In this document: one piece after another, positions 1 to 37,153 of the stretch | Position numbering within the stretch: position 1 is the stretch's first letter | Layout: each line of letters begins with the position of its first letter | Source: a virus | Lineage: Duplodnaviria; Heunggongvirae; Uroviricota; Caudoviricetes | DNA length: 37,153 bases | Reading direction: 5' to 3' (one strand) | Virus record (IMG/VR): IMGVR_UViG_3300021400_002728 | Location: 1 to 37,153 of that record | The notes under the pieces: model-generated | The model's input: the letters and a program-made list of their open reading frames with translations, nothing else | Told to the model about the DNA's origin: nothing | Databases searched by the model: none | Made by a program: the position numbers and the translations under genes

Positions 1-290
1 TTCTTAGGAATAAATCCTTTTTCAAAATCATCCATCCAGTATTCCCAATGATGTTTATTACGACCTCTATGATGAAACCATGCCATAGAATAACCATTTT
101 CTTCTTTACAAGCATCAATAGGTGATCTTGTACCCTGATAGTACTTTACAGATTCAAAAAATTCAGTTGGACTAAATTTAGACATATCATGTAAAATACC
201 TTGTATGTATAATCCACACATAAAACAATAGTGTGCTACACATCTTTTATGTTTAAGAACAGTTTTTAGGTGTCCAATAAAATTTTTCAT
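1..290 (-). CDS. DUF5662-like HD-domain protein (partial, runs off the window start)
   Basis: Not in the ORF track. Manual translation from ATG at 290: MKNFIGHLKTVLKHKRCVAHYCFMCGLYIQGILHDMSKFSPTEFFESVKYYQGTRSPIDACKEENGYSMAWFHHRGRNKHHWEYW. It has H...HD.SK and HH..RN.HH.EYW motifs, and its start abuts the stop of the upstream gene. Confidence 0.8.
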   Translation of the reverse strand, partial: MKNFIGHLKTVLKHKRCVAHYCFMCGLYIQGILHDMSKFSPTEFFESVKYYQGTRSPIDACKEENGYSMAWFHHRGRNKHHWEYWMDDFEKGFIPK

Positions 291-653
291 TTATACTTCA
301 CTACCTTGCATATTCATATAGGGATTATTTGTAAGCCATTCAATACTTGCGCCATAAATACCTTTTGCATAACAAAATGATTTGAGCTTAGAATAATCTT
401 CATGATTAAGACTAAACTGGGCCCAAATCGCATTTTCTCCATAATCAAATGGATTACGAAGTTCAATTTCATCTGGAATAACATCAATTACATCTTTTCC
501 ATCATCATCTGTAGTATGCCATTCAGTATAAATAGTACAAGAAATTTCATCGTCTTTCTTATGTACCTTAATATTAGTAATCTTTTTAGGACTAAAGATT
601 TCGTTTACAATAAACTTAATTTCATCCTTTGTCAGATCTGTAAATTTTCTCAT
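291..653 (-). CDS. hypothetical protein (120 aa)
   Basis: ORF with GAGGT RBS upstream; co-oriented and abutting the next gene. Confidence 0.75.
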   Translation of the reverse strand: MRKFTDLTKDEIKFIVNEIFSPKKITNIKVHKKDDEISCTIYTEWHTTDDDGKDVIDVIPDEIELRNPFDYGENAIWAQFSLNHEDYSKLKSFCYAKGIYGASIEWLTNNPYMNMQGSEV

Positions 654-676
654 AATACACCTCAGATATATGTATG

Positions 677-720
677 AAAAAACTCATTGTCAACTCTAAA
701 TGTGTTAGCAATGAGTTTTC
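677..720 (-). terminator. intrinsic terminator
   Basis: Minus strand AAAACTCATTGCTAAC-loop-GTTGACAATGAGTTTT followed by a T run. Confidence 0.75.
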
Positions 721-744
721 CTAGTTAGTATGAATGATTCTTAA

Positions 745-954
745 TTACTTAAGATTATCAAGATCTGCAACAATCAGATCATCAGGTGCCGGAAGTCTAC
801 CTTCAAGAGGAGCAAGTTCGGAATCAATAATTCTCTTAATAAATCCCTTCATTGCTGCTGCTGGATCAGAGAAATCAGTCTCGATCTTCTTAGAATCTAA
901 TTTGTCAATCTTTTCATTAATGCGATTAAGCATTTCAATCATCTTTTCGTTCAT
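745..954 (-). CDS. small hypothetical protein (about 69 aa; start likely MNEKM)
   Basis: ORF track gives 745-996; an AAGGAGA RBS precedes the ATG at 954; lies downstream of the promoter at 1031-1065. Confidence 0.7.
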   Translation of the reverse strand: MNEKMIEMLNRINEKIDKLDSKKIETDFSDPAAAMKGFIKRIIDSELAPLEGRLPAPDDLIVADLDNLK

Positions 955-1030
955 AATAAAGTCTCCTTTCAAAAACATGTTAGGCACTATTGTCATCCTC
1001 CATACTATACATGTTTTATTTTATGAGTTT

Positions 1031-1065
1031 ATTATAACATGAAAATAGACTAATGTAAATAGTTT
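1031..1065 (-). promoter_or_regulatory. phage early sigma70/sigmaA-type promoter, copy 1
   Basis: Minus strand AAACTA-TTTACA-17 nt-TATAAT with extended TG (TGTTATAAT). Confidence 0.85.
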
Positions 1066-1265
1066 TTCTCAACAAATTTAATAGAATTTGTTAAAATTTC
1101 TGTATTTACATGAAATCTGATCTGTTGCTGTTTATGTTTAGTTAGTTTCCAGTTAATTCTGGCATATAGCAGTCTAAACCATTTAGACAACCATTTATAA
1201 CCTTTATAAAATACGACTGCTATGAAGATACCTATAATAATATACATACCTGCCATAATCATCAC
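1050..1265 (-). CDS. small membrane protein (71 aa)
   Basis: N-terminal hydrophobic helix; GAGGT RBS; 4-nt overlap with the upstream gene. Confidence 0.65.
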   Translation of the reverse strand: MMIMAGMYIIIGIFIAVVFYKGYKWLSKWFRLLYARINWKLTKHKQQQIRFHVNTEILTNSIKFVEKNYLH

Positions 1266-2413
1266 CTCTTATAAGTAATAACATTAATTACTTCATCAAA
1301 TTCAACTTCTCTATTGAAAAGTACTATTGGATTTTTATAACCACCTTTATATTCATTTATTGGAACTATTGTTTTTGCTCTAGCAGTATAACACTGATCA
1401 AGTTCTTCATTAGTAAGTCGATCAGTAGTCAAGAAAAATTCCTGTCTCTTATTTTCGAATTCATAATCATCTACTACATATACACCATTACTATAAAGAA
1501 TCTTAACTTCTGCTACAGAATTAGCATCGTCCCATAATGTATGCTGTGAATTTTGCACATGTTCTTCAAGATCTCTAGAATCATGAATTTCTTTATCATT
1601 TATATTAGGATCTGCCCATACAAATCCATCATAACAAATACGATCAAAATCTCCGTGAACGTTTAGATTACAAAGTCTACGACCAGGTGAAACTGCATAA
1701 TAATGTTTATCATCAATCAATTCTCCTGCTTTAGCTTTTGTAATATGACTTACCATATTAGAATCAATAGGTACATATACTTTATCAAATATACCTTCAT
1801 AAGGAATTACCTTATCCGTTTCAACAGGTGGAATTGCGTTATAATTTAATTCAGGGTACTGTAAGATATATTCTATAATATATTCAAGATACTTACAAAC
1901 TTCGTCAAATATATCATCTACATTAAAGGAAGTCGGTTCGTTACCTTCTGGATCATATTCTCTGTTGAGATCATTATTATGTATAAGAGTAGTAGCTCTT
2001 TGATTATGACCATGTCCATCATAACGTAAATAACGTCTAGGTTCATCACGAAGTTTAGAATTAACTTTAATAGAATGCTTAAACCATTCTTTATCTTTTT
2101 CGTAGTTTTTTCCTACATAATAATGAAATGAAGGACCAGACTCATCTGAATATACTTCAAGTTCTTTATACGGAATAACAATCTGTCTTAATCCATTATA
2201 ATCAAAATGAAGTAAGAACTCTTCACCTTCTATTTCAGAAATTCTCTGAAACTTCTCCTTTCCAGATCCATATACATCTACTTTAATTTTAATTCCAGGC
2301 ACCATCCAATATCTGAGTTCAAGTTCGTCAATAATTCTAGCTCCCAATGAATCAAATGGAAACTGTCTAGAAGTAGGATATACGAATGTAGGCTGAATAT
2401 CAATGAGCGACAT
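1262..2413 (-). CDS. hypothetical protein (383 aa)
   Basis: Long ORF with AAGGAGA RBS; no recognisable motif. Confidence 0.8.
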   Translation of the reverse strand: MSLIDIQPTFVYPTSRQFPFDSLGARIIDELELRYWMVPGIKIKVDVYGSGKEKFQRISEIEGEEFLLHFDYNGLRQIVIPYKELEVYSDESGPSFHYYVGKNYEKDKEWFKHSIKVNSKLRDEPRRYLRYDGHGHNQRATTLIHNNDLNREYDPEGNEPTSFNVDDIFDEVCKYLEYIIEYILQYPELNYNAIPPVETDKVIPYEGIFDKVYVPIDSNMVSHITKAKAGELIDDKHYYAVSPGRRLCNLNVHGDFDRICYDGFVWADPNINDKEIHDSRDLEEHVQNSQHTLWDDANSVAEVKILYSNGVYVVDDYEFENKRQEFFLTTDRLTNEELDQCYTARAKTIVPINEYKGGYKNPIVLFNREVEFDEVINVITYKR

Positions 2414-2424
2414 ATTAGTCTCCT

Positions 2425-2637
2425 TTAATCACAATCATTCTTATTTACGTACATTTGGGCTTCTTCAATCCAAACCATATTCTCATTATTTACAACTGAT
2501 TGCCAATTGTAATCTGTACCTGTCTTACCATCAAGAGATCTAATAGTCTGAAGTGTAGGTTCATCAAGCAGTGCTCCACGACCTTCTGCTTTAATTCTAT
2601 CGATCATCTTCTGAGCTCTGAACGTATAAGTTGCCAT
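2425..2637 (-). CDS. hypothetical protein (70 aa)
   Basis: ORF with AAGGAGA RBS, tightly packed in the operon. Confidence 0.75.
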   Translation of the reverse strand: MATYTFRAQKMIDRIKAEGRGALLDEPTLQTIRSLDGKTGTDYNWQSVVNNENMVWIEEAQMYVNKNDCD

Positions 2638-2650
2638 AGTTTAATCTCCT

Positions 2651-3901
2651 TTAATTAGATGCTGAATTTGTTCTTTTTACTTCTACTTCTGAAAGAGGCT
2701 GATCAGTGAATCGGAAAGATTTGTATCTAAGTATATCACCAACCTGAAGACTCATCCAATCATTATAGTTATAAGTGATAGTAGATTTTTCATCGTTATA
2801 ATTGATGAGATTTACTCGATATGTCTCATGTCTATCACCTTGTCTAATATCACCATAATTAGGATTTGCTACTGATGTAGGATAACTTGTATCATACCAA
2901 TAAGCATTCTGATCAAATCCAGAGGTTCTTAATGATGTTGAATATTTCCATCTACCAATATCATAATAGTATTTTGTCTTATATACTGGAACACTCTTAT
3001 ATACAGGCTCTTCATAATATTCTGTATGATATTGAGTTTCATATACAGGTGTCTGTACTACTTCTGCTTGGCCATTACCAAGGTCTCGATATTCTGTATC
3101 ATATCCAACTAGAACCCGTTCAGATACTTGTTTTGATTTAGTCTCATAATGATCTAAAACTTGATCATAATGATGTATTTCTTCTCGTTCATCTGTTACT
3201 ACAGCACCTGCTGGAACTGACCAACCATCTTCATGACAAAGTTGATATGTTTCAATATCAATTGATCTTTCCCAACTAAATGAAGTAACTCTTGATTCTC
3301 TCTGAACTGGTGTAAATAACCAAATAAAGAATGGAACGAAGAATAAAAGTGCAAAAACTGCAAGATAAACTCTACCATCAATATGCGCAAGAAAATCTAC
3401 AATGTTCTTCCAAATAGAAACCTTCTGCTTAGGTTTAGGTGTATAAGGTGTAGAAATCTTTGTAGGTTCTTCCTTAACTGGTTCGTCATATTCATCATCA
3501 ACTATCTCAGTGAAATCATTATCATATGATCTTTCATCTTCATCTGATTTAACTGAAATCTTTTCATAGTAAGTATCATTCGATTTAGTGGCTCCACAAC
3601 CTCTACAAGAAGTATCTTCTGCAAAGTTCTGATAACCACAATAGTGACATTTCCAGTTAGGAAGATTTCTTTCATCCTTAGTTTCAACTATTTCTGACTG
3701 AATACCTTTTTCATCTGTGTGAATTTTTTTATCACCAGTAAGAATAGTACCTGCCTTCATAGCGGCTACAATAGTAGGATTATCCGGCATCATATACTTA
3801 ACATTATTCGGAATAGGTGTTCCACAGTTAGGACATGACCTGTTATCACCACGAATTATAGAATCACAACTATTACATTTCCAATAAGAATATACATGCA
3901 T
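2651..3901 (-). CDS. membrane protein with two N-terminal RanBP2-like zinc ribbons
   Basis: WKCNSC..CPNCG and WKCHYC..CRGCG motifs, an acidic/Pro-rich linker, a TM helix (VYLAVFALLFFVPFFIWLF) and a Tyr-rich C-terminal domain. Confidence 0.75.
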   Translation of the reverse strand: MHVYSYWKCNSCDSIIRGDNRSCPNCGTPIPNNVKYMMPDNPTIVAAMKAGTILTGDKKIHTDEKGIQSEIVETKDERNLPNWKCHYCGYQNFAEDTSCRGCGATKSNDTYYEKISVKSDEDERSYDNDFTEIVDDEYDEPVKEEPTKISTPYTPKPKQKVSIWKNIVDFLAHIDGRVYLAVFALLFFVPFFIWLFTPVQRESRVTSFSWERSIDIETYQLCHEDGWSVPAGAVVTDEREEIHHYDQVLDHYETKSKQVSERVLVGYDTEYRDLGNGQAEVVQTPVYETQYHTEYYEEPVYKSVPVYKTKYYYDIGRWKYSTSLRTSGFDQNAYWYDTSYPTSVANPNYGDIRQGDRHETYRVNLINYNDEKSTITYNYNDWMSLQVGDILRYKSFRFTDQPLSEVEVKRTNSASN

Positions 3902-3920
3902 TATTTGTCTCTCCTAATAT

Positions 3921-4307
3921 TTATTTCGAAGTTGAATTAGCGCTAGGTAAACGTTGAATTGTGCCTCGTGGTATGTATACTGTTAATGTATCACCATTTA
4001 CAACACGTGTTCTAGTGTAGGTATATGATGGAGTATCGTCAGTATATTGAATATTGATATGTCCTTCAATTGTTAGAATTTGATTGTTTATACAAACAAT
4101 TGCAACACTTGTATTATTTGTAGGAATATTAGAATAGACATTATATGTCTGAAGGTATACTCCGTCTTCGATCTCAGAAAGTGTACCAGATGTTGTTTCA
4201 CTGTATGTAGTATATTTAATAAGTTTATATGTGCCAAACACAAATAATCCGACAACTATAAGTACTACTATACATTTAATAATTAACTTAATTTTATCTT
4301 GTTTCAT
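3921..4307 (-). CDS. membrane-anchored hypothetical protein (128 aa)
   Basis: N-terminal TM helix; GGAGGT RBS; first gene after the promoter at 4337-4371. Confidence 0.75.
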   Translation of the reverse strand: MKQDKIKLIIKCIVVLIVVGLFVFGTYKLIKYTTYSETTSGTLSEIEDGVYLQTYNVYSNIPTNNTSVAIVCINNQILTIEGHINIQYTDDTPSYTYTRTRVVNGDTLTVYIPRGTIQRLPSANSTSK

Positions 4308-4336
4308 ATTATTACCTCCAATTTATTTATATAATT

Positions 4337-4371
4337 ATTATAACAAGAAAATTAGACGATGTAAATAGTTT
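4337..4371 (-). promoter_or_regulatory. phage early promoter, copy 2
   Basis: AAACTA-TTTACA-N17-TATAAT with TG extension. Confidence 0.85.
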
Positions 4372-4381
4372 TGCTAAAAAT

Positions 4382-4410
4382 AAAAAAGCCACCTTTAGTA
4401 AGGCAGCCTT
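4382..4410 (-). terminator. intrinsic terminator
   Basis: AAGGCTGCCT-loop-AGGTGGCTTT followed by TTT. Confidence 0.75.
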
Positions 4411-4435
4411 TAGTGTAATTTTTATCTACTATAGA

Positions 4436-5035
4436 TTATTTATCGGTGTTAATCACAACTATTTTATAGGATAAACCATAATCATTCTTAATCCATTCTG
4501 CACGTTTCAAAAGCGATTTTATATATGGAAATTTTGATGCTTTTTGTATATTATCATCATAAAACCAATATTTATTATTCTTTCCTGCGTAATATGATCC
4601 GTTTTCAAATTGTATTACGTACCGAATATTATTATGATTAGAAAATTTTTTACGATTTTCATCTAGCATACACCCACATGACTTTACCATATGATTATAT
4701 GATAAATTATGCATAGGAACTTCAACTATATTTCCACAGTCGCATACGCATTTCCATACAGTATAACCATAGTAACGTTTATTTGTTTTTTCTAATACAG
4801 TTAATCGTCCAAATCGCTGTCCAACTAAATTTTTACTACTACCTCTACCATTACAACCACAAGATGTAGTATTACCATGTAATAAATTAGATAGTACTAC
4901 TTCTTTTATATTTCCACAATCACATTTACAAATATATCTATAATTGTATTTTTTATCACGTCTAGAAAAGCCAATAACAGTTAATTTACCAAATCGTTTT
5001 CCAATTGGTTCAGTAATTTCATCTAATGTCTTCAT
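4436..5035 (-). CDS. protein with two G.RFG.LTV..C.CDCG..SCGC Cys-rich repeats (homing-endonuclease/AP2-associated type); no clear nuclease domain
   Basis: Repeats GKRFGKLTVIG...CKCDCGN...TTSCGC and GQRFGRLTVLE...CVCDCGN...VKSCGC; GAAAGGA RBS precedes the ATG at 5035 (track start 5071). Confidence 0.7.
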   Translation of the reverse strand: MKTLDEITEPIGKRFGKLTVIGFSRRDKKYNYRYICKCDCGNIKEVVLSNLLHGNTTSCGCNGRGSSKNLVGQRFGRLTVLEKTNKRYYGYTVWKCVCDCGNIVEVPMHNLSYNHMVKSCGCMLDENRKKFSNHNNIRYVIQFENGSYYAGKNNKYWFYDDNIQKASKFPYIKSLLKRAEWIKNDYGLSYKIVVINTDK

Positions 5036-5073
5036 TGTGTAGGTCCTTTCGTGTAAATGTGTAAGGAACAATT

Positions 5074-7029
5074 TTATTCATTATCTTCTTTTTCAGTTTT
5101 AGGTAAATCATTAAGATTTATACCTAAACTCTTACAGTATTTCTTGAAACCACTCTTAGAAAATCCAATTGCGAATGAAAAGTCATAACTTGTATTATCT
5201 TTCTCATATTCAGGTCTTCTAGAACAATACGTCTCAAATGGCGTATTTATAGTTTCTACTGCATCAGTAGCATCAAGTAAAGAATTTCCAGAAGTACGGT
5301 TACCTTCTTTTGTCCAGCCTTTAACTATCTTAGGAACTTCAGTATTGAATAGATTCTCAATACCTTTATAGCTAAGTGGTCTAAATACTACAAACATTGT
5401 ACAAGTACAACCGTTGTCTAAATCTAAATAAACATCTTTATTTCGATCATATCTATTAGGACGATATGTTTTCCAGCCATATTCATATGATAAGTATGTA
5501 GTATTTGTTACTATTGACATGTAATAGCCTTCTTCACAATTAGAAGGTCTCCAGCCACCTTTATAATTAGAAGATTCACCTTTTACAATACTTACATATT
5601 TGTCAACGGCCATCTTCTTAAGAGTTTCAAGATTGTCATTAATAAGAGTCTCATACCAATCTTTTACTGCGCTGATGCCACCAAATGACTTATATTCTTC
5701 AAACATCTTTTGACGGATATAATCTGCAAGTTGTCTTCTGATATCTACATAGGCTCCAACTCTCATTCTCTTTTCTGTTCCGACATATTCAGGAACATAC
5801 TCATACTTGCCAGTACCAAGAAGTTTCTGAGTAGATAACACTGTAGGCTGAACCTTAAATCCATCACCATACAGATCTACAAATATCTGACCATTGTTAT
5901 TTGAACTTATATAGTTACCTCTATAAGATCCATTCTGATATTCAAATTCTTCAAGAGCTGAACCATCCATAATCTTGTCATAATCAAACTCAAGATTAAC
6001 TTTCTGATGACTCTGAACTATTTCATTCTTCTCAATAGTCATAAGTTCATTCTTATCTTCAGTAAGAAGTGGCATATTAACTTTCAACAGCGAGTCAGTA
6101 TATACGATTGCATAATCATCTTTGTTAATTCTAGGAAGTTTTCTAGCAAGAAGAATCATTGCTATCAAAAGAGGTAGGAAGGCATCTTCTTCCATAGCAA
6201 ACATATCAAGCTTATCTTTATCGATAGTATAAGTATGACTATAACCTTTATAATCATAATCAGCATAGCTGAATATAAAATTATATGGGAAGATCTGATC
6301 AGCCTTATCTTCTGCCCATCTACCATTTCTTGAGTTACAATGCTGGCCTTTGAATGCTTCATTTATACGTTCGTTAGCAGATATAATATTTCCATTATTC
6401 TTAAGGAAGAATCCAAAATAGCTATCTGCAGTATGCTCAATATCTATAAAGCAAAGATACATTCCATCCGGTGCATTAGAAAGAGTAATAAGACAATCAG
6501 CTAAAGAAGGAAATGTATGAATACTAGTAGAGAAATTAGTAATTTCAGTAAGTTCTCCACCCTTTTGATAGAATTCAATTCTACATTTATCTATAGTCTG
6601 AATTACGTTATCTACACAGCTAAAAACTTTATTAGTAAATTCAGCATCATCAAACTTACCAATAAGTTCTTTTCCAACTACTTTAAGAGTAAGCTGCTTG
6701 ATAGCATCTATGAAGTTATTTTCAGCAATTTTGATCTCTGGTGAATCAAATAACTTCTGCATATCAACATGTTTCTGGATCTCTTCTGGCTGGTTGATTG
6801 CATCAAATAATGTGATTCTAGAGTTCTTCATCATCATTTCGAAGAGTCTCTTAACTGTTAATACTGCCAGCAGTCCAGTCTCATCATAGTCTTCTATGAT
6901 ATGAGTTAGATTTTTAGTTCTATTATGGGCTTCATAGCTATAATTCAACAGATTGAATGTAGTTTGATTTTCATCATATTCAATATACTTTGCCCATTTT
7001 TCAAGAATGTCAAAACAAATTTTTTCCAT
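5074..7029 (-). CDS. large hypothetical protein (651 aa)
   Basis: Long ORF with GAGGT RBS behind the promoter at 7073-7107; no motif I can assign. Confidence 0.85.
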   Translation of the reverse strand: MEKICFDILEKWAKYIEYDENQTTFNLLNYSYEAHNRTKNLTHIIEDYDETGLLAVLTVKRLFEMMMKNSRITLFDAINQPEEIQKHVDMQKLFDSPEIKIAENNFIDAIKQLTLKVVGKELIGKFDDAEFTNKVFSCVDNVIQTIDKCRIEFYQKGGELTEITNFSTSIHTFPSLADCLITLSNAPDGMYLCFIDIEHTADSYFGFFLKNNGNIISANERINEAFKGQHCNSRNGRWAEDKADQIFPYNFIFSYADYDYKGYSHTYTIDKDKLDMFAMEEDAFLPLLIAMILLARKLPRINKDDYAIVYTDSLLKVNMPLLTEDKNELMTIEKNEIVQSHQKVNLEFDYDKIMDGSALEEFEYQNGSYRGNYISSNNNGQIFVDLYGDGFKVQPTVLSTQKLLGTGKYEYVPEYVGTEKRMRVGAYVDIRRQLADYIRQKMFEEYKSFGGISAVKDWYETLINDNLETLKKMAVDKYVSIVKGESSNYKGGWRPSNCEEGYYMSIVTNTTYLSYEYGWKTYRPNRYDRNKDVYLDLDNGCTCTMFVVFRPLSYKGIENLFNTEVPKIVKGWTKEGNRTSGNSLLDATDAVETINTPFETYCSRRPEYEKDNTSYDFSFAIGFSKSGFKKYCKSLGINLNDLPKTEKEDNE

Positions 7030-7072
7030 ACTAACTACCTCAATATATAACCAGTTTATTTATTATAAAATA

Positions 7073-7107
7073 ATTATAACATGGTTTAATTACTATGTAA
7101 ATAGTTT
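7073..7107 (-). promoter_or_regulatory. phage early promoter, copy 3
   Basis: AAACTA-TTTACA-N17-TATAAT with TG extension. Confidence 0.85.
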
Positions 7108-7119
7108 TTTATACCAATT

Positions 7120-7166
7120 AAAAAACAAAAATAGAAAGATCTATTTCTAGATCTCTCTATTTGTTT
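7120..7166 (-). terminator. intrinsic terminator
   Basis: AAATAGAGAGATCT-loop-AGATCTTTCTATTT followed by TTGTTTTT. Confidence 0.75.
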
Positions 7167-7183
7167 TAGATTAGATATTTTAC

Positions 7184-7921
7184 TTAGAACTTCAGCTGTT
7201 CAAATACTTTACCAAGTGATTCATGAATTACCAGATCAGCGATATTATCTTTTTCAGTTTCTGACATATTGATAATAACAAGCTTGCCATTAAAGATTCT
7301 TTTATTAACAAGACTGTTTGCAGGATATACTGAAAGTGATGTACCACCTACAATAAGTAGATCTGCATCCATAATCTTATATGAAGCTATACCAAATTCT
7401 GGTGGAAGCATCTCACCATAAAGTGTAACTCTAGGTCTGATTACTCCATCACATTCTGGACACTTAGGAACTGCGTCTTTACTTTCAAAGATATAGTCAT
7501 AAGGGAACTGTTTATGACAATCTTCACAATATACCGACTGAGTAGTTCCATGAATCTCAAGAACATTCTTACTTCCAGCCTTCTGATGAAGTCCGTCAAT
7601 GTTTTGTGTTACTATCCACAGATCTTTCTTCTGTTCAAGCTCTGCGAGCTTATAATGAGTAATATTAGGTTCTATATTACGAGTGTCCATCTTCTGTCTA
7701 TAGAACTCATAGAATACTTCTGGCTTATCATAAAGACAATCACAGCTTAACAGATATTCAGGCTGGTATTTTTCAAACTGCACATCATGCTGATTATAGA
7801 GACCATCTTTTGACCTGAAGTCCGGAATACCACTTTCAGTAGATACTCCAGCTCCACCGAAAAATACAATCTTATTAGCATTGTCTATATATTCCTGCAG
7901 AGTCTTTATTTCATCTGACAT
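7184..7921 (-). CDS. cobB: Sir2/CobB-family NAD+-dependent protein deacylase
   Basis: GGAGVSTESGIPDFRS, TQNIDGLHQKAG, EIHGT, CxxC...CxxC zinc site, RPRVTLYGE, VGGTSLSVYPA. Confidence 0.93.
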   Translation of the reverse strand: MSDEIKTLQEYIDNANKIVFFGGAGVSTESGIPDFRSKDGLYNQHDVQFEKYQPEYLLSCDCLYDKPEVFYEFYRQKMDTRNIEPNITHYKLAELEQKKDLWIVTQNIDGLHQKAGSKNVLEIHGTTQSVYCEDCHKQFPYDYIFESKDAVPKCPECDGVIRPRVTLYGEMLPPEFGIASYKIMDADLLIVGGTSLSVYPANSLVNKRIFNGKLVIINMSETEKDNIADLVIHESLGKVFEQLKF

Positions 7922-7924
7922 AAA

Positions 7925-8422
7925 TTATTCTCCTTTCACATATTCAAAGTCATGACCTACGATCTTAACTAACTCTTTATGAGTCATCTTAGGAGGCTTT
8001 GGAGGAATGATCTTCCAGCTATCCATAACTTTAGTAAGTGTCTCTAGTTCAGAATCACTATAGCACCAGAACGCTTCGGGTGCTTCTTCAATAGAATCAG
8101 TTAATGCTTCCTTAAGATAGTCAACGATTTGCTGATCTGTCCAAGTATGCATCTTCTCACAATCTTTTTTAGCATCGTCCCAAGTAGGCTTGCCCTTAAG
8201 AGTAATTACAAAAAGTCTTTCATTACGATTATGTCCGTCCTGCTTGGTATCAAAATCAAAACAGTTCCAAATATCTTCGTAATATCCGTCTTTATAAGAA
8301 CCCCATTCACCTCGGCTGTTCTCCCAATAACCATCAGATAACTGAGAAGAAAAGTGATGAAACAAATTATTTATTTCATTCACAAAATCACATTTGATAT
8401 AGATTCGTCTTTCTTTACTCAT
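7925..8422 (-). CDS. hypothetical protein (165 aa)
   Basis: ORF with GAGAGGT RBS; first gene after the promoter at 8455-8489. Confidence 0.8.
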   Translation of the reverse strand: MSKERRIYIKCDFVNEINNLFHHFSSQLSDGYWENSRGEWGSYKDGYYEDIWNCFDFDTKQDGHNRNERLFVITLKGKPTWDDAKKDCEKMHTWTDQQIVDYLKEALTDSIEEAPEAFWCYSDSELETLTKVMDSWKIIPPKPPKMTHKELVKIVGHDFEYVKGE

Positions 8423-8454
8423 ATTAAATACCTCTCTTGTTAATTGATAATTTA

Positions 8455-8489
8455 ATTATAACAAGAGCGTATTCATATGTAAATAGTTT
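8455..8489 (-). promoter_or_regulatory. phage early promoter, copy 4
   Basis: AAACTA-TTTACA-N17-TATAAT with TG extension. Confidence 0.85.
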
Positions 8490-8493
8490 TTAT

Positions 8494-8530
8494 AAAAAAT
8501 GGATAGACCTAAATATAAGTCTATCCATTT
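8494..8530 (-). terminator. intrinsic terminator
   Basis: AAATGGATAGAC-loop-GTCTATCCATTT followed by TTT. Confidence 0.8.
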
Positions 8531-8534
8531 GAGG

Positions 8535-8825
8535 TTATTTCTTTTGCATAGATGCAAGCTTCTTATCACGATCTGCAATATACTGTTTAAGAACAGATTC
8601 AGCTTTTGCATCATCATTTGACACTACATATCTGTAGTTAGGTGTATAGAATACAGTATTGAAATCTGCAAATTTCTGAAGGAAATAATTTCCATCATTA
8701 TCCTTAAATCTAATTGCTCTACCACCTTTTTCATCAACTGTTTCAGTTCCTTCGAATTCCTGAATCTGAATCTTATCAGGATTCTCAGTTAAAATGCCAT
8801 AAAAAATCTTTGTCTTCATGTCCAT
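8535..8825 (-). CDS. hypothetical protein (96 aa)
   Basis: ORF with AAGGAGA RBS. Confidence 0.75.
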   Translation of the reverse strand: MDMKTKIFYGILTENPDKIQIQEFEGTETVDEKGGRAIRFKDNDGNYFLQKFADFNTVFYTPNYRYVVSNDDAKAESVLKQYIADRDKKLASMQKK

Positions 8826-8831
8826 TCTCCT

Positions 8832-8969
8832 TTACTCTTTATTTTGTGTTTCTTTTGGTACATTTGTAATGATTTTCTTTTCACTATCACATATATGACC
8901 ATTTTCATCAATATATTCTTCTCGTATAATTACTTCTATCTTTTCCGTTTCGGGCATAATTATTTCCAT
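8832..8969 (-). CDS. small protein not in the ORF track (45 aa)
   Basis: MEIIMPETEKIEVIIREEYIDENGHICDSEKKIITNVPKKHKIKE*; GAAAGGT RBS; its stop overlaps the next gene's RBS. Confidence 0.65.
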   Translation of the reverse strand: MEIIMPETEKIEVIIREEYIDENGHICDSEKKIITNVPKETQNKE

Positions 8970-9002
8970 ACTTTACCTTTCTACTTAAATCTTCTTTTAT
9001 AT

Positions 9003-9035
9003 AAAACAAATGACCTGCCTATATAAGACAAGTCA
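9003..9035 (-). terminator. intrinsic terminator
   Basis: TGACTTGTC-loop-GGCAGGTCA followed by TTTGTTTT. Confidence 0.65.
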
Positions 9036-9066
9036 TTATTTCGCATCCTTTATAATTAAATAGTCT

Positions 9067-9315
9067 TTATTCGTTAAATTTTATTCCAGCTTTTTGTAAT
9101 GATTTTCGGAATTTCTTAATTGTCTTTTTAGTAGGTCTAGCTGCATAAGATGTCTTACTAGGAGTAGTTTTCAACATATCCAAACATAATGACATCTGTT
9201 CACTAGATACTTCACCTACACAAGGAAAGTCAACTTTAGGTAAGCTATTTACATCATTTAACAATCTATGAAAAGACATTCCCTGACCAACAACACCAAT
9301 AATAGGTTCTGACAT
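9067..9315 (-). CDS. hypothetical protein (82 aa)
   Basis: ORF packed 1 nt from the upstream gene, with an AAGGAG RBS. Confidence 0.7.
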   Translation of the reverse strand: MSEPIIGVVGQGMSFHRLLNDVNSLPKVDFPCVGEVSSEQMSLCLDMLKTTPSKTSYAARPTKKTIKKFRKSLQKAGIKFNE

Positions 9316-9316
9316 G

Positions 9317-9628
9317 TTATTCTCCTTCTATCTTTTTAGCTGTATCGTAGTTCTGTCCATTTTTAATAACCTTTTTCATATAATAAATAATTTCATCTAT
9401 ATTAGATGCTCTTAGAACTGCTATACGATCTTTATTCAGACGTTCTGCACTAATCTGATGAGAATCATTTCTGGCCTTAACTAATGCAGTAATAACTAGT
9501 TGTTGCGCCTTGGTTAATTTTGCTTCTACAAATAATGTAGTATCTTTCTTTATTTCTTCTATTTGCGGAAGTAATTCAATAAAGAGTGATGTTACACTAT
9601 TATCAACTTGAGACAGATCTTTCTTCAT
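9317..9628 (-). CDS. hypothetical protein (103 aa)
   Basis: ORF with AAGGAGA RBS. Confidence 0.75.
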   Translation of the reverse strand: MKKDLSQVDNSVTSLFIELLPQIEEIKKDTTLFVEAKLTKAQQLVITALVKARNDSHQISAERLNKDRIAVLRASNIDEIIYYMKKVIKNGQNYDTAKKIEGE

Positions 9629-9656
9629 ATATTCGGTTCTCCTTAATCAATAAGTA

Positions 9657-10490
9657 TTACCTATTCTTATTATGTCCTGCACCAGCCTTTTTAGCTTGTT
9701 TACGATTTTCTTTAGATTCTTTTTTATTAGGAACATGAGGTCGTTTAGCTAATTCAGCTTTAATAACCTTTACATTCATATTATGCTTTACTGTACATGA
9801 ATGTGACATACAGCATTCACAATAGTCAGTATAAAAATGTTGTCCATGTAACAATTCTAAAAGTTGTTTAGTATGATATTTCTTAAGTGTTTCTGGATTG
9901 ATTAAAGAACTACAATCTGCTATGTCTTTGTCGCGAATAGTATCAAATACAATAGATACCGCAGATTTTATACTTTTTTCAGTATAGTCATTATGAATAG
10001 TAGTTCTAACATTAACAGTTGTGAAATCTGGACTAGCAGAATCTCTCTTATCAAGATATTCTCTACTAATTTGATCTCTATCTATTACTTTTTTAATTCT
10101 GGTCTCTTCATCAGAAGAAACAAGAATCTTATATTCACATAACCACCAAAAGTCTGTATGAGGAAGTAAGATCCAATCAAGCACTACTTTATTACTATAA
10201 AGAGTATTCAAAATTTCTTTCTTCATATAATCATAAATACAGTCAGAAAGAGCTTTCATCTCATCTCTATTAGAGAATACAATATCACCAAGTCTCTTTC
10301 TGTCTACATGTCCATATTCATCTTCGATGTCAGGATATTTAGATTTAATTGTGTTGATAATTTCTGGTTGAAGAAGCGCTTTATGACCAATCTGATCAAT
10401 ATCTACATATTGATAATTAAGTCTTTTAGCTAATGCTTTCGCGAAAGTTGATTTACCACTACCAGACTTTCCTGTTACGCCAATTATCAT
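9657..10490 (-). CDS. coaE: dephospho-CoA kinase-like P-loop kinase with C-terminal extension
   Basis: IIGVTGKSGSGKST, VDIDQIGH and VDRKRLGDIVFSN motifs typical of CoaE. The last about 90 aa (Cys/His cluster, basic tail) are not CoaE-like. Confidence 0.8.
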   Translation of the reverse strand: MIIGVTGKSGSGKSTFAKALAKRLNYQYVDIDQIGHKALLQPEIINTIKSKYPDIEDEYGHVDRKRLGDIVFSNRDEMKALSDCIYDYMKKEILNTLYSNKVVLDWILLPHTDFWWLCEYKILVSSDEETRIKKVIDRDQISREYLDKRDSASPDFTTVNVRTTIHNDYTEKSIKSAVSIVFDTIRDKDIADCSSLINPETLKKYHTKQLLELLHGQHFYTDYCECCMSHSCTVKHNMNVKVIKAELAKRPHVPNKKESKENRKQAKKAGAGHNKNR

Positions 10491-10493
10491 TTA

Positions 10494-10679
10494 CTACCTC
10501 GCAAGTGAAGAACAAATAAGGTATGTTATACCTGTCGATGCTGCGTATATAAGTAAGAATAATACGATCATCGAAATTATGAATTTCTTTTTTGAAGTCG
10601 TCTTTTCAGGCTGTTCTGACTTATCAGTATTGTAATAAACTTCCTTATCTTTGACTTCTTCGTTATAAATATTTTTCAT
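10494..10679 (-). CDS. small membrane protein (61 aa)
   Basis: C-terminal hydrophobic helix; AAGGA RBS. Confidence 0.65.
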   Translation of the reverse strand: MKNIYNEEVKDKEVYYNTDKSEQPEKTTSKKKFIISMIVLFLLIYAASTGITYLICSSLAR

Positions 10680-10690
10680 CTTATTTTCCT

Positions 10691-11533
10691 TTATCCAAGA
10701 AGAGTATTAAACTCTTCCTCTGTAATTACCTTAATACCAAGATCCTTAGCTTTCTTAGACTTACCAGAAGTAGAGGTCTTGTCGTTACAAATGAGATATG
10801 TAAGATTCTTATTAACTCCAGCGATCTTACCGCCATTAGCTTCAATAATCTTAATCATATCTTCTCTCTTCATAGAGAGTGAACCAGTGATACAGAAGCT
10901 CATGTTATCAAGCTTACCACCAACAACTCTCTGCTTAACTGTAATGTAGTTAAGTACATCATTGATCTCAGAATAATTGAATTCAGCGATTACCTTTGCG
11001 GTAGTAGCACCAATACCGTTAATTTTAGTAAAGTCATAGCCAGTATTGACTGCATTCATGAAATCATCCCAAGTTGTAAAGGTATCTGCTAAAATGTTAG
11101 CTGTCTGCTTCTCAACATTAGGAATACCTGCAGAAGCAATGATCTTCCAAAGTTCAAGAGAGGTAGGAATACCTTCAAGAATCTTATCTACAGATCCTTC
11201 ACCATAACCTTTCATATGAACCCATTCATCTATATGATCTTTGAGTTTGAAGATGTCACTCATCTTGGTCAACCAACCAACCTTAATAAGATCTCTTACA
11301 GTTGCAGTGGACATAGATTCAATATCAAGTCCATGCGCGCCAATGAAATGAAGAAGCTTACCTTCAATTTTAGCACCACAATCAGGATTTGTACACACTA
11401 AAACTTCAGTATTGTACTTCTTCTCAATTCTTGTAGCACCACCACATCTAGGACAGGTAGTAGGAATCTGAATTGTCTGCCCATAAGCAGCTTCGATCTT
11501 TTTATCATTAACTTTCTTTAAGAGTGTGTTCAT
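10691..11533 (-). CDS. ligA: NAD+-dependent DNA ligase, C-terminal half (Zn finger, HhH repeats, BRCT)
   Basis: CPRCG...VCTNPDC zinc finger, LDIESMS / GYGEGS / GIPNVE / GIGATTA HhH-like repeats, and a BRCT domain (FCITGSL..KRED..IEANGG...LTYLICN...SGKSKKAKDLGIKVITEEEF). It has its own promoter and GGAGG RBS. Confidence 0.9.
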   Translation of the reverse strand: MNTLLKKVNDKKIEAAYGQTIQIPTTCPRCGGATRIEKKYNTEVLVCTNPDCGAKIEGKLLHFIGAHGLDIESMSTATVRDLIKVGWLTKMSDIFKLKDHIDEWVHMKGYGEGSVDKILEGIPTSLELWKIIASAGIPNVEKQTANILADTFTTWDDFMNAVNTGYDFTKINGIGATTAKVIAEFNYSEINDVLNYITVKQRVVGGKLDNMSFCITGSLSMKREDMIKIIEANGGKIAGVNKNLTYLICNDKTSTSGKSKKAKDLGIKVITEEEFNTLLG

Positions 11534-11565
11534 TGGTTGACCTCCATACTTTAATTTATGTAATA

Positions 11566-11600
11566 ATTATAACACAAGTTTATCTATTTGTAAATAGTTT
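11566..11600 (-). promoter_or_regulatory. phage early promoter, copy 5 (drives the ligase C-half)
   Basis: AAACTA-TTTACA-N17-TATAAT with TG extension. Confidence 0.85.
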
Positions 11601-12122
11601 TTAGACATACTTTTTAATTGCATATATATTAGTTGGAAGATATACTACATAAAGTTCATCATCAATATTAGTATTTTCATACAATTCTATTGACTCAGCT
11701 TGAGCTTTAACATTATCAAAACATATAATAGGTATTTTACTACGACGCACACCTACTCTACTACCGCTGTCGTCAATGTCTATATACTTGTTAGTGACAT
11801 AACCAACTCTATATTTGAATTTAAGTTTTCTAACTGATTCAATTTCTTCTACACATTTTCTATGCTGTTTTAATCCAAGATATACGAAAAGAATAACTAA
11901 TACTGTCATTATAGCCATTCCTACACAGTTAGATATTACATTATCACCTTGTAATACCCATTTAATACAACCAATATCTATAAGACAAAATATACCAGCC
12001 ATACAGAAAAAGAAGAATAATAGTAAATATCTCCACTTTGATCTATCTGCAAAGTCTTGAATTGTTTTCATTGCTTGATCATCAAATAATTCTATACCAT
12101 CATGTAAATCATTAATTTCCAT
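11601..12122 (-). CDS. two-TM membrane protein (173 aa)
   Basis: Two hydrophobic segments (YLLLFFFFCMAGIFCLI; VGMAIMTVLVILFVYLGL); GAGGA RBS. Confidence 0.8.
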   Translation of the reverse strand: MEINDLHDGIELFDDQAMKTIQDFADRSKWRYLLLFFFFCMAGIFCLIDIGCIKWVLQGDNVISNCVGMAIMTVLVILFVYLGLKQHRKCVEEIESVRKLKFKYRVGYVTNKYIDIDDSGSRVGVRRSKIPIICFDNVKAQAESIELYENTNIDDELYVVYLPTNIYAIKKYV

Positions 12123-12132
12123 ATGTTTATCC

Positions 12133-13215
12133 TCATTCTATAAGTTTTCCGTCTGAACCATATAAGACTATATCATTCTGGAATACCACCTCATCATCAG
12201 CAACGTCATTAATTATATATGGTACTTCTACAACATATGTATCTGATTTCATTGCACCAGTATGAATTGATGCCATACCATATAACTCTAAATTAGATAA
12301 ATCTCCAACATATTCAGCAGTAAAGTTTTTATAATCTAACGTATTATCTGATCCATCTATAGTATAAAATACATATGAAATATTACCACTAGCAGTATTA
12401 GTTTCAGAGTTTGTACCAAATGACGTTACAACTGTCCATAATTTATAATCAACTCCATCTACAACTACATCTTTAGCATTTTCGCGTTCAAAATCATCAT
12501 TAGCCCAGTCTATACCTAGATAATTTTTTGTAGCATCCGCTAATTTACTAGATCCATCTATAATAATAGATCCATCTTTAACACCTTCAAGTTCTTCTTC
12601 TGATGAAACAAAACCACTCATTCCTAGTAACATTTCTATATACATATCACGCATTTCATCATCTATAATTACTTTATTGTTTTCATCTAATTTAAGTTGA
12701 TCTAAACCCACGTATATAGTATCATCACCATTGCCTTCTGCCGCCGATATAGCTTTATCTACAAATTCCTGTATGTCGTGTGTAAAATATAAATCTACAT
12801 TCTGTTTAAATATTTCAGGATCAGTGCTCTCAAGTGAGGCAAACATTTCTTCATAGTTATTGGCGTGTAATGAAGCATATTTAAGAATTAAATATACATT
12901 ATTTAATGCATATGAACCATATTTATATTCCTCAAATCCAGTAGGTGCAACTAATGTTCCAATAAATGAATAAGGATCTTTTTCTTCTTCAACTGGCTTT
13001 TCTTCTTCAACAGGTTCCTCAATAGACTCTTCAGTCTCTTTAGTCTCTTCTTCTGATTCAGTTTCCTCAGGACCATTATATGCATATTTATGTTCTATAC
13101 TAACTTCTGGTTCAGGTTCTTCAGTAACAGGATTTACAAAATCATCGAGTGAAGTACAACCAGTTAGAGTAACAATTAATAGGCTGCATATAACAACTAA
13201 AAATCGTTTTTTCAT
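12133..13215 (-). CDS. acidic lipoprotein (about 360 aa)
   Basis: MKKRFLVVICSLLIVTLTGC signal peptide with an LTGC lipobox, then a Glu/Pro-rich linker. The ATG at 13215 follows GAAGGAGA and overlaps the upstream TGA. Confidence 0.82.
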   Translation of the reverse strand: MKKRFLVVICSLLIVTLTGCTSLDDFVNPVTEEPEPEVSIEHKYAYNGPEETESEEETKETEESIEEPVEEEKPVEEEKDPYSFIGTLVAPTGFEEYKYGSYALNNVYLILKYASLHANNYEEMFASLESTDPEIFKQNVDLYFTHDIQEFVDKAISAAEGNGDDTIYVGLDQLKLDENNKVIIDDEMRDMYIEMLLGMSGFVSSEEELEGVKDGSIIIDGSSKLADATKNYLGIDWANDDFERENAKDVVVDGVDYKLWTVVTSFGTNSETNTASGNISYVFYTIDGSDNTLDYKNFTAEYVGDLSNLELYGMASIHTGAMKSDTYVVEVPYIINDVADDEVVFQNDIVLYGSDGKLIE

Positions 13216-13817
13216 GTTTTCTCCTTCCCACATTTTATAGTCATATTTTTATCTATTTTATGAGTTATATAATAATCAATAATTTGTTTAGGAAAACCTT
13301 TGTTAGTAGAAAAGATCAATTCATATGTTTGAGCTCTACTATAACCTAACTCTTTCATATCTGCTGCAATACGTTTAAGTACTTCAATATAGAGAGGAAA
13401 TCTTTCTTCAACATTAGCAGAAACAATTTTATTCCAGTCTTCCTTTGTAGATTGTTCTATATAATTATCGTTTAGTTTGGTTATTAGTAATTTAGGACCA
13501 CCTTTAAAATAACCAAATAAATCGTCATTTTCATTATTAAGTTTTGCAATTTTAGCATGCAAGATTAAGTGTTCAATACGATTACAGTACACTAATCTAT
13601 CAGCTTTTTGATATTCAGGGTACTGTTTTTCAGCGCTCCTATTACTAAGTCCTGCAATTTTGTCTTCATCAATATGATGACATTCAAGACCTTCTTTAGT
13701 TCTAGACGCTAAGATCCGACCGTTAACAAAATAATCACTAGTGGCCGGGCCATACTTCTTTAATAGTACCTGAACATATTCGTTATAAGACATATTCCAA
13801 ACTTTGTTCAGTAACAT
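13212..13817 (-). CDS. HNH endonuclease-like protein
   Basis: GLECHHIDEDK...LVYCNRIEHLILH matches the HH...N..H pattern of HNH homing-type nucleases. Confidence 0.7.
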   Translation of the reverse strand: MLLNKVWNMSYNEYVQVLLKKYGPATSDYFVNGRILASRTKEGLECHHIDEDKIAGLSNRSAEKQYPEYQKADRLVYCNRIEHLILHAKIAKLNNENDDLFGYFKGGPKLLITKLNDNYIEQSTKEDWNKIVSANVEERFPLYIEVLKRIAADMKELGYSRAQTYELIFSTNKGFPKQIIDYYITHKIDKNMTIKCGKEKT

Positions 13818-13845
13818 ATTATTTTATTCCTTTATATCTTTCTAT

Positions 13846-13880
13846 AAAATAAAGGCGATAGCCTATATGGCCACCGCCTA
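13846..13880 (-). terminator. intrinsic terminator
   Basis: AGGCGGTGGCC-ATATA-GGCTATCGCCT followed by TTTATTTT. Confidence 0.8.
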
Positions 13881-13910
13881 TATTATTAAATAGCTTAAAT
13901 TGTTAAATTT

Positions 13911-14168
13911 TTAGATCTCGTTCTTCGGTGAAATCATGAAGTGTAACTTTCTGAATTTAACTATGTTTCTCTTTGTCAGAGCCTTACCGATCAGAACGTT
14001 TGCAACTACATTAACAGTAATAAGTGTACCGAACAGAATCACAAAGCTTGTCATACCAGTAAGATTTGCTACTGTGATGAAAACGATATATGATACCACA
14101 GCTACGATATTGGCAACTGATAACAGGTTAAACAGTACCTTACAAAATGTATTAAAATTTCTCTTCAT
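13911..14168 (-). CDS. two-TM membrane protein (85 aa)
   Basis: Two hydrophobic helices; AAGGAGGT RBS; single-gene unit behind the promoter at 14207-14241. Confidence 0.8.
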   Translation of the reverse strand: MKRNFNTFCKVLFNLLSVANIVAVVSYIVFITVANLTGMTSFVILFGTLITVNVVANVLIGKALTKRNIVKFRKLHFMISPKNEI

Positions 14169-14206
14169 AATTTTAATTACCTCCTTAGTAATTATTTTAT
14201 GAGATA

Positions 14207-14241
14207 ATTATATCATGAATTTTATAAGGTGTAAATAATTT
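14207..14241 (-). promoter_or_regulatory. phage early promoter, copy 6 (variant)
   Basis: AAATTA-TTTACA-N17-TATAAT with TGA extension. Confidence 0.8.
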
Positions 14242-14265
14242 TTTCAAAAATATTTTGAAAATTTG

Positions 14266-15909
14266 TTAAATTTTACTAATAATATCAAATACTGGATATG
14301 AGAAGTCTGTCTTCTTATATTTGAAATACTCCTCATCATTAGGTGCAAATAACCACCATCCACATTCTACATGAGCGCTAGTATCAGTTAAATCTATAAC
14401 CTGATATTCAAAATCTGAATTAGCTTCATACATCGAATATAAAGTTTCATTATACTGATCTACATAATGCTCGTATGACTGGACAACATAAACTTCTTCT
14501 AATGATGTTTCAGATGTAAAGTCTAAATCATATCCATCAATCAATACCGCTTTCTTAAAGTCTCCAACATTTAGATACTTATGAAAATCCCACGCGCCTA
14601 AACTAACTCCGCAATAATATAAGTCAGTATGTGGAAGTGAATCGACGACCTCTTTTACATAAGAGGACTTGATCTTACCATTATATCCATCTCTATAGAA
14701 GAACACTATTGTGCAGTCAGGCTCAATAGAACCATCTTGGATGTATTGGTAAAGTCCAGTTGTGTTGTAACTTCCATCAATTCCACCACCCATACCTGGA
14801 ATAAAGATCATAAGTGGTTTATTTGCAGGATCTTCAGGTACATAAACTCTATAGTTCTTATATGTATGGTTGAAAGCTTGTGATAAATAGTAGTATGCGG
14901 TAGATTCCTTAACTGAAGCTATGTCATGAATCTGGAATGTACATCCACCAGTTTTTCCTAAGATTCTACTATATCCATCATTATCCTGAAAATGCCACCA
15001 TTCAGATGCCAGACCGGTCATACCAGATTCAGTAAATATAAGATCTAGATTTATAGCATCTTCTGTCATAGTAGATACAAATTCACCACTACTTCCTGAA
15101 GTATACTTACATGACAATGTGCTTAACTCATGCATAGGACTCTGCATAGCTATTTCTTCTCTAGTCTCAATGTCAACCAAAGTTACGTCTAGTGCAGCTC
15201 CAGTATTATGAGTAGATGTTCCTTGTGCTAAGAACCAACCTTGTCCCCAACCATAAGATTTTCCATTATCAACTAAAGTATTGATATTTTGTTTAACTTC
15301 TGCATTTATATTATATAGAGCACCTAATTTCTCAGCAGCAAGAGTAGTTACTGATTTAGGTCTATATGAATCACAAATCATCAAAGAATAGTTAAAGCTA
15401 TGTGCGATATACTGAGCTTTAGCAACTTTCTTAGATGTACTATATAGCATTGGTACAGCAAATTCTTCATATCCAAGTCTGGAATTATAAACCTTACCTA
15501 AGTCATAAAGCTGTTCACCAGTTAGTTCTGGGATATCCTGTAATGACGACCGGTAAATCGAACTATATGCATTAGTAATATTATATTCAATTGATGGAAT
15601 GACATCTGGGAGATTTATGAAACACCATTTATGTTCTATAAATCCAACATCTTGTCCATATTGAACGCACCAATAATTACCAACTTTGCTTAAAATACAG
15701 AATGCATTTCCGGCTGAAACAGTAAAGATAGTTTTAGAATTAGCATTAGGTTGCTCTTTTGCTAACTGATCACAAGTTGACCAACCAGTTGCACCAATTA
15801 TGCTTTTCTCAAAATAATTCTCAGATTCTTCTGCATATACCTTTACACTAAAAATACCTACTACAATTAACATAATAATTATAGCAGGTATGATTTTTCT
15901 AAGTTTCAT
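14266..15909 (-). CDS. secreted VanX/M15D-type D-Ala-D-Ala peptidase fused to a C-terminal alpha/beta hydrolase
   Basis: Signal peptide ending VKVYA; SH3-like N-terminal segment; DSYRP, STHNTGAALD and EWWHF zinc-peptidase motifs; C-terminal IFIPGMGG and GVSLG (G-x-S-x-G). Confidence 0.8.
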   Translation of the reverse strand: MKLRKIIPAIIIMLIVVGIFSVKVYAEESENYFEKSIIGATGWSTCDQLAKEQPNANSKTIFTVSAGNAFCILSKVGNYWCVQYGQDVGFIEHKWCFINLPDVIPSIEYNITNAYSSIYRSSLQDIPELTGEQLYDLGKVYNSRLGYEEFAVPMLYSTSKKVAKAQYIAHSFNYSLMICDSYRPKSVTTLAAEKLGALYNINAEVKQNINTLVDNGKSYGWGQGWFLAQGTSTHNTGAALDVTLVDIETREEIAMQSPMHELSTLSCKYTSGSSGEFVSTMTEDAINLDLIFTESGMTGLASEWWHFQDNDGYSRILGKTGGCTFQIHDIASVKESTAYYYLSQAFNHTYKNYRVYVPEDPANKPLMIFIPGMGGGIDGSYNTTGLYQYIQDGSIEPDCTIVFFYRDGYNGKIKSSYVKEVVDSLPHTDLYYCGVSLGAWDFHKYLNVGDFKKAVLIDGYDLDFTSETSLEEVYVVQSYEHYVDQYNETLYSMYEANSDFEYQVIDLTDTSAHVECGWWLFAPNDEEYFKYKKTDFSYPVFDIISKI

Positions 15910-15935
15910 AATTTCCTCACTATGTCTGACTTGTA

Positions 15936-16424
15936 TTACGATTCACTCTCGTAATGATGCCTACGCAAAAACTTGACTATGTCATCAAGCATTTCATCTG
16001 CCTTTTCGATATCAGGTTTTGTAACATACAGTTCCTTATATCTACCTAAAGCAGACCATCTACATAACATAACTGAATAGCCAGTTTGTAGATCACTTAA
16101 AGTACCAGAAATTTCTCTTAATTCTGGATTTTTCTCTGATAAAGACTCTAGAAGCTTAGCATTGTTAGCTACAAAATGTCCTTCTCTAAAGTTTTCATAG
16201 TAGTATTTAATTAGACCTTTTAATGCAAGTTCAATAGCTTGTGCCAACATATAGCACGCCCAGTTAGTATCTGCTGCTTCAGCTTTATTACAATAAATAG
16301 AGTCTAATAGAGGCTCGGTTATATTCCGAGCCTTTATCGCATTTTGTATTAACATTCTACCTTCGTTTCGTAAGTCTTCATCACTTCTTTTAGGCGGACT
16401 GCCTTTGTGATGCGGCTTACCCAT
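15936..16424 (-). CDS. HEPN-domain protein (MNT-associated type)
   Basis: ACYMLAQAIELALKGLI...GH...RY pattern; overlaps the upstream MNT-like gene by 8 nt. Confidence 0.75.
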   Translation of the reverse strand: MGKPHHKGSPPKRSDEDLRNEGRMLIQNAIKARNITEPLLDSIYCNKAEAADTNWACYMLAQAIELALKGLIKYYYENFREGHFVANNAKLLESLSEKNPELREISGTLSDLQTGYSVMLCRWSALGRYKELYVTKPDIEKADEMLDDIVKFLRRHHYESES

Positions 16425-16728
16425 AGATAATGTCTCCTTTGCTAACTAGATCCATAATGTTGCTAGAGTTATTATTGCTGTTCAAAATAACAAGATCAAA
16501 TTTACCGTCAGTAATATCATCTACCTTACAGAAAAGATCAAGCAAAGCATTATCATCATCAGCTTCTTTCTGATTAGTCATTTGAATTGCGACTTCGAGA
16601 TAATCACTTTCTTTACACTCTTCTGTGATGCTTTTACCGAATACGATCATTTTGTTATATCGATCAGGATTCTCTTCGACATATTTCTTAATTGCATCAA
16701 CTTGTGATTGCTTAATAGGATTAACCAT
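16417..16728 (-). CDS. minimal nucleotidyltransferase (MNT)-like protein with a degenerate motif
   Basis: 103 aa; MIVFGKSITEECKESDYLEVAI resembles FGS....C...SDxD; FDLV near the C-terminus; paired with the HEPN gene. Confidence 0.65.
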   Translation of the reverse strand: MVNPIKQSQVDAIKKYVEENPDRYNKMIVFGKSITEECKESDYLEVAIQMTNQKEADDDNALLDLFCKVDDITDGKFDLVILNSNNNSSNIMDLVSKGDIIYG

Positions 16729-16731
16729 ACA

Positions 16732-16911
16732 TTACTCCTTATCTTTAGCCTCGATGTCAATTTCAATCACCTGACCATCTGTATAACCAAGTTCTTTAAG
16801 ACCTTCTTTCTGTACATAGATAGGTCCAATTAAGACTTTACCATCTTCAGGAACTTCCTGAAATCTGACAGTGTTTTTAGTTTCTTTTTCAAATTCGAAT
16901 GTTCTTTTCAT
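16732..16911 (-). CDS. small protein not in the ORF track (59 aa)
   Basis: MKRTFEFEKETKNTVRFQEVPEDGKVLIGPIYVQKEGLKELGYTDGQVIEIDIEAKDKE*; GGAGA RBS; fills the gap between its neighbours exactly. Confidence 0.8.
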   Translation of the reverse strand: MKRTFEFEKETKNTVRFQEVPEDGKVLIGPIYVQKEGLKELGYTDGQVIEIDIEAKDKE

Positions 16912-16919
16912 AGTGTCTC

Positions 16920-17105
16920 CTATTCTGATCTAAAATGCTTAAGATTCATTTGACCTATTCTCGTACCGTCCATAGAATAAGTAGTGACATACCATTCACC
17001 TTCTAAATCTCCCCAAGCAGTACTTAGATCAATCTTATATTTTGTGCCAATTTTAATTGCATCTGGCATAGATTCACGAATACTAATACAAATTACTGTT
17101 TGCAT
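16920..17105 (-). CDS. hypothetical protein (61 aa)
   Basis: ORF with AAGGAGA RBS. Confidence 0.7.
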   Translation of the reverse strand: MQTVICISIRESMPDAIKIGTKYKIDLSTAWGDLEGEWYVTTYSMDGTRIGQMNLKHFRSE

Positions 17106-17140
17106 AATTGAGTCTCCTTCTATAATTTGTAGTATCTTAT

Positions 17141-18079
17141 TTAGAACTCTGTGTCCTTAATAAAGGTAATAACAGGTGTATCAACATACTTAGCAAGAAA
17201 TCCTTCATTCTCAAATACAAGATCAGACTGTCTAATCTCTTCATTCTGAAGCTTTCTCATAACAAGCAGAAGATCCTGATTATTGAAGCACTTAAAATCA
17301 TAAGAACCATCAAACAGTTCCTTAATATATCCAATAATCTTATTATTCTTCTTAACTGCACTAAGTGTAAACTGCTCAACTCTAATAGGAACTTCTACTG
17401 TAGGAAGTACTTCTTCAATATGAGCAAGGATCACCAGAGGATTCTTATTTACATCGATAATAATCTCATCATTACTGAAGAATACTATACTTTCAATATT
17501 AATTCCAGCAGCTATCAGTTTGGTAAGAATAGTATCAGTAATATGTTTCTCGTATGTGATAACTCTAGAAGGATTACAGTTACCCATAATAACTTCTCTG
17601 ATGTACTTACTATTAACAATATACTCGCTATCAGTAAACTTACGAATAAAATCTTCCCAAGTATTAGCATTACCAAAGATAGTAGGATCATAAGCCTTAA
17701 GTGAACTGAAGTTTGCCTTCTTCATGTCAAGACTGATAAAAGCTTTACCAATAAATGAAGGCTTAAAAATATCCTTAGATGGAAGGTTCTTGTTCTTAAC
17801 TGCAAACTGATTCATGTCAAGCTTATTAAAGTTATTGAAACCTTCACTTGATTTAATAAAGTCCATTGCTGCTTCCTTAGTAGAATTGTACATAGCAAAG
17901 TATTCCTCTTCATTAGGAAACTTCTCTACTTCAGCACAGAAAGCCTGCCACTTAGACAAAGTATCATAGTATTTATCAAGCAGCTCAAGTCTTTCAGTGA
18001 AGTATGGTTCTGCATAGAGTCTAATTGGAATCTTGCAATCTCTCACAAATCTTTCTTTAAGCTTATCTGTCATTTTCAT
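17141..18079 (-). CDS. hypothetical protein with polymerase-palm-like acidic motifs (312 aa)
   Basis: FISLDMKKANFSSL and VFFSNDEIIID resemble motifs A and C of family-A-like palms; GGAGGT RBS. The CDS is certain, the function is tentative. Confidence 0.6.
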   Translation of the reverse strand: MKMTDKLKERFVRDCKIPIRLYAEPYFTERLELLDKYYDTLSKWQAFCAEVEKFPNEEEYFAMYNSTKEAAMDFIKSSEGFNNFNKLDMNQFAVKNKNLPSKDIFKPSFIGKAFISLDMKKANFSSLKAYDPTIFGNANTWEDFIRKFTDSEYIVNSKYIREVIMGNCNPSRVITYEKHITDTILTKLIAAGINIESIVFFSNDEIIIDVNKNPLVILAHIEEVLPTVEVPIRVEQFTLSAVKKNNKIIGYIKELFDGSYDFKCFNNQDLLLVMRKLQNEEIRQSDLVFENEGFLAKYVDTPVITFIKDTEF

Positions 18080-18111
18080 TGTATTTACCTCCAGGTTTTA
18101 TTAGTAAGTTT

Positions 18112-18146
18112 ATTATAACATAGTTGTCAACCATTGTAAATAGTTT
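18112..18146 (-). promoter_or_regulatory. phage early promoter, copy 7
   Basis: AAACTA-TTTACA-N17-TATAAT with TG extension. Confidence 0.85.
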
Positions 18147-18156
18147 CTAAAAATAG

Positions 18157-18190
18157 TTTAAGCCAGACCTATAAAAGCATCTGGCTTAAA
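18157..18190 (-). terminator. terminator-like hairpin
   Basis: Perfect 11-bp inverted repeat TTTAAGCCAGA/TCTGGCTTAAA, followed on the minus strand by CTATTTTT. Confidence 0.65.
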
Positions 18191-18224
18191 CATTTATGGA
18201 GGTATTTGAGATAATGATATAAGC

Positions 18225-18929
18225 TTAGTTAAAAAAGTACAACCAATCTTCTAATTCAGCTTGATACTTAATGTTTAACTTATTAAATTCATTAATATCA
18301 AGTCCTATTGCATTATTAGCACTAGCTTCAGCTTCCATATCAAAGTAAGCTCTTGAACGAAGATCATTATACTCATCATCAGAAATTTCTTCATCTTCTA
18401 ATTTCTGCCAAAGCTCATCAGAATATTTATAAAACTGTTTCATATCCTTGAGCTTCTGTTTTTCTCGTTTAGAACTCCAGTGTCTAACAAGATCTATAGT
18501 AACTTTTTTGTTTTTGATTAGATCATTATAACTTTGAGTTATTTCTAATACATGACCAAACTCATGTTTAAGTACTACTATACAAAAATCTACAAAATCA
18601 TCAGTATCATCTAACCTTTTACTTTGAGCTAAGGCATAAACAAGATTCAAATAATTCTCTACAGGAAATATAATTCTAAACTTAAGTTTATTATTTTTCC
18701 AAACAAATGTAGAATGCATAAACGAATGATAATAACTAGTATGATTATACTGTATAGTTTCCAACATCTGTTTATGTGTAAGCAAATACTGCTGATCAAA
18801 GTAATAATCTGATGTCAGAATCTCTTTAAAATTTCCCATAATAAACTCACAATTAGTTATATGGTACTGCTTGCAAAGATCTTCGTATATATTAGTTAAC
18901 TGATATTTTAAGTTAGTAACACTAATCAT
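18225..18929 (-). CDS. putative zinc metallopeptidase-like protein (HExxH)
   Basis: VLKHEFGHVLE plus a downstream EAEASAN acidic motif. Confidence 0.6.
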   Translation of the reverse strand: MISVTNLKYQLTNIYEDLCKQYHITNCEFIMGNFKEILTSDYYFDQQYLLTHKQMLETIQYNHTSYYHSFMHSTFVWKNNKLKFRIIFPVENYLNLVYALAQSKRLDDTDDFVDFCIVVLKHEFGHVLEITQSYNDLIKNKKVTIDLVRHWSSKREKQKLKDMKQFYKYSDELWQKLEDEEISDDEYNDLRSRAYFDMEAEASANNAIGLDINEFNKLNIKYQAELEDWLYFFN

Positions 18930-18938
18930 AAAATCACC

Positions 18939-20027
18939 TTACTTCTCAGCCTTTGCAATCTGAGGAATAATCATATTAGCACGAAAAACCCATATTTTCT
19001 GACCAATATATGGTTTTTCTCCAAGTAATTCTTTCATAATAGAAATATTATGCATTGATGCATTCTGAATAGTAGCACCCTCAATAACAACGGGTTTGAA
19101 TGTAGCAACAGGAGTGATAGCTCCACTCTTACCTACCGACCAAGTAATTCCAGTGAGTTCAGTTTCAAACAGTTCATCATAAAACTTGAAAGCGAAACCA
19201 CCACGGAAGGAATGCTCATCATGACCTTTTGCCATATAAGACTTGTAATCATTGATCTTGTATACCAGACCATCGATAGGGTACTTTTTAGCAGCAGATT
19301 TCTGTCTCATTCTTTCCTGCTGAGCTTCAAGGTTTTCAGTATTGGTATATTCCCAATCAACTGTCACAAACTTGAGATCTGCAAGTTTCTGAAGCTTAAC
19401 ATCCAGATCATCTTCACCAGTGATCATGTCCCATGCAACAAATGTAAGGCATCTTCTCTCGCACTCATCAGGATTGTCAAGTCTAATAGAACCTGAAGCA
19501 AAGTTTCTAGGATTCTTGAACATACTAGAAAATTCTTCGAAGTCATCATACTTACAAATAACTTCACCATCAATTACGATAGTATCTTTAACTGCAATAG
19601 TCTTAGGAATAGACGGAAGTCTTTTTGCATTTTCTGTAATATCTTCACCAACAGTTCCATTTCCACGAGTTTCAGCAGATACGAGCTTACCATTCTCATA
19701 CTTGAGAGAACAAGTAAGTCCATCCATCTTCAACATAGTGATTGACTTTTCCTTAAGCCACTTCTTAAGAACTGCAGGATCTTTGGTCTTATCAAGAGAA
19801 AGCATCAAGTGGTTATGAGTAACCTTCTTGAGTTTATTCTGAATATCAAACTGAATTGTAGCTGAAGGAGACTTAGGATCAACATAACCAGTCTCTTCTT
19901 CATATGCACAACACTCAAAATACAACTGATCCCATGCTTCATCGCTGATCTCAGGATTTCCTTCGTCATACTTCTTAGTGTAGTAATTCAGCTTCTCAAT
20001 ATTCGCTGTATATTCTTCTCTTGTCAT
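18939..20027 (-). CDS. ligA: NAD+-dependent DNA ligase, N-terminal half (domain Ia, adenylation domain, OB fold)
   Basis: YDEGNPEISDEAWD (domain Ia), HLMLSLDK, MLKMDGL (KxDG), TRGNGTVGED, IDGEV, NPRNFASG, IDGLVYK, AFKF, VGKSGAITPVA, ASMHN, RANMIIPQI. It ends in TAA right after the OB fold. The ATG at 20027 follows GGAGG. Confidence 0.93.
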   Translation of the reverse strand: MTREEYTANIEKLNYYTKKYDEGNPEISDEAWDQLYFECCAYEEETGYVDPKSPSATIQFDIQNKLKKVTHNHLMLSLDKTKDPAVLKKWLKEKSITMLKMDGLTCSLKYENGKLVSAETRGNGTVGEDITENAKRLPSIPKTIAVKDTIVIDGEVICKYDDFEEFSSMFKNPRNFASGSIRLDNPDECERRCLTFVAWDMITGEDDLDVKLQKLADLKFVTVDWEYTNTENLEAQQERMRQKSAAKKYPIDGLVYKINDYKSYMAKGHDEHSFRGGFAFKFYDELFETELTGITWSVGKSGAITPVATFKPVVIEGATIQNASMHNISIMKELLGEKPYIGQKIWVFRANMIIPQIAKAEK

Positions 20028-20064
20028 TGATAAGACCTCCATACATTTGATTTATTATGTATTT

Positions 20065-20099
20065 ATTATAACATGAAATACACAATTTGTAAATAGTTT
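20065..20099 (-). promoter_or_regulatory. phage early promoter, copy 8 (drives the ligase N-half)
   Basis: AAACTA-TTTACA-N17-TATAAT with TG extension. Confidence 0.85.
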
Positions 20100-20537
20100 T
20101 TACTCAATTCTTAAACCAACTTCTGTATTAGCAAATAAATTAACCCCAAATTTAGACATTCTAGTATCTCTATAAAGTCTATATGCGTCTGTTCCAGCAG
20201 GTAATCTAGAATCAATAGTACCTAACTGAATTTCAGGAATATCTTCAAGTTCTACATTAAAACCAGGCATTTCTATTAGTCGTTTCATATTGCTTTCAGA
20301 AGTTTCCCACAATGCGGATGTATTTATATACATATTTACTATAAATTTTATAGCTATATCATATGCCATAAAATCACCGAAAATAGTATCAGCATCAAGT
20401 TTATGAATTACTGCGCAATGTAATTTTGTAGTACCACCTTGGTCATCTGCACTACGCACGGTAATTTCTACTTTTTCACTACCAAAATGAGTATCAGAGA
20501 AAATAATCTGCGCGCTTGTTTGTTTTGTAATTTCCAT
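20100..20537 (-). CDS. hypothetical protein (145 aa)
   Basis: ORF with AAGGAG RBS. Confidence 0.75.
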   Translation of the reverse strand: MEITKQTSAQIIFSDTHFGSEKVEITVRSADDQGGTTKLHCAVIHKLDADTIFGDFMAYDIAIKFIVNMYINTSALWETSESNMKRLIEMPGFNVELEDIPEIQLGTIDSRLPAGTDAYRLYRDTRMSKFGVNLFANTEVGLRIE

Positions 20538-20594
20538 AGGTCAAGCTCCTTTCAAATAAATTAGATTGTTTTCATCTGAGTAATTTCCATACAT

Positions 20595-20633
20595 AAAGAA
20601 AAGAGACTAACATAACACGTATATTAGTCTCTT
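20595..20633 (-). terminator. intrinsic terminator
   Basis: AAGAGACTAA-loop-TTAGTCTCTT followed by TTCTTT. Confidence 0.7.
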
Positions 20634-20640
20634 GTTTAAT

Positions 20641-20799
20641 TTACTTATCAATTGTTTGAACTTCACCAGTATCACGATGAACTAATTCAATGAAGGTGGG
20701 AGTATTTTTAGTGACCAACCATACATATGTATCATATCCATTTGCTATCAAAATCTTTCTCTCCTCATAGGTTGGTTTTCTTCCACGAATTCTACTCAT
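20641..20799 (-). CDS. small phage protein not in the ORF track (52 aa, DUF6906-like)
   Basis: MSRIRGRKPTYEERKILIANGYDTYVWLVTKNTPTFIELVHRDTGEVQTIDK*; matches a recurring Firmicute-phage pattern (K.PT..E.K.....G.D...WLV.KNTP....LVHR.TG); AAGGAG upstream. Confidence 0.75.
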   Translation of the reverse strand: MSRIRGRKPTYEERKILIANGYDTYVWLVTKNTPTFIELVHRDTGEVQTIDK

Positions 20800-20801
20800 T
20801 T

Positions 20802-21254
20802 TTAATCGTCTTCTCCTTCATAATAGTTTTCTGAGTCTTCATCTCCAGCCTCAGAGTTCTGTCTGAAGCTATGTACATTCTCAGGAAATGTGGTAGTATC
20901 TGCAACCATTTCATCAAGTCTAGCCAGAATTGCTTTACCATCAAGAATCGATTCTTCATTCTGGATCTGTGACAATGCAGTCTTCCAAAAGCTATTGAAA
21001 TCACTTGCCGGATTGGTGAACCAATCTCTTAAAGTATCAATCTTTGATTCAAGCTTCTTTCTACTGATATATTTTACCATCTTATTACCCTTTTTGTACT
21101 CATTCTTAGCTTTAGGGTCTGATGGGTCATAGTAATTGCCGTTCATAAGACATCTACAATTTGCAAAATAATCAGTACAAGTCTGTGCGATCATTGCCGC
21201 AATCATTTGTTCACATCCATCCAATAAATTATCAATATCTCTTACGCTACTCAT
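20802..21254 (-). CDS. hypothetical phage protein (150 aa)
   Basis: ORF with GAAAGGA RBS; acidic tail. Confidence 0.75.
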   Translation of the reverse strand: MSSVRDIDNLLDGCEQMIAAMIAQTCTDYFANCRCLMNGNYYDPSDPKAKNEYKKGNKMVKYISRKKLESKIDTLRDWFTNPASDFNSFWKTALSQIQNEESILDGKAILARLDEMVADTTTFPENVHSFRQNSEAGDEDSENYYEGEDD

Positions 21255-21343
21255 AATTTATAGTCCTTTCTTTATAATATAATGAACGCTTAGCTATATA
21301 TTATAAAATATTCCCTTCTATTATAATTAAATAGCTTTTAATT

Positions 21344-21372
21344 ATAATAACATAGTTTTATATGAATGTACA
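21344..21372 (-). promoter_or_regulatory. divergent copy of the early promoter
   Basis: TGTACA-N17-TATTAT with TG extension, in the gap after glf. Confidence 0.5.
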
Positions 21373-21380
21373 CATATTTT

Positions 21381-22481
21381 TTAAAGTTTTTCAAAAAGTT
21401 TCATGGCTTCTTCAATAGTCTTATCCATATCATAATACTTATAACTACCAAGTCTACCGCCAAAAATAATTTTAGATTCATTTGTAGCTAATTCTTGATA
21501 CTGACTAAGAAGTTGATTATTTTTATCATCATTTACTGGATAAAATGGTTCATCTCCAAGTTTCCATTCAGAACTATATTCTCTAGAGATATATGTCTTA
21601 GGAAGATCATGTCCTTCTTCATCTTTACCAAACTCAAACCACTTATGCTCAATAATTCTAGTCCAAGGAGTTTCTCTATCAGTATAATTTACTGCAGCAT
21701 TTCCCTGAAAACTTGATTTATCAAGAAGTTCATTTTCAAATCTTACAGAACGGTATTCAAGATTTCCTAAACTATAATTGAAATACTCATCAATTGGTCC
21801 AGTATAAATAACTTTATCAAAGTCATTAGCTAATTCTTTATGCTCTAAGAAATTAATATTAAGTCTAACTTCAATTCCTTCAAGCATTTTTTCAATCAGC
21901 TTAGTATATCCACCAATAGGAATACCTTGATATTTAGCATTAAAATAATTATTATCAAAAGTCAATCTAACAGGAAGTCTTTTAATAATAAATGCTGGAA
22001 GATCTTTACAATCTCTACCCCACTGTTTTTCAGTATAACCTTTAATAAGCTTCTCATAAATATCTCTACCTACAAGACTAATTGCCTGCTCTTCAAGATT
22101 CTGAGGTTCATGATCGATTTCTTTTCTCTGCTCCTCAATTTTAGCAAGAGCTTCTTCTGGAGTTACTACACCCCACATCTTATTAAAAGTGTACATATTA
22201 AAAGGTAAAGAATAAAGTTCACCTTTATAGTTAGCTACTGGACTATTAGTAAATCTATTAAATTCTACAAATGAATTTACATAATCCCAAACTTCTTTAT
22301 TATTAGTATGGAAAATATGAGCGCCATATTTATGTACATTTATACCCTCAATCTTTTCAGTATAAACATTTCCACCAATATTAGGTCTCTTATCAATTAC
22401 TAATACTTCATGACCAGCTTTCTTTAACTGTTGTGCTACAGTAGCTCCAAATAATCCTGATCCAACAATTAAGTACTTCAT
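21381..22481 (-). CDS. glf: UDP-galactopyranose mutase
   Basis: MKYLIVGSGLFG FAD-binding start, IGGNVY, HKYGAHIFHT, GYTEKQWG, RLPVRLTFDNNYF, YTGPID, TRIIEHKWF, FYPVND, GRLGSYKYYDMD. Confidence 0.96.
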   Translation of the reverse strand: MKYLIVGSGLFGATVAQQLKKAGHEVLVIDKRPNIGGNVYTEKIEGINVHKYGAHIFHTNNKEVWDYVNSFVEFNRFTNSPVANYKGELYSLPFNMYTFNKMWGVVTPEEALAKIEEQRKEIDHEPQNLEEQAISLVGRDIYEKLIKGYTEKQWGRDCKDLPAFIIKRLPVRLTFDNNYFNAKYQGIPIGGYTKLIEKMLEGIEVRLNINFLEHKELANDFDKVIYTGPIDEYFNYSLGNLEYRSVRFENELLDKSSFQGNAAVNYTDRETPWTRIIEHKWFEFGKDEEGHDLPKTYISREYSSEWKLGDEPFYPVNDDKNNQLLSQYQELATNESKIIFGGRLGSYKYYDMDKTIEEAMKLFEKL

Positions 22482-23524
22482 ACAATCTTACTCCATTCCT
22501 TCTTGAAATATTCTAAATCAGTAAATTTCTTCACTGACTCAGTATTAAATATCTTCTTAATAATCTTATCATAATCAGTCTCATTTATCTTATCCTGAAT
22601 ATGATCAATATCAACTACTAAATATCTCTTTACAATTCGATAAATATCAGGAAATGTATTCTTTAAATCAGTTAAATCTACATTATCTAATACTAATGGT
22701 AAACAATGATTTGATACAGCCTCTAAAAATCGAATAATACTAAATGTAGTCTTATCATAACTAGGAATAATTAAAGTAAACTTAGCATGAGCTAACTTAT
22801 CATAATATGTATTCTGATCTACATAGGTAGAATCTCTCTTAGTTATAATGCCTACATCTGATCTCTTAATCTTCTTTATCTTACTAGCCTTATCCACTAA
22901 ATATTGCCTATCTGGATTCATGGCTGTTCCATAAAATACAAAATCTAATGTCTTCTCAATGTCTTTACCATTCAAAAACATATATCTTTCGTAAGTAGGC
23001 ATATATACCATATTATTTTTATTTAATATATAAGTAGTTGTGCCATTAAATAAATCAGATAATTTACATTCTTGCGGATCTAATCCAAAATGAATAATAT
23101 TTTTATTTGAATTTTCTCTACAAATAACATAAGATTCAAGGACGGCTCTAGTAGATACGTAGTTCACACTATAATTATAATTTTTATCAGACATCCACTT
23201 TTCAAAACCATCTATAAAACTATGACATAAATAATTATTATACTTACAAATATTACTTGCAAATACAATAAGACTGTCTAAATCTTTAGTAGACTTTTTA
23301 ACATCTTTTATATAATCTTCCCAGTTTATATATTCATCATGCCAATAAATATGTCTATAGGCTACATCGTCTCTATCTAGTAGATTCTTTAATTTATTGC
23401 CTTTATATATATCTATTACTACTAGGTTTTCTGGTCCTACACTATCAATGATGGCATTCATATGGTATTTTATAGTATTTAATAAACCTTTAGTAATACC
23501 TATATTTAATAATAATCCTACCAT
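22478..23524 (-). CDS. GT-B fold glycosyltransferase resembling T4 DNA beta-glucosyltransferase
   Basis: KTLDFVFYGT...DRQ and AKFTLII...FSIIRFLEAVSNHCLPLV parallel the T4 BGT C-domain as recalled (KTLDVIYGG; ALII...TLRVWE). It overlaps glf by 4 nt. Confidence 0.65.
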   Translation of the reverse strand: MVGLLLNIGITKGLLNTIKYHMNAIIDSVGPENLVVIDIYKGNKLKNLLDRDDVAYRHIYWHDEYINWEDYIKDVKKSTKDLDSLIVFASNICKYNNYLCHSFIDGFEKWMSDKNYNYSVNYVSTRAVLESYVICRENSNKNIIHFGLDPQECKLSDLFNGTTTYILNKNNMVYMPTYERYMFLNGKDIEKTLDFVFYGTAMNPDRQYLVDKASKIKKIKRSDVGIITKRDSTYVDQNTYYDKLAHAKFTLIIPSYDKTTFSIIRFLEAVSNHCLPLVLDNVDLTDLKNTFPDIYRIVKRYLVVDIDHIQDKINETDYDKIIKKIFNTESVKKFTDLEYFKKEWSKIV

Positions 23525-23527
23525 TAT

Positions 23528-24307
23528 TTAACCTCTTATATCTGAAACATATTTAGTGAATACTTGCTGTATAATAGCAGCTTTATCTGCTGCGTCATTT
23601 AATAATTTAGTATCTATATTATCATTTATCATAGTATTATCAAAATCATACGATAAATAAGCTGTAGCAATTTTATTGTTATTATTTGTAGTTCTATATA
23701 TCCAGTTTAAAGAAAATCCTAGATCTTTTTCAATACTAGTCTTTTTCTTTTTCAATTTTTCAAACAATTCAAAATCATTAGAAGCAAAATCTATTACTAG
23801 TTTAAACTCTTCTAAAGAATTAAAACATATACCCGCCCAAGCCTCTGAGTATCCGACTGGTACCTTTAATGCATGTGAAGTATATGTATCTAAATTACAT
23901 TTAGTATTCAAGTTATTTGCATATTTACTAAGTTGATTCCAGAATGGAGTATATTTACTAGTAGTAGATTTTCGTGCAGAATTGATGGTATTAGTAATCT
24001 CAGGAAAAACTTGAGTACCCATTCTAGAAAGAACTCGTTTAGCTCTATCTTTATCTACAGCAAATAATTCAGTTTTACTATCTTTAGCTCCAATAACTCG
24101 GCTTTCTCTAAAAATATCATGCATAATATTTTCAATTTCACTATAGTCAGAGCATTCAATTACAAAATAAGTTTTAAGGCCATTCATATTTCTATAGCCA
24201 TTTGTTTCTAATTCAGATTGGCATCGTCTATTCCAGTTATCTGATTTGCCAATTTTAATAATACCGTCTACAGCAGTAGTCATTATATAAACATAACCCT
24301 TTGCCAT
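23528..24307 (-). CDS. GIY-YIG (T5orf172-like) nuclease fused to a DUF4268-like domain
   Basis: GYVYIM...IIKIGKS...R...E..MH..F...TELF N-terminal domain; C-terminal FW.QL...LFEKL...K..IEKDLGF.LNW pattern. Confidence 0.72.
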   Translation of the reverse strand: MAKGYVYIMTTAVDGIIKIGKSDNWNRRCQSELETNGYRNMNGLKTYFVIECSDYSEIENIMHDIFRESRVIGAKDSKTELFAVDKDRAKRVLSRMGTQVFPEITNTINSARKSTTSKYTPFWNQLSKYANNLNTKCNLDTYTSHALKVPVGYSEAWAGICFNSLEEFKLVIDFASNDFELFEKLKKKKTSIEKDLGFSLNWIYRTTNNNNKIATAYLSYDFDNTMINDNIDTKLLNDAADKAAIIQQVFTKYVSDIRG

Positions 24308-24326
24308 ATTTACTTTATCCTTTCAT

Positions 24327-24360
24327 AAAAATATAGGCTAGCTTTTTAGGCTAGCCTATT
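24327..24360 (-). terminator. intrinsic terminator inside the DNA-modification cluster
   Basis: ATAGGCTAGC-loop-GCTAGCCTAT followed by ATTTTT. Confidence 0.75.
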
Positions 24361-24364
24361 TGAA

Positions 24365-25345
24365 TTAAACGTTTGTTGCATCTGGTGTAGTATTAGCCCA
24401 ATCAAACTTAGTGCTTCTACTGGTCTTGAAACCATCTTCTACAATAAGTTTCTTAAGACCTGCTACATCGTGGTTTTTAATAATGTCCTTATAGCAGTCT
24501 TCATAGTAAGCATTAGCAAGAGGAATACCTAATTCAAGTTTCTTCATAATGATACGTCTCTGAGGTCTAGCATTTACCTGACCCTTCTTTTCCATGAACT
24601 TGATAGTATCTCCCCAAGTCTTATACATATAGACTCCGATTTCAGTCCACTTATCTACTCCAGTATTTGCTACAGACTTATCAGGTTCCATAACATCAGT
24701 GATATAGGTAAGACTAGGAATAGTACCAGTCATTAATCCCTTAGAAAGAATCTGAAGAGTAAGATCGAAATCATCCCAACCATGATCTTTTCTATATTCG
24801 ATTCCATTTTCTACAAGATCCTTAACATTCAAATGAATCATCTGAATAGGAAATCTTACATAGTCAACAGGAGGTCTCTTTCTAAAGTCATTAAATACTG
24901 CAGCATTTTCAGTAATACATCCAGTCTGAGTAAGATGCTGATCAGCATTCTCAATAATAGACTGAAATTCTGCGAAGAAATCATATACAGAAGTCTTCAA
25001 CTTAATAGAACGATACTTTGTAGGATCCTTCTTCTGAACTCCTGCTTCAAGCTTATGTACTGAAGGAATATCATCATCAAGTACGAAGATATTTTCATAT
25101 CCCTTCTCTAACATAGTCTTATTGATAAAGTTTCTCTTAGGTACGATACCTCTGAATCCTTCACAGTAGCATACCGTAAATAGACCAGAATCAATAATCT
25201 CCTTATAATTCTCTGCATCATCAGGATATACAAACAAGAAAAGATTTAATCCCTGTTCATATCCATTCTTCAGCATCTGTAAGGTCTTTGCCTTACTTCC
25301 TCTTTTGTAGCTAGGTACTACAATTGGCCATAATTCTTTCTTCAT
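24365..25345 (-). CDS. GT-A fold DNA glycosyltransferase (TAGT / T2-T6 glucosyl-hmC glucosyltransferase-like)
   Basis: IVVPSYKRG, GIVPKRNFI, IFVLDDDI (DxD) and WDDFDLTLQILSKG motifs typical of this family. Confidence 0.8.
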   Translation of the reverse strand: MKKELWPIVVPSYKRGSKAKTLQMLKNGYEQGLNLFLFVYPDDAENYKEIIDSGLFTVCYCEGFRGIVPKRNFINKTMLEKGYENIFVLDDDIPSVHKLEAGVQKKDPTKYRSIKLKTSVYDFFAEFQSIIENADQHLTQTGCITENAAVFNDFRKRPPVDYVRFPIQMIHLNVKDLVENGIEYRKDHGWDDFDLTLQILSKGLMTGTIPSLTYITDVMEPDKSVANTGVDKWTEIGVYMYKTWGDTIKFMEKKGQVNARPQRRIIMKKLELGIPLANAYYEDCYKDIIKNHDVAGLKKLIVEDGFKTSRSTKFDWANTTPDATNV

Positions 25346-25349
25346 TCTA

Positions 25350-25745
25350 TCAGTTCCTTTCTAATTTATTTATTACATCTTGTGCAATTTGAAACATTGT
25401 CATTTTAGACGTATTATATTCGAGAATAGTTAAACCTTCTTGTTTTAGAAGATTTTTATATTTTTCAAATAATTCTACATCTTCATGATAATTAGTTTTA
25501 GGTTCATTGGCAAGTTTGCATCTAATATTCCAATCGTCTTCATCCACAGTTAAATAGATGATAATAGGCTTATAATCAATTTCATACTCATAGTTACGAT
25601 GATATTTTTCAGAATATACCATCATAGATAATAAGCCTCTATCATGAATGACATACTTATAATTAGATAATTGATTTACATATGGAATTAAAGAGTTCTT
25701 ACCAGATTTATCAATTCCTTCTACTTCAATAAGATAGTTTCTCAT
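25350..25745 (-). CDS. small thymidylate-kinase-like nucleotide kinase (131 aa)
   Basis: IEVEGIDKSGK P-loop, IHDRG motif, PIIIYLTV. Confidence 0.75.
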   Translation of the reverse strand: MRNYLIEVEGIDKSGKNSLIPYVNQLSNYKYVIHDRGLLSMMVYSEKYHRNYEYEIDYKPIIIYLTVDEDDWNIRCKLANEPKTNYHEDVELFEKYKNLLKQEGLTILEYNTSKMTMFQIAQDVINKLERN

Positions 25746-25771
25746 ATAATTAAATAGCCGCTCGTACGGTG

Positions 25772-25807
25772 AAAAAGGTAGTAGACTATGTTATAATCTA
25801 CTACCTA
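25772..25807 (-). terminator. intrinsic terminator
   Basis: AGGTAGTAGA-loop-TCTACTACCT followed by TTTT. Confidence 0.8.
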
Positions 25808-25812
25808 TTAAG

Positions 25813-27126
25813 TTAAACGCTATAAATAATGTTCTTAGATTTAAGCAGTTCAGTAAATGCATCCTTATCAGTAAACTTATTATCTACCCAATCAATAAGT
25901 TCATCCTTATTTTCAATAAGCTTACGAATATCAAGTCTCTCAGGAAGTGTTTCCATAGTTCCATAAGCAATATTCTTAGTAAACTTAAAGTCAGCATCAT
26001 ACATATGCATAGAGAATGCAAAGTGAGTATATGAACCATATCCAACACCAAGCTGATCTGCAATATATTTCTGAAGGAAAATAAAGTATGCAATATCGTT
26101 TCTAAGACCAAAGTTAAAATCATTTGATCTCATAACACAATTACAATCAAGTACATTATCTCTAATCTGATAGTTTAAGCAGATTGTACACATCTCATCC
26201 TTAGTTGTCTTAACATTAGGATTAGGTACATTGATATTAAGAACTGCTCTTCTAGAATAAGGATCATGTTTAAGTAAATCAATAATTGCTTCAATCTGAT
26301 TAAATCCATGCTTCTCCTGAAGAATATATCCATAAGCAGAATTAGCAGTCTTACCATCATCTGTTACTCTATTCCAAAACTTAGAGAATTTTGTAATAAA
26401 GTCAAGATCGTTTCTAGAAGACCAATACCAAAGAAGCTCTGCAGCTACATATGTAAGATTAGTTCCACCAGTCTTAAGGGTGATACATTCATTTCCCTCA
26501 ATATCATCAATAGTGAACTTATAATCAGTAAGTTCCTTAGTAGTTCCACGAGGATTCTGTGAAGGAATAGGATGACCAAAATCAAGAAGATCATTAGCAA
26601 GCTGTCTATAAGCTATATTAGGTGTAATCTTATTGATATGTTCAGCTACCCATTCATCAAGCTTATCATAACAACCCTTCTTAGCTACGTCAATGACATA
26701 AAAGTTCTTATAGTTATACTTGCTAAATTTCTTAGCATATTTCTTAAACCATTTATTTTGCTCATCCATTTCGGCAAGATAATTTTCTTCACCTCTAGCA
26801 ATAAGTCGCTCATTGATAACCTGCATCTTAGAAGTAATAAAGATAATGAAAATATCGTTATTATCAATAATTCGTCTTTCTACTTCTTCAAGCTCCTTGT
26901 TATTCATCTTTGCCTTACGGTCATATACCTTGGGATAAACATATTCTCCTACATGGAATCGATCAAATACTGTAGAAGATCTATAGTCCAATAGATCTAA
27001 GTGATACGCTAAATCATTTCTTGTGGACGCTGTAGAATGCAGAATAGAAAAACCATACTTGTCTCTGATTTTCTCGGCAAGCGTAGTTTTACCAGCCGCA
27101 TCGAGTCCTTCTAGAATTACGTTCAT
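25813..27126 (-). CDS. dNMP kinase fused to a thymidylate-synthase-fold dCMP hydroxymethylase (T4 gp42-like)
   Basis: N-terminus ILEGLDAAGKTT and FDRFH. C-terminus AELLWY, NSAYG, SRRAV, EMCT (catalytic Cys), MRSNDFNFGLRND and SMHMY. The RND Asp sits where dUMP-specific enzymes have Asn. Confidence 0.85.
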   Translation of the reverse strand: MNVILEGLDAAGKTTLAEKIRDKYGFSILHSTASTRNDLAYHLDLLDYRSSTVFDRFHVGEYVYPKVYDRKAKMNNKELEEVERRIIDNNDIFIIFITSKMQVINERLIARGEENYLAEMDEQNKWFKKYAKKFSKYNYKNFYVIDVAKKGCYDKLDEWVAEHINKITPNIAYRQLANDLLDFGHPIPSQNPRGTTKELTDYKFTIDDIEGNECITLKTGGTNLTYVAAELLWYWSSRNDLDFITKFSKFWNRVTDDGKTANSAYGYILQEKHGFNQIEAIIDLLKHDPYSRRAVLNINVPNPNVKTTKDEMCTICLNYQIRDNVLDCNCVMRSNDFNFGLRNDIAYFIFLQKYIADQLGVGYGSYTHFAFSMHMYDADFKFTKNIAYGTMETLPERLDIRKLIENKDELIDWVDNKFTDKDAFTELLKSKNIIYSV

Positions 27127-27153
27127 TTGTTAAAATTCCTTTCTTTTTTGTTT

Positions 27154-27188
27154 ATTATATCATGTATACTTCTATTTGTAAATAGATT
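27154..27188 (-). promoter_or_regulatory. phage early promoter, copy 9 (drives the DNA-modification cluster)
   Basis: AATCTA-TTTACA-N17-TATAAT with TGA extension. Confidence 0.8.
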
Positions 27189-27564
27189 AAATTGAGATTG
27201 CTCTGTATTTTTCTGGATTACGTCTCCACATACAGTAAGCTTCAGTACTAAACCAACCACAAACACCATAGAACATAACATTTGCATTAGGCTCAAATGG
27301 TACAGTTGCAACACTCTGTACTTCGTAATACTTAAGATTCTTAGGATCAATTACATCTGCCTTGTCTTCAGTATATGCAGTTAAGAATTTATCTGCGTCT
27401 TCTCTTGATTTGAAGTAGATTGCAAATCTCAAATCATTCTGTGCTACATCTGTGAACTTGTCATTTTTAGCATTACTTGGATGTGAAACACCAATAAACC
27501 AGTTGTTTTTCTTGTTTGCACGTACTACATACATAGGGTTAGTAAGTTTGATTTCTTCTGACAT
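27187..27564 (-). CDS. hypothetical protein (125 aa), probable paralog of the adjacent gene
   Basis: Shares an AQ....A.xF...E.A.....AY pattern with 27567-27971. Confidence 0.75.
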   Translation of the reverse strand: MSEEIKLTNPMYVVRANKKNNWFIGVSHPSNAKNDKFTDVAQNDLRFAIYFKSREDADKFLTAYTEDKADVIDPKNLKYYEVQSVATVPFEPNANVMFYGVCGWFSTEAYCMWRRNPEKYRAISI

Positions 27565-27566
27565 AA

Positions 27567-27971
27567 TTATTTCTCCTTTTCTGTTAAAGCGTGATAGACA
27601 TCTGTACTAAGAAGTACAAAATGTTCAAACTCGCCGTACTGTAGATACACACTTCTAAATACTCCATTAGAAGCTTTTAACTTATCAGTTTTCACCAAGA
27701 TGAATTTGTTTGTAAATGGAAATGTTACCATATCATAATCAAATTCATAAGGTTCAACTGATATAAACTTACGATTATCTTTGGACATTTTACAGTTTGG
27801 GCTATTTAGATATGCTTCTATTGCAGAAGCAGCCAGGTCCTCTGTCTCAAAGAATAGTGCATAATCAAATTCAGACTGAGCTAATGTTGCAGGTCGCTTA
27901 GAAATGTTTGCTGCTGACAAATATCTACCAGCTGATTGATTAAGCTTTACACAGTAAAATGTTTTTCTCAA
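27567..27971 (-). CDS. hypothetical protein (134 aa)
   Basis: ORF with AAGGAGA RBS; AQSEFDYALFFETEDLAASAIEAY. Confidence 0.75.
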   Translation of the reverse strand: MRKTFYCVKLNQSAGRYLSAANISKRPATLAQSEFDYALFFETEDLAASAIEAYLNSPNCKMSKDNRKFISVEPYEFDYDMVTFPFTNKFILVKTDKLKASNGVFRSVYLQYGEFEHFVLLSTDVYHALTEKEK

Positions 27972-27992
27972 GATATGTTTCTCCTTTGATAT

Positions 27993-29315
27993 TTATTCTT
28001 CATAAGAACTGCCAAGGAATGTTACTTCCTCTCCGTTCTCAAGAGCAGTGTTAATATAGTCCATGCAAAGATCAATTTCTTCCTGAGTCATAGCTAAATC
28101 ATATTTACTACAAATCATCAACCAAGAATAACAATAATCTTCTATATTTATATCAGGAAGATATTCACATGGCCCTTTATCAGACTTACTACGATTAGCA
28201 GAATTAAGTACATCTACACCAACCCACTGATCATAAGCATACGCATTCTTCTGTTCATCTGTCCAATCTTTTGCACCTCGTAAATAAGTAGATTTCAGGG
28301 GGACGATGTGATCGTAATCCACAGTACCGAAGTCATTATCTGCTTTCTTATCATCTAAGTCATGAATGATAGTTCCAGTATATGGACACATATAAGTATT
28401 ATCTTCTGCATTATACCAAGGACTAGTCTTCCAAGCATAATCATTACGATTAACTTTCTTACCATCTAAGGTATAACTTGTAGTAGGTTTCTCATATGAA
28501 TTTCTATCATAATCATCATATTCAGGTAATGTATCAATTACTCGAATAGAATTTGCAAGAACATTGAGGTTATCTGCATTAGCTAATGTAGTATCATAAA
28601 CTAATTCTCCAGTAGTTGCGGTAGAATCACCTTCTGTAGGAGTAGGTTCTACTCTATCAACTTCCCAAGAAATAGTTGCATCTGCATGCCAATTATTACC
28701 TAACCATCTAATGAACTCTGCAGTGTTAGATGATGTAAGTTTAATTTCTTTATCATCGAGAGTGATCTTAATTGATCTTACATAGGAAATTCCAATTTCG
28801 TCTGGAAGTTTAACATCTTTCTTTACAAGATTTCCATTTTCATCAACATAACTGTCATTTCCAGTTTCAGTAGTAGGAGTTCCAGGATCATCAAGTCCAG
28901 GATCTGTAGTAATATCTGTTCCATCAATAGGATTACTTGGATCAGTTATTTCTCCATCTCCACTATTATTACCACCACCAAATGGTCCACCTGGATCGCT
29001 TATTCCAGGATCTGTAGTAAAGTCTGGTAAATCTAAGTTATTTTCACCTTCACCACTATCAGCAACTTGAGTATTATCACCAGTAGGATTACTAAAGTCC
29101 ATACCATTTTGTTCATGTTCATACTCAGGTAGATTTTGAACAATCTTATTTGGATCAGGTAAACTTGGAAGTGTATGTACAAGAGGAGATAAAACTGATT
29201 GTGGATCTCTAAGATGTACCTCGCTCTTAAATGAATTAAGAGTATATCCACCTAGACTTAAGAGGCCCATAAACAGCAAACCCATAAAAAGTATTTTGAT
29301 AATTCTCTTAATCAT
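27993..29315 (-). CDS. membrane-anchored/secreted HNH nuclease (DUF1524 / GmrSD C-terminal-like) with a low-complexity linker
   Basis: N-terminal hydrophobic anchor; Asp/Gly/Pro/Thr-rich stalk; CPYTG...DYDHIVPL...W...NSANRSKSDKGP C-terminal nuclease. Confidence 0.8.
   Translation of the reverse strand: MIKRIIKILFMGLLFMGLLSLGGYTLNSFKSEVHLRDPQSVLSPLVHTLPSLPDPNKIVQNLPEYEHEQNGMDFSNPTGDNTQVADSGEGENNLDLPDFTTDPGISDPGGPFGGGNNSGDGEITDPSNPIDGTDITTDPGLDDPGTPTTETGNDSYVDENGNLVKKDVKLPDEIGISYVRSIKITLDDKEIKLTSSNTAEFIRWLGNNWHADATISWEVDRVEPTPTEGDSTATTGELVYDTTLANADNLNVLANSIRVIDTLPEYDDYDRNSYEKPTTSYTLDGKKVNRNDYAWKTSPWYNAEDNTYMCPYTGTIIHDLDDKKADNDFGTVDYDHIVPLKSTYLRGAKDWTDEQKNAYAYDQWVGVDVLNSANRSKSDKGPCEYLPDINIEDYCYSWLMICSKYDLAMTQEEIDLCMDYINTALENGEEVTFLGSSYEE
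28896..29020. repeat. 17-nt direct repeat encoding the TTDPG units of the nuclease stalk
   Basis: TCCAGGATCTGTAGTAA at 28896-28912 and 29004-29020. Confidence 0.8.
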
Positions 29316-29335
29316 GGTTTGCCACCTCCTTTTCG

Positions 29336-30100
29336 TTATTTATATGTTACATCAATATTGTATAATCCGCCATCATAACCAACAAATCGTATGTCATACG
29401 TATCATACTCATAGAATAGCATAAAGCTATCACTTTTTATAAAGCTGTCATTTACAGGTATTCCAGTAAAATATTCCTGAATTTGCTCAGGTGAACTACC
29501 AAAACTAATCCAGTTGGGCAATGCACAAGTCATAAGTTGTTCATTATAATTACTTCCTGCCTGTAAAGTGAAACCTACACATGTGAGTTCAGTAATAGGT
29601 TTTTCAGTTCCATCCGAAGATCTAAACTTAAATGTAATACTGCCTTCACCAGAAGTAGGTTCAGTCTTAACGTCCATTGATGTAGCACAAATTGTTTCAT
29701 CAACATCAGTTTTAATTACATACTTTCCAACAGATTCAGTATAAAATGATCCGAACTTTTCTAGTAAGTATTCATAATTACATGGAAATGCGACCATCTT
29801 ACCGTCGATAGAAACTGTATTCATATCAAGTACAGAATTCATATTAGGATCATCAGTTACATTGTAATACATGTCTAAAGGATCGGCAATTGTAGGCTTA
29901 ACCTTTTCTTCAGGTTCTTCCACAACAATTACCTCAACCTCATTATTAGAAGTAGTTATTTCTTCTGTAGGCTTATTAACTACTTCATTCTCCGCATAAT
30001 TATGCTCAGGAATAACTTCAGGTTCCTCTTCTTTACCACAGGCAGCCATCGAAACTACCATAAGAAGAGATAGACCTAATATAAAAATCTTTTTCATCAT
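29336..30100 (-). CDS. acidic lipoprotein (254 aa)
   Basis: MMKKIFILGLSLLMVVSMAAC lipobox signal, then an E/P-rich linker. Confidence 0.82.
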   Translation of the reverse strand: MMKKIFILGLSLLMVVSMAACGKEEEPEVIPEHNYAENEVVNKPTEEITTSNNEVEVIVVEEPEEKVKPTIADPLDMYYNVTDDPNMNSVLDMNTVSIDGKMVAFPCNYEYLLEKFGSFYTESVGKYVIKTDVDETICATSMDVKTEPTSGEGSITFKFRSSDGTEKPITELTCVGFTLQAGSNYNEQLMTCALPNWISFGSSPEQIQEYFTGIPVNDSFIKSDSFMLFYEYDTYDIRFVGYDGGLYNIDVTYK

Positions 30101-32061
30101 TTTCCTCCATTCTTCTTACTCTTTTTACGAGTAGGCTTAGTGGCCTTAATTTTATCTTTCAATGCTTCAATAAAAGTAAAGTTCTCATCTTTTTCAGATT
30201 GTAAATCGAACGTATTGTCAACATTATCTACAACAGTATCAATGTTTGCAGATTTGCTACTAATCATTTCAATAAACAAACTGTCAAGCAACGAATTCAT
30301 ACAATATATATAATAGATCATGCAGCTCTCTGTTTGGCCGGTTCTACAAATACGATCTTCAACCTGAACCATATCAGAAGGTACCCATGCATAGTCAATA
30401 ATAATCATTGTATGAGCAGCAGTCAATGTAATACCTACACCACCTGCTTGCATATTTAAGATACATACTGTTTTCTTTTTAGCTTGAAAATCATCAATAG
30501 CTTGCTGTTTTGCTTGATCAGACATACCACCACGAATCTCACAACAAATATCCTTAAAGTGATCTTTGAGTAAATCTGCCGAATCTACAAAATTAGTTAC
30601 AATAACTACACTTTCACCAGCATCTAATAAAGTCTCAGCTAAATCAATTGCAGCGTCAATCTTATATAAACTCAACATCTTTCTACCAGTCATAGCAAGA
30701 CCCATATAGGTATCATCCTCTTCTGGTTCATAAAGACGTTTTTCAATATTTGTATATTCTCTCTTAAAATGAGGATCAAGAGGAATAAACTGTCTCTGTT
30801 TCTTAAGATTAGGCAATACGTCTCTTTTAAGACGTCTAACCATTAAATTACTAAGTAATGCATGTAATTGATCTGAGTTAGAGTTACCAGAGAAGTCTTT
30901 ACCAAAGTAAGTTTCTTTAGGATCACAGAACTTATTAGCAAAGTTAAGAAATGCCCACTTACTATTAAAATCAAAAGCTTCACATTTAAGCATCTTAAGA
31001 ATATTATATAAGTCAAGGTTATGTGAAGGTAATGGAGTACCGCTAAGAAGATAACAATACTCAACTGCGTCTGCAAGTTCAAGTACAGATTTAGCTCTCT
31101 TACTAGTAGGATTTCCCCAATTGTTAACTGCTTTACATGCATGACATTCATCGACAAATATACAGTTAAAGTATTTCTTTAAATCATCTAAGAATTTAAC
31201 AACTGATCCATAGCTAATAATTGTCCAATCTTTACCAAAGTGAGGTTCTTCAGCATTAAGCTGAACCTGAACATCAGCATTAGGGCATACGTTAGTAATT
31301 TCTCGATACCAGTTAAGTCTCAAAGATGCAGGGCAAATAACTAACTTAGGAACATTAGTAAGACTTGCTCCAACTAAAACAGAGATGAATGTTTTTCCAC
31401 AACCCATCTCATGACCGAGTAGAACTCTCTTCTTTTTAATTATTTTTGTAGCATCTTCAATCTGGAATTCATAAGGAGTGAAAGGTAAAGATAACTTACT
31501 CAAATCAATGAGTTGATTAGCAGATTTATTCTGGTAGAATAAACCTGCCTCAATATCATCAATATCATACTTAATCATAAGACGATCAAGTAACTTAGTA
31601 AAGTTATCTAACTGATCTCTCGAAATAGAAATAACTAACTTACTAGGATCAGCTTTACTGTCTACATATTTCAAACAGTTTTTATTCTTGGCTTCCCATA
31701 AGTCAGAAACAAGATTTTTGTCATTTATATTAACTTCATATTCATAGAGTCCAAACTTATTGACTCTACCTGTATTCTTACATTCAACACTTGTAACAGC
31801 TTTCTTATAATCTGTTACAGGATGTTCGAAACCAATAATAGATCCACCATTAGTTGATCTAAAATATTGCATACGAAGGTCTCTTGCTTCAGCCTTTTCA
31901 TCTATAGGATAATTACAAAGGCAGCAAGCAATCAGATATAAGTCATAATCATTTGGATTGTCTAGAGATGCAATCTTAAGCATTGTACGTTCGTCTGATA
32001 ACTTATACAATTTAGCGTCAAGCATCTCCTTATTTTTCTTTAACAAATCTAACATGACCAT
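30097..32061 (-). CDS. SNF2-family (HARP/SMARCAL1-like) helicase/ATPase
   Basis: LGHEMGCGKT (Walker A), FVDECH (DExH), LLSGTP, AGGVGITLT, QVEDRICRTGQ. Confidence 0.9.
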   Translation of the reverse strand: MVMLDLLKKNKEMLDAKLYKLSDERTMLKIASLDNPNDYDLYLIACCLCNYPIDEKAEARDLRMQYFRSTNGGSIIGFEHPVTDYKKAVTSVECKNTGRVNKFGLYEYEVNINDKNLVSDLWEAKNKNCLKYVDSKADPSKLVISISRDQLDNFTKLLDRLMIKYDIDDIEAGLFYQNKSANQLIDLSKLSLPFTPYEFQIEDATKIIKKKRVLLGHEMGCGKTFISVLVGASLTNVPKLVICPASLRLNWYREITNVCPNADVQVQLNAEEPHFGKDWTIISYGSVVKFLDDLKKYFNCIFVDECHACKAVNNWGNPTSKRAKSVLELADAVEYCYLLSGTPLPSHNLDLYNILKMLKCEAFDFNSKWAFLNFANKFCDPKETYFGKDFSGNSNSDQLHALLSNLMVRRLKRDVLPNLKKQRQFIPLDPHFKREYTNIEKRLYEPEEDDTYMGLAMTGRKMLSLYKIDAAIDLAETLLDAGESVVIVTNFVDSADLLKDHFKDICCEIRGGMSDQAKQQAIDDFQAKKKTVCILNMQAGGVGITLTAAHTMIIIDYAWVPSDMVQVEDRICRTGQTESCMIYYIYCMNSLLDSLFIEMISSKSANIDTVVDNVDNTFDLQSEKDENFTFIEALKDKIKATKPTRKKSKKNGGK

Positions 32062-32086
32062 ATTCTCCTATTATATCTTACAATTT

Positions 32087-32121
32087 ATTATATCACGTAT
32101 TCCATGAAATGTAAATAGTTA
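32087..32121 (-). promoter_or_regulatory. phage early promoter, copy 10
   Basis: TAACTA-TTTACA-N17-TATAAT with TGA extension. Confidence 0.8.
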
Positions 32122-32331
32122 CTCGATTTCAAAATTGATCATATTATTCATGCAATCCATAGATGTTACTTCACGATTGAGAATATCACCTTGTAATGCA
32201 GAATCATAACGATCAAAAGCTCTAAAGTTTCCTGGTTTCAAATTTATCTCAGGAATTGATTTATTAGAAGTTACCATAAATCTCTTTACTGTAGATGGGT
32301 TCAAATAGTTTATAGCTTGTCCTAAATACAT
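32119..32331 (-). CDS. hypothetical protein (about 70 aa; start MYLGQ)
   Basis: GGAGGT RBS precedes the ATG at 32331 (track start 32346). Confidence 0.7.
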   Translation of the reverse strand: MYLGQAINYLNPSTVKRFMVTSNKSIPEINLKPGNFRAFDRYDSALQGDILNREVTSMDCMNNMINFEIE

Positions 32332-32395
32332 AATATATACCTCCATTTACCACACATTAGGGATTAGATGTATTGTATAATTTTCTTTATATATA

Positions 32396-33829
32396 TTAAA
32401 TAGCTCTTGTCCCTATGCCATTTTTCATATTTTCTTTAAGTTTTTCTGTGCATTCATTGTATATATTAATAAATTCTTCTTTAGAAAGCTGATTTTTAAC
32501 TACATAAAAACCATCATATACGTTAACACATTTGATTCCTTTATCTAATAACTGACGACGAATCAATATATGTAAGTTTGACTCTAAAGTGAAAATATCA
32601 GACTTAATAAATTTCTTTGTGTTTAATGTTACATACATCGCAGATCGTACAGCTGTCAAAAATGTTTTTATGTCAATATTCAATGCAGTAATAAATAATT
32701 CAAATCTTTCATAGAACTGTTGTTCAGTCTTACTTAACTTCTGATACTTTCTAGGATGTCCAGCATAATATTTATTTAGATATTCCCACTGACTAGCAGT
32801 ATATCCAATAATATGAGGCTTCATATAAATAGGCATCAATACTAACTTGAATGCTTTTCTAAATTTTTCTTTATTTCTACCAGACCAAGGAATGGGAAAA
32901 CCACAGTTATTCCATATTTGCTCATAAATATCATAATCAAATGGAAGTAACTTGTCATGGTTTAGATTATAAGTTAATCGATAAATAGATCCATTAACAT
33001 CGTATTCAGTAATATTAGACATATTGGCCTGAAGCATAGATTTCAACATATCTGTTCTAGCTCTACTACTTCTCCAATAATTGCTTTCATTAATCTTTTC
33101 AGTATGCTCAGGATTAACAGTTGTACAGATTTCATGAGTCAATCTTAAGCAACCTTCTTCTAGATACCTACAAGTAAACTCAGGAAAATCTTTATCCAGA
33201 GTCTTTTTAATATCACAATAATATCTATTTTCTTCTATTTTATCTCGAAGTTTAAGGATCTTTTTGATTTCACTCTTATCTTCTTTAGTTAGATGCTCTG
33301 GTAGTTCTTTTATATCAATGTTTTCAATATCAAGTTCTGCTAGATGTTTATTTTCACTTCGAGCAGTCAAAAATGAGATAAACTGATTAAATGTATCTTT
33401 GTACGTAGAAATATTTCCAAGGATATCAAGCTCAACATGATCGATCATATATTGATTTAATCCTTTTTGATCTAGTACATATACATTCAAAAACTTTATC
33501 TCATCTGGTTCTCCAAGTCTAATTTTCTTATATTTAGGAATTGTGTAAGATTGTTTATTTCCAGTTCTATCTTTATAGTAAATAGATTTACCGGCATTTT
33601 CACGTTCAGCATATTTAAGAAAACCTAAATCTCTAAGCTTTCCATACCATTGATTAGCTGTTTTACGTGAACAATGAAAGTAATCTGCTATAACAGTCTG
33701 TGGAATTGAGAATTCGTTTGAAATTGAACTTCTATTATAATAAGAATACACTAAAATTAGAATGAAAAAATCTTTCATTCCAGGTCTATGTCTAGCTGGT
33801 CTAGATACTATTCTTAGATCTTTTAGCAT
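32396..33829 (-). CDS. HTH-containing protein with polymerase-palm-like motifs (replication-initiator-like, 477 aa)
   Basis: SIPQTVIADYFHCSRKTANQWYGKLRDLGFL winged-HTH-like segment; EYDVNGSIYRL and LESN...KGIKCVNVYDGFYV motifs. Function is tentative. Confidence 0.6.
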   Translation of the reverse strand: MLKDLRIVSRPARHRPGMKDFFILILVYSYYNRSSISNEFSIPQTVIADYFHCSRKTANQWYGKLRDLGFLKYAERENAGKSIYYKDRTGNKQSYTIPKYKKIRLGEPDEIKFLNVYVLDQKGLNQYMIDHVELDILGNISTYKDTFNQFISFLTARSENKHLAELDIENIDIKELPEHLTKEDKSEIKKILKLRDKIEENRYYCDIKKTLDKDFPEFTCRYLEEGCLRLTHEICTTVNPEHTEKINESNYWRSSRARTDMLKSMLQANMSNITEYDVNGSIYRLTYNLNHDKLLPFDYDIYEQIWNNCGFPIPWSGRNKEKFRKAFKLVLMPIYMKPHIIGYTASQWEYLNKYYAGHPRKYQKLSKTEQQFYERFELFITALNIDIKTFLTAVRSAMYVTLNTKKFIKSDIFTLESNLHILIRRQLLDKGIKCVNVYDGFYVVKNQLSKEEFINIYNECTEKLKENMKNGIGTRAI

Positions 33830-34016
33830 TCTAATTTCTTCTCCTTTCTTATTATTTTTGAAAAAAGTTCAAATTTAATATTTTATGTTATGTATATATA
33901 GCATATTAGTGTAACCTTTTTTGCAATTAATCAGACACGCCTTATGCAAGCAAATAATTGCTTACACAAGGCTAATTGTTCAATTGATAGGTCTACAGAC
34001 TAAACCTTCCAACATT

Positions 34017-34700
34017 TTATACGTTACTGAAATAGTGTGCTCCCCACTGGAATGCAGGATGTCCACATGCATGGTAATGACCAGTTCTGAAGTAATATAC
34101 TTCATAGTCAATCTGTGATATGGACTCTTCAAACGCTATCTGTAACTCTTCCTCTGTAGGAGTATTATCTGCATTATACAGAATTGGTGCAGTAGAAAAC
34201 TGTCCATCAGCATATATAATAGAATGTATATCGGCATTATTATATGCCATTCTATTAAGAACAGTATCTGCTACAAGTCTTTTACCTTTTTCGTCCTGAT
34301 TACCAGATTCAGCATGGATTACTCTTGCAAGTAGATCCAATTCTTCATCTGTTAAAGGTGATTCAGGCTCATAATTTTCTGCGATATAATTTACATGTTC
34401 CATTACAGTATCTTCCACATTGGATAAAATATCACTAGGGTTTACTGTCGTTACCTCTTCATAAATTTCTCTTGGTAACAATTCTGTTGTATATTCAATT
34501 GTAGTAGGCTCAGCCATTCTATGAATATCCTGTACCTCAACTGTTTCTACTTCAATTTTGCTCGGTTGATACTTAAGTGATTCTTGAGCTGAAGCTTTTA
34601 CTGTATTTACGCTGAACATCTGTACAAAAATACTAATTGCACACACGACAATAAATGCGATATACAGTTTAGTATTCAATTGTCGAATCGTTTTTAACAT
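34017..34700 (-). CDS. SleB-like cell wall hydrolase (Hydrolase_2) with an N-terminal anchor
   Basis: LLARVIHAESGNQ...VADTVLNR...IIYADGQFS...YYFRT...HYFS; hydrophobic N-terminus. Confidence 0.88.
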   Translation of the reverse strand: MLKTIRQLNTKLYIAFIVVCAISIFVQMFSVNTVKASAQESLKYQPSKIEVETVEVQDIHRMAEPTTIEYTTELLPREIYEEVTTVNPSDILSNVEDTVMEHVNYIAENYEPESPLTDEELDLLARVIHAESGNQDEKGKRLVADTVLNRMAYNNADIHSIIYADGQFSTAPILYNADNTPTEEELQIAFEESISQIDYEVYYFRTGHYHACGHPAFQWGAHYFSNV

Positions 34701-34859
34701 AAATTCCTTTCTCCCATTGAAAAATGATTATGTTCTTTCTATGAAAGATACATATCTTTTTCTTTGTTTGTCTGGTGAGACTTCTTTGTCTCGTAGAGGT
34801 CATAACAAATTAAAGTATATATCGCAAATACTTAATTAGTTATTTACTCTGTGTTCGTG

Positions 34860-35135
34860 TTACTGGTTTTCCTTCTCCTTAAAAGTGTCACAACTGCAAT
34901 ACTTACATCCACAAGCTTCCATTCCTTCGTAGGGATCAAAGTGTCTGTAATATGGATGTCCGCATACGCATATACGATCGTCACCATAATTAGGATTGTA
35001 ACCTCTTACGGTTTCGATCTTTTTATATTCAATATAGGGACCACTGGTGTCACCTACCTGAATAGCTTCTTCTTCGCCAAAGAATGTACGTATCTTTGAC
35101 TTATAACCTTCAATTGTTACCTTAATCTTTTCCAT
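34860..35135 (-). CDS. small Cys/His-rich protein (91 aa)
   Basis: C-terminal CVCGHPYYRHFD...CGCKYCSC; GGAGA RBS. Confidence 0.7.
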   Translation of the reverse strand: MEKIKVTIEGYKSKIRTFFGEEEAIQVGDTSGPYIEYKKIETVRGYNPNYGDDRICVCGHPYYRHFDPYEGMEACGCKYCSCDTFKEKENQ

Positions 35136-35143
35136 TTCTTCTC

Positions 35144-35638
35144 CTATATTTCTACTTTATAGTGCTTTTCGAAATATCCAGGCGCAATAGCATCAAAACC
35201 TTTATCTTGACACTGTGCAGTAACTCCAAATCCATCGTCAATAACTAAAGTCTGAATGATTTCATAATCTGCTGCCACTTCCTTATTGTATGCCAGAATC
35301 ATAGGTAACTTTGCATCCTGAGTCGATACACTAAAGTAGTTATTAAATAAACCAGGTGTAGCATTATCAAGTAGATCTGTCTTAGACTTGAAATAGATGC
35401 TAGTCTGGCAACCAGTTAGCAAGTTTACGAATGGCTTAATGTCATTCTTCTGAAGATAGGCACAAATTTGTCTAACCTTCTCAATAAGTTCATGATTCAG
35501 ATATTTCTCTTCATATTCAATTTTTCCGAATCCGAACATCATATTGTAATCAAAATCTTCATCAAATCTCCAATGAAACTTATGATCGTAAATAGTATCA
35601 TCGAAGTCAATATATATCATAAATGCTTTCTTTTTCAT
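35144..35638 (-). CDS. HAD-superfamily hydrolase-like protein
   Basis: YIDFDDTIY (DxDxT), LLTG, and a LVIDDG motif IV. Confidence 0.72.
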   Translation of the reverse strand: MKKKAFMIYIDFDDTIYDHKFHWRFDEDFDYNMMFGFGKIEYEEKYLNHELIEKVRQICAYLQKNDIKPFVNLLTGCQTSIYFKSKTDLLDNATPGLFNNYFSVSTQDAKLPMILAYNKEVAADYEIIQTLVIDDGFGVTAQCQDKGFDAIAPGYFEKHYKVEI

Positions 35639-35641
35639 AGA

Positions 35642-36139
35642 TTATCTCCTTTTATTGAAATAGTCTTCGAGGATCCGTTTGTGATCAAAGGCAAGATCTT
35701 CCATCTTAAAGGTATGATTCTTACCATCTTCAAAATTTACAAATCCTGCAGCAGCTGCGTCGTCGTCCGGTTTGACCTTGGAGACATACTCTGAAGGAAG
35801 GTTTATAGAATATACAATACTCACTACATGATCTCTAGGGTCTCTCTGGGGATCACTGTAGACGCCTTCCAGAACTATATTATTAGGATCTATATCCAAA
35901 CTAGTTTCTTCTTTAAGTTCTCTTACTGCTGCCTGAAGAGTATTTTCTTTACCTACATCAAGAAAACCGCCGGGAAGTGCCCATTTACCTCGATAAGGGA
36001 AATTTTTCCGTTTTACAAACAAAATACCTTCACCATCAATATGAACTATAAAGTCCACAGTGACTGAAGGCTTTGGATATTTATTTGGATCATATTTAGC
36101 GAGATAAGCTCTCTCTTCATCATTTTCAGGTACGTACAT
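35642..36139 (-). CDS. Nudix hydrolase (ADP-ribose pyrophosphatase / NadM-NrtR-type Nudix domain)
   Basis: YPKPSVTVD, WALPGGF...ENTLQAAVRELKEETSL Nudix box, YSDPQRDPR, LAFDH; no C-terminal wHTH. Confidence 0.9.
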   Translation of the reverse strand: MYVPENDEERAYLAKYDPNKYPKPSVTVDFIVHIDGEGILFVKRKNFPYRGKWALPGGFLDVGKENTLQAAVRELKEETSLDIDPNNIVLEGVYSDPQRDPRDHVVSIVYSINLPSEYVSKVKPDDDAAAAGFVNFEDGKNHTFKMEDLAFDHKRILEDYFNKRR

Positions 36140-36199
36140 TTAATACATCCTTTCACATATATTTATTAAATAGTCCTTCATGTAACAATTGTGTAACAA

Positions 36200-36502
36200 T
36201 TACTTAAATTTGAAACCTTCTTTGCAGGTTCGAGTCATCAATGTGATGTATGTTGCACCATCTTCAAAATCGATAAACTCATCTACATACTTCTCAGCTT
36301 CATTGGTTCGAGTAACTCTACCAACATAATACTCAGAAGATTCTGGATCATTAGTCTCAGAAACAAGATTCTTATGATTATCTTCAACGATCTTGTCGTA
36401 TTTCTTAAGTAACTCATTGTACTGTTTCTTTGTGATCTCTACAGTTGTGAACTGTGTGTTGTAAGTTGTGATTCCTAAATAATATTTAACTGTCTTAGCC
36501 AT
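36200..36502 (-). CDS. hypothetical protein (about 100 aa; start MAKTV)
   Basis: GGAGGT RBS precedes the ATG at 36502; follows the promoter at 36535-36569. Confidence 0.75.
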   Translation of the reverse strand: MAKTVKYYLGITTYNTQFTTVEITKKQYNELLKKYDKIVEDNHKNLVSETNDPESSEYYVGRVTRTNEAEKYVDEFIDFEDGATYITLMTRTCKEGFKFK

Positions 36503-36534
36503 GATAAATACCTCCAAATATTTATTATGGGTTT

Positions 36535-36569
36535 ATTATAACATGTTCCTATATAAAAGTAAATAGTTT
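36535..36569 (-). promoter_or_regulatory. phage early promoter, copy 11
   Basis: AAACTA-TTTACT-N17-TATAAT with TG extension. Confidence 0.8.
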
Positions 36570-36624
36570 TGTAAGCCTATTTTAAGACCCACAAAACTAC
36601 TTTATATAATATGATATTAAAAAG

Positions 36625-37026
36625 TTATTTATTTGATACAAACTCAATTGTATTATCTCTAATTAACCCAAGTGCCACAGCATTATCATGTGTTATATGA
36701 CATTCAGATAAATAAAAATCGCTGTCATACACAATATAATTTTCATTACTATCAGTATCAAATTTATTTCTAAACATAGTGTCTAATAGTCTGGCATCAT
36801 TACATATATGTTCATTTCCATCTTCATCAGCCCAAACTACCTTGACATTTCCGCCACCATGAGAACTTACATATCCCTCATATGATATGGTGAAATCATC
36901 TGTTCTGTAATATTTAATAAGTGTTGACCGAATATTTAAGAATATTCCACCAGCCAAAATACCACAAATTAAAATTGAGGCAAATACAATTTTTATAGTT
37001 TCTACTACATTTTTTGATTTTTCCAT
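36625..37026 (-). CDS. membrane-anchored hypothetical protein (133 aa)
   Basis: N-terminal TM helix (IVFASILICGILAGGIFL); GAGGA RBS. Confidence 0.78.
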   Translation of the reverse strand: MEKSKNVVETIKIVFASILICGILAGGIFLNIRSTLIKYYRTDDFTISYEGYVSSHGGGNVKVVWADEDGNEHICNDARLLDTMFRNKFDTDSNENYIVYDSDFYLSECHITHDNAVALGLIRDNTIEFVSNK

Positions 37027-37040
37027 AGATGTTTCCTCTT

Positions 37041-37153
37041 TTAATCAGCATTTATAATGCTGTTTATGCCTGCGAGTGCACTTAATTCAGCTGAGTTGGC
37101 TAACTCATTGAAGGCCTGCTCTAGAGATCTAATCTTAAATTTGAATTTAGATA
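37041..37153 (-). CDS. C-terminal end of a gene entering from beyond the window
   Basis: Open frame ...SKFKFKIRSLEQAFNELANSAELSALAGINSIINAD* ending at TAA 37041-37043, just before the next RBS. Confidence 0.55.
   Translation of the reverse strand, partial: SKFKFKIRSLEQAFNELANSAELSALAGINSIINAD

Follow-up and report, generated by a model that had tools for sequence, protein, structure and literature searches.

We conclude that two genes lying 7.4 kb apart on one strand of a giant-phage genome probably encode the two subunits of the only NAD+-dependent DNA ligase found in the phage, a reading to which we assign a probability of about 0.78. By this reading the subunits would be assembled in trans as a heterodimer, and their separation would go back to one split ancestral to the clade and separate from that of phage T5. 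The genes lie in a 37,153-nucleotide stretch of DNA (IMG/VR record IMGVR_UViG_3300021400_002728), referred to below as the window. The features that bear on the reading are:

18939 to 20027, minus strand: predicted ligase subunit A gene (N-half), 362 aa, recognized by Pfam, PDB LigA alignment, NCBIfam and clade motifs
10691 to 11533, minus strand: predicted ligase subunit B gene (C-half), 280 aa, recognized by Pfam, PDB alignments, an AF2 model and invariant cysteines
20065 to 20093, minus strand: N-half promoter (TTTACA-17-TATAAT, with TG); the leader GTATGGAGGTC comes next and includes the ribosome binding site
11566 to 11594, minus strand: C-half promoter, which shares its class with that of the N-half and precedes an identical leader, GTATGGAGGTC
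11534 to 18938, minus strand: spacer between the halves, 7,405 nt long and holding 11 ORFs (each 59 aa or longer), a variable accessory-gene slot
13853 to 13879, minus strand: intrinsic-terminator-like hairpin inside the spacer, an 11-bp stem followed by a T run

Domain content of the two halves

Both open reading frames are present where the first-pass annotation had placed them, on the minus strand, and the division of domains that it proposed holds. The N-half had been described as domain Ia, the adenylation (NTase) domain and the OB fold; Pfam (PF01653 DNA_ligase_aden, 6e-42; PF03120 DNA_ligase_OB, 8e-19) and an alignment with residues 1-390 of Thermus filiformis LigA (PDB) agree. Its longest open reading frame begins at 20042, but the true start is the ATG at 20027 (MTREEY, with GGAGG 8 nt upstream), and all clade members begin in the same way; the protein ends in ...IIPQIAKAEK-TAA. 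Approximately 65 N-terminal residues match LigA domain Ia in the PDB alignment, and Y20, D29, W32 and D33 within them are invariant across the clade, presumably corresponding to Y22, D32, Y35 and D36 of Escherichia coli LigA. By its sequence the N-half has a domain Ia, the NMN-binding domain that confers NAD+ specificity, as well as an adenylation domain in which the KxDG lysine is accompanied by motifs III, IV and V. KMDG, DGE, DGLVYK and AFKF motifs were all found, with KMDG, DGE and AFKF invariant clade-wide, as are K100, D153-G-E155, D252-G253 and K281. The motif IV lysine is replaced by arginine in four of the nine aligned N-halves and is kept in that of the window.

The C-half supplies the missing Zn, HhH and BRCT domains, as first described: an 18-aa N-terminal tail is followed by a four-cysteine (Cys4) Zn ribbon, an HhH domain and BRCT. 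Pfam matches cover HhH and BRCT, the protein can be aligned with LigA residues 398-655 and with subunit B of phage PR1 (PDB), and its Zn-binding cysteines are invariant in the clade. The AF2 model has a mean pLDDT of 84.8, with the tail at low confidence. This tail had been noted as about 20 novel residues; the 18-aa extension is real, but it is restricted to one subclade, and most relatives have 3-4 aa. More than 110 clusters of stand-alone C-half proteins (258-286 aa) were found, on contigs of up to 532 kb. In annotations of giant gut phages, stand-alone "BRCT/HhH proteins" are best taken as ligase subunit B and "truncated ligases" as subunit A.

The earlier claim that the halves are complementary is borne out on the NCBIfam LigA equivalog NF005932 (664 positions), where the N-half covers positions 2-383 and the C-half positions 393-664, with no overlap and a gap of nine positions. 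Neither half reaches the 369-bit cut-off of this profile by itself; their summed score of 403 bits exceeds it. OB, Cys4 Zn, HhH and BRCT follow each other in the right order but on two chains, whereas bacterial LigA, all of whose domains and catalytic motifs are represented here, is a single chain of ~670 aa. The complete 394-kb genome, that of a gut/rumen giant phage, contains one N-half and one C-half, and no ATP-dependent or other ligase, nor any further ligase part, was found in it.

Expression and joint function of the subunits

As the first-pass annotation had reported, both halves come with a promoter and a GGAGG ribosome binding site of their own; the two promoters are of the form TTTACA-N17-TATAAT and include an extended -10 element. 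Among the eight genomes in which the split was found (see below), seven have a ACTATTTACA-N17-TATAAT promoter at -57 to -68 before both halves, and the common promoter class persists even where an endonuclease gene alone separates them. The terminator-like hairpin of the spacer divides the transcription units of the N-half and the C-half, and three further promoters also lie between the halves. A check for decay, proposed at the outset, put dN/dS at 0.09-0.155 in the N-half and at 0.13-0.25 in the C-half; such values, well below 1, indicate purifying selection on each of the two. The N-domain and C-domain trees agree in topology, which indicates that the halves co-evolve.

The T5-like phage ligases (Demerecviridae ligA/ligB; phage PR1, PDB 9hu3/9i5i) consist of the same two chains, NTase-OB and Zn-HhH-BRCT, and the junction alignment places their breakpoint in the same OB|Zn linker as in the window. 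In PDB 9hu3, which shows the PR1 heterodimer bound to nicked DNA, the ligase is divided at this position too. Purifying selection, co-evolution of the halves, the common promoter class, the presence of these ligase parts only and the cut in the same linker of PR1 all fit a heterodimer assembled in trans with its break after the OB fold, as had been suggested. Subunit A (Ia-NTase-OB) would bear the adenylation lysine and the NMN-binding domain, and subunit B (Zn-HhH-BRCT) would act as a DNA-binding clamp. Made simultaneously via promoters of one class, the two would join non-covalently around nicked DNA in the manner of the PR1 enzyme. From this analogy we infer physical assembly and nick sealing by the pair encoded in the window, and the mechanism is presumed to be that of the T5-type two-subunit ligase.

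Alternatively, the halves could be functionally independent, with subunit A acting alone or with a host factor and the Zn-HhH-BRCT protein serving as a stand-alone binder of nicks or DNA ends or modulating host LigA, two roles of the C-half also raised in the first-pass annotation. The division into separate transcription units by a terminator, an N-C distance that is free to vary (0.7-14.8 kb) and a weak match of the BRCT region to the anti-phage protein GapS2 are in keeping with this, but we consider it unlikely, as the two trees are congruent, the halves always co-occur in the same order, the promoter class is shared in seven of eight genomes and the genome is devoid of any other ligase part. 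In addition, domain deletions in LigA have established that Ia-NTase-OB fragments self-adenylate and, without Zn/HhH, seal nicks poorly.

For the heterodimer, the separate promoter, ribosome binding site, start and stop of each half would make adjacency dispensable, and a two-chain NAD+ ligase could then do without both gene adjacency and co-transcription. Jumbo phages offer a parallel in the minimal Pol III alpha, whose two genes are far apart (Iyer et al., 2021, PMC7824862); this too is a replication enzyme made as two stand-alone proteins by non-adjacent genes, although the enzyme differs. Jumbo-phage NAD+ ligases are treated in the same paper without mention of a split.

Relatives and origin of the split

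The split ligase occurs in eight phage genomes, assembled separately from different samples, with the N-half preceding the C-half in all eight and N-C gaps of 0.7, 0.9, 4.6, 5.4, 7.4, 7.5, 8.6 and 14.8 kb. The N-domain tree recovers the split clade as monophyletic (SH-aLRT 96), with the fused ligases L009/P0124 and P0148 as sister group (SH-aLRT 98) and T5 subunit A at the end of a branch of 3.3; the trees derive from a quick search with SH-aLRT support only, and many of their deeper nodes are unresolved. The closest outgroups of the split clade are fused phage ligases of ~650 aa, with T5-like subunits distant, and the close fused relatives have a single ORF in every case. The fused relative L009 also has neighbouring genes in common, namely an SNF2 helicase (52% identity) and a 440-aa protein (50%). 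Comparison of these sequences confirms the split as clade-wide and inherited. It would go back to a single event in the common ancestor of these gut/rumen phages of 250-530 kb, in which a fused phage ligase of ~650 aa was cut; the event would be separate from that of T5, yet located in the same OB|Zn linker of 5-15 residues.

The search for intact or differently split orthologs, advised in the first-pass annotation, yielded the fused sisters (L009, P0148) and two further independent splits in the OB|Zn linker. One is L060, which has a GIY-YIG gene in the gap and a fused sister, L062; the other is L046, sister to the fused P0162. Other N-half-only proteins of ~380 aa (P0134, P0152, P0156 and others) were examined indirectly via IMG/VR loci, where most close relatives of P0134 and P0156 are fused. 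Counting the T5-like phages, the clade of the window, L060 and L046, phages have broken the OB|Zn linker on four or more independent occasions, which marks it as a natural "safe" split point of use for split-ligase engineering.

T5-type ligase genes are adjacent, as had been stated at first (~200 bp apart in phage rokbiter), whereas in the window they are separated by 7,405 nt and belong to different transcription units; the eleven intervening genes reported earlier correspond to the 11 ORFs counted in the spacer. Could the split nevertheless be that of T5 itself, gained by horizontal transfer of a ready-split T5-type ligA/ligB, so that only the gene separation is new? The breakpoint lies in the same linker and, among the matches listed, those of the N-half in cultured phages are mostly T5-like subunit A, but such a transfer is very unlikely: T5-like subunits are just 33% (A) and 22% (B) identical to those of the window, over 150 clusters, most of them of fused ligases, stand closer, and the sister group in both trees consists of fused phage ligases. 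The sequences do not point to common descent with the Demerecviridae split, and a separate origin appears to distinguish the two systems.

We give still less credence to restoration of a single chain by a split intein, trans-splicing or a group I intron. Genes of giant gut phages are often interrupted by introns and inteins (PMC12880540), but Pfam detected no Hint/intein domain, and a search of positions 10400-20300 against Rfam families, introns included, gave up to E = 1 only a sub-threshold match to the L20 leader. The original observation that inteins and introns are lacking is thereby upheld. Each half also has a separate promoter, ribosome binding site and start, with a terminator in between. 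In the junction alignment the N-half ends 3-5 residues past the OB fold and C-half tails measure 3-18 aa across the clade; at 18 aa in the window, or 3-4 aa in most relatives, the tail is too short for an IntC. Least credible of all is that the pair results from faulty assembly or consists of decaying pseudogenes. The genome does come from a metagenome, but recurrence of the split, with unchanged gene order, in eight separately assembled genomes excludes the mis-assembly named earlier as a possible refutation, and dN/dS well under 1 together with invariant catalytic and Zn-binding residues speaks against decay.

The break as a site of insertion

The gene for a GIY-YIG homing endonuclease lies in the ligase gap of five of the eight genomes (L002, L003, L006, L007 and L034). 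The gap is without it in the basal member L015, in L014 and in the window, and this endonuclease is absent from the window and from the whole 394-kb genome, in which three GIY-YIG genes located elsewhere are unrelated to it. Over the endonuclease gene and the final ~100 nt of the N-half, L002 and L006 share 89-99% identity, compared with 65-80% in other parts, and identity between the window and L002 declines over the last 110 nt of the N-half from ~0.87 to 0.76 and then 0.56. These values mark a co-conversion tract, which indicates that the endonuclease is mobile. In most relatives the break is taken up by this I-TevI-like endonuclease, which continues to move among lineages. It probably caused the original split, or at least exploits the site; as the cause of the split, we infer it. 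The split may instead have come first and the endonuclease later, as its absence from L015, L014 and the window would allow.

A precedent is Aeromonas phage Aeh1, in which nrdA is a gene in pieces via a free-standing homing endonuclease (nrdA-a / mobE / nrdA-b; Crona et al., 2010, PMC3045599). There as here, an essential replication enzyme is divided between two genes, each translated on its own, a mobile endonuclease lies at the break (here in L002, L006, L007 and L034), close relatives retain the fused gene, and new terminal tails occur at the break. The window differs in that it has no endonuclease and its gap is a multi-gene island. As to the marks of "genes in pieces", an endonuclease between the pieces is missing from the window and present in five relatives, and both fused kin and mobility were found (L009 and P0148 fused; the L002/L006 tract; L060 split vs L062 fused). 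By analogy with Aeh1 NrdA, the 18-aa tail of the C-half may aid assembly. The series that leads from a fused gene, through one interrupted by nothing but an endonuclease, to halves separated by 15 kb would illustrate how selfish endonucleases seed variable gene islands in giant phages.

Relatives differ in what the spacer contains as well as in its length (0.7-14.8 kb). When the 10.5-kb region was compared with cultured phages by Megablast, no match was returned; PADLOC gave no match for any spacer protein, and PHROGs gave a single sub-threshold match, for one spacer protein only. Two features of the spacer of the window are:

18225 to 18929, minus strand: ORF of 234 aa, function unknown, lying 9 nt downstream of where the N-half stops
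15936 to 16728, minus strand: overlapping gene pair, MNT-like (16417 to 16728, 103 aa) and HEPN (15936 to 16424, 162 aa; HEPN Pfam 3.7e-8)

The 234-aa ORF sits at the position of the GIY-YIG homing endonuclease of relatives; it was considered as a degenerate GIY-YIG gene and rejected, as it has zero similarity to the endonuclease.

Once opened, the gap would have gathered cargo (the MNT-HEPN pair, a peptidase and unknown genes), amounting to 7.4 kb in the window and 14.8 kb in one relative. Tentatively, and with some doubt, we suggest that the break in an essential ligase gene could form a protected insertion hotspot, in which selection on the halves fixes the flanks, the homing endonuclease reopens the site and accessory or conflict genes accumulate to ~15 kb, the C-half tail being an insertion-made assembly handle as in Aeh1 NrdA. 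The most conserved cargo of the spacer is the MNT-HEPN pair, which from its sequence looks like a toxin-antitoxin module and is homologous to the Polbeta-NTase and HEPN pair that is the sole filling of the gap in L014.

Two genes that together make up a complete LigA

The phage record is a complete genome of 394,266 bp with direct terminal repeats, and the window is its first 37 kb (G+C ~31%, almost every gene on the (-) strand). The ligase is encoded by two genes:

18939-20042, (-), N-half ORF: NAD-ligase adenylation domain (6e-42) and ligase OB domain (8e-19)
10691-11533, (-), C-half ORF, 280 aa: Cys4 Zn ribbon, HhH and BRCT

The N-half aligns with residues 1-390 of Thermus filiformis LigA and the C-half with LigA residues 398-655. 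The NAD+ ligase in two genes with complementary domains described in the first-pass annotation is real, as the halves tile the 664 positions of the NCBIfam LigA equivalog (2-383 and 393-664). The true N-half start is the ATG at 20027, 8 nt past GGAGG, and all relatives share an MTREEY-like beginning. Alignment demonstrated that the N-half keeps motifs KMDG, DGE, DGLVYK and AFKF and the domain-Ia residues. In the N-half alignment (A3), Arg replaces Lys in motif IV (DGLVYK/R) of the related loci L014, L007 and L015 and the protein representative P0122; the window has Lys, which we take to correspond to E. coli K290.

The C-half has four invariant cysteines. Its AlphaFold2 model has a mean pLDDT of 84.8, with an N-terminal tail of 14-17 residues at low confidence, and structurally matches DNA-bound E. 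coli LigA and PDB 9hu3 chain B ([quoted passage not shown]). No further ligase was found in the 394,266-bp genome, which gave one adenylation-domain match, one C-half match and zero ATP-dependent ligase domains. Two genes downstream of the C-half, 9657-10490 (-) encodes a dephospho-CoA-kinase-like P-loop kinase of 277 aa.

Across the ligase region, strong promoters of a single class, ACTATTTACA-N17-TGnTATAAT, occur at four (-) positions, 20093, 18140, 14235 and 11594, and a good (-) terminator lies inside the spacer at 13879-13853; the two halves are thus in separate transcription units. Both ligase promoters carry the identical leader GTATGGAGGTC, found nowhere else in the window, and share the exact -35 block. 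In seven of the eight genomes with a split ligase, this promoter class precedes both ligase genes, 57-68 nt 5' of the ATG; it is kept even in L007, whose C-half promoter shares sequence with the end of an endonuclease gene. We conclude that two conserved, co-regulated genes jointly make up a complete LigA. The class AAAAACTATTTACA-N17-TG(T/A)TATAAT precedes many (-) genes in the window (at least nine sites, e.g., 1052, 4358, 7094, 8476, 11587, 18133, 20086, 27175 and 32108), and at the ligase genes it is kept in relatives with N-half identity down to ~63%.

Inheritance and origin of the split

Related phages were searched for split or intact orthologs, as the first-pass annotation had suggested, and the split was found in seven more genomes, along with fused (single-chain) sisters. 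The halves are ordered N then C on one strand every time.

Gap between the ligase halves in the eight genomes
L007: 0.7 kb
L014: 0.9 kb
L003: 4.6 kb
L015: 5.4 kb
Window: 7.4 kb
L006: 7.5 kb
L002: 8.6 kb
L034 (complete 467-kb genome): 14.8 kb

Stand-alone C-halves form >110 clusters at 90% identity (258-286 aa, contigs up to 532 kb). By the Nei-Gojobori method, the N-half has a dN/dS of 0.09-0.155 and the C-half one of 0.13-0.25, rather than the value near 1 that would have marked the latter as decaying.

An exhaustive profile-free search returned the clade's own P0122 at 61% identity, followed by full-length ligases of 630-660 aa (46-53%); T5-like subunit A shares 33% identity with the N-half. 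The fused relatives are single ORFs in phage contexts, and fused L009 has neighboring genes in common with the window. The N-domain tree recovers the split clade as monophyletic (SH-aLRT 96), with fused L009/P0124 and P0148 as sister (SH-aLRT 98) and T5 subunit A on a branch of length 3.3. Because the C-domain tree repeats this internal topology, again with fused P0148 as sister, both halves descend together from one fused gene. The split arose once within the clade, independently of T5. Splicing finds no support: as first described, neither intein nor intron-like spacer is seen, with no intein domain and, in the spacer, no Rfam family, intron or other, above threshold.

Two-subunit NAD+ ligases are already known (T5 ligA/ligB, PMC3632103), with a structure solved (9hu3), as are gene fragmentation by endonucleases (PMC3045599, PMC12880540) and other jumbo-phage enzymes split into distant genes (PMC7824862). 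T5-type ligase genes are adjacent, as previously stated, whereas 7,405 nt and 11 ORFs separate those of the window. Our literature search found no paper on an NAD+ ligase split between genes that are not adjacent. The split ligase is real and its mechanism ordinary; the novelty lies in gene arrangement and evolutionary history. The two proteins would assemble on nicked DNA, with the PR1 heterodimer as model, and an 18-aa tail in the window/L002 subclade may aid assembly, in analogy to the tails of Aeh1 NrdA (PMC3045599).

A mobile endonuclease at the ligase break

In L002, L006 and L007, a GIY-YIG protein of 210-237 aa with an I-TevI/NUMOD-like DNA-binding tail, matching TIGR01453 "group I intron endonuclease" (7e-14), starts at or just past the N-half stop. 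A 246-aa homolog starts ~200 nt further on in L034, and another lies mid-gap in L003; none was found in the gaps of the window, L014 or L015, nor in the remainder of the window's genome. From the final ~100 nt of the N-half through the endonuclease gene, L002 and L006 share 89-99% identity, vs 65-80% elsewhere, while identity between L002 and the window, its closest relative, falls from ~0.87 to 0.76 to 0.56 over the last ~110 nt of the N-half. Judged from these alignments, the L002/L006 tract is a co-conversion signature of homing, and the endonuclease at the break is mobile. This enzyme probably made the original cut. It is also possible that the ligase gene was split before the endonuclease came, because basal L015 is without one.

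Spacer cargo and further splits

Only three of the 11 ORFs in the window spacer have a recognizable family:

14266-15909, (-), D-Ala-D-Ala-peptidase-like (M15 peptidase-like) protein, 547 aa
15936-16424, (-), HEPN protein, 162 aa (family match)
16417-16728, (-), MNT-like partner, 103 aa, overlapping the HEPN gene

The MNT-like and HEPN pair (15936-16728) resembles a toxin-antitoxin module, with no PADLOC match. Gene-family clustering of the eight gaps gave only two recurrent cargoes, the endonuclease (5/8 genomes) and the MNT-HEPN pair (window, L002, L006 and L014, in the last as sole cargo); the remainder is lineage-specific. The ligase gap is a variable slot across the clade. Immediately upstream of its C-half, L003 (13531-15524) carries two tandem copies of a different pair, a Polbeta-NTase (123-133 aa) and a 202-aa gene. 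The 547-aa peptidase-like protein is matched in L002 only by a 181-aa ORF (15262-15807); spacer cargo is therefore undergoing truncation or remodelling.

Two additional independent splits at the same linker are those of L060, whose 0.9-kb gap holds a GIY-YIG ORF and whose sister L062 is fused (99, C tree), and of L046, sister to fused P0162. Every breakpoint, T5's included, falls within 5-15 residues between "...IIPQ(I/V)..." and "IPTxCPxC" in the junction alignment. The L046 gap ORF (9107-9790, 227 aa, no family match) overlaps both ligase halves and may be a new endonuclease type. The L060 GIY-YIG ORF (6935-7645) contains nine in-frame stops, all TAG, and the ligase halves on either side terminate with TAA and TGA; either TAG is read as sense in this phage or the endonuclease is gated by amber codons.

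Follow-up and report, generated by a model that had tools for sequence, protein, structure and literature searches.

Enterococcus phages VPE25 and VFW carry glycosylated cytosines in DNA that is resistant to bisulfite and MspI and sensitive to PvuRts1I (PMC4999554), and TAGT-type GT-A glycosyltransferases (GTs) are reported to glycosylate 5-hydroxymethylcytosine (hmC) directly in DNA (bioRxiv 10.1101/2023.12.21.572611). The two Enterococcus phages provide the nearest isolated homologues (41-42% identity) of the first enzyme in the gene cluster described here, which lies in a window of 37,153 nt (the whole stretch of DNA analysed) from a 394-kb jumbo phage genome with direct terminal repeats, found in rumen/animal-gut metagenomes, several of them bovine. 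An earlier note on this DNA had described six co-oriented genes running from 27126 down to 21381, and all six ORFs were found at those positions on the minus strand, surrounded by replication genes (SNF2 helicase, ligase). The cluster and its flanking signals are as follows:

27154..27182 (-): sigma-70/sigma-A-type promoter preceding the fusion gene
27126-25813 (-): kinase-hydroxymethylase fusion, 437 aa
26617..27126 (-): its N-terminal dNMP (thymidylate-kinase-like) kinase domain
25813..26616 (-): its C-terminal thymidylate-synthase (TS)-superfamily domain, predicted dCMP 5-hydroxymethylase (T4 gp42 type)
25772..25805 (-): intrinsic-terminator-like hairpin and U-run directly 3' of the fusion gene
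25746..25758 (-): phage-specific promoter-like motif, abutting the kin2 ATG
25745-25350 (-): "second kinase" (kin2), a degenerate kinase-domain paralogue, 131 aa
25345-24365 (-): GT-A fold DNA glycosyltransferase, TAGT family, 326 aa
24333..24359 (-): intrinsic-terminator-like hairpin and U-run 3' of GT-A
24307-23528 (-): GIY-YIG gene, 259 aa
23524-22478 (-): GT-B fold glycosyltransferase of a small unnamed phage-only family, 348 aa
22481-21381 (-): UDP-galactopyranose mutase (Glf), 366 aa
21323..21335 (-): second copy of the phage-specific promoter-like motif, downstream of Glf

The claimed kinase-dCMP hydroxymethylase fusion has both of its domains. The kinase domain (a Thymidylate_kin-like P-loop domain; PF02223, 28.3 bits; phrog_761) retains an intact Walker A motif (GLDAAGKT) and is homologous to the kinases of VPE25, Planchet, and ATCCB phages, where the kinase is a separate gene immediately upstream of the TS homologue, whereas the two are fused in the window phage. 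The TS domain (Thymidylat_synt PF00303, 1e-24) is the sole TS-family gene of the 394-kb genome. At the E. coli ThyA positions, it displays W80, Y94, R126/R127, C146, G173, H207, and Y209, keeps D169, and carries the replacements L143D, H147T, C168N, and N177D. This diagnostic pattern is identical to that of T4 gp42 and differs from those of the 5hoC synthases RB69 gp48 and RL38J1 gp216, following the residue criteria for hydroxymethylases and 5hoC synthases given in PMC13326640. Because the active site matches T4 gp42 (Cys146, L143D, N177D, Asp169 kept), 5-hydroxymethyl-dCMP is the predicted product, and the domain should make this rather than 5-hydroxy-dCMP.

The profile check on GT-A placed it in the TAGT family, well above the cut-off (PF20691, 3.8e-14, 53.5 bits vs. 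27.5), with a further match to phrog_842 "beta-glucosyl-HMC-alpha-glucosyltransferase" (6e-15). Its invariant residues in the family alignment (R15, D90-D91-D92, D192/D194) match R...DDD...EDY/F, the motif that a study of GT-A enzymes acting on phage DNA reports (bioRxiv 10.1101/2023.12.21.572611). The GT-B had been called BGT-like, and structural comparison indeed ranked T4 beta-glucosyltransferase (BGT) first, with T4 AGT and the HY126 DNA GT also scoring high. The GT-B stop and the Glf start share 4 nt (22478-22481), as the earlier note had observed. Its identification of glf also holds, given matches to PF03275 (1.7e-81) and the TIGR00031 equivalog (410 bits vs. a cut-off of 303.75) and an alignment with E. 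coli Glf (1I8T, 1e-151) over the full length; by sequence, this is an orthodox, intact UDP-galactopyranose mutase.

Two of the six genes are variable passengers, not core steps. The "second kinase" is a kinase paralogue, but not a core step: its matches to Thymidylate_kin and DTMP_kinase are weak and below cut-off, its Walker A is degenerate (GIDKSGKN, with Lys-Asn in place of Lys-Ser/Thr), it carries an internal deletion, and no obvious Shine-Dalgarno sequence precedes it. A counterpart was sought in two relatives: at that place, L017 has a 156-aa ORF of unrelated sequence, and L018 has nothing. Within one strain, the run X3 contig holds ~2.4 kb at the kin2 position vs. ~0.48 kb in the window. 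It is probably decaying or accessory, outside the core. The GIY-YIG gene does contain the nuclease domain claimed for it (T5orf172/MUG113 of the GIY-YIG superfamily and DUF4268 above the Pfam cut-off; phrog_18411 "homing endonuclease"), but its membership in the pathway is made unlikely by a shifting position and faster divergence among relatives. It lies upstream of the TAGT gene in L017 and L152, downstream in the window, and is missing in L018; it is 44% identical to the L017 copy, with a conserved N-terminal and a diverged C-terminal domain, whereas the flanking genes are 83-93% identical. It is probably a mobile insertion of the homing-endonuclease type, with no enzymatic part in the pathway.

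The cluster had been placed behind one early promoter. A sigma-70-type promoter is present (TTTACA, 17-nt spacer, extended -10 TGnTATAAT; 11 of 12 consensus positions match, plus the TG), and it is conserved in three relatives; in L017 and L018, both hexamers and their spacing recur ahead of the orthologous fusion, with differing spacer letters. One promoter is not the whole picture, given the two stable terminator hairpins (-17.5 kcal/mol, z -6.07 vs. shuffles, after the fusion gene; -15.6 kcal/mol, z -4.30, after GT-A) and the internal phage-specific motif GCTATTTAATTAT, which occurs four times in the window vs. 0.38 expected. Across the genome, CTATTTAATWAT has 35 copies, every one on the coding strand, and the next transcription unit begins at the motif copy that lies beyond Glf. 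Judged by these signals, the cluster is more than one simple operon. The fusion gene is probably expressed first, since it lies behind the conserved host-type promoter and has its own terminator. Contigs from a bovine-gut RNA library contain segments of the fusion, GT-A, GT-B, and Glf genes and span the junction of the last two; as DNA can contaminate RNA libraries, they are only a weak hint of expression.

As the role of the cluster, a pre-replicative pathway to hmC together with DNA glycosyltransferases is supported, and we consider glycosylated hmC in the phage DNA quite likely. In the well-supported first step, the gp42-type TS domain would turn dCMP into 5-hydroxymethyl-dCMP, the attached dNMP-kinase domain would phosphorylate this to the diphosphate, and the host NDP kinase and the phage replisome would then place hmC in DNA. 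In the second, to which family and fold lend support, the TAGT-type GT-A and BGT-like GT-B would decorate hmC after replication, either at different hmC sites or sequentially, yielding a disaccharide. Because an enzyme making UDP-galactofuranose (UDP-Galf) sits within this cluster, the DNA may also carry galactofuranose (Galf), for which we see about an even chance. We infer a third step in which the phage Glf would turn host UDP-galactopyranose (UDP-Galp) into UDP-Galf and at least one transferase would install Galf, giving Galf-hmC or a Galf-containing disaccharide; the overall three-step reading has a probability of roughly 0.5. The installer is more likely GT-B than GT-A, as GT-B is translationally coupled to Glf both here and in an unrelated phage. 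Known galactofuranosyltransferases are, to our knowledge, GT-A enzymes of other families. UDP-arabinofuranose-dependent DNA GT-B enzymes, described in PMC13326640, are a precedent for furanosyl transfer onto DNA. No GalE, GalU/NTP_transferase, MazG, or dUTPase_2-type dCTPase was found in the 394-kb genome, so that UDP-Galp must come from the host, and replacement of C may be less than full. Genes for a dCMP deaminase and a dUTPase-family protein are present, resembling the rewiring of nucleotide metabolism in T4-type phages.

The fusion, TAGT, GT-B, and Glf genes form a core shared by related megaphages: two relatives, of 401 kb and 155 kb, keep all four together, while other cluster genes vary. 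In the 401-kb relative, a sugar-1-phosphate nucleotidyltransferase gene is inserted between GT-B and Glf, suggesting that sugar donors are supplied here to the neighbouring GTs. A PolIII-alpha-type phage carries the row dUTPase_2, kinase, Glf, GT-B, GT1, and TS homologue, its GT-B being 30% identical to that of the window and again overlapping Glf by 4 nt. Cytosine-type TS homologues also accompany Glf, as neighbours or elsewhere in the genome, in Lactobacillus phage ATCCB, Aeromonas T4-like phages, Pootjesviridae, L075, and L215. On a Glf tree, the TS-linked label requires six changes, at least two of them forced by well-supported branches. The number of separate phage lineages in which Glf adjoins pyrimidine-hypermodification genes is at least two and probably five or six. 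Against the Galf reading, co-occurrence of glf with gp42-like genes was rare in locus surveys: Glf lay within 10 kb in only 1 of 80 IMG/VR loci of the fusion's TS subfamily, and among the 80 viral-contig Glf loci most similar to that of the window, only 1 had a TS homologue nearby. Where relatives share the fusion, some have other GT cassettes and no Glf.

A possible, though unlikely, alternative is that hmC is glycosylated with glucose or another host nucleotide sugar and that Glf is a recently captured host gene with a different use, perhaps host-surface polysaccharide remodelling via a GtrB-like transferase (superinfection exclusion or receptor masking) or phage-protein glycosylation. The window Glf does nest tightly among host-like Glf genes flanking prophages or next to prophage integrases, the closest of the 80 viral-contig Glf loci (79% identity) being in host DNA flanking a prophage. 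Streptococcus suis prophages bear Glf at their ends as a moron-like gene. A GtrB/AglJ-like GT2 (polyprenyl-phosphate hexose transferase) at 52.1-55.3 kb, neighboured by a methyltransferase and a 467-aa unknown protein, could spend nucleotide sugar on host-surface glycans. The GT-B family also works without Glf: complete (100%) phage genomes contain a member of it together with a TS homologue but no Glf gene at all, and its Glf-linked members are scattered through the family in no single subgroup. Yet Glf lies 31 kb from the GtrB-like gene while overlapping GT-B, stays within the hypermodification cluster of 72-85%-identical relatives as neighbouring genes swap, and in unrelated phages was separately recruited to sites next to DNA GTs and TS homologues; the nucleotidyltransferase of the 401-kb relative also speaks for donor supply to the GTs beside it.

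Far less probable is that the DNA sugar is galactopyranose, with Glf running in its favoured direction or equilibrating pools, such that in UDP-Galf-rich hosts it converts UDP-Galf back to UDP-Galp, the donor for a galactopyranosyl transferase. The mutase works in both directions, with the equilibrium on the pyranose side, but hosts generally make UDP-Galp directly through GalE, and there is little evident benefit in an extra mutase, which alters rates and not equilibrium. In the available text of PMC13326640 (2026), the base-proximal sugar of RL38J1 is identified only as "galactose", with no ring form, but the pathway is drawn toward UDP-Galf. It is equally improbable that the cluster makes no glycosylated hmC in DNA, with CMP or a different pyrimidine as the substrate of the TS domain, or with RNA, protein, or a small molecule as that of the GTs. 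In favour of this, the TS domain has its top PDB match in MilA, the CMP hydroxymethylase of an antibiotic pathway (3e-25; T4 dCMP hydroxymethylase, 5e-14), small-molecule GTs are among the GT-B structural neighbours, and a dedicated dCTPase was not found in the genome. Against it, the TS domain shares a polypeptide with a dNMP kinase, the cluster lies among replication genes, cytosine modification has been shown experimentally for the phages with the nearest isolated homologues, TAGT enzymes are a DNA-directed family, and the nucleotide-metabolism genes resemble the T4-type rewiring.

Galf on hmC, supplied by the phage Glf, is our preferred reading. The novelty attached to it in the earlier note was overstated. 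According to PMC13326640 (NAR 2026), furanosyl (arabinofuranosyl) DNA bases are already established, and a phage Glf feeding UDP-Galf to DNA hexosylation has been proposed for Rhizobium phage RL38J1 and Pootjesviridae. The triad of TS homologue, BGT, and Glf is likewise already present in isolated phages such as Lactobacillus phage ATCCB.

The window covers the initial 37 kb of a virus record of 394,266 bp that has direct terminal repeats, and near-identical sequence is present in metagenomes from animal guts, several of which carry a bovine label. All genes of the window are carried on the minus strand, and the six open reading frames that the earlier note had assigned to a hypermodification cluster were all recovered:

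27126-25813, minus strand, fusion of a dNMP-kinase domain and a thymidylate-synthase (TS) homologue
25745-25350, minus strand, 131-aa "second kinase" (kin2)
25345-24365, minus strand, GT-A glycosyltransferase
24307-23528, minus strand, GIY-YIG gene
23524-22478, minus strand, GT-B glycosyltransferase
22481-21381, minus strand, UDP-galactopyranose mutase (Glf)

The 4-nt overlap between the GT-B stop and the Glf start (22478-22481) was likewise found. The observation itself was confirmed, but the promoter picture and two of the six genes (kin2 and the GIY-YIG gene) needed correction.

The DNA of this phage likely carries glycosylated hydroxymethylcytosine (hmC), and the odds that galactofuranose (Galf) forms part of the hmC glycan appear about even. 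Taken as a whole, we give a probability of roughly 0.45 to the reading in which the DNA of this megaphage clade truly contains Galf-hmC as a base, alone or within a Galf-containing disaccharide, and in which the BGT-like GT-B of a new family would use UDP-Galf supplied by a host-captured phage Glf. The capture of Glf would, in the same reading, be a convergent route to furanosylated DNA, on hmC and on 5-hydroxycytosine (5hoC), taken separately by several lineages (gut megaphages, PolIII-alpha siphophage-like gut phages, Lactobacillus ATCCB-like phages, Aeromonas T4-like phages, and Pootjesviridae).

Glf, previously called unmistakable, is a UDP-galactopyranose mutase of the orthodox kind; it scores above the cut-off of the TIGR00031 equivalog model (410 bits against 303.75), aligns with E. 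coli 1I8T at 1e-151 over residues 3-360, and has the N-terminal dinucleotide-binding motif. On the Glf tree, the TS-linked label requires six changes (bootstrap range 5-7), with at least two changes forced by well-supported branches, indicating that Glf has been captured more than once into hypermodification clusters. The window clade groups inside host-like Glf genes adjoining a prophage integrase.

The main rival, which we consider rather unlikely, is that Glf serves a use other than DNA, in which case this would be an ordinary glycosyl-hmC phage with a host-derived surface-glycan gene. A possible alternative consumer of the nucleotide sugar, a GtrB/AglJ-like polyprenyl-phosphate hexose transferase, is encoded 31 kb from the cluster:

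genome 52109-55280 (15-18 kb beyond the window end; L145:6109-9280), GtrB/AglJ-like module

The GtrB/AglJ-like GT2 (381 aa, at 53.5-54.7 kb) is flanked by a 467-aa protein without a known family on one side and by a SAM methyltransferase on the other, near a GGDEF cyclase, and the module looks like one for host-surface glycan modification. The rarity of the pairing also counts against Galf in the DNA. Co-occurrence of Glf with gp42-like genes was recovered in several lineages, but not as a general association: Glf was present at 1/80 loci of the window's TS subfamily, and a TS homologue lay nearby in only one of the best 80 IMG/VR loci similar to the window's Glf (most of which look like host or prophage-flank genes), so co-occurrence is no general property of viral-contig Glf genes. 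Moreover, the GT-B family stands beside a TS homologue in complete phage genomes with no Glf anywhere, and relatives with the same fusion have other glycosyltransferase cassettes that lack Glf (L150 and L151, with a BGT-family enzyme, and L152, with T5orf172, TAGT, and C5 methyltransferase genes). Against this, Galf in the hmC glycan would be the best single explanation of the conserved, translationally coupled position of Glf and of its repeated recruitment.

Conservation is seen in a 401-kb relative (L017) and a 155-kb relative (L018), where the fusion, TAGT, GT-B, and Glf genes are kept together between the SNF2 helicase and the ligase. Between GT-B and Glf, a sugar-1-phosphate nucleotidyltransferase is inserted in L017 and a C5 DNA methyltransferase (L018:8074-9204) in L018; in L152, a C5 methyltransferase directly follows TAGT (L152:17856-18965). 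Such an enzyme is unexpected where hmC is predicted to take the place of C in the phage DNA. We also noted that the L018 SNF2 helicase (L018:1-1592) carries an intein, with PT-HINT and Intein_splicing matches.

Recruitment of Glf extends to an unrelated PolIII-alpha/RecA phage (L022/L023), in which dUTPase_2, kinase, Glf, GT-B (again with a 4-nt overlap), GT1, and TS-homologue genes follow one another in this order, the GT-B being only 30% identical to that of the window and the Glf very divergent. Further cases pairing Glf with a TS homologue are L075, L215, the Lactobacillus phage ATCCB (kinase, TS homologue, BGT-family glycosyltransferase, and Glf contiguous), Aeromonas T4-like phages, and Pootjesviridae. 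In the Aeromonas phages, Glf adjoins two unnamed genes, with the gp42-type enzyme elsewhere in the genome, and the viral contig L215 has its own gene order:

L008:5001-8272, Aeromonas phage 25 Glf and the next two genes (358 aa and 348 aa, no Pfam match)
L215:3945-10880, DUF1599, TS homologue, 511-aa deaminase-domain protein, Glf, and unknowns of 380 and 459 aa

As candidate DNA glycosyltransferases, the two genes after the Aeromonas Glf belong to a phage that can be cultured and that has a gp42-type hydroxymethylase. In Aeromonas phage 25, Glf and the first following gene are flagged "not conserved in 44RR". DUF1599 is a nucleotide-modification-associated domain. L215 may hold one more pyrimidine-hypermodification cluster that includes Glf, built on another plan.

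The gene described as a BGT-like GT-B does have a two-Rossmann GT-B fold closest to BGT, with T4 BGT as its best structural match, but membership of PF09198/CAZy GT63 by sequence did not hold. It has no match to PF09198, a model that matches the VPE25 and ATCCB glycosyltransferases at 9e-62 and 9e-22; BLAST against T4 BGT, VPE25 b-gt, ATCCB bgt, and the Planchet glycosyltransferases was empty, and the viral structure library BFVD gave generic GT-B matches only. A profile of the family reached an hhalign probability of 0.7% against T4 BGT and was not significant against either the two genes adjoining the Aeromonas phage 25 Glf or the two adjoining the L215 Glf, all of these being weak tests with single-sequence targets. 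Invariant acidic and basic residues are present in the family alignment (D149, E179, R206, and R265), and we regard GT-B as an unnamed BGT-like glycosyltransferase family.

GT-A (326 aa) is the only TAGT gene in the phage genome (PF20691, 53.5 bits against a cut-off of 27.5) and also matches the PHROG of the T-even "beta-glucosyl-HMC-alpha-glucosyltransferase". Its family alignment, which includes a member of 23% identity, keeps R15, D90-D92, and D192/D194 beside F193 invariant. A preprint describes such a set of R, DDD, and acidic-aromatic motifs in phage GT-A enzymes that glycosylate 5hmC in DNA (bioRxiv 10.1101/2023.12.21.572611). No BLAST similarity was found between GT-A and the "nucleotide sugar synthetase-like" glycosyltransferase of VPE25, a protein with no Pfam match.

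The hmC itself would come from the first gene of the cluster, which encodes, as claimed, a predicted kinase-dCMP hydroxymethylase fusion (437 aa) joining a P-loop kinase domain to a TS-superfamily domain with the residue pattern of T4 gp42. The N-terminal domain has an intact Walker A motif (GLDAAGKT; GxxxxGK[ST]) and matches Thymidylate_kin (28.3 bits) and phrog_761. The C-terminal domain matches PF00303 (1e-24, 87 bits against a cut-off of 24.3), and its nearest solved structures are the MilA CMP hydroxymethylase (3e-25) and the T4 dCMP hydroxymethylase (5e-14). We aligned the TS domain with E. coli ThyA, T4 gp42, RB69 gp48, RL38J1 gp216 and canonical ThyA, Aeromonas phage 25 gp42, and the VPE25, Planchet, and ATCCB homologues. 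In E. coli ThyA numbering, N177D denotes a cytosine substrate, L143D/E a non-methyl product, and D169N the flavin-dependent 5-hydroxy-dCMP synthases that were newly described there (Lee et al., NAR 2026, PMC13326640); an acidic residue at the L143 position was read as admitting water, giving a hydroxymethyl in place of a methyl group. The catalytic cysteine C146 and R126, R127, R166, S167, H207, and Y209, with the phosphate-binding arginines among them, are all conserved in the fusion, which shows L143D, N177D, H147T, and C168N and retains D169, W80, and G173, the exact T4 gp42 pattern. N177D is common to the window, T4 gp42, VPE25, and ATCCB, the residue being Asn in canonical ThyA enzymes. 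Given this match to the T4 gp42 active site, the enzyme is predicted to make 5-hydroxymethyl-dCMP, and the dNMP kinase joined to it, together with the phage setting, leads us to infer dCMP rather than CMP as the substrate. A 5hoC pathway, raised because of the 2026 paper, was ruled out given that the window lacks the D169N signature, present with W80A and G173V in the two 5hoC synthases of the alignment.

The fusion is the only TS-family gene in the 394-kb genome, in which ThyA was not found, and similar fusions occur in the IMG/VR relatives L149-L152. In VPE25, Planchet, and ATCCB, the gene directly preceding the TS homologue encodes a small kinase homologous to that of the fusion; the union of both in one protein is independent confirmation that small kinases adjoining phage TS homologues serve the same pathway, and the fused kinase domain is presumed to be the analogue of T4 gp1. 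Elsewhere in the genome (about 131652-132932; L146, L147), a dCMP deaminase and a dUTPase-family gene stand side by side, a pair that fits a T4-like rewiring of pyrimidine pools. No dUTPase_2, MazG, NTP_transferase, or epimerase genes were found in the phage genome, nor any GalE, GalU-type, or dCTPase-type gene; the sole weak Epimerase match falls on the Rossmann motif within Glf. Flanking unknown open reading frames, scanned in sets of ten and twenty against PHROG and Pfam, returned nothing relevant to the pathway.

Two members of the cluster are here treated as passengers. The "second kinase" is doubtful as a pathway kinase: kin2 is a shortened paralogue of the fusion's kinase domain with a spoiled Walker A motif (GIDKSGKN) and a deletion of ~25 residues after the P-loop, it scores under the family cut-offs, and its place is taken by an unrelated open reading frame in L017 and by nothing in L018. 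No ribosome-binding site is visible before its ATG, because a promoter-like motif extends right to the start codon. The site (window 25346-25822, GT-A to fusion end) looks like a hot spot at which genes are replaced; a contig of another strain from the public sequencing run X3 has ~2.4 kb where the window has ~0.48 kb. The putative GIY-YIG nuclease does contain a domain of that superfamily (PF10544 of the T5orf172/MUG113 branch, 34.9 bits against 20; PF13455, 36.2 against 22.3; DUF4268, 34.4 against 27), with a GYVYIM ... IKIGKS ... R/E pattern conserved in three orthologues, but its place in the pathway was not upheld. Its position relative to TAGT shifts among relatives, it is absent from L018, and it is 44% identical to the L017 copy where its neighbours reach 83-93%, the presumably catalytic N-terminal half being conserved and the C-terminal half diverged. 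By these features the gene behaves as a putative free-standing homing endonuclease, like T4 segA beside b-gt and gene 42.

The cluster had been placed behind one early promoter. A sigma-70-type promoter with an extended -10 does lie upstream of the fusion gene and is conserved in L017 and L018, but rather than forming a single unit, the cluster is segmented by hairpins and an internal motif. Stable hairpins with a U-run occur 3' of the fusion gene (-17.5 kcal/mol, z -6.1) and of GT-A (-15.6 kcal/mol, z -4.3), and the interval from the first hairpin to kin2 contains the motif GCTATTTAATTAT, which has a second copy just downstream of Glf. The core CTATTTAATWAT of this promoter-like motif has 35 genome copies, all on the coding strand. 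Across the 394-kb genome, the motif RCTATTTAATWATA has 35 copies, each of them on the coding strand and usually 10-40 nt upstream of a start codon, and a second conserved element resembling GAAAAATGACTTGTCT often lies downstream of it. Its copies in the window are:

9052-9064, minus strand, motif RCTATTTAATWATA
13882-13894, minus strand, motif RCTATTTAATWATA
21323-21335, minus strand, motif RCTATTTAATWATA
25746-25758, minus strand, motif RCTATTTAATWATA

A multisubunit RNA polymerase is encoded by the phage genome itself, and the motif is probably the promoter of this enzyme, perhaps with a conserved leader. Precursor synthesis may be early and driven by host transcription, with the DNA-level enzymes additionally served by phage transcription. 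Contigs of public runs covering the window reveal variation among strains and the occurrence of this sequence in an RNA library; they are silent on transcription start sites and base modification. Around the cluster, we also noted an NAD-dependent DNA ligase that seems split, with adenylation and OB domains in one gene and HhH and BRCT domains in another 7.4 kb apart, and several other genes of the early region:

18939-20042 and 10691-11533, minus strand, apparently split NAD-dependent DNA ligase
7184-7921, minus strand, Sir2-family protein
9657-10490, minus strand, dephospho-CoA-kinase-like P-loop kinase
14266-15909, minus strand, 547-aa protein with a D-Ala-D-Ala dipeptidase (M15) domain
30097-32061, minus strand, SNF2 helicase

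Should the DNA prove to carry Galf, this would be the first demonstration of a hexofuranose on a nucleobase and would add a new form of hmC, one that restriction enzymes and type IV systems adapted to glucosyl-hmC would probably not see. The GT-B family would offer epigenetic-sequencing chemistry a new transferase that acts on DNA and may be a furanosyltransferase. The value of the finding lies in a concrete, quickly testable prediction and an unnamed BGT-like glycosyltransferase family; Glf beside pyrimidine-hypermodification genes recurs in unrelated phages, some of them culturable (ATCCB, Aeromonas phage 25 or AS-gz, and RL38J1).

The system is not new in kind, being a variation on known DNA-hypermodification systems. 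It shares its logic and its hydroxymethylase active-site residues with the hmC glucosylation pathway of T4 (gp42, gp1, and the alpha- and beta-glucosyltransferases), along with a dNMP kinase, a GT-B structurally nearest to T4 BGT, and a GIY-YIG gene, the homing endonuclease segA adjoining b-gt and gene 42 in T4. In contrast to T4, the kinase and hydroxymethylase are fused, a TAGT GT-A replaces the alpha-glucosyltransferase, GT-B falls outside PF09198 by sequence, Glf is present, and a gp56-type dCTPase was not found in the phage genome. Among isolated phages, the nearest homologues of the kinase and TS domains (41-42% identity) are those of the Enterococcus phages VPE25 and VFW and their relatives (Andrewesvirinae), which share the order of kinase, TS homologue, and glycosyltransferases. 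Their DNA is experimentally cytosine-modified, being bisulfite-resistant, MspI-resistant, and PvuRts1I-sensitive, consistent with glycosyl-hmC, and their second glycosyltransferase was likened in 2016 to a galactofuranosyltransferase (PMC4999554). However, these phages encode the kinase and the TS homologue separately, their GT-B is a genuine BGT of PF09198, the second enzyme has no detectable similarity to GT-A of the window, and no Glf was found in the stretch examined around the TS homologue.

GT-A also ties the cluster to TET/5mYOX-associated TAGT clusters, sharing PF20691 and the R/DDD/acidic motifs. Metavirome mining placed GT-A and GT-B genes beside thymidylate-synthase homologues and sugar-modifying genes, and Glf is not named among the accessory sugar genes in the available part of that source (bioRxiv 10.1101/2023.12.21.572611). 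In those clusters hmC is made post-replication by a methyltransferase and TET, whereas the TS homologue of the window would make it pre-replication.

Furanose sugars on DNA have precedents on 5hoC. Arabinofuranosyl-5hoC was shown in RB69 and DLP3 (Lee et al. 2026, PMC13326640), where ring 13C signals above 80 ppm and mild-acid lability served as the sign of a furanose. RB69, DLP3, and HY126 make their own furanose nucleotide sugar (UDP-arabinofuranose), which GT-B enzymes transfer to a C5-oxygenated cytosine in DNA; their sugar, however, is a pentose rather than a hexose, their base 5hoC rather than hmC, and their donor derives from ribulose-5-phosphate with no mutase. In the Rhizobium phage RL38J1 (Pootjesviridae), which has a Glf 45% identical to that of the window, a TS-superfamily enzyme, and several glycosyltransferases, the sugar nearest the base is galactose, and a supply of UDP-Galf for DNA modification by the phage Glf was explicitly proposed (Lee et al., NAR 2026, PMC13326640). 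The novelty claimed in the earlier note stands in part: in the literature searched, no paper links Glf to hmC or demonstrates a furanose ring on DNA galactose, but Glf as a source of UDP-Galf for DNA had already been proposed for RL38J1. That phage differs in that its base is 5hoC, made by a D169N flavin-dependent synthase (D169, W80, and G173 are kept in the window), its Glf lies far from the TS/glycosyltransferase cluster, and its sugar is attached through an ether rather than a hydroxymethyl link. Finally, in the Lactobacillus phage ATCCB (Tybeckvirinae), a cytosine-type, D169-retaining TS homologue is directly followed by GT-B and a Glf 52% identical to that of the window. Neither the paper describing ATCCB nor the literature searched holds anything on its DNA chemistry. 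It differs in having a GT-B in PF09198, no TAGT annotated in the stretch shown, and a genome of 80 kb, and it provides an isolated, culturable analogue of the proposed pathway.

Follow-up and report, generated by a model that had tools for sequence, protein, structure and literature searches.

The uncultured cattle-gut jumbo phage analyzed here (genome, 394 kb) is predicted to encode a T4-style gene set by which cytosine in the phage DNA should be converted to hydroxymethylcytosine (5hmC) and then decorated with sugars, among which there is probably galactofuranose (Galf), an unusual five-ring sugar. Such a sugar coating would represent a new variation on a known means by which phages evade host defences. 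The genes concerned are located on the minus strand of the window (the whole 37,153-nucleotide stretch of DNA that was analyzed), an X6 contig from an independent sample of bovine gut (98% identity) retains their order, and the cluster was also found in an RNA library. Folds, family memberships, active-site signatures, a gene overlap and recurring gene linkages were observed directly, and their best explanation, to which we attach about an even chance, is pre-replicative cytosine hypermodification of the T4 type, in which a 348-aa GT-B glycosyltransferase (GT348) adds Galf to 5hmC, following which a 326-aa TAGT-family glycosyltransferase extends this sugar or fills free 5hmC.

The hydroxymethyl handle is predicted to be produced by a 437-aa protein (25813..27126), in which an N-terminal thymidylate-kinase-like P-loop kinase (PF02223, 1.6e-6) is joined to a thymidylate synthase (TS)-fold domain (PF00303, 1.3e-24), the protein also matching phrog_160 and phrog_761. 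Just upstream of its gene, a consensus scan identified a promoter-like site (TTTACA-17-TGnTATAAT, 11/12; 27154..27182, minus strand), which is a pattern match only, promoter-like sites being no more common across the region than in shuffled sequence. The best PDB matches of the TS-fold domain are the CMP hydroxymethylase MilA and the T4 dCMP hydroxymethylase (gp42). When compared to ThyA, the active-site residues show identical spacing and exact register, with Cys313 corresponding to C146, D310 to L143, D336 to D169 (retained), and D344 to N177. Under the published residue rules that separate TS-fold hydroxymethylases from 5-hydroxycytosine synthases (PMC13326640), the sequence of this TS homologue carries the signature of the former, i.e., of a dCMP hydroxymethylase. 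The fusion protein, whose gene is the sole TS-like gene in the 394-kb genome, is annotated as the predicted maker of both 5-hydroxymethyl-dCMP and 5-hydroxymethyl-dCDP. The adjacent gene encodes a 131-aa thymidylate-kinase-like protein (25350..25745; PF02223, 3.2e-4, under the cut-off; phrog_761, 1.1e-5), a putative second small nucleotide kinase, which shares 38% identity with the N-terminus of a 394-aa protein encoded between the TS-like gene and the UDP-galactopyranose mutase gene (glf) of a distant contig, L050. In a related strain (run X3), the interval harboring this kinase is approximately 2.1 kb longer (~2.4 kb of contig sequence in place of 476 bases in the window).

The 326-aa protein (24365..25345) is a TAGT-family glycosyltransferase of the GT-A fold with all three active-site motifs intact, as evidenced by its match to PF20691 (TAGT; E 3.8e-14; score, 53.5 bits, with the cut-off at 27.5) and to phrog_842 (6.3e-15). 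The motifs VPSYKRG (residues 10-16), LDDDI (89-93), and WDDFD (190-194), from which a previous sequence-only reading had deduced a GT-A protein, are indeed present on the minus strand and agree with the active-site signature R...DDD...EDY/F of phage GT-A DNA glycosyltransferases (bioRxiv 10.1101/2023.12.21.572611). R15, D90-D92, and D191-D192-F193 are conserved in the TAGT alignment, while R15, D90, D91, D192, and D194 form invariant columns when distant TAGTs are aligned. The structure model, although poor (pLDDT 59.9), matches GT-A enzymes only (GnT-I, Z 12.4; TarP, Z 10.4), and the protein has a C-terminal extension of approximately 100 residues. The T2/T6 enzyme that adds a second glucose is a member of the same Pfam family (PMC13216743).

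An intrinsic-terminator-like hairpin with a 10-bp stem and a T run (24333..24359, minus strand), recognized by sequence inspection and scan (four such sites were found in the region versus 1.7 expected), separates the TAGT gene from the gene that follows it. The latter (23528..24307), a third gene within the span 22478-25345 that the sequence-only reading did not mention, specifies a 259-aa protein with a GIY-YIG/T5orf172 nuclease domain and DUF4268 (PF13455, 9e-9; PF10544, 2.3e-8; PF14088, 2.6e-8). It matches phrog_18411, "homing endonuclease" (4.4e-14), is likewise found at this position in contigs from bovine gut (X6 record 23 among them), and may be an insert of the homing-endonuclease type or, alternatively, a nuclease directed against unmodified DNA.

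GT348 (22478..23524) is predicted by modeling to fold as a GT-B enzyme, with T4 BGT as its closest counterpart. Its AlphaFold2 model (pLDDT 92.7) displays a GT-B fold for which T4 BGT ranked first in Foldseek and again upon VIA re-alignment (Z 18.1; rmsd 3.7 over 277 residues), with 16% identity as compared with 7-12% to other GT-B enzymes. T4 BGT was also the top match in a Foldseek-independent scan of 48,161 PDB representative chains (Z 17.3; next, 15.9), its structural lead over ordinary GT-B enzymes being just ~1.4 to 2 Z units. The motifs KTLDFVFYG (residues 191-199) and IRFLE (264-268), on which a resemblance to BGT had earlier been suggested from recall, fall on positions that are nearly invariant when 61 family members are aligned (K191, F197, R265, and E268), and profile alignment places them on BGT KTLDVIYGG and LRVWE, respectively; the suggested resemblance is thereby borne out. 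The corresponding hhalign match (E 0.0019) spans the whole C-terminal domain and pairs the family-conserved K191, R206, R265, and E268 with BGT K180, R195, R269, and E272. The GT348 family possesses an invariant D149, a putative counterpart of the catalytic Asp100 of BGT. Membership of the T4 BGT family PF09198 at the sequence level was considered and rejected, as no relationship was found with HMMER, and GT348 represents a separate family by sequence, with 427 representative clusters and no Pfam model. Weak GT47 matches were obtained for 33 of the 61 aligned members (best, 2e-6), and, counting against the pathway proposed below, the pI of GT348 is 7.6 (not markedly basic), versus 9.05 for T4 BGT.

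The start codon of the downstream gene, glf (21381..22481; 366-aa product; PF03275, 1.7e-81), overlaps the GT348 stop codon (ATGA, 22478-22481), in keeping with the translational coupling previously claimed for this pair, and a contig from the RNA library crosses the junction (22273-22518). Glf aligns over its full length with the E. coli enzyme UGM 1i8t (E 1e-151) and is, judged by sequence, a genuine UDP-galactopyranose mutase, which must draw on host UDP-Gal, since neither GalE nor GalU was found in the phage. GT348-like genes are repeatedly paired with glf, the pairing being seen in three separate lineages, in two of which no TAGT was detected. The start of glf likewise overlaps the GT348 stop in a close relative (L048), while in L050 the Glf gene is followed by an overlapping GT348-like gene (40% and 48% identity, respectively), the pair being located just after TS-like and kinase genes; no TAGT was detected on this contig by tblastn, and Pfam identified no family in its 304- and 602-aa open reading frames or, beyond the kinase, in that of 394 aa. 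The complete 49-kb genome G004 harbors GT348-like and Glf genes and neither a TAGT nor a TS-like gene. Based on the ATGA overlap and the recurrent pairing, GT348, rather than the TAGT, is the likelier galactofuranosyl transferase, as had been proposed in naming the GT-B enzyme the first candidate for this role. Few phages carry Glf (89 of 50,697 records). Its absence from 39 of the 40 viral records bearing a GT348-family gene, coupled with the scattering of the three Glf-linked lineages across the family tree rather than in a clade, indicates that membership of this family does not in itself imply Galf. The last gene before a further terminator-like hairpin (20601-20633) encodes a 150-aa protein (20802..21254, minus strand) without a Pfam or PHROG match, and its interval differs in relatives (518 bases here versus 527 other bases there).

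The neighboring TS homologue, with its dCMP hydroxymethylase signature, makes 5hmC DNA the likely acceptor, and gene context elsewhere supports this prediction. GT348-family genes are positioned beside or within a few kilobases of TS-like genes carrying the same signature in L004, L041 (the cultured Agathobaculum phage AB434P2), L049, L050, and L006, as well as in L012/13, L016, L017, L022, and L040, and this placement of GT348-family genes is that of T4 gene 42 followed by beta-gt.

In the proposed pathway, the TS-fold domain of the 437-aa protein would convert dCMP to 5-hydroxymethyl-dCMP, which would be phosphorylated by the fused kinase, and perhaps also by the 131-aa kinase, before host enzymes form the triphosphate and the phage polymerase incorporates 5hmC into DNA. 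GT348 would then transfer Galf to the 5hmC hydroxyl, using UDP-Galf produced by the translationally coupled Glf from host UDP-galactopyranose. The TAGT would add a further hexose to the GT348-placed sugar, in the manner of its T2/T6 relative, or, alternatively, glycosylate 5hmC residues left free by GT348. The DNA acceptor, the donor sugars (UDP-Galf in the case of GT348), and the sequence in which the two enzymes act are inferences.

Of the original proposal of a two-step pathway, the two folds and hmC DNA as the likely acceptor stand; a sequential disaccharide is not established, since members of both families, TAGT-like GT-A and BGT-like GT-B, act directly on 5hmC and the alpha- and beta-glucosyltransferases of T4 work in parallel (~60% alpha/40% beta; PMC13216743). 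The sequence does not discriminate between stepwise synthesis of the T2/T6 style and parallel action of the T4 style. It is possible, if doubtful, that the two enzymes act solely in parallel, the GT-B placing Galf and the TAGT a host-supplied hexose on different subsets of 5hmC to give a mixed monoglycosylated genome without disaccharide. The hairpin that places the two genes in separate units is consistent with this, as is the occurrence of GT348-family genes without a TAGT and of TAGT genes without GT348. However, the sole characterized TAGT of a TS-type (pre-replicative) hmC phage, the T2/T6 enzyme, adds to a sugar already attached by a GT-B enzyme, and T4-like contigs recurrently contain GT-B genes followed by overlapping TAGT genes, which resemble one functional unit. 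The reverse order, in which the TAGT, co-transcribed with the hydroxymethylase, adds the first hexose and GT348 caps it with Galf, is unlikely. It is the TAGT gene, not that of GT348, that belongs with the hydroxymethylase gene to the promoter-proximal unit, the GT348 and Glf genes being set apart behind the hairpin and nuclease gene, a layout that would fit the TAGT acting first. TET-associated TAGTs do install the first sugar, acting directly on 5hmC (bioRxiv 10.1101/2023.12.21.572611), and, on contigs of 401,291 and 9,861 bases, TAGT homologues are 80-83% identical and GT348 homologues (on contigs of the same sizes) 61-65%, as would fit a variable outer module of GT348 and Glf. Against this order, GT348-family genes directly adjoin genes for dCMP hydroxymethylase in settings that yielded no TAGT (neither the complete records to which L041 and L004 belong nor, by tblastn, the L049 and L050 contigs showed one), no other glycosyltransferase was detected beside the TS-like, kinase, Glf, and GT348-like genes of L050, and the closest structure to GT348, BGT, acts on the base in duplex DNA.

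That GT348 and Glf remodel a glycan of the host or virion (e.g., a teichoic acid, a glycoprotein, or a wall polysaccharide that contains Galf), leaving DNA modification to the TAGT, is decidedly improbable. Glycans are the usual targets of GT-B and GT47-like domains, most Glf genes of phage-labelled records are located in prophage ends or apparent polysaccharide loci, and the G004 genome combines GT348-like and Glf genes without a TS-like gene. GT348-family genes nevertheless repeatedly adjoin genes for dCMP hydroxymethylase, a nucleotide kinase, dUTPase, and DNA polymerase rather than genes for glycan export, BGT is the best structural match, and the GT348 model, all residues of which lie in a globular two-domain fold, displays no signal peptide or membrane segment. 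Least probable of all is an exchange of donors, whereby the TAGT would transfer Galf and the GT-B enzyme would use a common host donor such as UDP-glucose. To our knowledge, the known Galf transferases (GlfT1 and GlfT2) are of the GT-A fold, the donor of BGT is UDP-glucose, and most GT348-family members occur in records without Glf; yet Glf was never found in 19 TAGT-bearing records, it accompanies GT348-like genes where a TAGT is undetected (the whole record G004 and contig L050), and its start overlaps the GT348 stop both here and in L048.

There are published precedents (2023, 2026) for sequential DNA glycosyltransferases, for sugar-nucleotide-tailoring enzymes, and for a phage mutase serving DNA galactosylation, and the favored reading, Galf addition to 5hmC by GT348 followed by TAGT action, may be compared with these systems. 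As in T4 and T2/T6, the hydroxymethyl handle would be made before replication by a TS-fold dCMP hydroxymethylase and a nucleotide kinase; the pairing of one GT-B with one TAGT-family GT-A enzyme is that of T2/T6, and T4 (42, beta-gt, segA) likewise has a glycosyltransferase gene that is close to that of the hydroxymethylase and adjoined by a GIY-YIG gene. In contrast to T4, the sequence of GT348 places it in neither PF09198 nor PF11440, hydroxymethylase and kinase form a single fusion protein, a gp56-type (MazG) dCTPase was looked for in the phage and not found, and the host is a gut bacterium rather than an enterobacterium. A mutase is, furthermore, coupled to the GT-B gene, and the predicted sugar is thus Galf, not glucose as in T4.

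Pyle et al. described metavirome clusters in which GT-A (TAGT/JGT-like) and BGT-like GT-B enzymes act on 5hmC, with subclasses comprising two sequential glycosyltransferases (I), a glycosyltransferase and an epimerase (II), or a GT-B with sugar-nucleotide enzymes (III), and in which GT-B enzymes are mainly associated with ThyS-type pathways (bioRxiv 10.1101/2023.12.21.572611). Shared features are both fold classes, the GT-A signature, the resemblance of the GT-B enzymes to T4 BGT (Foldseek E 1e-5 to 1e-7 for theirs), a putative catalytic Asp at about position 150 (D152 in their GT94; D149 in GT348), and the dependence of a glycosyltransferase on a second enzyme for tailoring of the sugar nucleotide, GT348 being compared with their GT53, GT66, and GT94 by published description rather than by sequence. 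Their tested clusters differ in generating 5hmC after replication through a methyltransferase and TET, and none of their partners is a pyranose-furanose mutase, the enzymes in question being epimerases or a cytidylyltransferase with HAD/APH enzymes; a furanose product is not reported, the words "mutase" and "furanose" being absent from the text.

In the Rhizobium phage RL38J1 (Pootjesviridae), which carries glycosylated 5-hydroxycytosine, a phage UDP-galactopyranose mutase has been proposed as the UDP-Galf source for the base-proximal galactose (Lee et al., NAR 2026; PMC13326640). Both phages encode such a mutase and a kinase, GT-B, and TS homologue side by side, and further glycosyltransferases lengthen the RL38J1 glycan. 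The RL38J1 handle, however, is 5-hydroxycytosine, the product of a TS homologue with D169N, while retention of D169 in the 437-aa protein predicts 5hmC; its glycosyltransferases are all GT-B and without similarity to the GT348 family, no TAGT is present in the paper's list, and its Glf (45% identical to that of the cattle-gut phage) is encoded far from its glycosyltransferases. The arabinosyl-5-hydroxycytosine systems of RB69, DLP3, and HY126 differ in sugar, handle (5hoC), and glycosyltransferase families; there too, GT-B enzymes add a furanose (Araf) to a DNA cytosine derivative using a nucleotide sugar supplied by phage genes, and the structural matches of GT348 include the glycosyltransferase of HY126 (9iqz; Z 15.3).

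The window represents the first 37 kb of a viral record of 394,266 bp with direct terminal repeats, the genome of a jumbo phage; its G+C content is approximately 31%, and the minus strand carries all long ORFs. The region at positions 22478-25345, from which the sequence-only reading had derived two glycosyltransferases, harbors three minus-strand genes, not two. These encode a 326-aa protein (24365-25345; here termed TAGT), a 259-aa protein with GIY-YIG/T5orf172 and DUF4268 domains (23528-24307), which separates the two glycosyltransferase genes, and a 348-aa protein (22478-23524) which, together with its family, is here termed GT348. A promoter-like site is located 5′ of the upstream gene for a predicted hydroxymethylase (25813..27126, minus strand), and a terminator-like hairpin (24333-24359) directly follows the TAGT gene. 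The next unit comprises the GIY-YIG gene, the GT348 gene, glf (21381..22481, minus strand; 366 aa), and a 150-aa ORF, and is closed by a second hairpin. The proposed coupling of the GT-B gene to glf was borne out, as the ATG of glf overlaps the GT348 stop codon (ATGA). The GIY-YIG protein, whose gene occupies the equivalent position in related bovine-gut strains, could be a homing endonuclease by analogy with T4, in which segA adjoins beta-gt; alternatively, it could be a nuclease which cuts cytosine-containing host DNA while sparing modified DNA, T4 endonuclease II being a GIY-YIG enzyme.

Near-identical contigs of the cluster were present in gut and bovine-gut metagenomes (four runs from four studies, compared as stored contigs); further runs which matched only little of the window were not counted toward its habitat. 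A bovine-gut contig of one run (X6) covers positions 22179-25346 with 98% identity and retained gene order, and in a gut metagenome strain (run X3, record 11) approximately 2.4 kb of different sequence separates the TAGT and hydroxymethylase genes, compared to 476 bases in the window. This interval (25346-25822), which in the window holds a gene encoding a 131-aa kinase, is thus a variable position in the cluster. In a bovine metatranscriptome library, glf, its junction with GT348, and the GT348, TAGT, and hydroxymethylase genes are all represented by contigs, which is compatible with expression without proving it. No match to the cluster was obtained by Megablast among 50,697 phage records. 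From matching sizes only, we infer that the closest GT348 and TAGT homologs reside on common contigs (401 kb, 94 kb, and others; ENA/Logan). Elsewhere in the window, the NAD-dependent DNA ligase seems to be split across two minus-strand genes approximately 7 kb apart, one (18939-20042) specifying a 367-aa protein with adenylation and OB domains and the other (10691-11533) a 280-aa protein with helix-hairpin-helix and BRCT domains. The window also encodes a SIR2-family protein (7184-7921), a dephospho-CoA-kinase-like P-loop kinase (9657-10490), and a 440-aa protein (27993-29315) with no Pfam match.

The modified base itself should originate from the 437-aa protein encoded upstream, in which a thymidylate-kinase-like P-loop domain is fused to a thymidylate synthase (TS) fold, and whose best PDB relatives are the CMP hydroxymethylase MilA and the dCMP hydroxymethylase of T4. 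With identical spacing, its residues C313 (the catalytic Cys), D310, D336, and D344 correspond to C146, L143, D169, and N177 of E. coli ThyA, and they were also aligned to C148, D179, and D171 of the T4 enzyme. According to published rules for TS homologs, N177D directs the enzyme to cytosine, an acidic residue at L143 yields a hydroxymethylated product, and D169N is the mark of 5-hydroxycytosine (5hoC) synthases (PMC13326640). Under these rules, the TS-fold domain is predicted to be a dCMP hydroxymethylase of the T4 gp42 type, which should produce 5hm-dCMP rather than 5ho-dCMP or 5hm-dUMP; a 5-hydroxycytosine synthase was ruled out by the retention of D169, and a dUMP hydroxymethylase by the Asp at N177. 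The genome has no TS-like gene other than that of the 437-aa protein. A MazG-type dCTPase was not found in the genome, and the NUDIX hydrolase encoded at 35642-36139 is a candidate for the clearance of dCTP.

GT348-family genes elsewhere adjoin or lie near TS-like genes which bear the same dCMP hydroxymethylase signature. Direct overlap of the two genes is seen in a cultured phage, Agathobaculum phage AB434P2 (L041), and at locus L004; they are separated by 140 bases at L049, and are located less than 8 kb apart at L012/13, L016, L017, L022, and L040, a layout shared with T4, in which gene 42 is followed by beta-gt. It is thus very probable that the acceptor is 5-hydroxymethylcytosine (5hmC) in DNA. 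That GT348 and Glf together serve an acceptor other than DNA would leave this recurrent proximity to TS-like genes aside, and we consider it highly improbable. In AB434P2 (OP172633.1), the product of L041:3838-4500 is annotated as a “deoxyuridylate hydroxymethyltransferase,” an annotation which, based on the dCMP hydroxymethylase signature (Asp at both ThyA positions N177 and L143), is probably wrong. The GT348 homolog of this phage is 36% identical to that of the window, its gene overlapping the hydroxymethylase gene. A 328-aa protein encoded upstream is 62% identical to an L004 protein with a weak GT10-like match. AB434P2 would represent a tractable model for the GT348 family.

All three motifs from which the GT-A assignment had originally been read, VPSYKRG (residues 10 to 16), LDDDI (89 to 93), and WDDFD (190 to 194), are present in the 326-aa protein. 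TAGT matches the TET-associated glycosyltransferase family, PF20691, with 53.5 bits (gathering cutoff of 27.5; E value of 3.8e-14) across profile positions 2 to 189 of 205, a match reproduced by the genome scan, and phrog_842, annotated as beta-glucosyl-HMC-alpha-glucosyltransferase, at 6.3e-15. In an alignment with TAGTs of approximately 20% identity from T4-like viral contigs, the motifs fall on the invariant columns R15, D90, D91, D192, and D194. By alignment, these columns correspond to the R...DDD...EDY/F active-site signature of phage GT-A DNA glycosyltransferases (bioRxiv 10.1101/2023.12.21.572611), the final element being present in its (E/D)D(Y/F) form. In a weak AlphaFold2 model (mean pLDDT of 59.9), residues 1 to approximately 248 match GT-A structures only, namely, GnT-I (Z of 12.4, rmsd of 3.7, 186 residues) and TarP (Z of 10.4), the latter likewise being a PDB neighbor of the published phage enzymes (bioRxiv 10.1101/2023.12.21.572611). 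The TAGT gene shares its strand with the predicted dCMP hydroxymethylase gene and is located two genes downstream of it, with no intervening terminator-like site. By profile score, fold and motifs, and genomic association with an enzyme predicted to make a 5-hydroxymethylpyrimidine, the 326-aa protein belongs to PF20691 and represents a GT-A glycosyltransferase predicted to transfer a sugar either to 5hmC in DNA or to a sugar which 5hmC already bears. In a set of T4-like viral contigs (L019 and L023 to L038), a GT348-subfamily gene encoding 351 to 355 aa is directly followed by an overlapping TAGT gene; the TAGT proteins of L023, L036, and L038 comprise 505 to 514 aa, the extra length in L023 and L036 being due, by alignment, to a conserved N-terminal extension of approximately 200 residues.

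Both motifs from which a likeness to T4 beta-glucosyltransferase (BGT) had been read, KTLDFVFYG (residues 191 to 199) and IRFLE (264 to 268), were located in the 348-aa protein, and the resemblance which they had suggested proved to be real, as structural searches and profile alignment agree. Against Pfam, GT348 produced only a subthreshold GT47 match (E value of 0.0046), and no match was found in PHROGs. The model built from a 19-sequence alignment (pLDDT of 92.7, pTM of 0.91) comprises two Rossmann-like domains, and its best PDB match by three routes is T4 BGT: Foldseek placed 1c3j at rank 1 (E value of 3.9e-6); VIA realignment returned 1j39 with a Z of 18.1 (rmsd of 3.7, 277 residues, 16% identity), the next unrelated GT-B structure scoring 16.0; and in a scan which did not depend on Foldseek, BGT came first among 48,161 representative chains (Z of 17.3), followed by HepE (15.9). 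The margin over other GT-B structures is modest, and BGT is also equal in length (351 aa) and highest in identity. The GT-B fold proposed for the 348-aa protein is thus confirmed at the level of the model, with T4 BGT as the closest structure. A fold search of BFVD returned generic viral GT-B proteins only, with no informative close neighbor.

At the sequence level, PF09198 was not matched by GT348 at an E value of ≤1e-1 or by any of 61 family members at ≤0.01. The GT348 profile gave only chance matches among PDB sequences, with no BGT chain at an E value of ≤10, and the family profile matched nothing in the genomes of T4 (E value of ≤1) and RL38J1. GT348 is, by these searches, not a member of PF09198 (CAZy GT63), whereas its predicted fold most resembles that of BGT. 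Alignment of the 61-member profile to T4 BGT by hhalign (E value of 0.0019, with a low probability of 14%) spans the entire C-terminal domain. This low-probability alignment places KTLDFVFYG on KTLDVIYGG of BGT, with K191 on K180, and the family-conserved R206, R265, and E268 on R195, R269, and E272; BGT R191 falls on the nonconserved M202. In BGT, R191, R195, R269, and E272 reportedly bind UDP in the C-terminal domain. In the N-terminal domain, for which global alignment to BGT by hhalign is unreliable, D149 of a DPxE motif follows the strand formed by residues 142 to 146, is invariant in one alignment (A1) and nearly invariant in that of the 61-member family (A4), and is topologically analogous to Asp100, the catalytic base of BGT, which is positioned where a strand of the N-terminal domain ends. 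By position, D149 is a natural catalytic-base candidate, which would be the equivalent of BGT Asp100 and of D152 in GT94 (Pyle et al., bioRxiv 10.1101/2023.12.21.572611). The pI of GT348 (7.6; family median of 8.2) is not discriminating as a proxy for DNA binding.

Homologs of GT348 form 427 representative clusters (E value of ≤1e-3) among 1.84 billion proteins, nearly all of 350 to 380 aa and all annotated as “hypothetical.” As judged from its sequences, GT348 is a distinct, unannotated family. A metagenome scan with the single GT348 protein retrieved nothing, and one with the GT348 alignment retrieved four loci. Vibrio phage pv27 carries a GT348-like gene without informative neighbors. In a complete 61.5-kb viral genome (IMGVR_UViG_3300028888_000149; L006:7677-12940) two divergent GT348 paralogs (362 and 405 aa) flank a dCMP hydroxymethylase gene, an arrangement which may represent a two-step or two-anomer system derived from one family.

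The 366-aa protein matches PF03275 (1.7e-81) and PF13450 (1.4e-22), and aligns with E. coli UGM (1i8t; E value of 1e-151) over residues 3 to 360, i.e., the full length including the FAD-binding N terminus, and is, on these matches, a genuine UDP-galactopyranose mutase (Glf). Because neither GalE nor GalU is encoded in the phage genome, Glf must draw on host UDP-Galp. Its linkage to GT348 recurs in three lineages. In a close relative (L048), glf and a GT348-like gene, of 81% and 75% identity, respectively, overlap; in a distant relative (L050), in which no TAGT was detected, TS-like, kinase, Glf, GT348-like (40% identity), and dUTPase genes follow one another in this order, all overlapping or abutting; and in a complete 49-kb genome (G004) the GT348-like and Glf genes lie 8 kb apart without a TAGT. 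Phages rarely carry Glf (89 of 50,697 records), and it occurred in none of 19 TAGT-bearing records; it therefore tracks GT348 rather than TAGT. This link does not hold throughout, as of 40 viral records in which a GT348-family member occurs, 39 lack Glf. In a maximum-likelihood tree, all three Glf-linked lineages belong to the subfamily of the window but are scattered and form no clade (three changes). Glf may thus be a repeatedly recruited supply gene, perhaps where the host UDP-Galf pool is limiting, and the scattered linkage also allows for donor specificity to vary within the GT348 family. Three “Bacteriophage sp.” fecal scaffolds (L045 to L047; Glf of 60 to 77% identity), from which GT348, TAGT, and any clear TS-like gene are absent, resemble polysaccharide loci and were therefore set aside as uninformative. 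The known galactofuranosyltransferases GlfT1 and GlfT2 are members of GT2. Neither cluster glycosyltransferase matches PF00535, which bears on family membership and not on the use of UDP-Galf by GT348. The only GT2 gene of the phage genome (at 53.5 to 54.7 kb), located outside the window at G000:C1:52674-56153 (L052), specifies a third glycosyltransferase of 381 aa (PF00535, 1.3e-21); a 205-aa SAM-methyltransferase-like protein is encoded directly upstream, the pair being approximately 30 kb from the hmC cluster.

The interpretation of the cluster as a two-step pathway was thus upheld in part, namely, in its folds, its BGT likeness, and its glf coupling. That GT348 acts first, followed by TAGT, is a proposition to which we assign about an even chance. 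It follows the example of T2/T6, the only characterized case of a GT-B enzyme and a TAGT in a TS-type phage, in which the action of the GT-B enzyme precedes the addition of a second glucose by the TAGT (PMC13216743), and in T4-like viral contigs a GT348-subfamily gene is repeatedly followed by an overlapping TAGT gene. Two precedents speak against a fixed order. The two glucosyltransferases of T4 itself act in parallel (PMC13216743), and parallel action of GT348 and TAGT, to which the T2/T6 example runs counter, is accordingly a less likely but real alternative. In TET-linked systems, it is GT-A enzymes which install the first sugar (bioRxiv 10.1101/2023.12.21.572611), which would favor the reverse order, with TAGT preceding GT348; we regard this order as unlikely. 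An exchange of donors between GT348 and TAGT, by which Glf would supply the latter, is very unlikely, given that Glf tracks GT348.

Three related small phages (L005:5339-9065, L003:3156-6865, and L056:4489-7056; contigs IMGVR_UViG_3300045988_147269, IMGVR_UViG_3300045988_171426, and IMGVR_UViG_3300035520_000516, respectively) possess a conserved block before the DNA polymerase III alpha gene, which stands in place of the hydroxymethylase module. The block encodes a TMK-like kinase, a protein of 331 to 339 aa with no assigned function, and a Peptidase_U32-like protein of 360 to 362 aa (PF01136, 5e-9 and 3e-6). The complete records of L003 and L005 contain no recognizable TS-like gene, nor did the protein of the window retrieve one from the 13-kb L056 locus. 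A GT348-family gene is situated within the block in two of the three phages, and one (G004) also carries Glf. U32 proteins include anaerobic RNA and quinone hydroxylases and the hydroxylases RlhA, TrhP, and UbiUV, and the block may therefore offer a different means of forming a DNA pyrimidine which is hydroxylated and can be glycosylated; a literature search for such a U32-type route returned none.

Taken jointly, these data lead us to a tentative proposal, which we hold to be somewhat doubtful as a whole: that GT348 represents an uncharacterized class of DNA glycosyltransferase with a BGT-like fold, unrelated sequence, and approximately 430 representative clusters, which in this phage would produce galactofuranosyl (Galf)-5hmC, whose sugar TAGT would then lengthen to a disaccharide containing Galf, and which may also serve phages that make the handle with a U32-type (RlhA/TrhP-like) enzyme rather than a TS homolog. 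If true, the U32-type handle would add a third way of making DNA pyrimidines that can be glycosylated. Sugar-coated cytosines are a main means by which phages evade restriction enzymes, CRISPR nucleases, and DNA glycosylases, and every new sugar alters which defenses work; the cluster predicts a hexofuranose on hydroxymethylcytosine and assigns its transfer to the widespread, unannotated GT348 family. A BGT-like enzyme with a defined donor would provide this family with a function and could extend the set of enzymes available for 5hmC labeling, T4 BGT being the standard reagent for this purpose.

Pyle et al. (bioRxiv 10.1101/2023.12.21.572611) have described phage GT-A and BGT-like GT-B enzymes which glycosylate 5hmC, some as sequential glycosyltransferase pairs and others requiring partner sugar-nucleotide enzymes. 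Glycosyltransferases were present in approximately 25,000 of their contigs, the GT-B type being mostly ThyS linked. In the proposal of Lee et al. (PMC13326640), a phage Glf provides the UDP-Galf for a base-proximal galactose on 5-hydroxycytosine in RL38J1. Since both principles, sequential glycosyltransferases with partner enzymes and the use of a phage mutase to galactosylate DNA, have been published, the present gain is incremental rather than conceptual. A literature search for Galf on hmC retrieved no paper describing such a DNA base, and what is new here is the combination of Glf with 5hmC, the translational coupling of Glf to a BGT-like enzyme, the pairing with a TAGT, and the recognition of GT348 as a large unannotated family. 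Relative to RL38J1, in which a galactose proposed to be supplied through Glf is placed on 5hoC, the sugar is predicted here to be placed on 5hmC.
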